Notes: generated by a model not told the origin, from the sequence alone. DNA of 42,360 nt from an uncultured Nitrospiraceae bacterium (GCA_947085205.1 CAMTVO010000047.1:1-42360); one strand, 5' to 3'. Positions 1 to 42,360 are shown, counted from the first letter of the stretch. Translations and numbers: made by a program.

Positions 1-37
1 CTACAGGAAAGCTTATCCCAAGTTTTGCAACCGGCAT
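1..37 (-). CDS. 5' end of a gene running off the window (MPVAKLGISFPV...), probably a ribbon-helix-helix/CopG-type protein
   Basis: GGAGG 6 nt before ATG at 37; alternating hydrophobic N-terminus 'KLGISFP' resembles an RHH beta-strand; only 12 codons visible. Confidence 0.45.
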   Translation of the reverse strand, partial: MPVAKLGISFPV

Positions 38-147
38 TTATACCCTCCATGAAATACTATTTTCTATAATTAAGAATACCACAAAGAATACCATAATTCA
101 AACTAAGATTTTTATGCGCAAAGATTTAGGTGCATTCTTTGCCATTT

Positions 148-1173
148 TCAAACCTCCAAATTTGGGATTGTTGTTACAGCCACTCCTTGAACCTGAAAAT
201 TTTCAGTCAAGATAATCGGCTTATGTTTTTTATTATTTGATCTCGGCATTAAAACAACACAATTTTTATTATGCTGAAACTCTTTCACTGTCGCCTCATT
301 GTCAATCAGCGCTACAACTATATCGCCATTTTGTGCCGATGACTGCCGGCGAACAAGTATCAAATCGCCATCATTGATTTTAGCTTTGTTCATAGAATCG
401 CCTTTAGCCCTAAGCAGGAAGTATCTAAATCCGGGCTTTGCAAGGGACACAGATACAGGAATAAATCCTTCAATATAGAGCTTCGCGTCTCTTAAGTCTT
501 CTCTCCCCTTTTCCCATGCCACAGCCCTTTCGTAATCTCTTAACAATCTTTCACGCCTTTTGAACTCTTTTGAATGCACCGATCTCCTGCCGTTTTTGCT
601 TTCTACGCCCATATCGGCATGAAGCATCTCGTGGTAAACAATGAATTCCACAAAATAACGGGGAACCGTTTTTTTATCGAGTATGGGATTAATCCTTATC
701 GTGTTTGTATGGCTGCTGTAGCTTCCTAGCGTTCTCTTTCTCACCGCATATCTCGGACTCTTTGCGCCCCATGTGATTGTTGCCGAAACCATGCCTTTAA
801 AATACTCTTTATTTATGGACCCATAAATATCAAGGAGGTTATAGAATTTCCCCTGAGTCTTCATATTCAGCTTTTTAGGAGGTCTCTCTTTCAGAAAATC
901 TCTGTTCTGTTTTATGAAATCCTTGATTAGCGGCGTCTTTATTTTCCTGTTTTTTATGAGCAGCGCTATTTCTTTGATGACAGCATCTCCGGCATTAAGA
1001 AAAATTCTGTGGAGCCTTACCGAGACATTACTTCTCCCAGTCTTCACAGAGAGCATACTGGTTGAGTTATCAGTAATTTTTAAAGAAATGACTTTGCTTA
1101 TTGATTTCTCGAAATATGCCTTCAAGTAGTTTTCATCCCTTGTCAGCGGCAGGACTAACTGCTCCGTATTCAT
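148..1173 (-). CDS. SprT-like Zn-metalloprotease domain fused to a LexA/UmuD S24 peptidase C-terminal domain
   Basis: HEMLH motif after 'LGSY...IRINPILD'; C-terminal 'GDSM...GDLILV...NGDIVVA...EATVK'; start placed at ATG 1173 (TATACT 6 nt upstream). Confidence 0.8.
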   Translation of the reverse strand: MNTEQLVLPLTRDENYLKAYFEKSISKVISLKITDNSTSMLSVKTGRSNVSVRLHRIFLNAGDAVIKEIALLIKNRKIKTPLIKDFIKQNRDFLKERPPKKLNMKTQGKFYNLLDIYGSINKEYFKGMVSATITWGAKSPRYAVRKRTLGSYSSHTNTIRINPILDKKTVPRYFVEFIVYHEMLHADMGVESKNGRRSVHSKEFKRRERLLRDYERAVAWEKGREDLRDAKLYIEGFIPVSVSLAKPGFRYFLLRAKGDSMNKAKINDGDLILVRRQSSAQNGDIVVALIDNEATVKEFQHNKNCVVLMPRSNNKKHKPIILTENFQVQGVAVTTIPNLEV

Positions 1174-1258
1174 GCATATAGTATACAAACACAAAGTGCG
1201 AAAACTCCACTACACTACCATGAGGAAAGCGATAGGATTGGCTTCGAGCGGCTTTCGC

Positions 1259-1288
1259 TTGACATAATGCGGCGCTATAAACTAAATT
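1259..1288 (+). promoter_or_regulatory. sigma70-type promoter of tpiA (TTGACA-18-TAAATT), 8 nt before the ATG
   Basis: consensus -35, near-consensus -10, no SD before ATG 1297. Confidence 0.55.
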
Positions 1289-1296
1289 ATATAGTT

Positions 1297-2055
1297 ATGA
1301 GAAGGCCGTTTATAGCAGCAAACTGGAAGATGAATAAGACTATCGGCGAAACCGAGTCTTTCCTAAAAGAGTTCATTCCCCTCGTTAAAGATGCGCAGGA
1401 TGTCGACATTGTCATCGCACCACCATTCACAGCGCTCTATGCGGCATTACCGTTTTTAAAAAATACCAATATCCAGCTTAGCGCACAGAATATATTTTAC
1501 GAAGACAAGGGCGCATACACAGGCGAGGTATCGCCTTTAATGCTAACGGATATCGGCTGCAAATATGCGATAATCGGCCATTCAGAAAGGCGGCAGTATT
1601 TCAACGATACAGACGAAATCGTGAATAAAAAAATTAAGGCTGCGAGAAAACATAACTTAGATGTCATTTTCTGCATTGGAGAATCCCTGCAAGAGAGAGA
1701 GGAGGAAAAGACATCCGATATATTAAAAAGAGAGTTGCAGGAAGGATTGAAGGATGTGTCTTCCGACGGTATTGTGGTAGCCTATGAGCCGATATGGGCA
1801 ATAGGAACAGGAAAGACAGCAACGCCTGAGCAGGCGCAGGAGGTTCACAAATATATCCGTGAAAGGCTTGCTTCGCTTTACGGCGGCAAGGCAAAAGAAA
1901 TCAGGATACTCTACGGCGGAAGCGTAACGCCAGAAAACATAGACGACTTAATGTCACGCGAAGATGTGGACGGAGCCCTTGTTGGCGGCGCAAGCTTAAA
2001 AGCAGACAGTTTTGCAAAGATTGTAAAATACAAAAGAAAAAATCAGGGGAGGTAG
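1297..2055 (+). CDS. tpiA: triosephosphate isomerase
   Basis: AANWKM, IIGHSERR, AYEPIWAIGTG, LVGGASL motifs. Confidence 0.98.
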   Translation: MRRPFIAANWKMNKTIGETESFLKEFIPLVKDAQDVDIVIAPPFTALYAALPFLKNTNIQLSAQNIFYEDKGAYTGEVSPLMLTDIGCKYAIIGHSERRQYFNDTDEIVNKKIKAARKHNLDVIFCIGESLQEREEEKTSDILKRELQEGLKDVSSDGIVVAYEPIWAIGTGKTATPEQAQEVHKYIRERLASLYGGKAKEIRILYGGSVTPENIDDLMSREDVDGALVGGASLKADSFAKIVKYKRKNQGR

Positions 2056-2061
2056 TCAATA

Positions 2062-2397
2062 ATGGCAACTTTTATAATAATAATACATATACTGGCATCG
2101 CTATTTCTGATTGCCATAGTTCTATTACAGGGCGGAAAGGGCGCTGAAATGGGCGCAGCATTCGGCGGCTCGAGCCAGACCCTTTTCGGAAGCAGAGGAG
2201 CGGCAACCTTTTTAAACAAAATAACAACTGTTGCTGCCGTTGTATTCATGCTCACATCTCTTACATTGACAATAGTAACAACAAAAACCGCCTCTGTGAT
2301 AAAACAGACTGCGCCGGTTGACCAGAAAAAGGCACTACCGCAACAATTGCCTCAACAGCCGATACAGCAGATACCGCAACAGCCAATTAGCAAATAA
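2062..2397 (+). CDS. secG: preprotein translocase subunit SecG
   Basis: LLQGGKGAEMGAAFGG motif, two TM segments, tpiA-secG synteny. Confidence 0.96.
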   Translation: MATFIIIIHILASLFLIAIVLLQGGKGAEMGAAFGGSSQTLFGSRGAATFLNKITTVAAVVFMLTSLTLTIVTTKTASVIKQTAPVDQKKALPQQLPQQPIQQIPQQPISK

Positions 2398-2404
2398 AAG
2401 TGTT

Positions 2405-2508
2405 AGTGATTAGTGTCAGAAAACAGAAAAGCAGTGATTCTTATTGGAAAAAAGAAAAATAGCCTTATTAATTGTTTTTTACTGACACTGTCACTGACAC
2501 TGATCACT
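2405..2508. repeat. 15-bp inverted repeat (AGTGATTAGTGTCAG / CTGACACTGATCACT) built from short tandem units, spanning the start and signal peptide of the SBP gene
   Basis: arms 2405-2419 and 2494-2508, 1 mismatch. Confidence 0.75.
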
Positions 2509-4053
2509 TTCTTATCCGGATGCTCCAGAGAGCCTGAGATAAAGCATCCCAATACCATTACCATCGGCTTTCTGTCCGATGCAAAAAGACTCCTTCCGCT
2601 TCTTGCTTCGGACAGCGCATCCGGCGAGATAAGCGGCTACATCTTCAACGGTCTCACAAAATACGACAAAAACATAAGGATAATAGGAGACCTTGCAGAA
2701 TCGTGGGATATAAGCCCCGACGGTCTCAAAATAACTTTCCATTTGAGAGAAGGCGTTAAATGGCATGATGGGACGGAATTCACATCCGACGATGTGCTTT
2801 TTACATACCGGACAGTTACCAATCCAAATATACCGACGCCTTACAGCAGTATTTATGGGCCTGTGGAAAAAGTCGAGGCGCTGGACAAATACACTGTAAG
2901 GATTACTTACAAAGAGCCTTATGCACCCGCACTGGAATCATGGGGAATGGGAATTATCCCGAAACATTATATTGAAGGAAAGGACATCACATCTCCAGAA
3001 ATAAATCGTAACCCCATAGGTACAGGGCCTTATAAACTTAAGGAATGGGTCACAGGCCAGAAGATAGTACTTGAGGCATTTGATGATTATTTCGAAAAAA
3101 GGCCGAATATCGACAAGTTCATAGCAAGGATAATACCGGATACAGCCACGATGTTTTTAGAGCTTAAATTCGGAGGTATCGACTTCATGGGACTGACGCC
3201 GCCGCAGTACAAACTGCAGGCAAACACCGATTTCTTTAATAAATACTTTCAGAAGTTCAGATATCCATCATTTGGTTATACATACCTCGGTTACAATCTT
3301 CTAAATCCGTTATTTTCAGACAAGCGTGTAAGACAGGCTATCACCTATGCCGTCAACAAGAAGGAAATAATAGCCGGAGTTCTTTTAGGTTTTGGCACCC
3401 CATGCACTGGACCGTTCCCTCCTGAATCATGGGCATATAACCCGGAGGCAAAAGACTACGAATATAACCCTGAAAAAGCAATACAACTGCTTTCAGAAGC
3501 CGGATGGAAAAAAAATTCCGAAGATCTGCTGCAAAAAAATGGAAAGACTTTTTCATTTACCGTTCTTGTGAATCAAGGGAATGAGGCAAGGCTCAAGACC
3601 GCACAGATAATAAAAGAGCAGTTGAAAAAACTCGGAATCGATATGAACATAAAAGTCCTGGAGTGGCAGGCAATGCTGCATGAGTTTATACACAAAAAGA
3701 GATTTGAGGCGGTCATTATGGGATGGGGTCTGTCAAGAGACCCCGATATTTACGACATATGGCATTCATCAAAAACAAAGGAAGGGGAATTTAATTTCAT
3801 CTCATACAAGAATGTGGAAGTTGACAGGTTGCTCATACAAGGTAGACAGACCTTTGATATGGGAAAAAGAAAAAAAATCTACTACAAAATTCATGATATT
3901 CTTGCAGAAGAGCAGCCTACAACATTTTTATACGTTCCCGATGCGCTTCCGGTGCTTCATAAGAGATTCAAAGGCGTAGAGAAAGCGCCGTTAGGCATCT
4001 GGTACGACTTCATACACTGGCATGTGCCGAAGAATAAGGCGGAGTGGTATTAA
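2413..4053 (+). CDS. peptide ABC transporter substrate-binding lipoprotein (SBP family 5, AppA-like)
   Basis: lipobox LSGC; 'GDLAESW...FHLREGVKWHDG...DDV.FTY', 'PIGTGPY'. Confidence 0.92.
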   Translation: MSENRKAVILIGKKKNSLINCFLLTLSLTLITFLSGCSREPEIKHPNTITIGFLSDAKRLLPLLASDSASGEISGYIFNGLTKYDKNIRIIGDLAESWDISPDGLKITFHLREGVKWHDGTEFTSDDVLFTYRTVTNPNIPTPYSSIYGPVEKVEALDKYTVRITYKEPYAPALESWGMGIIPKHYIEGKDITSPEINRNPIGTGPYKLKEWVTGQKIVLEAFDDYFEKRPNIDKFIARIIPDTATMFLELKFGGIDFMGLTPPQYKLQANTDFFNKYFQKFRYPSFGYTYLGYNLLNPLFSDKRVRQAITYAVNKKEIIAGVLLGFGTPCTGPFPPESWAYNPEAKDYEYNPEKAIQLLSEAGWKKNSEDLLQKNGKTFSFTVLVNQGNEARLKTAQIIKEQLKKLGIDMNIKVLEWQAMLHEFIHKKRFEAVIMGWGLSRDPDIYDIWHSSKTKEGEFNFISYKNVEVDRLLIQGRQTFDMGKRKKIYYKIHDILAEEQPTTFLYVPDALPVLHKRFKGVEKAPLGIWYDFIHWHVPKNKAEWY

Positions 4054-4061
4054 AATTATTA

Positions 4062-4070
4062 TGCTATAAT
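4062..4070 (+). promoter_or_regulatory. extended -10 promoter (TGcTATAAT) of the TA pair
   Basis: exact TGnTATAAT, followed by GGAGG SD and ATG 4100. Confidence 0.6.
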
Positions 4071-4099
4071 GCTAATAGAAACATATGCGGAGGTCTTAA

Positions 4100-4342
4100 A
4101 TGGAAGACTATCATAAAAAAATTGAGATCAATCCCAAAATCCTTCTTGGAAAGCCTGTTTTTAAAGGCACGCGCATACCTCTTTATGTAGTTCTGGATTT
4201 GCTTGCCGAAGGAGAAACCATTCAGGAAATAATTAAAGCCTATCCTGATCTCACGGAAGAAGATATAAAAGCAGCTATACGTTTTGCATCCGATACAGCA
4301 AAACACATATCGGAGATAGAGCTTGAAACTGTTGATAGATGA
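4100..4342 (+). CDS. DUF433 family antitoxin-like protein
   Basis: 'INPKILLGKPVFKGTRIP...YPDLTEEDIKAAIRFA'. Confidence 0.92.
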   Translation: MEDYHKKIEINPKILLGKPVFKGTRIPLYVVLDLLAEGETIQEIIKAYPDLTEEDIKAAIRFASDTAKHISEIELETVDR

Positions 4343-4670
4343 AAACATCTCGCCTGAAATAACAGCCGATCTAAAAGCACTCAATTATGATGTAAAAAGC
4401 ATATCTGAATGCTGCAAAGGATATGATGATAAAAAAGTCGTTGAAATAGCTTTGCGGGAGGAAAGAATTATTGTCACTTATGACCTTGATTTCGGAGAGC
4501 TTTATCGCAACTTTGGCGCAAGTTCAATAATTTTGCGATTGAGAACTAAAAAGCCTCCTATGATTGTAAAGTACCTTATAAATTTCCTTCGCACAGCAGA
4601 AATTCAAAAAATAGATATGAGAAGCAAACTTGCGATAATAACAGAAGGAAAAGTTCGACTAGTAGGATAA
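4323..4670 (+). CDS. DUF5615 PIN-like toxin (VapC45-type)
   Basis: 'MKLLIDENIS...DD...IIVTYDLDFGEL'; overlaps the DUF433 gene. Confidence 0.9.
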   Translation: MKLLIDENISPEITADLKALNYDVKSISECCKGYDDKKVVEIALREERIIVTYDLDFGELYRNFGASSIILRLRTKKPPMIVKYLINFLRTAEIQKIDMRSKLAIITEGKVRLVG

Positions 4671-4704
4671 CTAACCTCTCAGATTTTTTCAGGATTACAT
4701 TCTT

Positions 4705-4902
4705 TCATATTTTACTGCTTATAAAGCGAGATTCTTTATCCTTTGTTAATTCCTCCACAGTTTCTAAATATGCCTGTATGGCATATTTAATATTTTCTAA
4801 CGCCTCTGCCTCTGTCTGGCCTTGCGACCAGCAGCCAGGAAGACCAGAAACCCAAACAGAATAACCTTCTTCTGTCTTCTGAAGATTTACCTTATATTTC
4901 AT
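4705..4902 (-). CDS. HicB-family antitoxin, orphan
   Basis: 'EEGYSVWVSGLPGCWSQGQTEAEALENIK.AI'; AGGAGG SD before ATG 4902; no adjacent hicA. Confidence 0.85.
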   Translation of the reverse strand: MKYKVNLQKTEEGYSVWVSGLPGCWSQGQTEAEALENIKYAIQAYLETVEELTKDKESRFISSKI

Positions 4903-4967
4903 AACCAACCTCCTATAAATATAGTATCACTTAAATTGAGCGATTTTGTATCTAAAATAATACTAAT

Positions 4968-4990
4968 GACAGGCGAGACGCCTGTCCTAC
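4968..4990 (-). repeat. REP-like element GTAG-GACAGGCG-tct-CGCCTGTC
   Basis: GTAG tetranucleotide followed by a perfect 8-bp palindrome, intergenic. Confidence 0.8.
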
Positions 4991-5112
4991 CCGTTGGGTT
5001 ATAGCTGCTTTTTTATTCATGCCGCCGTCACGAGCCGTATACTCTTTCATCATCGAAAGCATTTCTGCCGCGGAGGATTTTGTATGTTGCAAAATGCTAA
5101 AATGTAATTCAA

Positions 5113-5358
5113 ATGCCTATAATTACTGTAGAAAGCCTGACTAAAAAATTCGACAATATCACAGCCGTTGATAATATATCCATAATATGGGACAAGGAAT
5201 TCGGGTTCATGAAAGAGATGCTGGTTGCTCCGGTGTCGAGATTTTCGATAGTTATCGGCAAGGCACTAAGCGGAACTCTGGTCTCGACGATACAGGCATT
5301 GATTATACTGCTTCTATTCCCTGTCATCGGCCTAAAGCTCGGCATAATGCGGAAATAG
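5113..5358 (+). pseudogene. deletion-fused remnant of an ABC-2 exporter (ATPase N-terminus joined to an internal permease segment)
   Basis: 'IITVESLTKKFDNITAVDNIS' (ATPase start, ends before Walker A) joined to 'IIWDKEFGFMKEMLVAPVSR' (ABC-2 permease motif). Confidence 0.8.
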
Positions 5359-6134
5359 TGAACCCTATCGAACTCTATAAAAAACTCCCTAAGAAAAACT
5401 GCGGCAAATGCAGGCAGAAGACATGCATGCCATTTGCTCTTGCAGTCATAAGAGGAGAGGCAGACCTATCCAAATGTCCTTATTTAACGCCTGAAGATAC
5501 AGAAACATTAAAAAACTCCTTGACACAATCGGATTGGAGAGAAGAACTCATAGCAAGACTGAGAGAAGAGGTCAAAAAAATCAATTTTGCCGACATTTCA
5601 GAAGACATCGGCGCGGAACTGAGAGACAACAGCCTCGCCATAAAATGCATGGGAAGAGACTTCATCATATCTCCTGACGGAGAAATAACAACCCACGGAC
5701 ACATGACACCGTGGATAAAAATACTTCTCCTGCATTATATAAGAACCTCCGGAAAAGGAGAATTGTCAGGCAAATGGGTCTCATACAGCAAGCTCAGAGG
5801 CGGCATGGTAAAGGCATCTTCACTTCTGAGGGACTGCGAAGAACCTCTGAAGGAACTCCTCGAAAAAGATTTTAACAAAACGAAGATGATATTAAGCAGA
5901 CTTGGGGCAGAAAAACGCGAAGGCTTTCCTACAGAAAATGCATGGCATCTTTACCTTCTTCCCAAGATACCGGTTGTAATTCTCTACTGGCCTAATGAAG
6001 AAGAGTTCGAGTCGAAGCTGAAAATAATCTTTGATTCTACGGCAGACAGGTTTCTTGATGCAGAATCAATAATATTTCTCGTTGAGGGACTCGCTAAAAA
6101 TATAGAAGTCAATTTATCGCTTGACAAGAAATAG
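5358..6134 (+). CDS. N-terminal Fe-S domain + DUF3786 protein
   Basis: 'ELYKKLPKKNCGKC...TC..FA...CP'; GTG 5358 gives the expected N-terminus. Confidence 0.85.
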   Translation: MNPIELYKKLPKKNCGKCRQKTCMPFALAVIRGEADLSKCPYLTPEDTETLKNSLTQSDWREELIARLREEVKKINFADISEDIGAELRDNSLAIKCMGRDFIISPDGEITTHGHMTPWIKILLLHYIRTSGKGELSGKWVSYSKLRGGMVKASSLLRDCEEPLKELLEKDFNKTKMILSRLGAEKREGFPTENAWHLYLLPKIPVVILYWPNEEEFESKLKIIFDSTADRFLDAESIIFLVEGLAKNIEVNLSLDKK

Positions 6135-6150
6135 CATATATGTTCATAAT
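6121..6150 (+). promoter_or_regulatory. sigma70 promoter TTGACA-18-CATAAT for the small lipoprotein gene
   Basis: near-consensus hexamers; strong SD AAGGAGGTGA downstream. Confidence 0.6.
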
Positions 6151-6215
6151 TGATTTGGTAAGAATTACCCCCAATTTTTGGGCAAAAAAATTTTTGGAAG
6201 GAGGTGACTAAAAGA

Positions 6216-6401
6216 ATGAAGAAGGTATTAGCTCTTATACTTTCCGTTATGCTCTTAATAGCATTTACCTTTGCAGTCGGCTGCAAGAAGGCAGAAGAGC
6301 CAAAGGCTCCTGCACCGGCTCCTGCACCGGCTCCTGCACCGGCAGAAGCTCCTGCTCCAGCGCCAGCTCCTGCTCCAGCGCCAGAAGCTCCAAAGAAGTA
6401 G
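6216..6401 (+). CDS. small Pro/Ala-rich lipoprotein
   Basis: signal peptide + lipobox AVGC, (AP)n tail; strong SD, own promoter and terminator. Confidence 0.85.
   Translation: MKKVLALILSVMLLIAFTFAVGCKKAEEPKAPAPAPAPAPAPAEAPAPAPAPAPAPEAPKK
6305..6382 (+). repeat. coding tandem repeats GGCTCCTGCACC x3 and AGCTCCTGCTCCAGCGCC x2
   Basis: exact copies at 6305-6340 and 6347-6382. Confidence 0.9.
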
Positions 6402-6410
6402 TGCTGATAA

Positions 6411-6456
6411 AAAACACCATGAGGGCTTAAAATACCTTCATGGTGTTGCTTTTTTC
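6411..6456 (+). terminator. intrinsic terminator
   Basis: AACACCATGAGGG...CCTTCATGGTGTT stem followed by a T-run. Confidence 0.8.
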
Positions 6457-6503
6457 AGGCAAAAGCTGTTATATTTAAACATCTTTTTAATTATTTTACA
6501 GTG

Positions 6504-6530
6504 AAAAGAGTGGGTCTCCCCCACTCTTTT
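6504..6530 (+). promoter_or_regulatory. rimP leader hairpin
   Basis: AAAAGAGTGGG-tctcc-CCCACTCTTTT, the conserved GAGTGGG/CCCACTC terminator-like hairpin upstream of rimP-nusA. Confidence 0.85.
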
Positions 6531-6542
6531 GTTTTAGTGGCA

Positions 6543-7016
6543 ATGGAAACGAACGCAACAAAACAAAAAGTATATGAACTTGCTTCGCAGGCGGCTGAGG
6601 ATGAAGGACTGGAACTCATCAGCGTCGATATTCTCGGCAGCGGCAAAAGGACGCTGCTGAAGGTAGTCGTTGACAAAGACGGCGGCGTGACAATCGGAGA
6701 CTGCGAAAAAATGAGCAGATGCCTTGAAGCGATTTTGGACGTGGAGGACCCTATAAAGTGGCCTTATGTTCTGGAAGTTTCGTCTCCGGGTCTTGACAGG
6801 CCTCTTGTAAAGCAGACAGACTTTGAAAGAAACATAGAAAAGCTTGCTCGGGTTATCACGACCGATAAGATAGACAACCAGACATTCTTTATAGGCAGGA
6901 TTATCGACGCAGGAGAAGGCTGGATAAGACTAAAGCTCGGCAAGAAAGGCGAAGGCAAAGATATTTTTATCCCTATGGATAAAATATCAAAGGCGAGGCT
7001 CGAAATAGAATTTTAA
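6543..7016 (+). CDS. rimP: ribosome maturation factor RimP
   Basis: 'GVTIGDC', 'YVLEVSSPGLDRPL'; start moved to the ATG after the leader. Confidence 0.96.
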   Translation: METNATKQKVYELASQAAEDEGLELISVDILGSGKRTLLKVVVDKDGGVTIGDCEKMSRCLEAILDVEDPIKWPYVLEVSSPGLDRPLVKQTDFERNIEKLARVITTDKIDNQTFFIGRIIDAGEGWIRLKLGKKGEGKDIFIPMDKISKARLEIEF

Positions 7017-7030
7017 GAGAGGTAAGGGCT

Positions 7031-8131
7031 ATGTCAAAGGAATTATGTTTTGTAATAGACCAAATCAGCAGGGAAAAAGGCATCTCCCGGGATGCGCTTT
7101 TAAAGGTGCTTGAGGCTGCCCTCCTTTCCGCTGTCCGCAAAAAGTTCGGAGACAGAACCAATATCGATCTGCGTATAGAGCCGAAGACCTGCAACATACA
7201 GGTGTTTGAGATCAAGCAGGTCGTAAAAAAGATCGAAAACAAGTATGAAGAAATTTCATTGGATAAAGCCAAGGAACTCTTTCCTGATAAAGCAGTCGGC
7301 GACACTGTTGAAATACCGATACCTCTACATGATTTCGGCAGGATTGCGGCACAGACGGCAAAACAGGTCATATTCCAGAAAGTAAAAGAGGCGGAAAGGG
7401 ACATTATATACGATGAATACAAAGACAAGGTCGGCCAGATAATCAGCGGCACTGTGCTGAGAAAAGAAAAAGGCAATTACTACATAGGCCTCGCAAAGAC
7501 AGAGGCATGTCTTCCGCAGAAAGGTACGCTGCCGAATGAAAACCTCAAAAGGGGAGACATTGTAAAGGCGTACCTTTCCGAGGTAAAGCTTACATCAAAA
7601 GGACCTGTGATAATGCTGTTGAGGACAGACCCTAACTTCGTCGCAGCCCTTTTCAAAATGGAAGTCCCCGAGATACACGACGGCGTCGTTATTATAAAAG
7701 GGATTGCGAGAGAGCCGGGTGAAAGGACAAAGATAGCGGTATACTCCAAGGACACTTCCATAGACGCGGTCGGTGCGTGTGTGGGCATGAAAGGGACGCG
7801 GGTGCAGTCCATAGTCAGGGAACTCCGCGGGGAAAGGATAGACATAATACCGTGGAGCGATGACCCGCGCATATTTGTCGCAAGGGCTTTAACTCCGGCG
7901 ACTGTAGACAGGGTCGGCATAAACGAAGAAGAAAAGACCGCAATGGTAATAGCAGACGACCAGCAGTTGTCCCTTGCAATCGGAAAACGCGGACAGAACA
8001 TAAAGCTTGCGGCAAAACTGACCGGCTGGGAGATAGAAATACTAAGCGAATCCGAGTATTCAAAACTTAAAATGGAAGAAGCGGACAAATCCCTTGATGA
8101 GGCGCTAAGAAAAGAGAAACAGATGGAGTGA
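7031..8131 (+). CDS. nusA: transcription termination factor NusA
   Basis: 'FGRIAAQTAKQVI', 'AREPGERTKIAV', 'AIGKRGQNIKLA'. Confidence 0.98.
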   Translation: MSKELCFVIDQISREKGISRDALLKVLEAALLSAVRKKFGDRTNIDLRIEPKTCNIQVFEIKQVVKKIENKYEEISLDKAKELFPDKAVGDTVEIPIPLHDFGRIAAQTAKQVIFQKVKEAERDIIYDEYKDKVGQIISGTVLRKEKGNYYIGLAKTEACLPQKGTLPNENLKRGDIVKAYLSEVKLTSKGPVIMLLRTDPNFVAALFKMEVPEIHDGVVIIKGIAREPGERTKIAVYSKDTSIDAVGACVGMKGTRVQSIVRELRGERIDIIPWSDDPRIFVARALTPATVDRVGINEEEKTAMVIADDQQLSLAIGKRGQNIKLAAKLTGWEIEILSESEYSKLKMEEADKSLDEALRKEKQME

Positions 8132-10239
8132 TGGAAAAAGATTTATCATCTCCCGTCCAGTATATAAAGGGCGTCGGGCCGCAGAGGGCAAGATTACTTG
8201 CCCGTCTTGGAATAAAGACAATAAGGGACGCCCTTTTTTATCTTCCCTACAGATACGAAGACAGAAGCTCTACAAAAAAGATAGCCCACCTCAGACCTGA
8301 AGAGTTGAATGCAGTTACAGGAAAGATATTAAAGGCAGATGTCATTACACCAAATCCAAGAAGGCCGAAGCTGAAGATATTTGAGCTTATCATTTCCGAC
8401 GGAAGCGGAATCATCAGAGGAAAGTGGTTTAATCAGTTATATCTCAAAAAACTATTCAAGCCGGGACAGGAAGTGGTATTGTACGGCACGGTAAAATACA
8501 ACTATTGGGGAACAGGCTTTGAAATCATCAATCCCGAATACGAGATGCTGGATGAAATTGATAATGACGAGCCGCAGCCAAACTCTGTACAAATACATAC
8601 AGGAAGGATAGCGCCTATTTACCGTTTAACAGAAGGGCTGAGCCAGAAGCAGATAAGAAGCATCATGTATTCTGTCATGAATCATTCTGTTTCAGGCTTA
8701 CAAGACCCTATGCCTCATGAAATCATAAAAGCATATAATCTGCCGTCCCTTCGGGAAAGCTTGTCGAATGTCCATTTTCCTGATGTGAAATCCTCTTTAG
8801 GAGACTTAAATCGAGGCGCAAGCCCTTATCATCAAAGATTGGCCTTTGATGAACTCTTTACCCTTCAACTGGGGCTTGCATCCATAAAAAAAGGAGAGGT
8901 ACTCGAAAAAGGCATTGCATTTTCGCCTGACGGAAGGCTTGTAAACAGACTGCTCGACAAACTCCCATTCAAGCTTACCGGCGCACAGGAAAAGGTATTC
9001 AAAGACATACTGAAAGATATGCAGTCTCCTGTCCCGATGAACAGGCTTATACAGGGAGATGTGGGGTCAGGAAAAACCATAGTCGCTCTTATGTCCATGC
9101 TAACTGCTGTGGAGTGCGGTTATCAGGCAGCTCTCATGGCTCCGACGGAGATATTAGCTGAGCAGCATTGCATCAACATCCACAGGCTCGTCGAAGACCT
9201 GGGACTGAAAATCCATCTGCTCACCGGGAGCAAGAAAAATAAAGAGGTCGAAACCACCTCATCAGGAGATACCGATATTGTTATCGGCACCCATGCGTTG
9301 ATTCAGGAAGGGGTATCGTTCAAGGAATTAGGGCTTATCGTCATAGATGAGCAGCATAGGTTCGGCGTAATGCAAAGGGCTACTCTGAGGAAAAAAGGAA
9401 CAAACCCCGACACATTAATCATGACTGCAACGCCCATTCCAAGAACGCTCGCCCTGACTCTTTACGGAGACCTCGATTACTCCGTCATTGACGAGCTTCC
9501 CCCGAACAGGAGCCCGATTATCACAAAACTCTTCCATGAGAAAAACAAAAATCAAATCTATGCTTTGATATCCGAAGAGACAAAAAAGGGGAGGCAGGTA
9601 TATGTGGTCTATCCTGTAATCGAGGAATCGGAAAAGACAGACCTCAAATCGGCAATAACAGGCGCAGAGGGGCTCCGGAAGATGTTCTCCCACCTTAAAG
9701 TAGGATTGATTCACGGCAGAATGAAACCGGTTGAGCGCGAAGAAGCGATGAAGGAATTCAAAAGCGGCAATATCCATATCCTCGTCTCTACGACAGTAAT
9801 AGAGGTCGGAGTAGACGTGCCGAATGCGACATTAATGGTTATAATACATGCAGAGAGATTCGGACTTGCACAACTGCACCAGTTGAGGGGAAGGGTCGGA
9901 AGGGGAAGCAGTCAATCATACTGCGTTTTACTGAGTTACGGCGGAAGCGAAGATGCAAGGAAAAGACTTGAGGTAATGGTCAAGACCACAGACGGCTTCA
10001 GGATAGCGGAAGAGGACATGAATATACGCGGCCCGGGAGAATTTTTCGGCACCAAACAGTCAGGAATGCCGGATTTAAAGGTTGCAAATCTCTTGAGAGA
10101 TGCTAAAATACTGGAAACAGCCCGTAAGGAGGCATTCGCTCTGATAGAGAGCGATTCAGCGCTGAGAGGCTATCCGCAGCTCAGAAAATCCATAGAGGAC
10201 TTCTGGGGGAAAAGGCTGGAGTTGTTTAAAACAGCATAA
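8131..10239 (+). CDS. recG: ATP-dependent DNA helicase RecG
   Basis: QGDVGSGKT, DEQHRFG, MTATPIPRTL, QLRGRVGRG; start could be GTG 8128. Confidence 0.98.
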   Translation: MEKDLSSPVQYIKGVGPQRARLLARLGIKTIRDALFYLPYRYEDRSSTKKIAHLRPEELNAVTGKILKADVITPNPRRPKLKIFELIISDGSGIIRGKWFNQLYLKKLFKPGQEVVLYGTVKYNYWGTGFEIINPEYEMLDEIDNDEPQPNSVQIHTGRIAPIYRLTEGLSQKQIRSIMYSVMNHSVSGLQDPMPHEIIKAYNLPSLRESLSNVHFPDVKSSLGDLNRGASPYHQRLAFDELFTLQLGLASIKKGEVLEKGIAFSPDGRLVNRLLDKLPFKLTGAQEKVFKDILKDMQSPVPMNRLIQGDVGSGKTIVALMSMLTAVECGYQAALMAPTEILAEQHCINIHRLVEDLGLKIHLLTGSKKNKEVETTSSGDTDIVIGTHALIQEGVSFKELGLIVIDEQHRFGVMQRATLRKKGTNPDTLIMTATPIPRTLALTLYGDLDYSVIDELPPNRSPIITKLFHEKNKNQIYALISEETKKGRQVYVVYPVIEESEKTDLKSAITGAEGLRKMFSHLKVGLIHGRMKPVEREEAMKEFKSGNIHILVSTTVIEVGVDVPNATLMVIIHAERFGLAQLHQLRGRVGRGSSQSYCVLLSYGGSEDARKRLEVMVKTTDGFRIAEEDMNIRGPGEFFGTKQSGMPDLKVANLLRDAKILETARKEAFALIESDSALRGYPQLRKSIEDFWGKRLELFKTA

Positions 10240-10242
10240 AGA

Positions 10243-10324
10243 CGTGATGCGTGATGCGTAACGGGTAAAAATTACTTTTGGTTTCTTATTTTTGCTCATT
10301 ACTCATTACGGATTACTCGTTACG
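10243..10324. repeat. head-to-head heptamer arrays (CGTGATG/CGTAACG ... CATTACT/CGTTACG)
   Basis: 7-nt periodicity in both arms; CGTAACGGGTAA pairs with TTACTCGTTACG with 1 mismatch. Confidence 0.8.
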
Positions 10325-10338
10325 GGTTAGGAGGACAT

Positions 10339-10650
10339 ATGTTCAGCAGGATAAAAAAAGATTTTGATGAAGGAATAGAAAAAATTAAATGGTTTGCATC
10401 GCTCCTTTCTGAAAGGTTAAGAATAGAGATTACTGTATTCAAGCTGCTTTACAGATCAGAGGAACTGAAAAAACGCAGGAATGAGCTTATGAAAAAAATC
10501 GGCGAAGAGGTTTATGCGATGAGGGGGAAAGAGAAAAATATTTATGCGAATAAAGAAGTCATGAACACAATTAAGGAATTAGAGTCCCTCGAACCTGAAA
10601 TAAAGGAGACGGTTGAAAGGGCGTCGGAGATAAGCAAGATAGTCGCATGA
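10339..10650 (+). CDS. hypothetical coiled-coil protein
   Basis: AGGAGG SD, ATGA overlap with pilD. Confidence 0.8.
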   Translation: MFSRIKKDFDEGIEKIKWFASLLSERLRIEITVFKLLYRSEELKKRRNELMKKIGEEVYAMRGKEKNIYANKEVMNTIKELESLEPEIKETVERASEISKIVA

Positions 10651-11453
10651 CCTATATTGAACCATTATCGTTTATCTTCGGCCTCATAGTCGGCTCTTTT
10701 CTCAATGTCTGCATTTACAGACTTCCGAGGAATATGTCCATTATAAGACCTTCATCAGCATGCCCTTCATGCACTACACCTGTTAAGCCTTGGGACAATA
10801 TACCAATACTCAGTTATATTTTTTTGAAAGGCAAATGCAGGAAGTGCGGTGAAAGGATTTCCATACGCTATCCCGCAGCGGAACTTTTAAACGGCATTCT
10901 ATACTGGTCCGTTTTTACGTTTTTTGGTTTTGGATGGCATCTGCCATTTGTTTTTGCCTTTGTGTCAGCAATGGTTGTGATAACATTCATTGATTTTGAT
11001 TCTCAGATAATACCAGATGCTATTACGCTGCCGGGGATTATTATCGGACTTGCATCAGCTTCTTTTCTGCTTCCAGACCCTTTTCATTATACCCCCCCAA
11101 TCCCCCCCTTAATAAGGGGTGGCGTAGAGGGGATTGTTGGCTTCAAAAATTCTATTGCCGGATTATTCCTTGGAGGCGGACTTTTCTATCTCATCGCCAT
11201 TTTAAGCAGGGGAGGCATGGGAGGCGGAGACATAAAAATGATGGCGATGGTCGGCGCATTCATGGGATGGAAGGCTGTCTTTCTAACAACATTCATAGGA
11301 AGTCTTGCAGGTTCAATGGCAGGAATATTTTTAATGGTTTTTAAAGGAATGGGAAGAAAAACAAAGATACCCTTCGGGCCTTTTCTTGCGTTTGGGGCAG
11401 TCATAACGCTCTTTTACGGTGGCAAGATACTGAGATGGTATTTAGGGATGTAA
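10647..11453 (+). CDS. pilD: prepilin peptidase (A24)
   Basis: GSFLNVCIYRLP, CxxC...CxxC, GMGGGDIK, IPFGPFL. Confidence 0.95.
   Translation: MTYIEPLSFIFGLIVGSFLNVCIYRLPRNMSIIRPSSACPSCTTPVKPWDNIPILSYIFLKGKCRKCGERISIRYPAAELLNGILYWSVFTFFGFGWHLPFVFAFVSAMVVITFIDFDSQIIPDAITLPGIIIGLASASFLLPDPFHYTPPIPPLIRGGVEGIVGFKNSIAGLFLGGGLFYLIAILSRGGMGGGDIKMMAMVGAFMGWKAVFLTTFIGSLAGSMAGIFLMVFKGMGRKTKIPFGPFLAFGAVITLFYGGKILRWYLGM
11092..11135. repeat. C-run/G-run palindromic element in frame inside pilD (TPPIPPLIRGGVEGI)
   Basis: CCCCCTT-aat-AAGGGG core; related to the element in queH. Confidence 0.8.
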
Positions 11454-11552
11454 ATAGGTTAAAATAAACAGTCTGCAGTTAAAATCATGCATCTGTAAAG
11501 CTTTTTACCGTATGCACACCTGCGTTTACCAAACAACTAAAAGTGAGGTTTT

Positions 11553-13373
11553 ATGAAGAGAGATGATTTAAGAAACATAGCCATTATCGCCCATGTCGAC
11601 CACGGCAAGACAACCCTTGTTGACGGAATGCTGAAACAGGCTGGAATATTCCGCTCCAATGAAAGGGTTCAGGAAAGGGTCATGGACAACATAGACCTTG
11701 AGCGTGAGCGCGGAATTACCATAATGGCAAAAAATACGGCAGTTGAATACAACGGCGTAAAGATAAACATAGTCGATACACCAGGCCATGCAGACTTCGG
11801 CGGCGAGGTGGAAAGGACTTTGAAGATGGTTGACGGCGTGCTTTTGCTCGTTGATGCATCCGAAGGCCCTTTGCCACAGACAAGGTTTGTACTTAAAAAA
11901 GCGCTGGAATTAAAATTACCGCCAATCCTGGTAATTAACAAAATCGACAGACCTGATGCAAGGATACAAGCAGTTTTAAACGAAGTCTATGACCTCTTCA
12001 TCGACCTCGATGCAACAGAAGAGCAACTTGAATTCCCCATCGTTTATACAAATGCCAAAAGAGGAATTGCAAAGCTGAATCTAAATGATGAATCGGAAAA
12101 TCTCCAGCCTTTATACGAACTTATACTCAAAGCAACCCATGCGCCAGAAGGCAATAAAGACGGGATTTTGCAACTGCTCGTCACAAATATAGACTACAAC
12201 GATTATGTCGGAAGGCTAGCAATCGGAAGGATATTTTCAGGGGCAGTAAAAATCGGAGACCATGTGGCCATGATTAACGGCAATGGCGATGCAGTAAAGA
12301 CAAAAATAACATCCATCTACACATTTCAGGGACTTGAGAGAATGGAGTCAAGAGAGGCGTCTGTCGGAGACATTGTCGCCCTCGCAGGAATAGAAGGCAT
12401 AAATATAGGAGATACAATCACAGATGTGGAAAAGCCGACGCCATTGCCGAGAATAAAAGTGGACGAGCCGACCATATCAATGGTATTTTCCGCCAACACA
12501 TCTCCATTTGCCGGGAAAGAAGGCAAATTCGTAACCTCAAGAAATCTCAGAGAGAGGCTTGAGAAAGAACTGCTTTACAACGTATCGATAAAAGTGGATT
12601 TTGGAAATACAGATTCATTCAGAGTAATGGGACGCGGGGAATTGCAGCTTGCAATCCTAATAGAAATGATGAGAAGAGAGGGATACGAGCTCTCTGTTTC
12701 GATGCCTGAGACCATAACAAAGGAAATTAATGGAGCACTGCATGAACCGATGGAACTCCTTGTTATAGATGTGCCTGAAGAATTTGTCGGTGTAGTAACA
12801 CAACAGGTTGGCATGAGAAAGGGCAGGATGCAGAAGATGCAGAGTGATCATCGTAGTGGGGGACATGGCAGAGTAAGGCTTGAATTCAGGATTCCGTCGA
12901 GGGGATTAATCGGCTTCAGGTCGCAATTCCTGACAGACACAAAAGGCACAGGGCTTTTAAATCACCTTTTTGACGGATACGAGCCGTGGCACGGCCATAT
13001 GTCAAAGCGGCAGACAGGAGCACTTGTTGCAGACAGACCCGGGAAATCGACCACATACGCCCTTTTCCACCTTCAGCCGAGAGGAACATTATTCATAAAG
13101 GAAAATACACCTGTTTATGAAGGTATGATAATTGGAGAGAATTCGAGGGACAATGATCTGGATGTTAATGTCACAAAAGAGAAGAAGCTTACAAATATGC
13201 GTGCTTCAAGCGCCGATGACACCATACAATTGATACCTCCTAAGATATTAAATCTTGAGCAGGCTATAGAGTTTATAAAAGAAGATGAGCTTGTGGAAGT
13301 GACACCTCAGTCCATAAGATTGAGGAAAAAGGTATTAGAGGCAAACAAGAGGCCGAAGGCACAGAAAGTCTAA
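11553..13373 (+). CDS. typA: translational GTPase TypA/BipA
   Basis: [41 protein letters not shown]. Confidence 0.98.
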
Positions 13374-13774
13374 TGCTTTGGTCTTAAAGACGAATGTTTT
13401 TCCGACATCTTTATAAGCGTCTCATTCAGTGCTTCGGATGTAAAAGGTTTTACTATGTAATAATTGACGCCTGACCTGATTGCTTTTATGATCTTGTCCT
13501 TTCCAGCTTCGGCAGTTACCATAAGGAAGGGTATGTCTTTCAACACCGGATCCTTTCTCATATTTCTGAGGAGTTCTATGCCCTCCATATTCGGCATATT
13601 CCAGTCTGACAACACAAGGTCGTAGCCGCCGCCTTTTAGCTTATCGAGAGCCTGCAAGCCGTCTTCTGCTTCTTCTATGTTTTTAAAACCTATCTGTTTA
13701 AATAGATTTTTTATTATATTCCTCATGGTGGGGAAATCTTCCACCACAAGCACCTTGATGTTGGGATTCAGCAT
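13370..13774 (-). CDS. cheY: CheY-like single-domain response regulator
   Basis: 'VVEDFPTMR...[10 protein letters not shown]...PFLMVTAE...YIVKPF'; GGAG SD before ATG 13774. Confidence 0.88.
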
Positions 13775-13879
13775 TACTCCGCTACTGCCACCTCCTCCGT
13801 CTGCAGTAAAGTTACTTTTGTAAATAAAAGTAACATAAAAAGAGACTAAAATCAACTTATATGTTTATTTTTTGACATT

Positions 13880-13901
13880 TATAACCCTACAAGAGGTTAT
13901 A
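13880..13901. promoter_or_regulatory. palindromic operator candidate TATAACC-N8-GGTTATA next to TTGACA
   Basis: perfect 7-bp inverted repeat between divergent cheY and XRE genes. Confidence 0.55.
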
Positions 13902-13954
13902 TATCCTTTTTAATATTGCTATTCTCTTTAATAAAACCTCACCGGAGATAAAAT

Positions 13955-14275
13955 ATGGACATATTGGTTTCGATAGGAAAGCGGATTAAAGTTGTTAGAG
14001 AAAAAAAGGAAATAACGCAGGAAGAGTTAGAGGTTAAAACAGGTATCAATGCAAAATACATAAGCGCAGTGGAGCGCGGACAGAAAAATGTCACGATAAA
14101 GACTCTTGATAAAATTGCCAAGGGACTTGAGGTCGAGCTTTATCAGCTGTTTTTATTTTCGGATGATTTCGAGCCTGAGAAGACAGTAAAAAAGGCTCTT
14201 GAATCATTGCTAAAAGAAGCCGACCTGAAAACCTTAAACTTATGTCTTGATTTTGTAAGGAAGGCTTTAGGCTGA
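13955..14275 (+). CDS. XRE-family HTH transcriptional regulator
   Basis: 'IGKRIK..R....TQEEL...YISAVERGQKNVTIKTL.KIA..L'. Confidence 0.9.
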   Translation: MDILVSIGKRIKVVREKKEITQEELEVKTGINAKYISAVERGQKNVTIKTLDKIAKGLEVELYQLFLFSDDFEPEKTVKKALESLLKEADLKTLNLCLDFVRKALG

Positions 14276-14336
14276 TTTCACTTTTTCAAGGTAAAACATT
14301 GCCTTAATAGCTTTTTATATCTTAAAATTTTTATTA

Positions 14337-15122
14337 ATGAACTCTATTAGACGTATCATTATAGTCCTCATTTCACTATTGCTTTTGAGTATAGGGTATT
14401 ACTTTGTCTTTCCAGACATCTCGAAGCTCAAAAAAGAAAATCCCAGGAAAACATCATTCATGGAGTATCGTGAAAAGGAATGGAAAGAAAAAGGCAGGAA
14501 GATAAAAATCAGGCAGGTATGGGTTCCGCTTTCAGGCATATCACCTTATCTTATAAAGGCTGTGCTCATAGCTGAAGACGACAAGTTCTGGCATCATGAG
14601 GGTTTTGATTTTGAAGCAATAGAAAAGGCTGTAGAGAAAAACATTAAAGCAGGAGAATTTAAGGCTGGCGGAAGTACCATAAGCCAGCAGCTTGTAAAAA
14701 ACCTCTATCTGACGCCGTCAAAAAATCCTATTCGAAAAATAAAAGAGGCAATACTCACATGGAGGATAGAGAAAAAGCTCTCAAAAAAAAGAATCCTTGA
14801 ACTATACCTTAATGTTGCTGAATGGGGAGAAGGAATATTCGGCATAGAAGCCGCATCCCGCCATTATTACGGCAAATCTGCATCAGCGCTGAGTCCTGAG
14901 GAAGCTGCAAGGCTTGCATCAGTGCTTCCCAATCCAAGAAAGTATAATCCTGTCGGCACTTCACGGTATGTAGAGAACCGCTCCAGAATAATTTATAACA
15001 TCATGGTAAAAAGGGGCATCGTAATACCGGCATATGAAGATATTTCCGGAAGTCACACAGACGATAAAGAACAGGACAAACCGCAGAATACTGAAGAATC
15101 AATTTCACCAAATCCTCAGTAA
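14337..15122 (+). CDS. mtgA: monofunctional peptidoglycan transglycosylase
   Basis: AEDDKFWHHEGFD, GGSTISQQLVKNL, RILELYLN. Confidence 0.93.
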   Translation: MNSIRRIIIVLISLLLLSIGYYFVFPDISKLKKENPRKTSFMEYREKEWKEKGRKIKIRQVWVPLSGISPYLIKAVLIAEDDKFWHHEGFDFEAIEKAVEKNIKAGEFKAGGSTISQQLVKNLYLTPSKNPIRKIKEAILTWRIEKKLSKKRILELYLNVAEWGEGIFGIEAASRHYYGKSASALSPEEAARLASVLPNPRKYNPVGTSRYVENRSRIIYNIMVKRGIVIPAYEDISGSHTDDKEQDKPQNTEESISPNPQ

Positions 15123-15814
15123 AAAACAGAAAACAAAAGGAAAGTAACTCCTGCCCCCAAAACAGCGCCTGCAAGAACTTCTAAAGGAGAATGGGCGCTG
15201 ACCGCCACCCTGCTCTGGGCTATGAGAACGGATAACAGAAAACTTAGCAAGGAGGCAATAAAACTCTCGGTGATATATGTAACAGCAACCCATGCCGAAA
15301 ACGCAATTGCAGAATGCCCGCTCGGCATGCCGCCGCGCAGTGGATGGCCTTTGCCTGAATATGCCTTTAATACAACTACAAGAATCAAAACAAGGATAAC
15401 AGAGATAAGCGTGATTTCCTCCTTTGAGTGCTTTGCTATATAAATGCCTTTTTCAAATACCTTACTGAAGTAAGGGAAGAGTATAATGTATCCCAAGACC
15501 GCAGCGCCAAATGCAGTAATTAAAACCGCACCGGCAGCCACATCCTTTGCAACCCTTGCCTTTTCGCTGTGCTCCGTAGAAATCATATCCACAACATATT
15601 CGACAGCAGTATTAATCATTTCCGCAAGCAGGACAAGGATGACGGCAATCGAGATGACAAGGAAATCCGTCCTCTCCACGCCGAGGATATAACTTGAAAC
15701 AAGGACTGCAACTGCTGAATAAAAATGATACCTTAGATGTCTCTGGGTCTTAGCGGCATACAGCACTCCCTCTATGGCATTATTTGCACTGTCTACCCAT
15801 TTTCTTAAAGGCAT
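15116..15814 (-). CDS. dgkA: diacylglycerol/undecaprenol kinase fused to a PAP2 phosphatase-like domain
   Basis: 'EMINTAVE...AKDVAAGAVL' then 'GGMPSGHSA...SRV...H'. Confidence 0.9.
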   Translation of the reverse strand: MPLRKWVDSANNAIEGVLYAAKTQRHLRYHFYSAVAVLVSSYILGVERTDFLVISIAVILVLLAEMINTAVEYVVDMISTEHSEKARVAKDVAAGAVLITAFGAAVLGYIILFPYFSKVFEKGIYIAKHSKEEITLISVILVLILVVVLKAYSGKGHPLRGGMPSGHSAIAFSAWVAVTYITESFIASLLSFLLSVLIAQSRVAVSAHSPLEVLAGAVLGAGVTFLLFSVFY

Positions 15815-15853
15815 AATCTATTATAACCTAAAGCAGTAATGTATAATTATATC

Positions 15854-16534
15854 ATGGCTCAAAACAGCCGCCTTCAATCCATGGCATTCAACCTGCTCAG
15901 GGCAGAAGAAAAAGAGCGGAGGCGGCTTGCGTCAAATCTCCATGCCAATGTTACACAAACACTTGCCCTATCCCTGATAAAGTTGAAAATGCTGAAAGAA
16001 TCACTGTCCTCTACTATTTATGCTGAGCCCATCGATGAAATATCGGAGATAATAGAGCAGACGCTTAACAATATCAGGGCTATGACCTTTGACCTAAGCC
16101 CGCCTGACCTGTATGAGCTTGGTCTCAATGCTGCACTTGAAAGCCTTTGCGAGAGATTCCATAATAAATACAGACTGACAATCTATTTCAGCAGCGATAA
16201 AAGGGTCAGCCGCATAAATGACGAGACATCTGTCCTGATCTTTAGAGCAGTACAGGAGCTTCTTTTTAATATAGTCAAGCATGCTAATGCCAGTATTGCA
16301 AGGGTTTCTCTTGAAAAGGACAGAAATTTTATCAAAATCAATGTCTCCGATGACGGCGTCGGTTTTGACCCCTCTACTATAAATAACAAAGGTCATCACA
16401 CAGGTTTTGGCATTTTCAGCATCAGCGAACGGCTGAAAGGCATTGGAGGGCAAATGGAGATAAAATCAAGACATGGATTTGGAACCAATATATCCATAAT
16501 AGTTCCTGTTAGCTCATCAGGGATTTCCCGATAG
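15854..16534 (+). CDS. NarX/UhpB-type (HisKA_3) histidine kinase core without a sensor domain
   Basis: 'EEKERRRLASNLH', 'QELLFNIVKHA', 'DDGVGFD', 'GFGIFSISER'. Confidence 0.88.
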   Translation: MAQNSRLQSMAFNLLRAEEKERRRLASNLHANVTQTLALSLIKLKMLKESLSSTIYAEPIDEISEIIEQTLNNIRAMTFDLSPPDLYELGLNAALESLCERFHNKYRLTIYFSSDKRVSRINDETSVLIFRAVQELLFNIVKHANASIARVSLEKDRNFIKINVSDDGVGFDPSTINNKGHHTGFGIFSISERLKGIGGQMEIKSRHGFGTNISIIVPVSSSGISR

Positions 16535-16596
16535 ATTTTACTCATACATTTGGTTTAAATTTCTATTCGTTTAAAAAACATCCAAAGATAAAATAT

Positions 16597-18216
16597 ATGA
16601 TAGGTTTGTGCCTTAAAGACATTGCCTGCAAAGAAGGCCTGCATCTTGGCGGGAGCGCATCATTAAGGCAGGCAGTTGAGCTGATGGATTCAAACGGCAA
16701 GGGCGTTGTGGCCATACTCGACGGCGCCATGCCTGTGGGAATCCTTACGGAAAGGGACATTGTTGAGATTCTCTACAGAGGTGCAGACCTTAATAGCCCT
16801 GCCATAAACTTTGCGAAAAGAGACCCCATAACGATAAGCGCGGATAAAACAATCGGTTATGCCCTAAACCTGATGGTAGCAAACAATATCAGGAGGATAA
16901 TACTTACAGATGATTCAAATAATTTCAAAGGTGTTATTACCCAGCAGGACATGATTAAATACCTTGAAGACGACTTTTACCGCTCAACCATAAAAATCAG
17001 ACACATAAGAGACAACATCAGGCCGCTGATAAGCATAACTCCTGAAGATTCTCTCATTGATGCCCTTAAAAAAATTGCAGAAAACAAAATCAGCACTGTT
17101 CCTGTTATAAAGAGCAGCAAAGCAGTCGGCATGATAACCGAAAAGGATATTCTGAAGATAGTCAGGAGCAACATCTCATTAAACGAGCCTGTTTTAAAAT
17201 TCATGTCCTCTCCGGTAGTCTCTGTCGGAATGGAAGATTCATTGATCACCGCTGTCAGAATTATGAATACGAAGAAAATAAGAAGTGTTGTTATCGAAGA
17301 CCAGAGCGGCAATGCCATAGGCATCATTACAAACAGGGATCTGATAAATAATCTTGAAGGAGACTACACCGCATTTATAGAAAGAAAACTGAGACATACA
17401 AGGGATATCCTGAATCTGCTTCCCGAGATGCTGCTGGAAATAGTGGATGCTGACAGAGAACAATTGATAATCTGGGCAAATGAAAGGGCTGTAAAGAAAT
17501 TTGGCGATGGAATTGTAAATAAACCCGTTACCCGCCTCATTCCCCATGAGAAGTGGGAAAAGATATACGGAACACTCGGCAGATTCAACAAGGTTGAGGA
17601 CATAAAGGTAAAAAAAGACGAAGAGATATACGAAATATCAGGCTTTTTTATAAAAACAGAGGAAGAAAATTGCGGAGGGAAAATCCAGTTGATACTAAGA
17701 GACATCACCGATGAGGTAAAGCTTTACACCACTGACCCACTCACCGGCCTTTACAACAGGAGATTCCTCAATGAGTTTCTTCATAAAGAACTGGAATTAA
17801 GCAAGAGGTACAACAGACAATTATCACTGGCAATAGCAGACATTGACGATTTCAAGAAATTAAATGACACCTACGGACATGTTGCAGGTGATGCTGTGCT
17901 GAAATCAACTGCCCGTGTAATGCTCAAAAACATAAGGGATGCAGACATTTTAAGCAGATACGGCGGAGAGGAGTTTGTAATAGTCATGCCCGAAATACAT
18001 AAGGAAATGGCAGCTCACGCTGCAGAGAGATTAAGAGAAAAAATTTCCATGGAAGAGATAGCAATTCCTGACGGAGGCAGGATAGCAATAACCATCAGTT
18101 TAGGAATAGCCTCGTTTCCAGAAGATGGCGACTCTTCCGTGGATTTGCTGATCGCAGCAGACGACAGATTGTATAAAGCAAAAAAAGAGGGGAAAAACAG
18201 AATAATATTTTCATGA
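16597..18216 (+). CDS. diguanylate cyclase with four CBS domains and a PAS-like domain
   Basis: repeated 'G(I/M/V)(L/I)T..D' CBS motifs; DPLTGLYNRR, RDAD I-site, RYGGEEF. Confidence 0.92.
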   Translation: MIGLCLKDIACKEGLHLGGSASLRQAVELMDSNGKGVVAILDGAMPVGILTERDIVEILYRGADLNSPAINFAKRDPITISADKTIGYALNLMVANNIRRIILTDDSNNFKGVITQQDMIKYLEDDFYRSTIKIRHIRDNIRPLISITPEDSLIDALKKIAENKISTVPVIKSSKAVGMITEKDILKIVRSNISLNEPVLKFMSSPVVSVGMEDSLITAVRIMNTKKIRSVVIEDQSGNAIGIITNRDLINNLEGDYTAFIERKLRHTRDILNLLPEMLLEIVDADREQLIIWANERAVKKFGDGIVNKPVTRLIPHEKWEKIYGTLGRFNKVEDIKVKKDEEIYEISGFFIKTEEENCGGKIQLILRDITDEVKLYTTDPLTGLYNRRFLNEFLHKELELSKRYNRQLSLAIADIDDFKKLNDTYGHVAGDAVLKSTARVMLKNIRDADILSRYGGEEFVIVMPEIHKEMAAHAAERLREKISMEEIAIPDGGRIAITISLGIASFPEDGDSSVDLLIAADDRLYKAKKEGKNRIIFS

Positions 18217-18863
18217 AAAAGATAAATGTCATTCTTGCAGACGACCACAACATAATAAGGGAAGGACTTGCGGCCATACTTCAAAGACATCCTGATATCG
18301 AGGTAATCGCGCAGGCAGGCGACGGAAGATCAACCGTACAGTTGACAAAGGAATTAGTGCCCGATGTGGTAGTAATGGATGTTACAATGCCCGGACTCAA
18401 CGGCATCGAAGCTGCCCGGCAGATTATCTCTGAGTGCAGCAGTGTTAAGGTGATAGCACTATCGGTGCATTCCAGCAAACAATTCATTATTGAAATGCTC
18501 AAGACAGGTGCATCGGGTTATCTGCTGAAAGACTGTGTTTCCGATGATCTGGCATATGCAATCAGATCGGTGGCAGCCGGGCAGAACTACCTCAGCCCTC
18601 AAATAGCGAGGATTGTAATCAAAAATTACATAAACGACCTTGAGACCTTAAAGACCTCGGTCTTCTCCATCCTCACCCACAGGGAAAGGGAGGTACTCCA
18701 GCTTATGGCAGAAGGCAAGAGCACAAAACAGATAGCATCGATGTTAAACCTCAGCATAAAAACCATCGAAACACACAGGCAGCACATAACAAACAAGTTG
18801 AATATAAACAATGTAGCCGAATTAACAAAATATGCCATAAGGGAAGGACTGACGCCGCTGTGA
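18213..18863 (+). CDS. NarL/LuxR family response regulator
   Basis: ADDH, MDVTMP, 'LTHREREVLQLMAEG...KTIETHR'. Confidence 0.95.
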   Translation: MKKINVILADDHNIIREGLAAILQRHPDIEVIAQAGDGRSTVQLTKELVPDVVVMDVTMPGLNGIEAARQIISECSSVKVIALSVHSSKQFIIEMLKTGASGYLLKDCVSDDLAYAIRSVAAGQNYLSPQIARIVIKNYINDLETLKTSVFSILTHREREVLQLMAEGKSTKQIASMLNLSIKTIETHRQHITNKLNINNVAELTKYAIREGLTPL

Positions 18864-18974
18864 TATTGAATACATACAACCTGAAGTTGTAAAATCTAAG
18901 CCGTTAAAATAAAATTAACGAGAAATTTACACTTTGGTGTGCTACGATATTCTAATTTTTGATATGGACAAAAA

Positions 18975-19475
18975 ATGTTAAACAAAACAGAAAAATGCTC
19001 ATTTACAAAATCACTCACAGGAGGTGTCTTATTTACCTCTCCCCAAAAAAAATCTCACAAATCAATTAGTTGTGATTTAAGCCATACCACCTTATATTTG
19101 ATTTGTCTGTTATCTGTCCTCTGTCTTCTGTTCCCTATCTTTACAACCTATAGTTATGCCGGCAAGTCTTCAAATAAGGATGCAGAAACGCCAATGTTTC
19201 AGTTAGAACCATTCATCCTGAATGTGGGCAGCAGGTTTTTAAAACTGTCTATAAATCTTGAGCTTTCATCACCGGCTGCAACCGAAAAAGCAAAAATAAA
19301 AACAGGCGCCATCAGGGATGCAATCATCATGCTTATCACAAGCAAGTCGCCAGACGATATATTTTCATCTGAAGGGAAGCAGCAACTTAAAGACGAAATA
19401 CTTACGAGATTGAACCGGATACTGGGTGAAGGCAGCGTTAAAAATATTTATTTCACCGATTTCGTAATGCAGTAA
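18975..19475 (+). CDS. fliL: flagellar basal-body associated FliL family protein (start uncertain)
   Basis: 'LEPFILN...IRDAII...EGKQQLKDEI...IYFTDFVMQ'. Confidence 0.85.
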   Translation: MLNKTEKCSFTKSLTGGVLFTSPQKKSHKSISCDLSHTTLYLICLLSVLCLLFPIFTTYSYAGKSSNKDAETPMFQLEPFILNVGSRFLKLSINLELSSPAATEKAKIKTGAIRDAIIMLITSKSPDDIFSSEGKQQLKDEILTRLNRILGEGSVKNIYFTDFVMQ

Positions 19476-19495
19476 ATAAAAATATCAGGGAAAAA

Positions 19496-19848
19496 ATGTT
19501 TAAGAAAACAATTTCTAATTTTATCGGATTTAAAAGGAACAAAGATAAATCAATAACCTGTCCGCGGAATGCAAAGGCAGGATGGACATAGAAGAGATAA
19601 ACTCGGACAGTATTTTTGAATATTACGAAGTCAAAAGGAGATATAAATGCAGTAAATGCGGGAAGCAGTACGACTCCCTTGAGCTGATAGTATTGAACGG
19701 AGAAATGCAATCCCTGACCGACGAACTGAACAGGCTTTACGGCTCGATCAATACCTTTCATTCCGCACTGAGTGTCTTGCTGGATGCAGCAAAAAAATTA
19801 AACGAAGCTCAAAAATCAGGCATATATGACGGCCCTGTTATGAATTAA
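19496..19848 (+). pseudogene. zinc-ribbon protein with a 2-nt frameshift at ~19565
   Basis: removing CG at 19565-66 gives 'ITCPECKGRMDIEE...YKCSKCGK' as one frame. Confidence 0.7.
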
Positions 19849-19860
19849 ACCCGAATATTT

Positions 19861-19902
19861 CAGTGAGCAGTAAGCAGTAAGCTGAAAGCTGTAAGCAGTG
19901 AG
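19861..19902. repeat. heptamer tandem array CAGTGAG CAGTAAG CAGTAAG CTGAAAG CTGTAAG CAGTGAG
   Basis: six degenerate 7-mers, intergenic. Confidence 0.85.
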
Positions 19903-19949
19903 GGGTAAACTGCAATGATTAAATTTTTGAAAAACGCAAATACAGGATT

Positions 19950-20198
19950 TCAGAGAAGTTTTACAAGTGCAGCAATAACGCCTGCCTGCGCCACGAGCAT
20001 ACCTGCTACCCATTTGATAATGCTTGTTACAACCTCTGATTTAAGCTCGGCAAGCCTTAAATCAAGATATTGTTTTGTAACAAGGTTATCAGACATTGTC
20101 TCTTTTAAAACCTCGGCAATCTCTTTAGATGCCTTTTCAGGCAGATCCGCTGCTTTGAGACGTTCATATATTTTGAGAGTGTCTATAATGACTTCCAT
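19950..20198 (-). CDS. DUF1640/CCDC90-like small membrane-anchored coiled-coil protein
   Basis: 'IDTLKIYERLK...LVTK.YL...IIKWVAGML..QAGVIAALVKLL'. Confidence 0.8.
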   Translation of the reverse strand: MEVIIDTLKIYERLKAADLPEKASKEIAEVLKETMSDNLVTKQYLDLRLAELKSEVVTSIIKWVAGMLVAQAGVIAALVKLL

Positions 20199-20276
20199 AG
20201 GTCAATTATACAAAAACAAAACAATTTTTACCATCCTTCTGACAAGAAGGCTAAGATTTAAAAACAGGGAGGTAGC

Positions 20277-21842
20277 ATGAAAATCAGCACAAGCCTTAAA
20301 ATCGTTGTAGTAGTATTATTCACATTTTCTTTAATCAGCGCTGCATCGGTCTTTTGGCAGTTACATAAAATGGCTACAGACGGCACGGTGGTCAATTATG
20401 CAGGCCGCCAGCGTGCGATATCGCAAAGGCTGGCTAAATTGGCATCACTGAAGTATCAGGGAGTTGATACAGAAAGTCTGATTAGCGAGCTTATTCCGAA
20501 GTTGAATAAGATAATTAAGGGGCTTATAAACGGCGATGCTAAGTTGGGTTTACCTAAGGCCACTGATCAGGTTTTTCTTGAGAAGATGCAGAATGTAGAC
20601 AATTCATGGATTAAATACAAGGAAACTATAAAAAGGGCTGTTAGCGGTGAGAATGTATTGCACGAACTACATAATGACAGTGAGAATTTCCTTAAGGCAG
20701 CAGAGGAATCCGTTAATGCCGCAGAGGCTTTCTCATTAAGCAAGGTAAAAACCATGAAGACAATACAGATAATCCTCTTTATATCAAACCTCATCATACT
20801 GGCAGGCATCTGGCTGATGAACCAGAAAAAGATAGCAAAGCCTTTATCTGAGCTAACAGAAAAGGTAGAGCAAATTAGTAGCGGCAACCTTAAAGTAACC
20901 ATAAAAAACACCGCCAACGACGAGGTGGGAATCCTTGCTCAAAACATGAACAAAATGGTGCAGTCCTTTAGCAATATGATAAACGGTATACTCACATCAG
21001 CAAACAATGTAGTGTCTACAGTGGATATATTGAGGAACAGGGCAGAAAAAACAACAGAGGGTGCACGAAACCAGTCGGGACAGGCATCACAGATAGCCAC
21101 AGCAGCAGAGGAGATGAGCCAGACAATAACCGACATAGCAAAAAATGCATCGGTTGCATCAGAGTCCTCATCCGAGGCAATGGAAACAGCAACAAAAGGC
21201 AAAGAGGTGGCAGATGGAGCAGTGAAGACAGTAAATAGGGTTTATACTTCAACAGTTGAACTCGCCACAATGGTTGAAAAACTGAACAATAGGGCATCGG
21301 AGATAGGAGACATAGTAACAGTCATAAAGGACATTGCAGACCAGACAAACCTTTTAGCATTGAATGCAGCCATCGAAGCAGCCCGTGCAGGAGAGCAGGG
21401 AAGAGGATTTGCAGTTGTTGCGGATGAGGTAAGAAAACTTGCAGAAAGGACAGTAAAGGCAACAACAGAGATAACGGACAAGATAAGTACAGTACAGTCA
21501 GAGTCCGAGCAGACAATGAAATCCATGGAAGATGCATCCGGAGAGGTCACAAAGGCAACAGACTACATAAGGCAGGTAGGAGATTCTTTAAATCATATAG
21601 TCGTGGCAGTCCAGAAAGTCCGCGACCAGATAACACAGATAGCAACTGCAGTGGATGAGCAGTCAGCGGCATCGGAAGAAGTGGCGAAAAACATAGAGAA
21701 GACATCTACCATATCAAAGGACATGGAGAGGATGTCTGACGATGTAATGCATCAGGTGAATTCATTGACAAAGATATCGGAGGAATTGAGAAACTCAACA
21801 GCAGGTTTTAAGACAAAGGGAAGCGAATTAATAGGGCAATAG
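20277..21842 (+). CDS. methyl-accepting chemotaxis protein with NarX/PilJ-like periplasmic domain
   Basis: two TMs, '[13 protein letters not shown]', HAMP, '[34 protein letters not shown]'. Confidence 0.95.
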
Positions 21843-22000
21843 ACGAGCCACATGCAAAGATACACGCACTGGCAAAAGAGGCAGTTTCAGCCTGTAATGC
21901 AGGAGATAAGGCAAGGGCAGAGAGGATTTATAAAGAGATGGAAAACATATCAGACCAGATAGGGAGTCTTATTGACGGGGTCAAGAGGGAGTGCAGATAG
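21833..22000 (+). pseudogene. out-of-frame C-terminal half of a CZB domain of the MCP
   Basis: frame from 21833 reads [55 protein letters not shown]. Confidence 0.75.
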
Positions 22001-22435
22001 CAATTCTTTTTCCATCTCCCTCATCTTCCTTGCCTGGTATTTATTCTTCTCGTGGTCGTATCCGAGCAGATGGAGAAGTCCATGCACCAAAAGCCATGAG
22101 ATCTCATTATAAAAGGTCAGCCCGTGCTCCAGTGCCTGTCTCTTTGCTTGGGGAAGGTTAATAACAATATCGCCGAGGACAAAGTTAGGAGTTATGGTTT
22201 CCAATTGTGAGAATGAAAGGACATCGGTAGTTTTATCCTTTCCGCGATACTGCAGGTTCAGTTCCCTCATCTTTCTGTCGTTTACAAAAAGAACGCTTAT
22301 CTCGGCAGACTCCAGAAAGTAGTATCTGCGGCGGTATTTGCGAGTTAAATATTTAAGGACTTTTCTGAGAATTCTTTCTGCTCTCTGCAGGTCTATCTTT
22401 ATCTGCCTTTGGTTGTTCCTTATTGTTATTTCCAT
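21950..22435 (-). CDS. ybeY: rRNA maturation RNase YbeY
   Basis: 'YRGKDKTTDVLSF', 'HGLLHLLGYDH'. Confidence 0.95.
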   Translation of the reverse strand: MEITIRNNQRQIKIDLQRAERILRKVLKYLTRKYRRRYYFLESAEISVLFVNDRKMRELNLQYRGKDKTTDVLSFSQLETITPNFVLGDIVINLPQAKRQALEHGLTFYNEISWLLVHGLLHLLGYDHEKNKYQARKMREMEKELLSALPLDPVNKTPYLV

Positions 22436-24005
22436 TGTCTTGCAAACTCGGCACGCCCCATGCATCCCTTTCTCCGATATTTATAGGAATGGCTTCAGAC
22501 GTCGGCCTTTCTGTCTTATGCGACACGCCTTTGACGGCTATCTCCGGATATTCTATCCTCCTATGGAATATGCTCGTAAGTATGTATGTAAACCTCTTCT
22601 TCACCTCCGATATATCTTTAAGTGTCAGCTCGCATTCATCTATCTGGCCGTCGAGGAATATATTGTTTATTATCCTGTCCACAAGGGCCGAAATCCTTGC
22701 AGAAGTAGGATCTGTGAGAGCACGGGAGGCTGCTTCAACGGCATCTGCCATCATAACGAGGGCAGCCACCCTTGTCTGGGGTTTTGGGCCGGGGTAGCGA
22801 TAATTTTCCTGCGATACTCCGGGAGACTGCTCTACAGCCTTTTGATAGAAGTATGTTATCAGGCTTGTGCCGTGGTGCTGCTGTATGATATCAATCACGA
22901 GTCTCGGCAGTTTATACTCCCTTGCCAGATCAAAGCCCTCTTTGACGTGGGAGGTCAGTATCATACTGCTCATATTAGGCGTAAGCTTTTCGTGCTTGCT
23001 CAGAGTTCCTGCCTGGTTTTCTACAAAATACTCCGGCATCTTCATTTTGCCTATGTCGTGATAATAAGCGGTCACCCTCGCAAGAAGGGGGTTTGCACCC
23101 ACAGCTTCTGCTGCGGCCTCGGCAAGGTTTCCGACAATAACGCTGTGGTGGTATGTTCCCGGAGCGGCTATCATCAGATTGCGCATCAACGGCTGGTCAA
23201 GGTCTAAGAGTTCGACAAGGCTTATATCTGTTGTTATTCCGAAGATATATTCAACGGCAGGCAGCATCATGGATATTGTTGCAGATACCATAATTCCCGA
23301 CAGGGCGGCAAATAGAAAAGCTGAAGGTGATATTTCAGAAAAAAGATTTCCGTTAAGCAGGAGAATAATGCCGGCGGTGACAATATTAACAGCGCTCACA
23401 TATACGCCGCCCTTTATGAGGGCAGAGCGCTTTTTACATCGCATAACGCTGAATGCCGCTGTTAAACTTCCTATGAATACGTATACCGTGTATAAAGGGT
23501 CGTTTAGCCATATCCCGGCAATAAGACTTATAGCAAATGAGAATATTATGGATGTATGGAAATCGAATATGAGCTTTACCATCATCGCTCCTATCGGGAT
23601 AGGTATGCCGTAGATGAAGGCGCCTCCGTCAGGAAAGTTGAGCCCCCTCTGAAGTCCGGACAGCAGATACTCGAATACCCGTCCAAGCAGAAGTGTGCCT
23701 GCTACGAGGATCCCCAATAGGAGCAGCATTTTGTAATCCATGAGATAGCCCGGCTTATAGCGCTTTATGTCCTTGTAGAAGACGAACAGAATAACCGCAA
23801 CTATAAGGAAACTGCCGACAAAGCGGTCAATGCTCAGCTTTTCCTGAATTATCATGGCGGATATGAGACCGAGGGCTATCAGGACTGCAATCCTGTATAT
23901 ATCGTCCTTATGCCTCTCCCTATACTCCTTAAGATTCCGGAGAAAATTTTCCTGAAATATCTTTCGGAGACCTTTACTACCGCTCTTCTGGATTCCGTTT
24001 TTCAT
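22353..24005 (-). CDS. 7TM-HD (HDIG) phosphohydrolase, PgpH-like
   Basis: multiple TMs, 'APGTYHHS', 'YYHDIGK', 'HHGT', 'ADAVEAA'; phoH-HD-ybeY synteny. Confidence 0.9.
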   Translation of the reverse strand: MKNGIQKSGSKGLRKIFQENFLRNLKEYRERHKDDIYRIAVLIALGLISAMIIQEKLSIDRFVGSFLIVAVILFVFYKDIKRYKPGYLMDYKMLLLLGILVAGTLLLGRVFEYLLSGLQRGLNFPDGGAFIYGIPIPIGAMMVKLIFDFHTSIIFSFAISLIAGIWLNDPLYTVYVFIGSLTAAFSVMRCKKRSALIKGGVYVSAVNIVTAGIILLLNGNLFSEISPSAFLFAALSGIMVSATISMMLPAVEYIFGITTDISLVELLDLDQPLMRNLMIAAPGTYHHSVIVGNLAEAAAEAVGANPLLARVTAYYHDIGKMKMPEYFVENQAGTLSKHEKLTPNMSSMILTSHVKEGFDLAREYKLPRLVIDIIQQHHGTSLITYFYQKAVEQSPGVSQENYRYPGPKPQTRVAALVMMADAVEAASRALTDPTSARISALVDRIINNIFLDGQIDECELTLKDISEVKKRFTYILTSIFHRRIEYPEIAVKGVSHKTERPTSEAIPINIGERDAWGVPSLQDNGNNNKEQPKADKDRPAESRKNSQKSP

Positions 24006-24945
24006 GCCTTTCATATGCCCTTACTATCTCCTGAACAAGCTTGTGCCTTACAACATCCCTTTCCGAAAAGTATATTATCTTGATGTCCTCTACATCCTTG
24101 AGTATTCGCAAGGCCTCCACAAGTCCGGACACCCTGCCCGAGGGAAGGTCTATCTGCGTGATATCGCCTGTGATTACTGTTTTAGAGCCGAAGCCGAGCC
24201 TTGTAAGGTACATCTTCATCTGCTCCGAAGTTGTGTTCTGTGCCTCGTCAAGAATTATAAAAGAATCGTTCAGTGTTCTACCTCTCATGAATGCAAGGGG
24301 CGCTATCTCTATAATGCCCCTCTCTATCAGCTTCGATGCCTTGTCTATTTCCATCATATCGAAAAGGGCGTCGTACAGCGGCCTCAGATAAGGACTCACC
24401 TTTTCTGCAATGTCTCCGGGCAGGAAACCTAATTTTTCTCCTGCCTCGACAGCAGGCCTTACAAGGACAATCCTCGACACCTGCTTTGTCAGAAAGGCAT
24501 TTATAGCCATCGCCATTGCGAGGTATGTCTTCCCTGTGCCTGCAGGGCCTATGCCGAAGACTATATCATACTCGTTTATGGAGTCTATGTATTTACTCTG
24601 CATCTCGGTTTTAGGGATTATAAACCTCTTTTTGGAGGCTATAGGAATACTTCCTTTAAAAAGCTCTTTTACTGAAATATCTTTGCCTTCGGAAAGAGAT
24701 TTGACGGCATAGCTTATATCTTCAGGCTTCAGGATGTATCCGTTTCTGTTCACATCCCTTATTTCCTGAATCAACCTCTCCGTCTTGTCAACATTTCCGT
24801 CTTCTCCCTGAATCAAGAGCTTATTGCCCCTGACACTGACGGCAACGTCGAGGAAGCTTTCTATAATCTTAAGGGTCTTGTCCATTCCTCCGTGAAGAAA
24901 AGGATATTCCCTTTCTTCATCCAGTTCAAGTTCTACGGTCTTCGT
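23977..24945 (-). CDS. phoH: PhoH-family ATPase (probable non-AUG start at 24945; first ATG at 24885)
   Basis: GPAGTGKT, RPAVEAGEKLGFLPGD, MRGRT, DEAQN, GDITQIDL. Confidence 0.93.
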   Translation of the reverse strand, partial: TKTVELELDEEREYPFLHGGMDKTLKIIESFLDVAVSVRGNKLLIQGEDGNVDKTERLIQEIRDVNRNGYILKPEDISYAVKSLSEGKDISVKELFKGSIPIASKKRFIIPKTEMQSKYIDSINEYDIVFGIGPAGTGKTYLAMAMAINAFLTKQVSRIVLVRPAVEAGEKLGFLPGDIAEKVSPYLRPLYDALFDMMEIDKASKLIERGIIEIAPLAFMRGRTLNDSFIILDEAQNTTSEQMKMYLTRLGFGSKTVITGDITQIDLPSGRVSGLVEALRILKDVEDIKIIYFSERDVVRHKLVQEIVRAYERHEKRNPEER

Positions 24946-24955
24946 AAAAAACCTC

Positions 24956-25726
24956 CTACTTCGTCGTTACAAAGTTCTGCAGCCCGGTCTGTTTCTGCAG
25001 TTTCACTGCCTGCAATTCCGCATCCTTTCTGTTCTTGAACGACCCCGCTCTTACCCTGAAATACGGGTCGCTCTCGCTTTCGCTTACAACATATGCCTTA
25101 ATTCCTTTTGCCTTCAGACTCTGCTGCAACTGCTCGGCGCCTTCTTTATTGGGGAAGGCTCCGAATTGAATGGCATAAAGTCTCTTTTCGGATACAGTGC
25201 TTTGGGACTTGGCAGTCTTAGTAGATTGCGATGCTTTAGGCAGGACTTTCTTTTTCGACGCCTTGCTTGATTGCTTACCTGTTTTTGTCCCGGCTGTCTT
25301 GACCTCCGGAGAATCTTTATCGGCAGGCTGCCTATTTTCAAACTGCGCATCTTTTCCCTCGGCGATTTCTATCCGCTGGCTTTTGTCCGTCCTGTCTTCA
25401 ACAGCCTTTTGCTCATTAGGAGGCTCTTTTTCCTGCTCCAAAGGCTTTTGAGGTTTAATTTCCTGAGGGAACTCCGGCGGCTTGATAGAAGGCGCTATGG
25501 GTGTATTTCCGGCAGCAGGTTCGAGAACCTTTTTATCCTCCGGCGGTATGTGCGGCTTTTGTTCTGCAGCGCTTTCCTCTTTTTCTGTCTGCGACACATC
25601 GCCGCCTTTATAGCCCCAGAAATAGCCGAGGCCGAAACTGAGCAAGGTAATGACAATAGCGCCTATAACCACTGTGCTCCTTCCGAGGAGCAAAATGGAA
25701 GACCTCTCTGGACCCCTAACCCTCAT
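24956..25726 (-). CDS. SPOR domain cell division protein (FtsN/DedD-like)
   Basis: N-terminal TM, low-complexity linker, 'YAIQFGAF...YFRVRAGSF'. Confidence 0.88.
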   Translation of the reverse strand: MRVRGPERSSILLLGRSTVVIGAIVITLLSFGLGYFWGYKGGDVSQTEKEESAAEQKPHIPPEDKKVLEPAAGNTPIAPSIKPPEFPQEIKPQKPLEQEKEPPNEQKAVEDRTDKSQRIEIAEGKDAQFENRQPADKDSPEVKTAGTKTGKQSSKASKKKVLPKASQSTKTAKSQSTVSEKRLYAIQFGAFPNKEGAEQLQQSLKAKGIKAYVVSESESDPYFRVRAGSFKNRKDAELQAVKLQKQTGLQNFVTTK

Positions 25727-26790
25727 AAGATGAGCATAGCATCGCCATAGGAAAAAAATCTATAACCCATAGCAATAGCCTCCTTATAAGCCTTAAGTAA
25801 TGTTTCAAAACTGCAAAACGCCGATGCGAGCATTAATGGGGTCGAGCAGGGCAGATGAAAATTGGTTATAAGGCTGTCCACTGCCTTGAATTTGTATCCG
25901 GAGTATATGAAGATATCTGTGTATCCCTGTATTAAACCATTTACTTTTTCATGGCCGCTGAACGCTGAAAACTGACCACTGAAATAGCCCTCCAGCGCCC
26001 TCGTTGCAGTCGTTCCGACAGTTATCACCCTTTTGCCGGACTCTTTTGTTTCCTTTATTTTTTCTATAAGTGATGATTTCACCTCAAAGTATTCGGAGTC
26101 CATTTTGTGTCCTTTTACATTCTCAGCCTTTATTGGTTTAAATGTGCCGACGCCTACATGAAGGGTTAATGTTTCGACAATCACTCCTTTGTCTTTTATC
26201 CTTTTGAGAAGCTCTTCTGTGAAATGCAGCCCTGCTGTCGGAGCGGCTATCGAGCCCTGATTCTCTGCATAAACCGTTTGGTATCTTTGCTTATCGCTCT
26301 CGTCAGGCATGCGGTTTATATAAGGCGGCAGAGGCATATGGCCGTATTGCCACAGGATGTCTTTCACCATCGAAGAATCCATACCTATAAATCTTAAAAA
26401 TTTTTTTTGACTGCTGACTGCTGACTGCTGACTGCTGACTTTTTCCGTCCATATCTCTGCCTTAATGCCGTCTCCGGCAGTCACCGTGCCGTTGAACCTT
26501 CCCCTGCACATTATTTCCCATGTGCCATTTTCATCGGTCTCTTTAACAAGCAGGATACCAAGCTTTCCGCCTGTAGATTTTGAAGCGACAACACGTGCAG
26601 GAAAAACTTTTGTATCGTTCAGCAAAATCAAGTCGCCTTCGCTGAGATATTCGGCAATATCAAAAAACCTCCTGTGTTCGATGCCTCCATTCCTGTGGAG
26701 AACAAGAAGCCTCGAATTATCTCTCTTCTCCGATGGTCTTAATGCGATTAAATCTTTTGGGAGGTGAAAATCGAAATCAGCGGTTTTCAT
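25723..26790 (-). CDS. queA: SAM:tRNA ribosyltransferase-isomerase
   Basis: 'FDFHLP', 'PLPPYI', 'AAPTAGLHF', 'TNFHLP', 'FFSYGDAM'. Confidence 0.97.
   Translation of the reverse strand: MKTADFDFHLPKDLIALRPSEKRDNSRLLVLHRNGGIEHRRFFDIAEYLSEGDLILLNDTKVFPARVVASKSTGGKLGILLVKETDENGTWEIMCRGRFNGTVTAGDGIKAEIWTEKVSSQQSAVSSQKKFLRFIGMDSSMVKDILWQYGHMPLPPYINRMPDESDKQRYQTVYAENQGSIAAPTAGLHFTEELLKRIKDKGVIVETLTLHVGVGTFKPIKAENVKGHKMDSEYFEVKSSLIEKIKETKESGKRVITVGTTATRALEGYFSGQFSAFSGHEKVNGLIQGYTDIFIYSGYKFKAVDSLITNFHLPCSTPLMLASAFCSFETLLKAYKEAIAMGYRFFSYGDAMLIL
25957..25984. repeat. degenerate heptamer array within queA
   Basis: GCTGAAC GCTGAAA ACTGACC ACTGAAA. Confidence 0.7.
26408..26440. repeat. perfect TGACTGC x4.7 array within queA
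   Basis: exact tandem 7-mers encoding VSSQQSAVSSQ. Confidence 0.92.
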
Positions 26791-27868
26791 ATAACTCTAT
26801 GGTGGTTCCCGGATAGAACTTGGAGATTATCTCCCTGTAATTCGTTCCCTTCTTTGCCATATCGAGAGCGGTCCACTGACACATCCCTACTCCATGACCG
26901 TATCCTTTGCCTTCGAATATGTATATTTCTTCGCTTTTTGCTATGTTTGTTATCATTGTGCTCGGCAGCTTATCCCAGCCTAAATTCTTCCTCAGTTCCT
27001 TGGCAGGGAAAACATGTTCAACGGACTCTGCAATAATCTTAAAATTCCTTGCGCGATTGGAGACAGTGAGCGATTCAACTATAATATTTTTTATGCCGCC
27101 AATATTCGAGGCCCTCTCTATCTCGGACACCGGTATCTTCTTCTCCCATATATAATAAGGTGACAATTCGCTGCTTGTCTCTACGGGCATTAAATAAGGA
27201 TAACTTTTGCCAAAAACCTCTGAAGGATCCTCAGTCATGCCGCCGCTCGTGGAATGATAGTACGCAATTATGGGCTTGCCGTCGAATGTCAATATCTCTC
27301 CTCTTGTTTCATTTACCGCTCTTGATATGTTTTCAGGGACGCTGCCTCCTTTATAAACCTGATGAAGAACAGATGATGTCAGGTGATAAGGCATTTTGCC
27401 GTTATTCATTTTTTGATACAAGGCATACGTTCGTGCAACAACAGCCTGTGCTTTTAAAGCTTCCAGGTCCCACCTATTGCCCACTTCTCCAGCGACAACT
27501 CCTTTTATATAATCTTCGAGGGGTATTTCATTAACTATGTAAATACCGTTTTCCCCCTTCCAGACTTCAATAATGCCTGAATATTTCAACCCGCTCAGGA
27601 GCACATCTCCTTTTGCATTGCCGAATCTCTCTATCTTCTCATCCTTCTTCGGAATCTTTCCATTTTTCCCGTCTGTCAGCAATACCCTTATGGTAGTCTC
27701 GGCGTAAGCGGTGAACAGTGAATAGTGAATAGTGAATAGTAAAATAAGAACAGCAGTGCAGTAGCGCAATAGCGCAGTAGAATTTTTTTGTTTAAACTGC
27801 TGATCTTCTGCTCTGTTGCCCTTCTGCTCTATTACTCTTCTGACTTCTAACTTCTGTCCTCTGTCCAT
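26777..27868 (-). CDS. SpoIID/LytB domain protein
   Basis: 'LEDYIKGVV.GE...EALKAQAVVARTYA', 'YHSTSGG', 'GYGHGVGMCQW'; GGAGGA SD. Confidence 0.92.
   Translation of the reverse strand: MDRGQKLEVRRVIEQKGNRAEDQQFKQKNSTALLRYCTAVLILLFTIHYSLFTAYAETTIRVLLTDGKNGKIPKKDEKIERFGNAKGDVLLSGLKYSGIIEVWKGENGIYIVNEIPLEDYIKGVVAGEVGNRWDLEALKAQAVVARTYALYQKMNNGKMPYHLTSSVLHQVYKGGSVPENISRAVNETRGEILTFDGKPIIAYYHSTSGGMTEDPSEVFGKSYPYLMPVETSSELSPYYIWEKKIPVSEIERASNIGGIKNIIVESLTVSNRARNFKIIAESVEHVFPAKELRKNLGWDKLPSTMITNIAKSEEIYIFEGKGYGHGVGMCQWTALDMAKKGTNYREIISKFYPGTTIELYENR
27711..27868. repeat. mosaic of 7-, 8- and 16-nt tandem arrays forming the SpoIID N-terminus and signal peptide
   Basis: GTGAA(C/T)A x4, CAGTAGCG-type x4, CTTCTGCTCT x2, CTTCTG-type heptamers x4. 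Confidence 0.85.
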
Positions 27869-27878
27869 CATCTCCTCC

Positions 27879-28460
27879 CTATAATCCATGCCGCTCCATT
27901 TCCGAATATATGCAGCCGCAATATTTCTGCCTGTAAAGCCCCAGTTCCTTTGACATCCTCCGGCCTTCATTAAACCCTTTCCTGAAATCCTCAAAGTAAA
28001 ACTCAACAGAATGCCTGTCCTGCATCATTCTTCCTATATCTATAATCATATCAAATTTTTGATAAGGACTCACCAGTAAAGATGTGGTAAATGCATCGGC
28101 ATTAATCTCTTTGGCCTTTTTAGCGGCCTCTTCCAATCTGACCTTATAGCAGTATTCGCATCTGTTTTCTTCGTTTCCGACGACATTCTTCAGGTATTCT
28201 TTCAATCCGTAATAATCGACATATTCAATCCGAAAATCCCCCCTCCCCCCTTTTACTAAAAGGGGGTTAGGGGGGATTATATTCTCGTTGTTCCACATGC
28301 TCTCAAGCTTCCTGACAGCATTCAGCCTGTTTTTATATTCGGCGTAAGGATGGATATTCGGATTAAACCAGAGGCCTTTCACATCGATACCCCTCTGCTT
28401 GATAACAGTCAAAGGATATAAAGCACAATTGGCGCAGCATATATGCATGAGAAGCTTCAT
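27879..28460 (-). CDS. queH: epoxyqueuosine reductase QueH
   Basis: HICCANC, NPNIHP..EY, C..CY..RL, YRQKYCGC. Confidence 0.95.
   Translation of the reverse strand: MKLLMHICCANCALYPLTVIKQRGIDVKGLWFNPNIHPYAEYKNRLNAVRKLESMWNNENIIPPNPLLVKGGRGDFRIEYVDYYGLKEYLKNVVGNEENRCEYCYKVRLEEAAKKAKEINADAFTTSLLVSPYQKFDMIIDIGRMMQDRHSVEFYFEDFRKGFNEGRRMSKELGLYRQKYCGCIYSEMERHGL
28235..28278. repeat. C-run/G-run palindromic element in frame inside queH (IPPNPLLVKGGRGDF)
   Basis: AATCCCCCCT...CCCCCTTTT-act-AAAAGGGGG...AGGGGGGATT. Confidence 0.88.
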
Positions 28461-28461
28461 A

Positions 28462-29484
28462 TTAGAACAAACCCTGCGGCAATTTTAATCCCAGATGCTC
28501 ATATGCCAGCCTTGTGGCAAGCCTGCCTCGCGAAGTCCTATCAAGCAGCCCCTCCTGCAAAAGGTAGGGCTCATAGACATCCTCAATCGTCTCTTTGTCT
28601 TCCCTCAGCGCCGCCGCTATTGCATCAACCCCGGCCGGGCCTCCGCCGAATTTCTCGATTATGGTAAGCAGCAGCTTTCTGTCTATCTCATCCAGCCCCC
28701 TCTTGTCGACATCGAGGGATTTTAGCGCGCTTTTCGTTATGGCAATATCGATAACGCCGTCTCCCTTGACCTGAGCAAAGTCGCGGATGCGCTTTAAAAG
28801 CCTGTTCGCAATCCTCGGCGTGCCCCTCGAGCGCGAAGCGATCTCCGACGCGGCATCCGCCTTTATCTCCATCTCAAGGAGACTTGCAGACCTCATGACA
28901 ATATGTTTGAGTTCTTCCGTATTGTAAAACTCAAGCCTGTTGATTACCCCGAAACGGTCTCTCAGCGGCGAAGTAAGCAGCCCCGTTCTTGTAGTAGCTC
29001 CTATCAGGGTAAACCTCGGAAGATTGATTTTTAATGTCCGTGCATTAGGCCCCTGTCCTATGATTATGTCCAGCTTATAGTCCTCCATGGCCGAATATAA
29101 AACCTCTTCGACAATTCTCGGCAGGCGATGAATTTCATCGATAAAGAGGATATCCTTATCCGATAGATTTGTGAGAATAGCAGCGAGGTCGCCCTGCCGT
29201 TCAAGCACAGGGCCCGTAGTGGTCTTGATATTTACTCCGAGCTCGTTTGCTATTATGGTGGCAAGTGTGGTCTTTCCGAGTCCAGGAGGCCCGCAGAAAA
29301 GGACATGGTCGAGCGGCTCTTCCCGCATCTTTGTGGCGGAAATAAACACCTTGAGGTTTTCCTTTATTTTTTCCTGACCGACAAACTCGTCGAGCGAGCG
29401 AGGGCGGAGGTTTACCTCATACGGCATATCCTCCTGAATGGCTTCAGGAGAAAGGGGATGGAGTTCTTTGTCTTCTATGCGCAT
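28462..29484 (-). CDS. ruvB: Holliday junction branch migration helicase RuvB
   Basis: [31 protein letters not shown]. Confidence 0.98.
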
Positions 29485-29672
29485 GGGTTATTATCCACTT
29501 CTTCGATTTCACTGATTACTGATAGTATCGCTCCGTGCCAATCTACATAATCGCCGATTTTATCCTCACTAATTTTCAATTCTCTGCGATTTAGTTTTCT
29601 GCCCAACTCATCTTCGGCAACGGTCTGAACATCTTCAATGTTGATTGAATAGATGATTTTAGAGGTATCCAT
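29475..29672 (-). CDS. small acidic hypothetical protein, third gene of the R-M cassette
   Basis: starts 3 nt after the REase stop, AGGAG SD, overlaps the ruvB start. Confidence 0.75.
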
Positions 29673-29675
29673 ATT

Positions 29676-30497
29676 TCATGTCTCCTGTCGCTCTCTTATC
29701 TGAGCAACTGTTTCTGCTATAACATCTAATATATCATTCATTGTTCCTTTACTACCTCCAAGGAAGTCCCATAATTCACTCGATAGTAATACTTCATTGG
29801 AAGCAAAGAACTTTTTAAATTCAATCAGATAATTAAAAAATCTTTCCTTGTCATATCCGGTAGACTTTTCCGCTGTCGGATCAAAAGGAAAGCCAATAAA
29901 AAATTTAATATCTTTATTCGGATGCAAACATTTGAGTGCGGCTTTGCCATATAATATTTTTTGTTTTTCACCACGACCTTCACCAGAATTTGGTCTCACA
30001 GATTTCAATTCTATGGCTACGATTTCATTTTCTTTCTCAATATAAGTATCAACAGTAAATTCTAAAGAATCAACTTCCTGATCTGTATCAGGATAGTTAA
30101 AAATTAATTCATTTTCTCTATTCAAATCTGGCAAATAAGTGCCTGCTTTTAAATCACGTATTATATTCTCTATCTGCGAAGCTTGTGTTGTTTTTACCTT
30201 CAATTTGTATGCTCCAGTAAATTTACGTTTATAACCGCCCGATAGGATATGAGAAATATTTTCAAAACCAGTACCTATAGAGGTATTTAACCCATGAAGC
30301 CAACTTGCTATAGCTATTAGATAAGGCATTTGTATATTCAATGGTCCAAGACGCTCTTTAAAACACTCCAGAAATGCCTTATGAAATGGAGCATTACGAA
30401 TTTGTGCACCATGTTCCGGGAAATTATCAATTCGCCTTAATAAAATGTCTTTAACGACTTCGCTAATTCTATTTTTTTGATCTTGCGTCAATGGCAT
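29676..30497 (-). CDS. type II restriction endonuclease, TdeIII/MjaII-like (PD-(D/E)xK)
   Basis: 'APFH..FL', 'LNTSIGTGFE', 'VDTY...IELKSVRPN'; adjacent to an MTase. Confidence 0.82.
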   Translation of the reverse strand: MPLTQDQKNRISEVVKDILLRRIDNFPEHGAQIRNAPFHKAFLECFKERLGPLNIQMPYLIAIASWLHGLNTSIGTGFENISHILSGGYKRKFTGAYKLKVKTTQASQIENIIRDLKAGTYLPDLNRENELIFNYPDTDQEVDSLEFTVDTYIEKENEIVAIELKSVRPNSGEGRGEKQKILYGKAALKCLHPNKDIKFFIGFPFDPTAEKSTGYDKERFFNYLIEFKKFFASNEVLLSSELWDFLGGSKGTMNDILDVIAETVAQIRERQET

Positions 30498-30501
30498 AAG
30501 T

Positions 30502-32091
30502 TTATTTCTCTTTTAAATGAAAAATAATTTCTGAATACGCGCCTTTATCTTTTTCAGTGCGATTTAAAACTGGCCTTTTATACCGGTTTATAATCTGCAT
30601 TCCCGCTTTTTCAGCAATCGTTGGATACATATTGTATTTGTCGTTGGCAACAAGGAAAATATCGTAATCATCAACTAAATACTGCTTGCAGTTATTGAGA
30701 ACAGCGGTTATACCTTCTATATAACTTTGCCTTGCTTCCAGTCCTTGCCCTTTGAAAAGCGGTCCTATTTCCAAATCGTCTTGCCGTTTGAAACCAAAAA
30801 GGTCGTATGCGTAAGCGTGCTGCTCATGGTAGTCAATTAAACCGACATAAGGCGGTGATGAAAAAATGCCTTTAATTTTTTGTTTCCACGCCAGTTCTGC
30901 AAAAGCAGAGTTTTTCTTTTCAAGTTCTCTGAAAATATCGATGGTCCTGCTGTCCCCGGTCAAACAGGTTTGAAATGTATTTGTTCTTAGTTTGTCAAAT
31001 TGCTTAAGACGATTTATAGTGTCTTTAGAATATGCTTCCCACCATTTGAGAATTGAAAAAAGCGGCTTACAGACTTTGCCGTGTTTTGCGCAATAATAGG
31101 TCGCTGTTATAGGTTCTTTAAGCGTCGCTAAATCTGCATGTGTGGTAGCCCGGCATGAACGGATAGTCCTGCTCAATATTATGCTTATAATTTTTTTAGT
31201 ATCTGCATTTTTTATTTTCTTTATTTCGTCAAATACAAATTGAATTTCATCTCTTATGTGTTGCGAATACCATTTATCAAGAAAATTATCGGCCTTATCC
31301 TGACGAAGTTTAATATTATACTGTTTTACAAGTTTTTCATATGTAGGCAAAAACTCCTTTGCTTTTTCTTCTCCATATATATCCTCATTAATCTCTCCTC
31401 GCTTAACCTTGTATTTATATTCTGGGACAGGGAAATATTTATTATTAAAAACATAAAGCGCCTCTAAAAGTTTCCCCTCAAACTCTATGGTATGCGAGTT
31501 TGTTAAAAATTGCTTCAATGCTTTTGTTATCCGGCTGATTTCAGCCTGCACATCAATCAAATTGTATTTAGTAACCTTACATTCTCCTATAAGAGTATTA
31601 AAGGCAGAAACATCAATGCCAATAGCGTGCATGCCAAGTTCACAGGCTTGCACCAACATTGTTCCGCTTCCTGAAAACGGGTCAAGCGCTATGTCCCCTT
31701 TATTAAAATAAACCTCTTTTTTAAAATTATCAGTATGGCCGTCAAGAAAATACTCCGCGAGTTGAGGAATAAATTTCCCCTTGTAAGGATGCAGTCTATG
31801 AACATGCTTTGTTGTTTCAGCTTCCTTATATTGGTCAAAGGATAGAGCCCAGTTTAGGTCATCGCCAAGACGGTCTTTCCATGAAACTTCCCGTTTGCCA
31901 TTATAAGACTTGTAGTAGCTTATTAGCTCTTTTTTTGAGACTTGTGTTGTACCGTTGTATCCAATTTTTTTGACGCGACCGTATTGGATAAGATAGGAGA
32001 TATTAGAGGTTGTCACAGTTTTTCCTAAATGTTGTGTCGCCCATTCGCTGGCTTCTTTTATGCTTAACAAATCAATCATAATCTTTTCCAT
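30502..32091 (-). CDS. amino (probably N4-cytosine) DNA methyltransferase with N-terminal HTH-like region
   Basis: 'HPYKGKFIPQL', motif I DPFSGSGT, motif IV SPPY near the C-terminus (alpha order). Confidence 0.9.
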   Translation of the reverse strand: MEKIMIDLLSIKEASEWATQHLGKTVTTSNISYLIQYGRVKKIGYNGTTQVSKKELISYYKSYNGKREVSWKDRLGDDLNWALSFDQYKEAETTKHVHRLHPYKGKFIPQLAEYFLDGHTDNFKKEVYFNKGDIALDPFSGSGTMLVQACELGMHAIGIDVSAFNTLIGECKVTKYNLIDVQAEISRITKALKQFLTNSHTIEFEGKLLEALYVFNNKYFPVPEYKYKVKRGEINEDIYGEEKAKEFLPTYEKLVKQYNIKLRQDKADNFLDKWYSQHIRDEIQFVFDEIKKIKNADTKKIISIILSRTIRSCRATTHADLATLKEPITATYYCAKHGKVCKPLFSILKWWEAYSKDTINRLKQFDKLRTNTFQTCLTGDSRTIDIFRELEKKNSAFAELAWKQKIKGIFSSPPYVGLIDYHEQHAYAYDLFGFKRQDDLEIGPLFKGQGLEARQSYIEGITAVLNNCKQYLVDDYDIFLVANDKYNMYPTIAEKAGMQIINRYKRPVLNRTEKDKGAYSEIIFHLKEK

Positions 32092-32096
32092 TGTCC

Positions 32097-32666
32097 CTAT
32101 TCCTTCGTCAGATATTTTAACGCCTCTTTCAAGAGACTTTCAATGTCCTTGTGGCCGCTGTCATACGCCTTTTCGAGGGCTTCCTGCGCTATATTCTTTT
32201 TATAGCCTAAATTCACGAGGGCCGAAAGCGTATCGTCATAAACCGTGTCCTTTTTCTCTTTTAGAGACGGAAGCTTTCCCCTGAGTTCGAGGATTAGGCG
32301 GTGAGCCGTCTTTTTGCCGAGCCCCGGCGCTTTGCAGAGGATGTCCACATCTTCGGAGTTTATTGCATTGTAAAAATTATCAGGCGGAATAGTTGAGAGT
32401 ATATTTAATGCCACCTTCGGCCCTATTCCCGATATGCCCAACAATGTCGTGAATATCCTCTTATCAGCATCTGTCTGGAAGCCATAAAGCTGTATGGCAT
32501 CCTCTCTCACATGTGTGTGTATGTAAAGAAAGACTTCTCTATTCTCCTCAGGAAGGGATGAAAGAAGGGTTAATGGAACCTGAACGTTATAGCCGACGCC
32601 TGCCACATCGATTATCAGGCTGTCGGGCTTTTTTGATATGAGCTTTCCACGCAGAGATGCAATCAT
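32097..32666 (-). CDS. ruvA: Holliday junction DNA-binding protein RuvA
   Basis: 'MIASLRG', 'VREDAIQLYGF', 'GIGPKVAL', 'ALVNLGY'. Confidence 0.97.
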   Translation of the reverse strand: MIASLRGKLISKKPDSLIIDVAGVGYNVQVPLTLLSSLPEENREVFLYIHTHVREDAIQLYGFQTDADKRIFTTLLGISGIGPKVALNILSTIPPDNFYNAINSEDVDILCKAPGLGKKTAHRLILELRGKLPSLKEKKDTVYDDTLSALVNLGYKKNIAQEALEKAYDSGHKDIESLLKEALKYLTKE

Positions 32667-32670
32667 AATT

Positions 32671-32805
32671 TAGTGAACAGTGAATAGTCTTTGTTTTTCA
32701 GGTTTCACCTTTAAGTTTCTCATATTAAATTTTAACATAACCAACAAACAGATTCTTATCAAAAGTTTTTTTACTATCCACTGTTCACTAAAGACTATTC
32801 ACTGT
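32671..32805. repeat. MITE-like element with heptamer-built inverted repeats between ruvC and ruvA
   Basis: 32671-32688 pairs with 32773-32790 (1 mismatch); 32677-32692 pairs with 32790-32805. Confidence 0.8.
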
Positions 32806-33270
32806 CTTACTATTCGCATGGCAGACTGCCAGCGCAAGTGCATCTGCACTGTCGGGAGATAATGAATTATTTATTCTCAATATCTCAAGAACCATTTTCT
32901 GAACCTGATTTTTATCTGCCCTTCCATAACCCACTACTGCCTTTTTGACTTCAAGGGCGCTGTACTCGTAAATAGAAAGCCCTGTTAATGCAGCAGCGAG
33001 GAGCACAACCCCCCTCGTATGACCGAGGCTGAGGGCTGCCTTTGTGCCTTTTGCAAAAAAAATCTTTTCTATTACTATCTCATCGGGCTTATAATCGGAA
33101 ATCACATCAGTAAGGGATGCGTAAAGCTCCCTGAGCCTTACATAAAGAGGCTTTTTAGCAGGAAGAACAATCCTGCCGGAGGAAAGATACTGGAGTGTTG
33201 AAGTGTTGGAGTAACGGATAAGCCCGTATCCGCAATTGACGCTTCCTGGATCTATGCCAAGGATTTTCAT
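32788..33270 (-). CDS. ruvC: Holliday junction resolvase RuvC
   Basis: ILGIDPG, 'IEKIFF', 'VKKAVVGYGRADK', 'DSADALALA'. Confidence 0.97.
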   Translation of the reverse strand: MKILGIDPGSVNCGYGLIRYSNTSTLQYLSSGRIVLPAKKPLYVRLRELYASLTDVISDYKPDEIVIEKIFFAKGTKAALSLGHTRGVVLLAAALTGLSIYEYSALEVKKAVVGYGRADKNQVQKMVLEILRINNSLSPDSADALALAVCHANSKTVNSL

Positions 33271-33274
33271 CCAA

Positions 33275-33859
33275 TCATCTTTTTCGCGGCGCTTCAAAGA
33301 GAATCTCTTCCACTATCTGGCATAAGACATGACCAAGGGTTATATGGGTTTCCTGAATCCTTGGAGTGTCGTCAGATGGGACTACAAAGGCATAATCGCT
33401 CTTTGATGCGAACTTATCTCCTTTTAGTCCTGTAAAGGCAATTGTCTTTATCCCCTTCTTCTTTGCCACATCGACTGCCTTGAGGATATTTTTTGAATTG
33501 CCGCTTGTGCTTATTGCTATGGCAATATCGCCGGCCTCTGCCAATGTCTTAACCTGCCTTGCGAAAATCTCGGAATAGTCGTAATCGTTAGATATGGATG
33601 TCAATACAGCCATGTCTGTATTCAATGCAATGGCAGGAAGTCCTGGCCTGTCTTTTTTAAAGCGGTTGATGAATTCCGCTGCAATATGCGATGCATCGCA
33701 GGCGCTGCCGCCGTTGCCGAAAAGAAGAATCTTTTTACCGTCATTAAAGGCGTCGGCTATAAGCTTCGACACCTCTGCGATGAGGGATGTGTTCTCCTTT
33801 GCAAACTTTTCTTTTACGCTTATGCTGTCTTCAAATGCTTTAATTATTTTTCTTTCCAT
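33275..33859 (-). CDS. gmhA: D-sedoheptulose-7-phosphate isomerase
   Basis: GNGGSACDASHIAAE, SNDY, STSGNS, RIQETH. Confidence 0.96.
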   Translation of the reverse strand: MERKIIKAFEDSISVKEKFAKENTSLIAEVSKLIADAFNDGKKILLFGNGGSACDASHIAAEFINRFKKDRPGLPAIALNTDMAVLTSISNDYDYSEIFARQVKTLAEAGDIAIAISTSGNSKNILKAVDVAKKKGIKTIAFTGLKGDKFASKSDYAFVVPSDDTPRIQETHITLGHVLCQIVEEILFEAPRKR

Positions 33860-33865
33860 GCGATT

Positions 33866-33895
33866 AGTCTACTAAAGACAAAACTCCGTAGTCAA
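33866..33895 (-). promoter_or_regulatory. promoter TTGACT-18-TAGACT, 6 nt before the gmhA ATG
   Basis: near-consensus hexamers, no SD. Confidence 0.6.
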
Positions 33896-34383
33896 GAAGA
33901 GTGCAATGGATTAAAGACAGGATAAAGCTTGTCGTATGTGCTTAGTATGTGCTCGGGTATAATCCTCACTTCTCCGAGCACAGTCATAAAGTTAGCATCT
34001 CCAGCCCATCTCGGAACAATATGGATGTGAATATGCTCTTCTATTCCGGCCCCTGCAGCCTCTCCAAAGTTAATGCCGACATTGAAACCTTCAGGATTAA
34101 AGGCCTTTTTAAGACAATCCACAGCGTATTTGGCAATTACTATAAGATCAGACATCACCTTGTCTGAAAGGCCGTCAAAGGATGATGTGTGGAAATATGG
34201 AACCACCATGAGATGTCCGTTGTTATATGGATATTTGTTCATTATCACATAGACATTTTCAGCCCTGTAAAGAATCAAGTTGTCCCTGTCATTACTCTCT
34301 TTGGGCTTCACACAAAACAAGCACTCCTTTTCCTTTTCAGAAAGTATATACTCCATCCTCCACGGCGCCCAGATAGTCTTCAT
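33892..34383 (-). CDS. HIT family hydrolase (Ap4A phosphorylase-like)
   Basis: 'WAPWRMEYI', 'NKYPYNNGH', 'HIHIHIVPRW'. Confidence 0.93.
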   Translation of the reverse strand: MKTIWAPWRMEYILSEKEKECLFCVKPKESNDRDNLILYRAENVYVIMNKYPYNNGHLMVVPYFHTSSFDGLSDKVMSDLIVIAKYAVDCLKKAFNPEGFNVGINFGEAAGAGIEEHIHIHIVPRWAGDANFMTVLGEVRIIPEHILSTYDKLYPVFNPLHSS

Positions 34384-35066
34384 TCTTCTCCTTTTAGTTT
34401 TTTCAACACTGCCTGCGCATCCAACCATGTCAGCGGTTTGTCTTTCGGGTTTCTCAAAAAATAGGCCGGGTGAAAAGTCGGCATGACCGGTATCCCGTTA
34501 TACTCAAAAAACTTACCCCTTTCTTTTGTTATGAAAAATTTGGAAATAGGCGTTTTAGAGCCTGAAAGCGTATGGGCTGATATTTTACCGAGAGCTATTA
34601 TGACTTTTGGCGAAACTATTTCTATCTGTCTTTTGAGAAACGGAAGACATGCCGAGATTTCATCTTCATGAGGGTCCCTGTTCATTGACGGCCTGCATTT
34701 TACAATATTGGTAATATAAACATCAGGCCTCTTGAAACCGGATTCTGAAATCTCTCCCATCTTGTTAATAAGATTCGTAAGTATCTGCCCCGCCTCGCCT
34801 ACGAATGGTCTGCCCTGATTATCTTCCTCTCTGCCCGGAGCCTCGCCTATGAACATCAAGGGAGAATCTGGATTGCCCTCCCCAAAAACAATATTCTGCC
34901 TTCCGTTTGATAGGCCGCACCTGCGGCAGTCGCCGATTTCTTCGCGGAGGGCGTTAAGGAAGGAGGCTGATTCCTGATTTTTGAAATTGATCGGCAGCCT
35001 CTCAAATCCAAGCTCCTTATAAAATTCGAGGGTAGTCTTTATGCCTTCTCTTAACTCATAACTCAT
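34380..35066 (-). CDS. family 4 uracil-DNA glycosylase (Fe-S)
   Basis: C..C.L, GEAPG, PFVG, 'KCRP', 'TFHPAY'. Confidence 0.94.
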   Translation of the reverse strand: MSYELREGIKTTLEFYKELGFERLPINFKNQESASFLNALREEIGDCRRCGLSNGRQNIVFGEGNPDSPLMFIGEAPGREEDNQGRPFVGEAGQILTNLINKMGEISESGFKRPDVYITNIVKCRPSMNRDPHEDEISACLPFLKRQIEIVSPKVIIALGKISAHTLSGSKTPISKFFITKERGKFFEYNGIPVMPTFHPAYFLRNPKDKPLTWLDAQAVLKKLKGEE

Positions 35067-35068
35067 AA

Positions 35069-35920
35069 CTATCTCTCTCCCCATTTTAATTTTGTCCTTA
35101 ATATCTGGAAATAATCACGCTCGCACGGCATGAGGAGCTTTGTCGTAAACACCGATTTTTTCACCTCTACGGTATCGTTCTTCTTCAGGGAAAATCCAAC
35201 CTGCCCGTCGAGGGTCAGAAAGACATCCTCGCTCTCGGACCTTAAAACAATCTCGATTGCGACATCATCCGGCAGGACAATAGGCCTGTTTGTAAGGGTA
35301 TGCGGACAGATTGGTGTCAGTACGATGCTGTTGAGCGTGGGATACAGTATAGGGCCTCCGGCAGAAAGCGAATAGGCTGTAGAGCCCGTGGGAGTGGAGA
35401 TAATAAGACCGTCTGCTTTAAATGTCGTTACGTAAGAGTTATTGATATAGGTTTCAAGGTCTATAATCCTCGCCAGGGCGCCCTTGTTTATAACAACGTC
35501 GTTTAATACAACAAAATCCGCAATCCTTTCTCCGTGTCTATGGACCACCGCCGTCAGCATTATGCGCTCTTCTATGGAGCAGCTTCCAGCTAGCGCCTTG
35601 TCAACGGCATCGAATATCTCGTCCCTGTTCACCTCTGTGATAAATCCGAGTCCGCCTAAATTTACGCCGAGTATCGGAACCCCCTTGTCGCCGACAAGCC
35701 TTGCGACACCTAACATCGTGCCGTCGCCGCCGAGCACAATAATTACATCGACCAGAGACGGTATCTGTGCTCTCGAATATCCTTCCATATTAAGAACTCC
35801 TGCTGTTTCAGAATCTAAAAACACCTCATAGCCCTTCTTCCTGAGCCACGGCAGGAATTCCTTTAATATCTCAATGGGCTCAGGCCTTCCTATCTTACAT
35901 ATGATGCCAATTCTTTTCAT
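35069..35920 (-). CDS. nadK: NAD+ kinase
   Basis: GGDGT, GVNLG.LGF, DGLIISTPTGSTAYSLSAGGP. Confidence 0.97.
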   Translation of the reverse strand: MKRIGIICKIGRPEPIEILKEFLPWLRKKGYEVFLDSETAGVLNMEGYSRAQIPSLVDVIIVLGGDGTMLGVARLVGDKGVPILGVNLGGLGFITEVNRDEIFDAVDKALAGSCSIEERIMLTAVVHRHGERIADFVVLNDVVINKGALARIIDLETYINNSYVTTFKADGLIISTPTGSTAYSLSAGGPILYPTLNSIVLTPICPHTLTNRPIVLPDDVAIEIVLRSESEDVFLTLDGQVGFSLKKNDTVEVKKSVFTTKLLMPCERDYFQILRTKLKWGER

Positions 35921-35922
35921 AA

Positions 35923-36357
35923 CTATAGCCCCTCGCCAACTCCTTCAATAATTATTTCCCTTGAATTTTCGTTAACATAATTTATTTTTACTTTAATCGC
36001 ATTCTCTGGAACTTCAGAAAGTCTTTCAGCCCACTCTACAACAGCAATGCCTTCAGTATCTATATATTCCCAGATGCCCACCGCATCGATATCTTCCTCC
36101 CTCTCAAGCCTGTAAAGGTCGATATGATAAAAAGGAGGCGCACTCTCATATTCGGCGACTATTACAAAACTTGCGCTCCCTATATCTCTTTCAGGAATAC
36201 CGAAGGCCGATGCAATCCCCTTGATAAATGTAGTTTTGCCAGCGCCGAGGTCTCCGTAGAGCAAAACAGTTCCGCCTTTGCCTTGTTCCCTTATAAATCT
36301 TCCAAGTTTAAAACCAAAATCCTCTGTCTCTTCTGAAGACTTTGTAATTATTTTCAC
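35923..36357 (-). CDS. tsaE: t6A biosynthesis ATPase TsaE
   Basis: GDLGAGKTT, HIDLYRL, VEWAE. Confidence 0.95.
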   Translation of the reverse strand: MKIITKSSEETEDFGFKLGRFIREQGKGGTVLLYGDLGAGKTTFIKGIASAFGIPERDIGSASFVIVAEYESAPPFYHIDLYRLEREEDIDAVGIWEYIDTEGIAVVEWAERLSEVPENAIKVKINYVNENSREIIIEGVGEGL

Positions 36358-36376
36358 CTGAAAATATTCCTTTTCG

Positions 36377-36826
36377 CTATTTTGTCATTCCCTTGATCAT
36401 GTCCATTTTGCCGATTATGCCCAGTACCTTTTTGCCCTCAACAACAGGGATAAGATGCACCTTCTTTTCAGACATGATAGTAGCAATATCCTCTATAGTC
36501 ATATCGCCTGAAACGGTTATTACATCCTTAATGCATATGTCGTCCACAGTAGCCGCAGCCATTTTCTTTATTTCCTTTTCTATCTTGCTCGGACTCTCAA
36601 GCATAATAAAGGCGTCAAAGAGCCTCACAACCGTAGGGATATGCAGTCTTTTGTTCTGGCTTATCAAGTCGTTCTCGGTAACTATGCCGACCAAATCTCC
36701 TCTGTCATCCACCACCGGCGCACCACTGATATTCTTTTCTATGAATATACGCGCCAAATCTTCTATCGTAGTGGCCGGACTTACTGTTATTACATCCCTT
36801 GTCATAATGTCTTTAGCTTTGAGCAT
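36377..36826 (-). CDS. CBS-pair protein
   Basis: two CBS motifs; AAGGAG SD. Confidence 0.9.
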   Translation of the reverse strand: MLKAKDIMTRDVITVSPATTIEDLARIFIEKNISGAPVVDDRGDLVGIVTENDLISQNKRLHIPTVVRLFDAFIMLESPSKIEKEIKKMAAATVDDICIKDVITVSGDMTIEDIATIMSEKKVHLIPVVEGKKVLGIIGKMDMIKGMTK

Positions 36827-36888
36827 CGCGTCTCCTTCATCGATATTATCGATATTTTTGTGTCTTTATTATAAACAACACAATCAAT

Positions 36889-37596
36889 TCATACAATCCC
36901 TATAAATCCGCATTGTCTGCCTGTAGTCCCTTTTGCATACCTGTACGAGTAGTATTTTTCAGGAAGGCAAAAAGTGCATTCATCCGACATCCATACATGT
37001 TCCGGCTTGACGCCGGAAGAAAGCGCTTGATATTTATTTGCAGTCGGTAAATCGAGACAGTATTTTTCACCTTTTTTAATTATGTAATCTTTTGAACTCC
37101 GAACGGCTCGACCGATCTCGCCGAAGTCTCCGAACTCTAAACTCGTCACTTTCTCAACTGCTTCTATTACTTCATAGCCTACGCCGTAACAGCACCACTT
37201 TATGGCAGGGCCTATGGCAATAAATATATCAGAAGGCGACGAATAAAATCTGTCTGTCATTGCATGTATCGTCTTTTTCAAAATCTCCGCCGCCGTCCCC
37301 CTCCAGCCCGCATGAACTGCGCCTGCAACTCCCTTTTTGATATCGTACAAAAGAATAGGAACGCAGTCCGCGGTCTGCACGCCTATCACGACATTTCTTC
37401 TATTCGTAACGACGGCATCCGCTATCTTAGGTTCGAGGTCATAATCAAGTATCAAAACTTTATCTGTATGCTTCTGGATGGGAAGATAGATTTTATGGGG
37501 CGGGCCGAACTCATAACTCTGTAATGCCTTTGTTGTAAAAAAGGCCTTTACCTCAGAGCCGGAGAAGTTAGGGGGAATAACTATATGAGGGGTCAT
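36889..37596 (-). CDS. pgeF: PgeF/YfiH-family purine nucleoside phosphorylase / peptidoglycan editing factor
   Basis: 'Q.H', 'TADCVP', 'HAGWRG', 'GPAI..CCY', 'YSYR'. Confidence 0.93.
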   Translation of the reverse strand: MTPHIVIPPNFSGSEVKAFFTTKALQSYEFGPPHKIYLPIQKHTDKVLILDYDLEPKIADAVVTNRRNVVIGVQTADCVPILLYDIKKGVAGAVHAGWRGTAAEILKKTIHAMTDRFYSSPSDIFIAIGPAIKWCCYGVGYEVIEAVEKVTSLEFGDFGEIGRAVRSSKDYIIKKGEKYCLDLPTANKYQALSSGVKPEHVWMSDECTFCLPEKYYSYRYAKGTTGRQCGFIGIV

Positions 37597-37602
37597 AACA
37601 TC

Positions 37603-39870
37603 CTAACCTGACATCGCATCCTCGACCTTGCTCAACAACTCTGTGTGCTGAAAGGGCTTCTGCAAAAAACCGGCGGCCCCGGACTCGAAAAGCTCGTAAA
37701 AATACTGCTCTTCGCCGTATCCGCTGCAGATAAGCACTTTTGCATCAGGCTTTATTGTCCTTATCTCTTTAAATGCCTGTCTTCCGCCTTTCTCTGGCAT
37801 TACCATATCGAGTATTACAAGGTCGATATTGTCCTTCTTCTCATTAAATATACGCACCCCTTCGTTCCCATGAATGGCAAGGAGCACCTCATAGTCGTAC
37901 GCCTCAAGGATATCCTTCCCCAATTCCCTCATCACTTCCTCGTCATCAATGATAAGGACAGTCCCTTTTTTTGGTCTTTCCTTCATAACCGTATCCCTCC
38001 TTTTTTCTTGCACCTTCCCTTCTGCCTTAGGCAGATATAAGCGTACAGTGGTGCCAAGACCCGGCTCTGAATAAACATTGATATAACCTCCATGATTTTT
38101 GATTATGCCGTAAACCATAGCAAGACCTAAACCCGTGCCCTTGCCGATGTCTTTTGTAGTATAGAAAGGCTCGAACATCTTCTTTTTCATCTCCGGAGTC
38201 ATTCCTATTCCGGTATCCGTAACGCTGACACGCACATATTCTCCCGGCGGCATCTGGAAGAAATCGACAACCTTTTTATCATGAAGCAGATAGAACTTTG
38301 TCTTTATATACAGCCTTCCTCCTTCCGGCATTGCATCCCTCGCATTTATGCAGAGATTCATTATTGCCTGATAAAGCTGATTGCTGTCGCCTTCCACAGG
38401 AGGCAGGTTCTCTTCCGTATCAACGACTATCGTTATACTCCTGTCAAATGTCTCGCGTAAAAATGAAGAAAGCTCTTTCACAAGGTCGTTAATCGAGAGC
38501 TTCGTCATCATGTATTTGCCTTTCCTCGCAAAGCCTAACAACTGCTGCGTAAGACCTGTAGCCCTCGATGCCGACTTTTCTATGATGTCTATGTATCTGT
38601 ACTTCTTATCCGTCTCCGGAAACATGCCTTTCAGCAACGATGCATAGCCCAAGACGCCGGTCAAAATATTATTGAAGTCATGGGCGATTCCGCCTGCAAG
38701 CATCCCGAGGCTGTCTAATTTCTGTGTCTGAACAAGGGTCTCCTCAAGCCTCTTCTTCTCTGTTATATCCACAAAATAGCCGTCAAAACCCGTAACGTTA
38801 CCCTGTTCATCAAACTCAGGGTATACGCTCATAATTACAATGATCTCGTTTCCATCACTGCCCATAATCCTCTCCTCAGAATTCTTCAATCCCCTGGATA
38901 TTGCCTTCTGAAGCCTGAGCCCTTCCATGTCGGATGAAAACAATCCGCAAAATCTATTTGCCCTGCCGCAGAGTTCATTGAATTTCCTGTTGGTCTCAAT
39001 TATATTGCCGTCTTTGTCCAATCTGAAAATAGCATGCTCAACCCTCTCAAAAAGGTCTCTTATCTTTTTTTCGGATCCGATGAGTTTTGTCTCTCTATCC
39101 CTTATTGCATTTATCATCCTGTTGAACTCTTCAGCAAGGATGCCGGCTTCGTCCATAGAGGAGACCTTTATCTCCGCCGGATACTCTCCCTTTCGGAGAT
39201 TCTTTGCCGCATCGGAAAGCAGGACGAGCGGCCTGGTGGCTATTGTGAATAGGGCATAAACAAGGATGCTGCTTAAAGTAGTAAAAACTATTGCAAGCGT
39301 CAACCCCTTGAAGATTATCTCCTTTTGCGCCTTTATCATGGCTGCTTTTGAATAACCTATCCTTACCCATCCAATATTCTTTTTGACCTTTTCAGCCTTG
39401 TCTGTTTCCTGAAATATGCCGATATCCGCCCTTTCCATGACAATAAAGACAGGGGCGTAAAGGTCAAAATAATCTTTTTCTTCAAAGGTAGATGGATGTG
39501 ATTCTTCTGATAGGCTCCGGGGTGTTGAGATGATACTCCCCTCCTTCGCAAGGAGATTCATCCTATTATCATAAAAGGCGACAAAAGAGACATCTGGAAC
39601 ACCCTTAAGCGTTGAGAGCGCATTTCTCATGAGTTCAGGATTCCCAGAGAGGATGGGAAGTTCCGCTATTCTCGAGGCGGGGTGCGCTAAAACATCTGCC
39701 TTCTTTTTAATCTCTTCCTTCATGATGGCCCTTCCTGTCCTCACCGAATCATATGTGTATACTAAAGATGCGATAACCAGCATGAAGACAGCAACACAAA
39801 TGGCCTTTCTTCTGAAGGTGGTGCCATGTCTGTGGTACAATTTCTTTATAAATTCTATAATTCGTTTCAT
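37603..39870 (-). CDS. membrane hybrid sensor histidine kinase (periplasmic domain-HAMP-PAS-HisKA-HATPase-REC)
   Basis: two TMs, 'GIAHDFNN', 'NLCINARDAM', 'GTGLGL', C-terminal 'IDDE...LDMVMP...KPF'. Confidence 0.95.
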   Translation of the reverse strand: MKRIIEFIKKLYHRHGTTFRRKAICVAVFMLVIASLVYTYDSVRTGRAIMKEEIKKKADVLAHPASRIAELPILSGNPELMRNALSTLKGVPDVSFVAFYDNRMNLLAKEGSIISTPRSLSEESHPSTFEEKDYFDLYAPVFIVMERADIGIFQETDKAEKVKKNIGWVRIGYSKAAMIKAQKEIIFKGLTLAIVFTTLSSILVYALFTIATRPLVLLSDAAKNLRKGEYPAEIKVSSMDEAGILAEEFNRMINAIRDRETKLIGSEKKIRDLFERVEHAIFRLDKDGNIIETNRKFNELCGRANRFCGLFSSDMEGLRLQKAISRGLKNSEERIMGSDGNEIIVIMSVYPEFDEQGNVTGFDGYFVDITEKKRLEETLVQTQKLDSLGMLAGGIAHDFNNILTGVLGYASLLKGMFPETDKKYRYIDIIEKSASRATGLTQQLLGFARKGKYMMTKLSINDLVKELSSFLRETFDRSITIVVDTEENLPPVEGDSNQLYQAIMNLCINARDAMPEGGRLYIKTKFYLLHDKKVVDFFQMPPGEYVRVSVTDTGIGMTPEMKKKMFEPFYTTKDIGKGTGLGLAMVYGIIKNHGGYINVYSEPGLGTTVRLYLPKAEGKVQEKRRDTVMKERPKKGTVLIIDDEEVMRELGKDILEAYDYEVLLAIHGNEGVRIFNEKKDNIDLVILDMVMPEKGGRQAFKEIRTIKPDAKVLICSGYGEEQYFYELFESGAAGFLQKPFQHTELLSKVEDAMSG

Positions 39871-40781
39871 GGATACACCCTTTTGGCCTTTCTTAAAAGC
39901 TCAACAGGAATGTTAATGCCCATCTTCTTTGCTGTATCGGTATTTATATACAGTTCAAATTTCCGGGACGGCGATGGAGGAACCATCCCAATATCTATCC
40001 CCTTTATTGCGTCAGAGGCCCTTTCCCCTAACTGTCTTCCAACGCTTACCGGTTCAAACACCAGTGCAAGGAGCGCGCCCTGCTTGACATGCCTCTCCGA
40101 GATGCCGAGTATCGGAATATTTTTCCTGAACGATGTCAGAAGCACCTCTTCCAATGCAGTGGCTGTTAAGAGTCCGACATCCGGCAGAAGCAGAATAGCA
40201 CCGTCTGAATCAACCCGCTTGACAGCGCTCACGAACTCAAATGAGCTTCTTACGCTGTAGGCTAAAACCTGCGGATTGGCAGTCCCATCCAGTATCTTCA
40301 TCAAATCATGACTGCCGATGACCGCTATCCGCCTGATTGACGGCAAGTAACCCTTAACAATGTCGACATATTCTCTCACAGGCGTGGCCATATAAACGCC
40401 TGTCGTGTTCGGCCTGTCTATCTCCGGGGGTGTTATGACAAGGTCATAAATCACGGCAATGGATGGCGGAAGCTTAAGTGCTTCCTCCAGGGCTTCCCTC
40501 CCCAGCGCTATGACAACACGCGCTTCCTCCTTTGCCGCAACTCCCCTGAGCCTGCCTTTGATGTCTGACGGCGAATATATCTTTACCGGAGAATCCAAAG
40601 TCTCCTTTATGCCCTTAATGATTTCATTTACCGGCTTGAGTTCCGTATCCCCGACAACTATCACATCCGCGGAATGACATGGGGATGTATAAAATAAAAT
40701 GATTAGTGTGAAAAGCAGAAGAAAAACTTTCTTTTTATTCGCCCTGTAAGTTTCGATGTTATTAAGTATAGACGCTATCAA
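39867..40781 (-). CDS. ABC_sub_bind-like periplasmic ligand-binding protein
   Basis: signal peptide, 'LLLPD', 'HVKQGALLA', 'LYINTDTAKKMGINIP'; probable TTG start with GAGGA SD; ATGA overlap with the kinase. Confidence 0.85.
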   Translation of the reverse strand: MIASILNNIETYRANKKKVFLLLFTLIILFYTSPCHSADVIVVGDTELKPVNEIIKGIKETLDSPVKIYSPSDIKGRLRGVAAKEEARVVIALGREALEEALKLPPSIAVIYDLVITPPEIDRPNTTGVYMATPVREYVDIVKGYLPSIRRIAVIGSHDLMKILDGTANPQVLAYSVRSSFEFVSAVKRVDSDGAILLLPDVGLLTATALEEVLLTSFRKNIPILGISERHVKQGALLALVFEPVSVGRQLGERASDAIKGIDIGMVPPSPSRKFELYINTDTAKKMGINIPVELLRKAKRVYP

Positions 40782-42360
40782 GTGTTTTAATCCTCGAATG
40801 AATCGGCGGGACTTCCTCCGGGTCAATAATTACATCCAGCACAGTGGGAACCCCTGAAGATATTATATCATTTATCATTTTCCTGTTTATTTCTCCCGGC
40901 TTTGTAATTCTTATCCCCCTTGCGCCAAGTCCCTCTGCAATCTTAACAAAATCGACCTGTTTGAACCTTGATGGAAAACCTTCAGGGCTGGATAGAAGCT
41001 TCCATCCATGATAGACCATACCATGCATGGCATTGTTCATTATAACCCATATAACCGGGATGTTGTAATTAACTGCTGTTGCGACCTCCATGCCGTTCAT
41101 CAAAAATGCGCCGTCGCCAACTATGGCAACAACAGGCCTGTCGGGGGCAGCGAGTTTTGCGCCGATGGGTGCAGCTACACCAAATCCCATAGAGGCAAAG
41201 CCGAGACCGACATAAAACGAATACGGTATCGCATTATCAATATAACGTATCGCCCATGCCATGCTATTACCGTTATCTGCAAAATAAATTGCATTTTCAG
41301 GAATACTATCCATAAGGTCCTTCATTAATCTCTGCGGCTTATAGGGCATCCTGCTTGATTTCATTTCTTTAGTAGTTGGTGCAAATCTTTCCCTTAGTTT
41401 TTTTATTTCTTTCTGCCTATTACCTCCAATCATCTTTTCCCCTCCCAACTGCCGCCTTAGCTCATAGATAAGCTCTCGTAAAACAATCCTTGCATCTCCT
41501 GTAATTCCAGCAGTCACAGGATAGTTTTTACCGATTTCGTCAGGGTCTATATCAAGCTGAATTTTTGCTACACTTGGAAGAAGCCTCTCATCCCAACCCG
41601 ATGTCATCCATTCATTAAAACTCGTGCCTATGGCGAGCATAACATCTACATCTTTCTCAATAATATATTCCTTTGCTATCGGTGAACCCGCAAATCCCAG
41701 AACACCCAGAGAAAGAGAATGAAACTCATTAAGAATACCCTTCCCTTTCTGTGATGTGGCAACGGGAATTTCCATCATTTCTGCAAGTTCTAAAAGTTCT
41801 TTATCAGCCCTTGAAAGCACCGTTCCCCATCCTGCTATCATCACTGGTCTTTTTGCACTAAGAAGAAGTCTTGCTGCCTTTTTCACCCCTTCTCTATCAA
41901 AAACCGCCGCCTGTCCAATAGAAATTCTTCCGCCTTTATACGAAACTTCCCGCTTCATTATGTCTGTAGGCAGGTTCAGGTGAACAGGTCCGGTTCTTCC
42001 TGTCAATGCTGTCCTTAATGCCCTTGAAACCATTTCCTGTGTCTTCTTTTCATTTATTATCATATCGCTGTATTTTGTAATGCTTCTGAACATGTCAACT
42101 ATGCTCAACCACTCGCTTGTGAATTCTTGAACAGCGCCTTTACCAAATACAGATGTGGCAACCTGGCCGGTAAGAGCAAGAACGGGTATGGAATCCGCAT
42201 AGGAAGATGCAATGCTTGTTATAAGATTGGTAGCGCCAGGGCCTGATGTCCCGCAGCAAACTCCTATTTTACCGCTCAGCCTTGCATATCCGTCTGCCAT
42301 AAATGCAGCGCCTTCTTCGTGCTTTGTAACAATTACCTTTATCTTGCTTTTGTAGAGGGC
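40762..42360 (-). CDS. ThDP-dependent enzyme, acetolactate-synthase-like/ScyA-like (5' end beyond the window)
   Basis: 'KHEEGAAFMADGYAR', 'TSGPGATN', ThDP motif 'GDGAFLMNGME...NN'; frame open to the window edge. Confidence 0.92.
   Translation of the reverse strand, partial: ALYKSKIKVIVTKHEEGAAFMADGYARLSGKIGVCCGTSGPGATNLITSIASSYADSIPVLALTGQVATSVFGKGAVQEFTSEWLSIVDMFRSITKYSDMIINEKKTQEMVSRALRTALTGRTGPVHLNLPTDIMKREVSYKGGRISIGQAAVFDREGVKKAARLLLSAKRPVMIAGWGTVLSRADKELLELAEMMEIPVATSQKGKGILNEFHSLSLGVLGFAGSPIAKEYIIEKDVDVMLAIGTSFNEWMTSGWDERLLPSVAKIQLDIDPDEIGKNYPVTAGITGDARIVLRELIYELRRQLGGEKMIGGNRQKEIKKLRERFAPTTKEMKSSRMPYKPQRLMKDLMDSIPENAIYFADNGNSMAWAIRYIDNAIPYSFYVGLGFASMGFGVAAPIGAKLAAPDRPVVAIVGDGAFLMNGMEVATAVNYNIPVIWVIMNNAMHGMVYHGWKLLSSPEGFPSRFKQVDFVKIAEGLGARGIRITKPGEINRKMINDIISSGVPTVLDVIIDPEEVPPIHSRIKTLDSVYT

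Follow-up and report, generated by a model that had tools for sequence, protein, structure and literature searches.

A CybE-like ThDP enzyme gene beside genes for a PF04392 protein and a hybrid kinase: likely part of a candidate self-signalling cassette in an uncultured Nitrospiraceae bacterium

The DNA analysed here (the window) is a stretch of 42,360 nt from an uncultured Nitrospiraceae bacterium. Three genes on its minus strand, at 37603..42360, encode a thiamine diphosphate (ThDP) dependent carboligase, a periplasmic binding protein of family PF04392 (ABC_sub_bind) and a membrane hybrid histidine kinase, and are likely, by comparison with relatives, the downstream part of a five-gene cassette. 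The preferred reading, held at just under an even chance, is that the cassette makes an acyloin-derived molecule, that a TonB-dependent receptor in the outer membrane recognises this molecule and that the signal reaches the kinase by way of the binding protein. This relay would represent a so far unstudied route of signal transfer into the cell. A literature search largely outside subscription journals and supplements found no paper on the cassette, on the geopeptide system, or on a relay of TonB receptor, PF04392 protein and kinase.

Five steps are proposed. Judging from homology, the ThDP enzyme would join two 2-oxo acids to give an α-hydroxy-β-keto acid or an acyloin. A FabH-like enzyme may then acylate or cyclise the product, as CybF does, with a citrate-synthase-fold pair in its place in other lineages. 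The barrel of the receptor, according to covariation, would carry the specificity for the product. The cleft of the binding protein, a Phe/Tyr/Trp site in relatives, is predicted from a model and from covariation to hold the motif Phe of the receptor, and ligand binding or TonB pulling would alter the amount of free binding protein. Adjacency and covariation suggest that the binding protein would finally switch the kinase via the periplasmic domain of the latter.

The enzyme gene (40762..>42360, minus strand) was assigned to the BbmA/CsmA (CybE-like) type from Pfam and PDB matches, tree and motifs. It overlaps by 20 nt the gene of the binding protein (39867..40781, minus strand), a predicted adaptor on the basis of Pfam, a structure model and covariation. 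This gene in turn overlaps by 4 nt (ATGA) that of the 755 aa hybrid kinase (37603..39870, minus strand), whose CckA-like core was recognised from profile matches and hydrophobic segments. The end-to-start overlap of three same-strand genes described in an earlier note on this DNA is thus confirmed. The contig end truncates the enzyme, with about 32 N-terminal codons missing; the full-length orthologue in the related genome G018 has 565 aa and aligns with the window fragment from residue 33. Contigs of four sequencing runs confirm the stretch and extend past its end (two public-run contigs by 72 and 229 letters), and the upstream genes are absent from the contigs of these four runs. No RNA data set is listed as containing the stretch, which has no bearing on whether it is expressed. 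The binding protein has 304 aa in the database gene call (P0121), and its longest ORF extends to 40826; GAGG lies 11 nt upstream of its TTG start. A scan for promoters and terminators gave numbers near chance (16 observed versus 12.0 expected promoters, 9 versus 5.0 terminators).

The order enzyme, binding protein, kinase recurs in the relatives G018, G034, G122, G145 and G232 and, over two contigs, in G195, so the arrangement is not a matter of chance. In G018, G122, G145 and G232 the receptor, FabH, enzyme, binding protein and kinase genes lie between nnr and pgeF; G195 carries the first four on one contig and the kinase on another, and in G034 the cassette has the receptor and, instead of FabH, a citrate-synthase-fold pair. 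The ThDP enzyme and a FabH-like synthase occur together in the same four genomes, in G195 and in G046. The FabH-like enzyme is divergently transcribed, with an intact Cys-His-Asn triad (checked in two relatives), and its structure matches are only to ordinary FabH-type structures. Of the upstream genes named in the earlier note, the FabH-like and TonB receptor genes are thus present in close relatives, and no ammonia lyase or acyl-CoA ligase ORF was found between nnr and pgeF in G018, G122, G145 and G232. Co-occurrence of the trio, also raised there, holds in the relatives listed, but the exact order is seen in only 4 of 80 GTDB loci. Tailoring genes in these 80 loci are FabH only (11), citrate-synthase-fold only (24), both (1) or neither (44). 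Carriers in culture are Mariprofundus sp. KV (L055) and, going by the strain names of P0050 and P0066, probably Geobacter strains. No cognate phosphotransfer protein, regulator gene or regulator site was identified for the cassette.

The assembly of the genome studied here does not contain its own receptor and FabH genes. Its nnr lies close to the start of contig C42, ending at a distance of 66 nt, and a gap between C42 and C47 could thus accommodate the missing genes; synteny with the relatives indicates that they are probably in this assembly gap. The TonB receptors on contig C31 were rejected as cognate partners, being 24-36% identical in pieces and having generic N-termini.

Across loci, the receptor barrel tracks the enzyme and the N-terminal peptide of the receptor tracks the binding protein. 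All 26 enzyme-linked receptors, from 24 loci in several phyla, fall into one clade with no geopeptide-linked member, and 18 of 19 geopeptide-linked receptors into another, both with a support of 99 in a tree built with FastTree only. Partial rho values, computed on related and therefore non-independent pairs, are 0.56 for enzyme and barrel and -0.08 for enzyme and binding protein (19 loci), as against 0.75 for peptide and binding protein and -0.12 for barrel and binding protein (45 receptors). The peptide carries the motif E-L-L-L-F-[FYW]-E-E-K-D-L just before a TonB-box-like strand; an example is encoded at L031:14655-14768. This motif, defined by eye on the close set, is found in 31 of 37 receptors encoded next to close binding proteins (in both barrel clades), in 1 of 23 next to distant ones and in none of 20 that accompany YfiR-type proteins; of these 20, 14 have a motif of the S-L-E-E-L type instead. 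Natural swaps are represented by L068, L066 and L124, and in L066 and L033 the receptor clade follows even the tailoring subtype. Another 7 receptors, whose loci lack the enzyme, belong to the enzyme-type clade as well, and 3 that are linked to YfiR and have no enzyme within 9 kb score equally high on the enzyme-type receptor profile; the barrel type is therefore not exclusive to acyloin chemistry. Duplicates and near-duplicates (L034, L084, L138, L157, L169, L172, L202) were dropped before trees and counts, as were fragments, namely receptors below 450 aa, binding proteins below 230 aa (200 aa in the kinase-adjacency count) and enzymes below 480 aa.

TonB-dependent receptors typically import metal chelates, and in ferric-citrate and pyoverdine surface signalling the receptor reports the loaded chelator. 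The same relay could accordingly serve a product that is a metal chelator or public good, the receptor reporting its loaded form and not cell density. This is considered unlikely. The best NCBIfam matches of the G018 receptor are indeed models for heme, B12 and siderophore receptors, none of which reaches its cut-off, and hydroxy-keto acids or citrate-like products might chelate metals. However, the cassettes contain no inner-membrane importer, and many members of the enzyme clade have sensors although they lack an outer-membrane receptor. The use of other sensors in this clade (a family-5 binding protein, STAS/RsbW/SpoIIE proteins or a kinase only), in some cases with no TonB receptor at all, speaks against the preferred reading as well. 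A search upstream of receptor, FabH and enzyme in five close loci gave no Fur-like box with up to 5 mismatches to the consensus. A match with 5 mismatches is situated about 210 nt ahead of the enzyme in L033, and the scan for Fur boxes and sigma-54 sites gave nothing convincing.

The binding protein matches PF04392 with 69.1 bits (cut-off 25.9) and begins with an N-terminal hydrophobic signal stretch. Its model (pLDDT 91.9) has 3lft, 3lkv, 6hnj and 6hni as nearest folds, LuxP and TorT-type proteins being weaker matches. Its role in an ABC importer was rejected: no permease or ATPase is linked to it, and its score on NF041285 (TrpX) is 54 against a cut-off of 390. A search for PF02653 permeases in the assembly, which is 89.7% complete, gave none, nor was there an ABC permease or ATPase among 24 unlabelled neighbours of related binding proteins (24 of 31 examined, the 7 already identified being left out). 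The earlier note had seen neither permease nor ATPase, which these searches bear out, and its pairing of binding protein and kinase without a transporter also stands: of 75 close binding proteins, 55 have the kinase immediately downstream (8 others are at contig ends and 5 are followed by a second copy), and covariation links the binding protein to the sensor region of the kinase (partial rho 0.86, 51 pairs).

The kinase has hydrophobic segments at residues 19-37 and 185-204, followed by HAMP, PAS, HisKA (with His397), HATPase and receiver domains. Between the two segments a single PAS-like (sCache-like) periplasmic domain at about residues 38-184 (39319..39759, minus strand) was delimited from the secondary structure of the full-length model, the only use made of this model as its pTM is low (0.39). 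Matches to sCache_4 in two kinase orthologues are weak (E about 1e-3, under cut-off). This domain is the inferred docking site of the binding protein.

What the binding protein holds was predicted with the G018 proteins, the binding protein of which is 81% identical to that of the window. The model docks the receptor peptide in the cleft with a score of 0.68; the best of three control complexes scores 0.02. Scores at this level were obtained for 116 of 157 solved pairs and for 2 of 215 mismatched ones, a calibration that holds only roughly here because the G018 proteins and custom alignments were used. The runs agree in at least 83% of contacts, and the partner pLDDT is at least 54. Of the predicted contacts of the Phe, P160 and S188 correspond in the alignment to P236 of CD0873 and A246 of VC_1101, which belong to the aromatic pockets of those proteins. 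The cleft is thus predicted to hold the N-terminal peptide of the receptor rather than the product of the enzyme.

The earlier note had taken the binding protein for the receptor of the enzyme product. In that form, the molecule would enter the periplasm by import and the binding protein would bind it itself, serving the kinase as a LuxP-like co-receptor. The covariation of binding protein and kinase sensor is in keeping with this, small-molecule co-receptors of kinases are well known (PMC8050422, available text), and, according to the available text of PMC10443332 and PMC6816091, the ligands of all PF04392 proteins with solved structures are small aromatic amino acids. It is nevertheless improbable. 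The residues of the Lys/Arg-lined cleft are alike in enzyme-linked and geopeptide-linked copies, and binding proteins 50-67% identical with equal cleft residues adjoin an unrelated system for peptide modification or have no synthase beside them. When the receptor is controlled for, binding protein and enzyme do not vary together; the cleft is modelled as peptide-filled; and in G331 a YfiR-type protein takes the place of the binding protein with enzyme and receptor type unchanged. Ligand specificity appears to follow the outer-membrane receptor, and the claim for the binding protein is not supported. By gene linkage, the quorum-sensing-like circuit of the earlier note would be a candidate for quorum sensing in the strict sense of a self-made diffusible signal, a response that depends on density, and autoinduction.

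Binding protein and kinase form a generic module, since such a binding protein occurs in 146 of 401 genomes of the phylum as compared with 10 of 401 for the enzyme, and most close copies adjoin geopeptide radical-SAM genes. Enzyme-linked and geopeptide-linked binding proteins are intermixed in the tree. Among the 37 metagenome loci that extend 2 kb or more beyond a close binding protein on its upstream side, a receptor was found in 32, a geopeptide maturase in 22 and the enzyme in none. These frequencies, and the enzyme-type receptors at loci without the enzyme, would suit a relay that senses an unrelated outside cue and controls or merely adjoins a biosynthetic pair whose product is not its ligand. 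Little probability is assigned to this, as the receptor clade follows the presence of the enzyme across phyla and, in L066 and L033, the tailoring subtype too; the enzymes are nested between or next to relay genes; and loss of the enzymes coincides with a defective receptor. In the closed genome G008, FabH and ThDP enzyme are absent and the receptor is frameshifted, with binding protein and kinase intact, and L138 (99.2% identical to G008) carries the same receptor break.

The ThDP enzyme matches PF02776, PF00205 and PF02775, all above cut-off, and its catalytic-Glu and GDG...NN (ThDP-binding) motifs are intact. Best PDB matches of the full-length G018 orthologue are BbmA (E 3e-148) and CsmA (6e-91), ahead of the best acetohydroxyacid synthase (AHAS; 3.5e-77). 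Profile scores of 612, 414 and 352 bits, respectively, make the BbmA type the closest characterised homologue. The AHAS motifs RFDDR and MVRQWQ, both found in 11 of 11 IlvB rows, are replaced by SFNEW and MVYHGW. On TIGR00118 (IlvB, cut-off 538.35) the window fragment scores 416.7, three full-length orthologues 450-492 and the IlvB on contig C24 870.2. IlvB forms one side of a branch with a support of 100, the enzyme lying outside it, in a tree computed without BbmA, CsmA, ScyA and CybE rows. Neither ilvN nor ilvH follows the enzyme, as the earlier note had said; the ilvB-ilvN pair of this genome sits on C24 instead. Membership in IlvB was rejected on these grounds, as was membership in the ScyA family, the enzyme scoring 282.9 and its orthologues 314-320 on NF035927 (ScyA-related TPP enzyme, cut-off 1000). 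Because the genome has this separate pair and the best solved relatives are BbmA and CsmA, the enzyme is, judged by its sequence, distinct from IlvB, acyloin-synthase-like and of CybE type, in line with the earlier note; its tree position agrees, as it does not group with bona fide IlvB. A kinase, regulator or partner-switch gene lies within four genes of the enzyme in 64 of 80 GTDB loci, the same measure giving 275 of 1628 around ordinary ORFs of this genome; signalling genes are strongly associated with this clade of enzymes. That the enzyme acts as an additional acetolactate synthase, or as a catabolic lyase, in an incidental neighbourhood, as its top NCBIfam names (acetolactate synthase models, every score under cut-off) and the database names of its homologues might suggest, is very improbable and largely refuted by the TIGR00118 scores (passed by the C24 IlvB, 870 versus 538), the absent AHAS motifs, the separate position in the tree, BbmA as by far the best solved match, the patchy distribution (10 of 401) and the enriched signalling neighbours.

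Generalised, these results may describe a hitherto undescribed, modular kind of self-signalling in diderm anaerobes. A swappable synthase, for an acyloin or butenolide here and for a radical-SAM peptide elsewhere, would have its counterpart in the barrel of a TonB-dependent receptor, and a former amino-acid-binding protein, repurposed as an adaptor that clamps a Phe of the N-terminal receptor helix, would lead across the periplasm to a histidine kinase; this is put forward tentatively, at clearly less than an even chance. New signals might then arise by swapping synthase and barrel, a point held with the same caution, while peptide, adaptor and kinase sensor stay matched. If true, the scheme would supply a mechanism for many uncharacterised operons of TonB receptor, orphan binding protein and kinase. 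In it a TonB-dependent receptor would signal to a two-component kinase and not to an ECF sigma factor, a PF04392 protein would take a peptide of another protein in place of a free amino acid, and CybE-type acyloin chemistry would acquire a signalling role. Cell-cell signals would then also be indicated for uncultured anaerobes of sediment and groundwater (Nitrospirota, Desulfobacterota), for which the literature search found none.

Among known systems, CybE/CybF of cyanobacterin, maculalactone and deoxyenhygrolide resemble the relatives of the window in having a ThDP carboligase beside a FabH-like enzyme. CybE makes an acyloin-type product from two α-keto acids, which CybF then acylates and cyclises; the available parts of these sources mention no link to a receptor or kinase (PMC13288894, PMC8777810, PMC12395478). 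The solved CybE homologues BbmA and CsmA (PDB 8x3x, 8x3z), named as such in the available text of PMC12395478 (with one spelling 'BpmA', taken as BbmA), are the best structure matches of the enzyme. Unlike the furanolide cluster CybBCEF, the close cassettes have no ammonia lyase or CoA ligase, and in many loci a citrate-synthase-fold pair replaces FabH.

LuxP/LuxQ and TorT/TorS likewise combine a class I periplasmic binding protein and a membrane kinase without a transporter; there the binding protein holds a small molecule, whereas here it is predicted to hold a protein peptide (PMC8050422, the available text of which mentions neither TonB nor ABC_sub_bind nor YfiR). VC_1101, SP1069 and CD0873 (PF04392; TrpX) share the fold, and the predicted Phe contacts lie on the same pocket, but here permease and ATPase are missing and a Lys/Arg-lined cleft faces an acidic peptide.

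YfiBNR of Pseudomonas aeruginosa has a similar layout of outer-membrane protein, periplasmic adaptor and inner-membrane HAMP sensor. The nearest folds of YfiR are 3LFT and 3LKV (PMC4655355, available text), PF04392 proteins that also match the binding protein here. The outer partner here would be a ligand-gated TonB-dependent receptor, in YfiBNR an OmpA-like lipoprotein; the two-lobed PF04392 adaptor, the hybrid kinase output and the attached biosynthetic insert are further differences. The triad of TonB receptor, YfiR-like protein (PF13689) and kinase is likely to work similarly, but the window system is not a member: PF13689 has no match in this genome, the adaptor being PF04392, and the G018 receptor scores 154 on NF053590 (cut-off 645). 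The geopeptide system (TIGR04280) shares the type of binding protein (50-67% identical), the kinase and the N-terminal receptor motif. It differs in its insert, a RiPP maturase often accompanied by an MFS protein, and in its receptor barrel, which belongs to the other clade and is about 25% identical where it can be aligned over a long stretch.

The enzyme, binding-protein and kinase genes lie on the minus strand: a ThDP carboligase cut by the contig end (40762 to >42360), a PF04392 (ABC_sub_bind) protein (39867-40781) and a membrane hybrid kinase (37603-39870). They overlap by 20 nt and then by 4 nt, confirming the end-to-start arrangement described in the earlier note, and the start of pgeF lies 6 nt past the kinase stop. 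Compared with the window, the public-run contig X1 has 19 listed differing sites in a 160-nt block (39563-39724) encoding the periplasmic domain of the kinase, and only about 8 others across the rest of 4.4 kb. A second such contig, X2, is identical to the window where it covers the block; allele exchange in this sensor region is possible. A short stretch inside pgeF (37094-37149) matches many unrelated contigs, and short in-frame inserts, for instance rich in proline or in Ser/Gln, occur in several proteins of the genome (10647-11453, 25723-26790 and 27879-28460; also in locus L136). Both look like small repeats inserted in frame into coding genes. Between ruvA and ruvB (29676-32091) lies a pair judged by eye to be a probable DNA methyltransferase and a restriction-endonuclease-like protein.

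Assignment of the enzyme to IlvB was rejected; a separate ilvB-ilvN pair is located on contig C24 of the same genome. The C24 IlvB scores 870 with TIGR00118 (cut-off 538), whereas full-length orthologues of the window enzyme score 450-492. The AHAS motifs RFDDR and MVRQWQ, found in 11 of 11 IlvB rows, are missing from the window enzyme. In a FastTree tree of 94 enzymes, IlvB forms one side of a branch with support 100, so the tree check proposed earlier places the enzyme outside IlvB. Membership of the ScyA-related family was not reached (model score 283-320 versus 1000). The closest solved relatives are BbmA and CsmA, described in a paper citing them (PMC12395478) as CybE homologues forming alpha-hydroxy-beta-keto acids. 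According to PMC13288894, CybE couples a pair of alpha-keto acids, and its product is next acylated and cyclised by CybF, which is FabH-like. By analogy, the chemistry of the window enzyme would be similar to that of CybE, BbmA and CsmA.

The enzyme was found (E 1e-110 or better) in 10 of 401 genomes of the phylum, the window genome included. A TonB-dependent outer-membrane receptor, a periplasmic protein and a kinase lie near it in 8 of 8 examined of the nine other carriers (in G195 spread over two contigs); in the ninth, G288, the binding-protein gene follows the enzyme at 65 nt. In genomes G018, G122, G145 and G232 the order from nnr to pgeF is receptor, FabH-like gene (opposite strand), enzyme, binding protein, kinase; the upstream FabH-like and TonB receptor genes foreseen for the window are thus present in these relatives. 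G034 has two citrate-synthase-fold genes in place of FabH. No receptor or FabH orthologue was found in the assembly behind the window (1.89 Mb, 65 contigs, 89.7% complete), of which the window is contig C47 in full; judged by homologues 70-80% identical, this genome belongs to Nitrospirota, probably to Thermodesulfovibrionales. As the end of nnr is 66 nt away from where contig C42 starts, both genes probably lie in the gap between C42 and C47.

From a broader scan with 587 confirmed GTDB stretches, the best 80 were retained. Among these 80, FabH and citrate-synthase-fold genes are nearly exclusive (11 with FabH, 24 with citrate-synthase fold, 1 with both, 44 with neither). At 64 of the 80, a gene for a kinase, regulator or partner switch is no more than four genes away, against 275 of 1628 ordinary ORFs of the window genome, a rough control because the profiles were built from the same loci and kinase density varies between genomes. 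The signalling fraction is highest at the gene immediately upstream (34 of 77) and falls to 0-12% at six or more genes. The exact order of enzyme, binding protein and kinase is seen in only 4 of these best 80 loci. Other enzyme lineages have family-5 binding proteins, STAS/RsbW/SpoIIE modules or kinases alone as sensors. No output regulator was linked to the cassette.

One enzyme subclade (L075, L077, L079, L081, L087, L089, L095, L099, L100, L107, L109; one record titled archaeon) carries STAS and RsbW-like genes, in some with LytS-type membrane SpoIIE phosphatase genes; here a partner-switch sensor replaces the kinase. In Elusimicrobiota, Rokubacteria and Nitrospinota rows (L042-L046, L067-L105) the partners of the enzyme are a binding protein of family 5 and a kinase roughly 700-1100 aa long; an O-methyltransferase and a cupin are frequent companions. 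Direct small-molecule sensing is more plausible in this set. Some cassettes (L037, L038, L040, L041, L048, L057, L080) add a sulfotransferase, APS kinase or short-chain dehydrogenase, suggesting sulfated or reduced products. L036 is a record titled Pedobacter whose enzyme, binding protein and receptor cluster with those of the Geobacter locus L035; the contig is possibly mis-binned.

The earlier note had proposed that the enzyme makes an acyloin-type molecule sensed through the binding protein and kinase in a quorum-sensing-like circuit. The transporter-less state of the binding protein holds, as no ABC permease or ATPase occurs among 24 unlabelled neighbours of close copies. A role for this protein as receptor of the product is not supported. 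In its tree enzyme and geopeptide labels are mixed, and the window protein is nested among copies linked to the geopeptide radical-SAM maturase system; these are 50-67% identical to it, several enzyme-linked copies only 21-30%. Predicted cleft residues are identical between the two groups. Such behaviour would not be expected of a small-molecule pocket with chemical specificity.

Together, binding protein and kinase form a generic chassis. A PF04392-like match occurs in 146 of the 401 genomes, and 4 of 11 genomes with copies more than 50% identical lack the enzyme: G380 carries a geopeptide maturase (above the TIGR04280 cut-off) together with an MFS gene; G342 has an MFS gene and, at a contig end, part of a maturase; in G370, MtaA-like and corrinoid genes lie two genes further along; and G008 has nothing in its place. 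Of 66 metagenome loci retrieved with the close binding-protein alignment, 48 show a kinase, 38 a receptor, 27 the maturase and none the enzyme; of the 37 with at least 2 kb upstream, 32 have a receptor, 22 the maturase and again none the enzyme. The kinase directly follows 55 of 75 close copies. Similarity of the binding protein correlates with that of the kinase sensor region (partial rho 0.86) against 0.22 for the catalytic core (51 pairs), as would be expected if the two proteins make contact. Locus L127 (10377-13586) has a 1069-aa ORF without Pfam or NCBIfam match at the usual receptor position, upstream of a binding protein and kinase, and in L118 (11525-16601) PAS, MtaA-like methyltransferase and corrinoid-protein genes precede an enzyme-type receptor, binding protein and kinase.

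It is the receptor barrel that tracks the enzyme. Among 67 receptors placed in a tree, all 26 that are enzyme-linked fall within one clade of 33 rows, alongside six without insert and one MtaA-linked, and 18 of 19 geopeptide-linked ones fall in a second clade; the remaining one sits on a long branch and is the second receptor of a locus whose first lies inside that clade. Partial rank correlations are 0.56 for enzyme with barrel and -0.08 for enzyme with binding protein (pairs are non-independent and p-values are omitted). The product would then be the ligand of the receptor. Enzyme-type barrels also occur in 7 + 3 loci without enzyme, which speaks against an exclusive pairing, and these receptors may be eavesdroppers or bind another ligand. 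The molecule may be a reporter of density or a metal carrier.

A natural loss is seen in G008, a closed genome from a genus that includes four carriers. About 40 bp replace the 2.9 kb holding FabH and enzyme, and a frameshift breaks the receptor at codon 203; neither the binding protein nor the kinase is damaged. The break recurs in L138, which is 99.2% identical. This joint loss, counting as one event, links receptor function to FabH and enzyme. The broken receptors of L115 (10615-12730) and L138 (5865-7980) retain signal peptide and adaptor-binding motif on a short ORF at the N-terminus, 198 and 134 aa long respectively; its product might still be exported and bind the adaptor.

A short helix-like peptide directly ahead of the receptor plug domain follows the adaptor, not the barrel (partial rank correlation with binding protein 0.75 for peptide, -0.12 for barrel). 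Of 37 receptors adjacent to close binding proteins, 31, drawn from both barrel clades, carry a motif of the type E-L-L-L-F-[FYW]-E-E-K-D-L; the other six are truncated, split, variant or unrelated. Beside distant binding proteins it is found in 1 of 23, with looser variants in some, and a divergent Desulfobacterota-type subclade has a motif of its own. L068 has two receptors of different barrel subclades and a single peptide type; L066 and L033 have barrel and tailoring subtype in common, and L066 carries peptide and binding protein of the other type. G331 has a YfiR-type (PF13689) protein and CHASE8 kinase instead of the pair, and the receptor motif S-L-E-E-L. Outside the defining set, 20 of 38 YfiR-type matches were examined; the adjoining receptors show the first motif in 0 of 20 and S-L-E-E-L in 14 of 20.

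The G018 binding protein (81% identical to that of the window) was modelled with a 38-residue receptor peptide. This complex scored 0.68 (0.64-0.77 across runs), against 0.02 for the best of three controls. Of 157 solved pairs 116 attain this mark, as do 2 of 215 mismatched ones; these figures hold only roughly, own alignments having been used. Runs agreed in at least 83% of contacts, and the pLDDT of the partner was no lower than 54. In the model the central Phe sits against M91, P11, P160, I187, S188 and F202. In alignments, S188 lines up with A246 of VC_1101 and P160 with P236 of CD0873, both described in PMC6816091 as located at the pocket for the aromatic side chain. The same aromatic-amino-acid-binding structures are the best structural matches of the window protein's own model. 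The model supports the prediction that the binding protein binds the receptor peptide.

This analysis establishes gene content, family assignments, the pattern of covariation and the loss, and a literature search found no published account of the cassette or of the relay. Its additions are the distinction between specificity, assigned to the barrel, and relay, assigned to peptide, PF04392 adaptor and kinase sensor, together with the modelled peptide complex. The biosynthetic half probably works like CybE/CybF, although it does not qualify as a furanolide cluster. The sensing half probably works like YfiBNR, in which, according to PMC4655355, an outer-membrane protein sequesters the periplasmic regulator of an inner-membrane sensor, although it lacks the parts that define that family. 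The gene arrangement is real, and is a variant of already known kinds of system.
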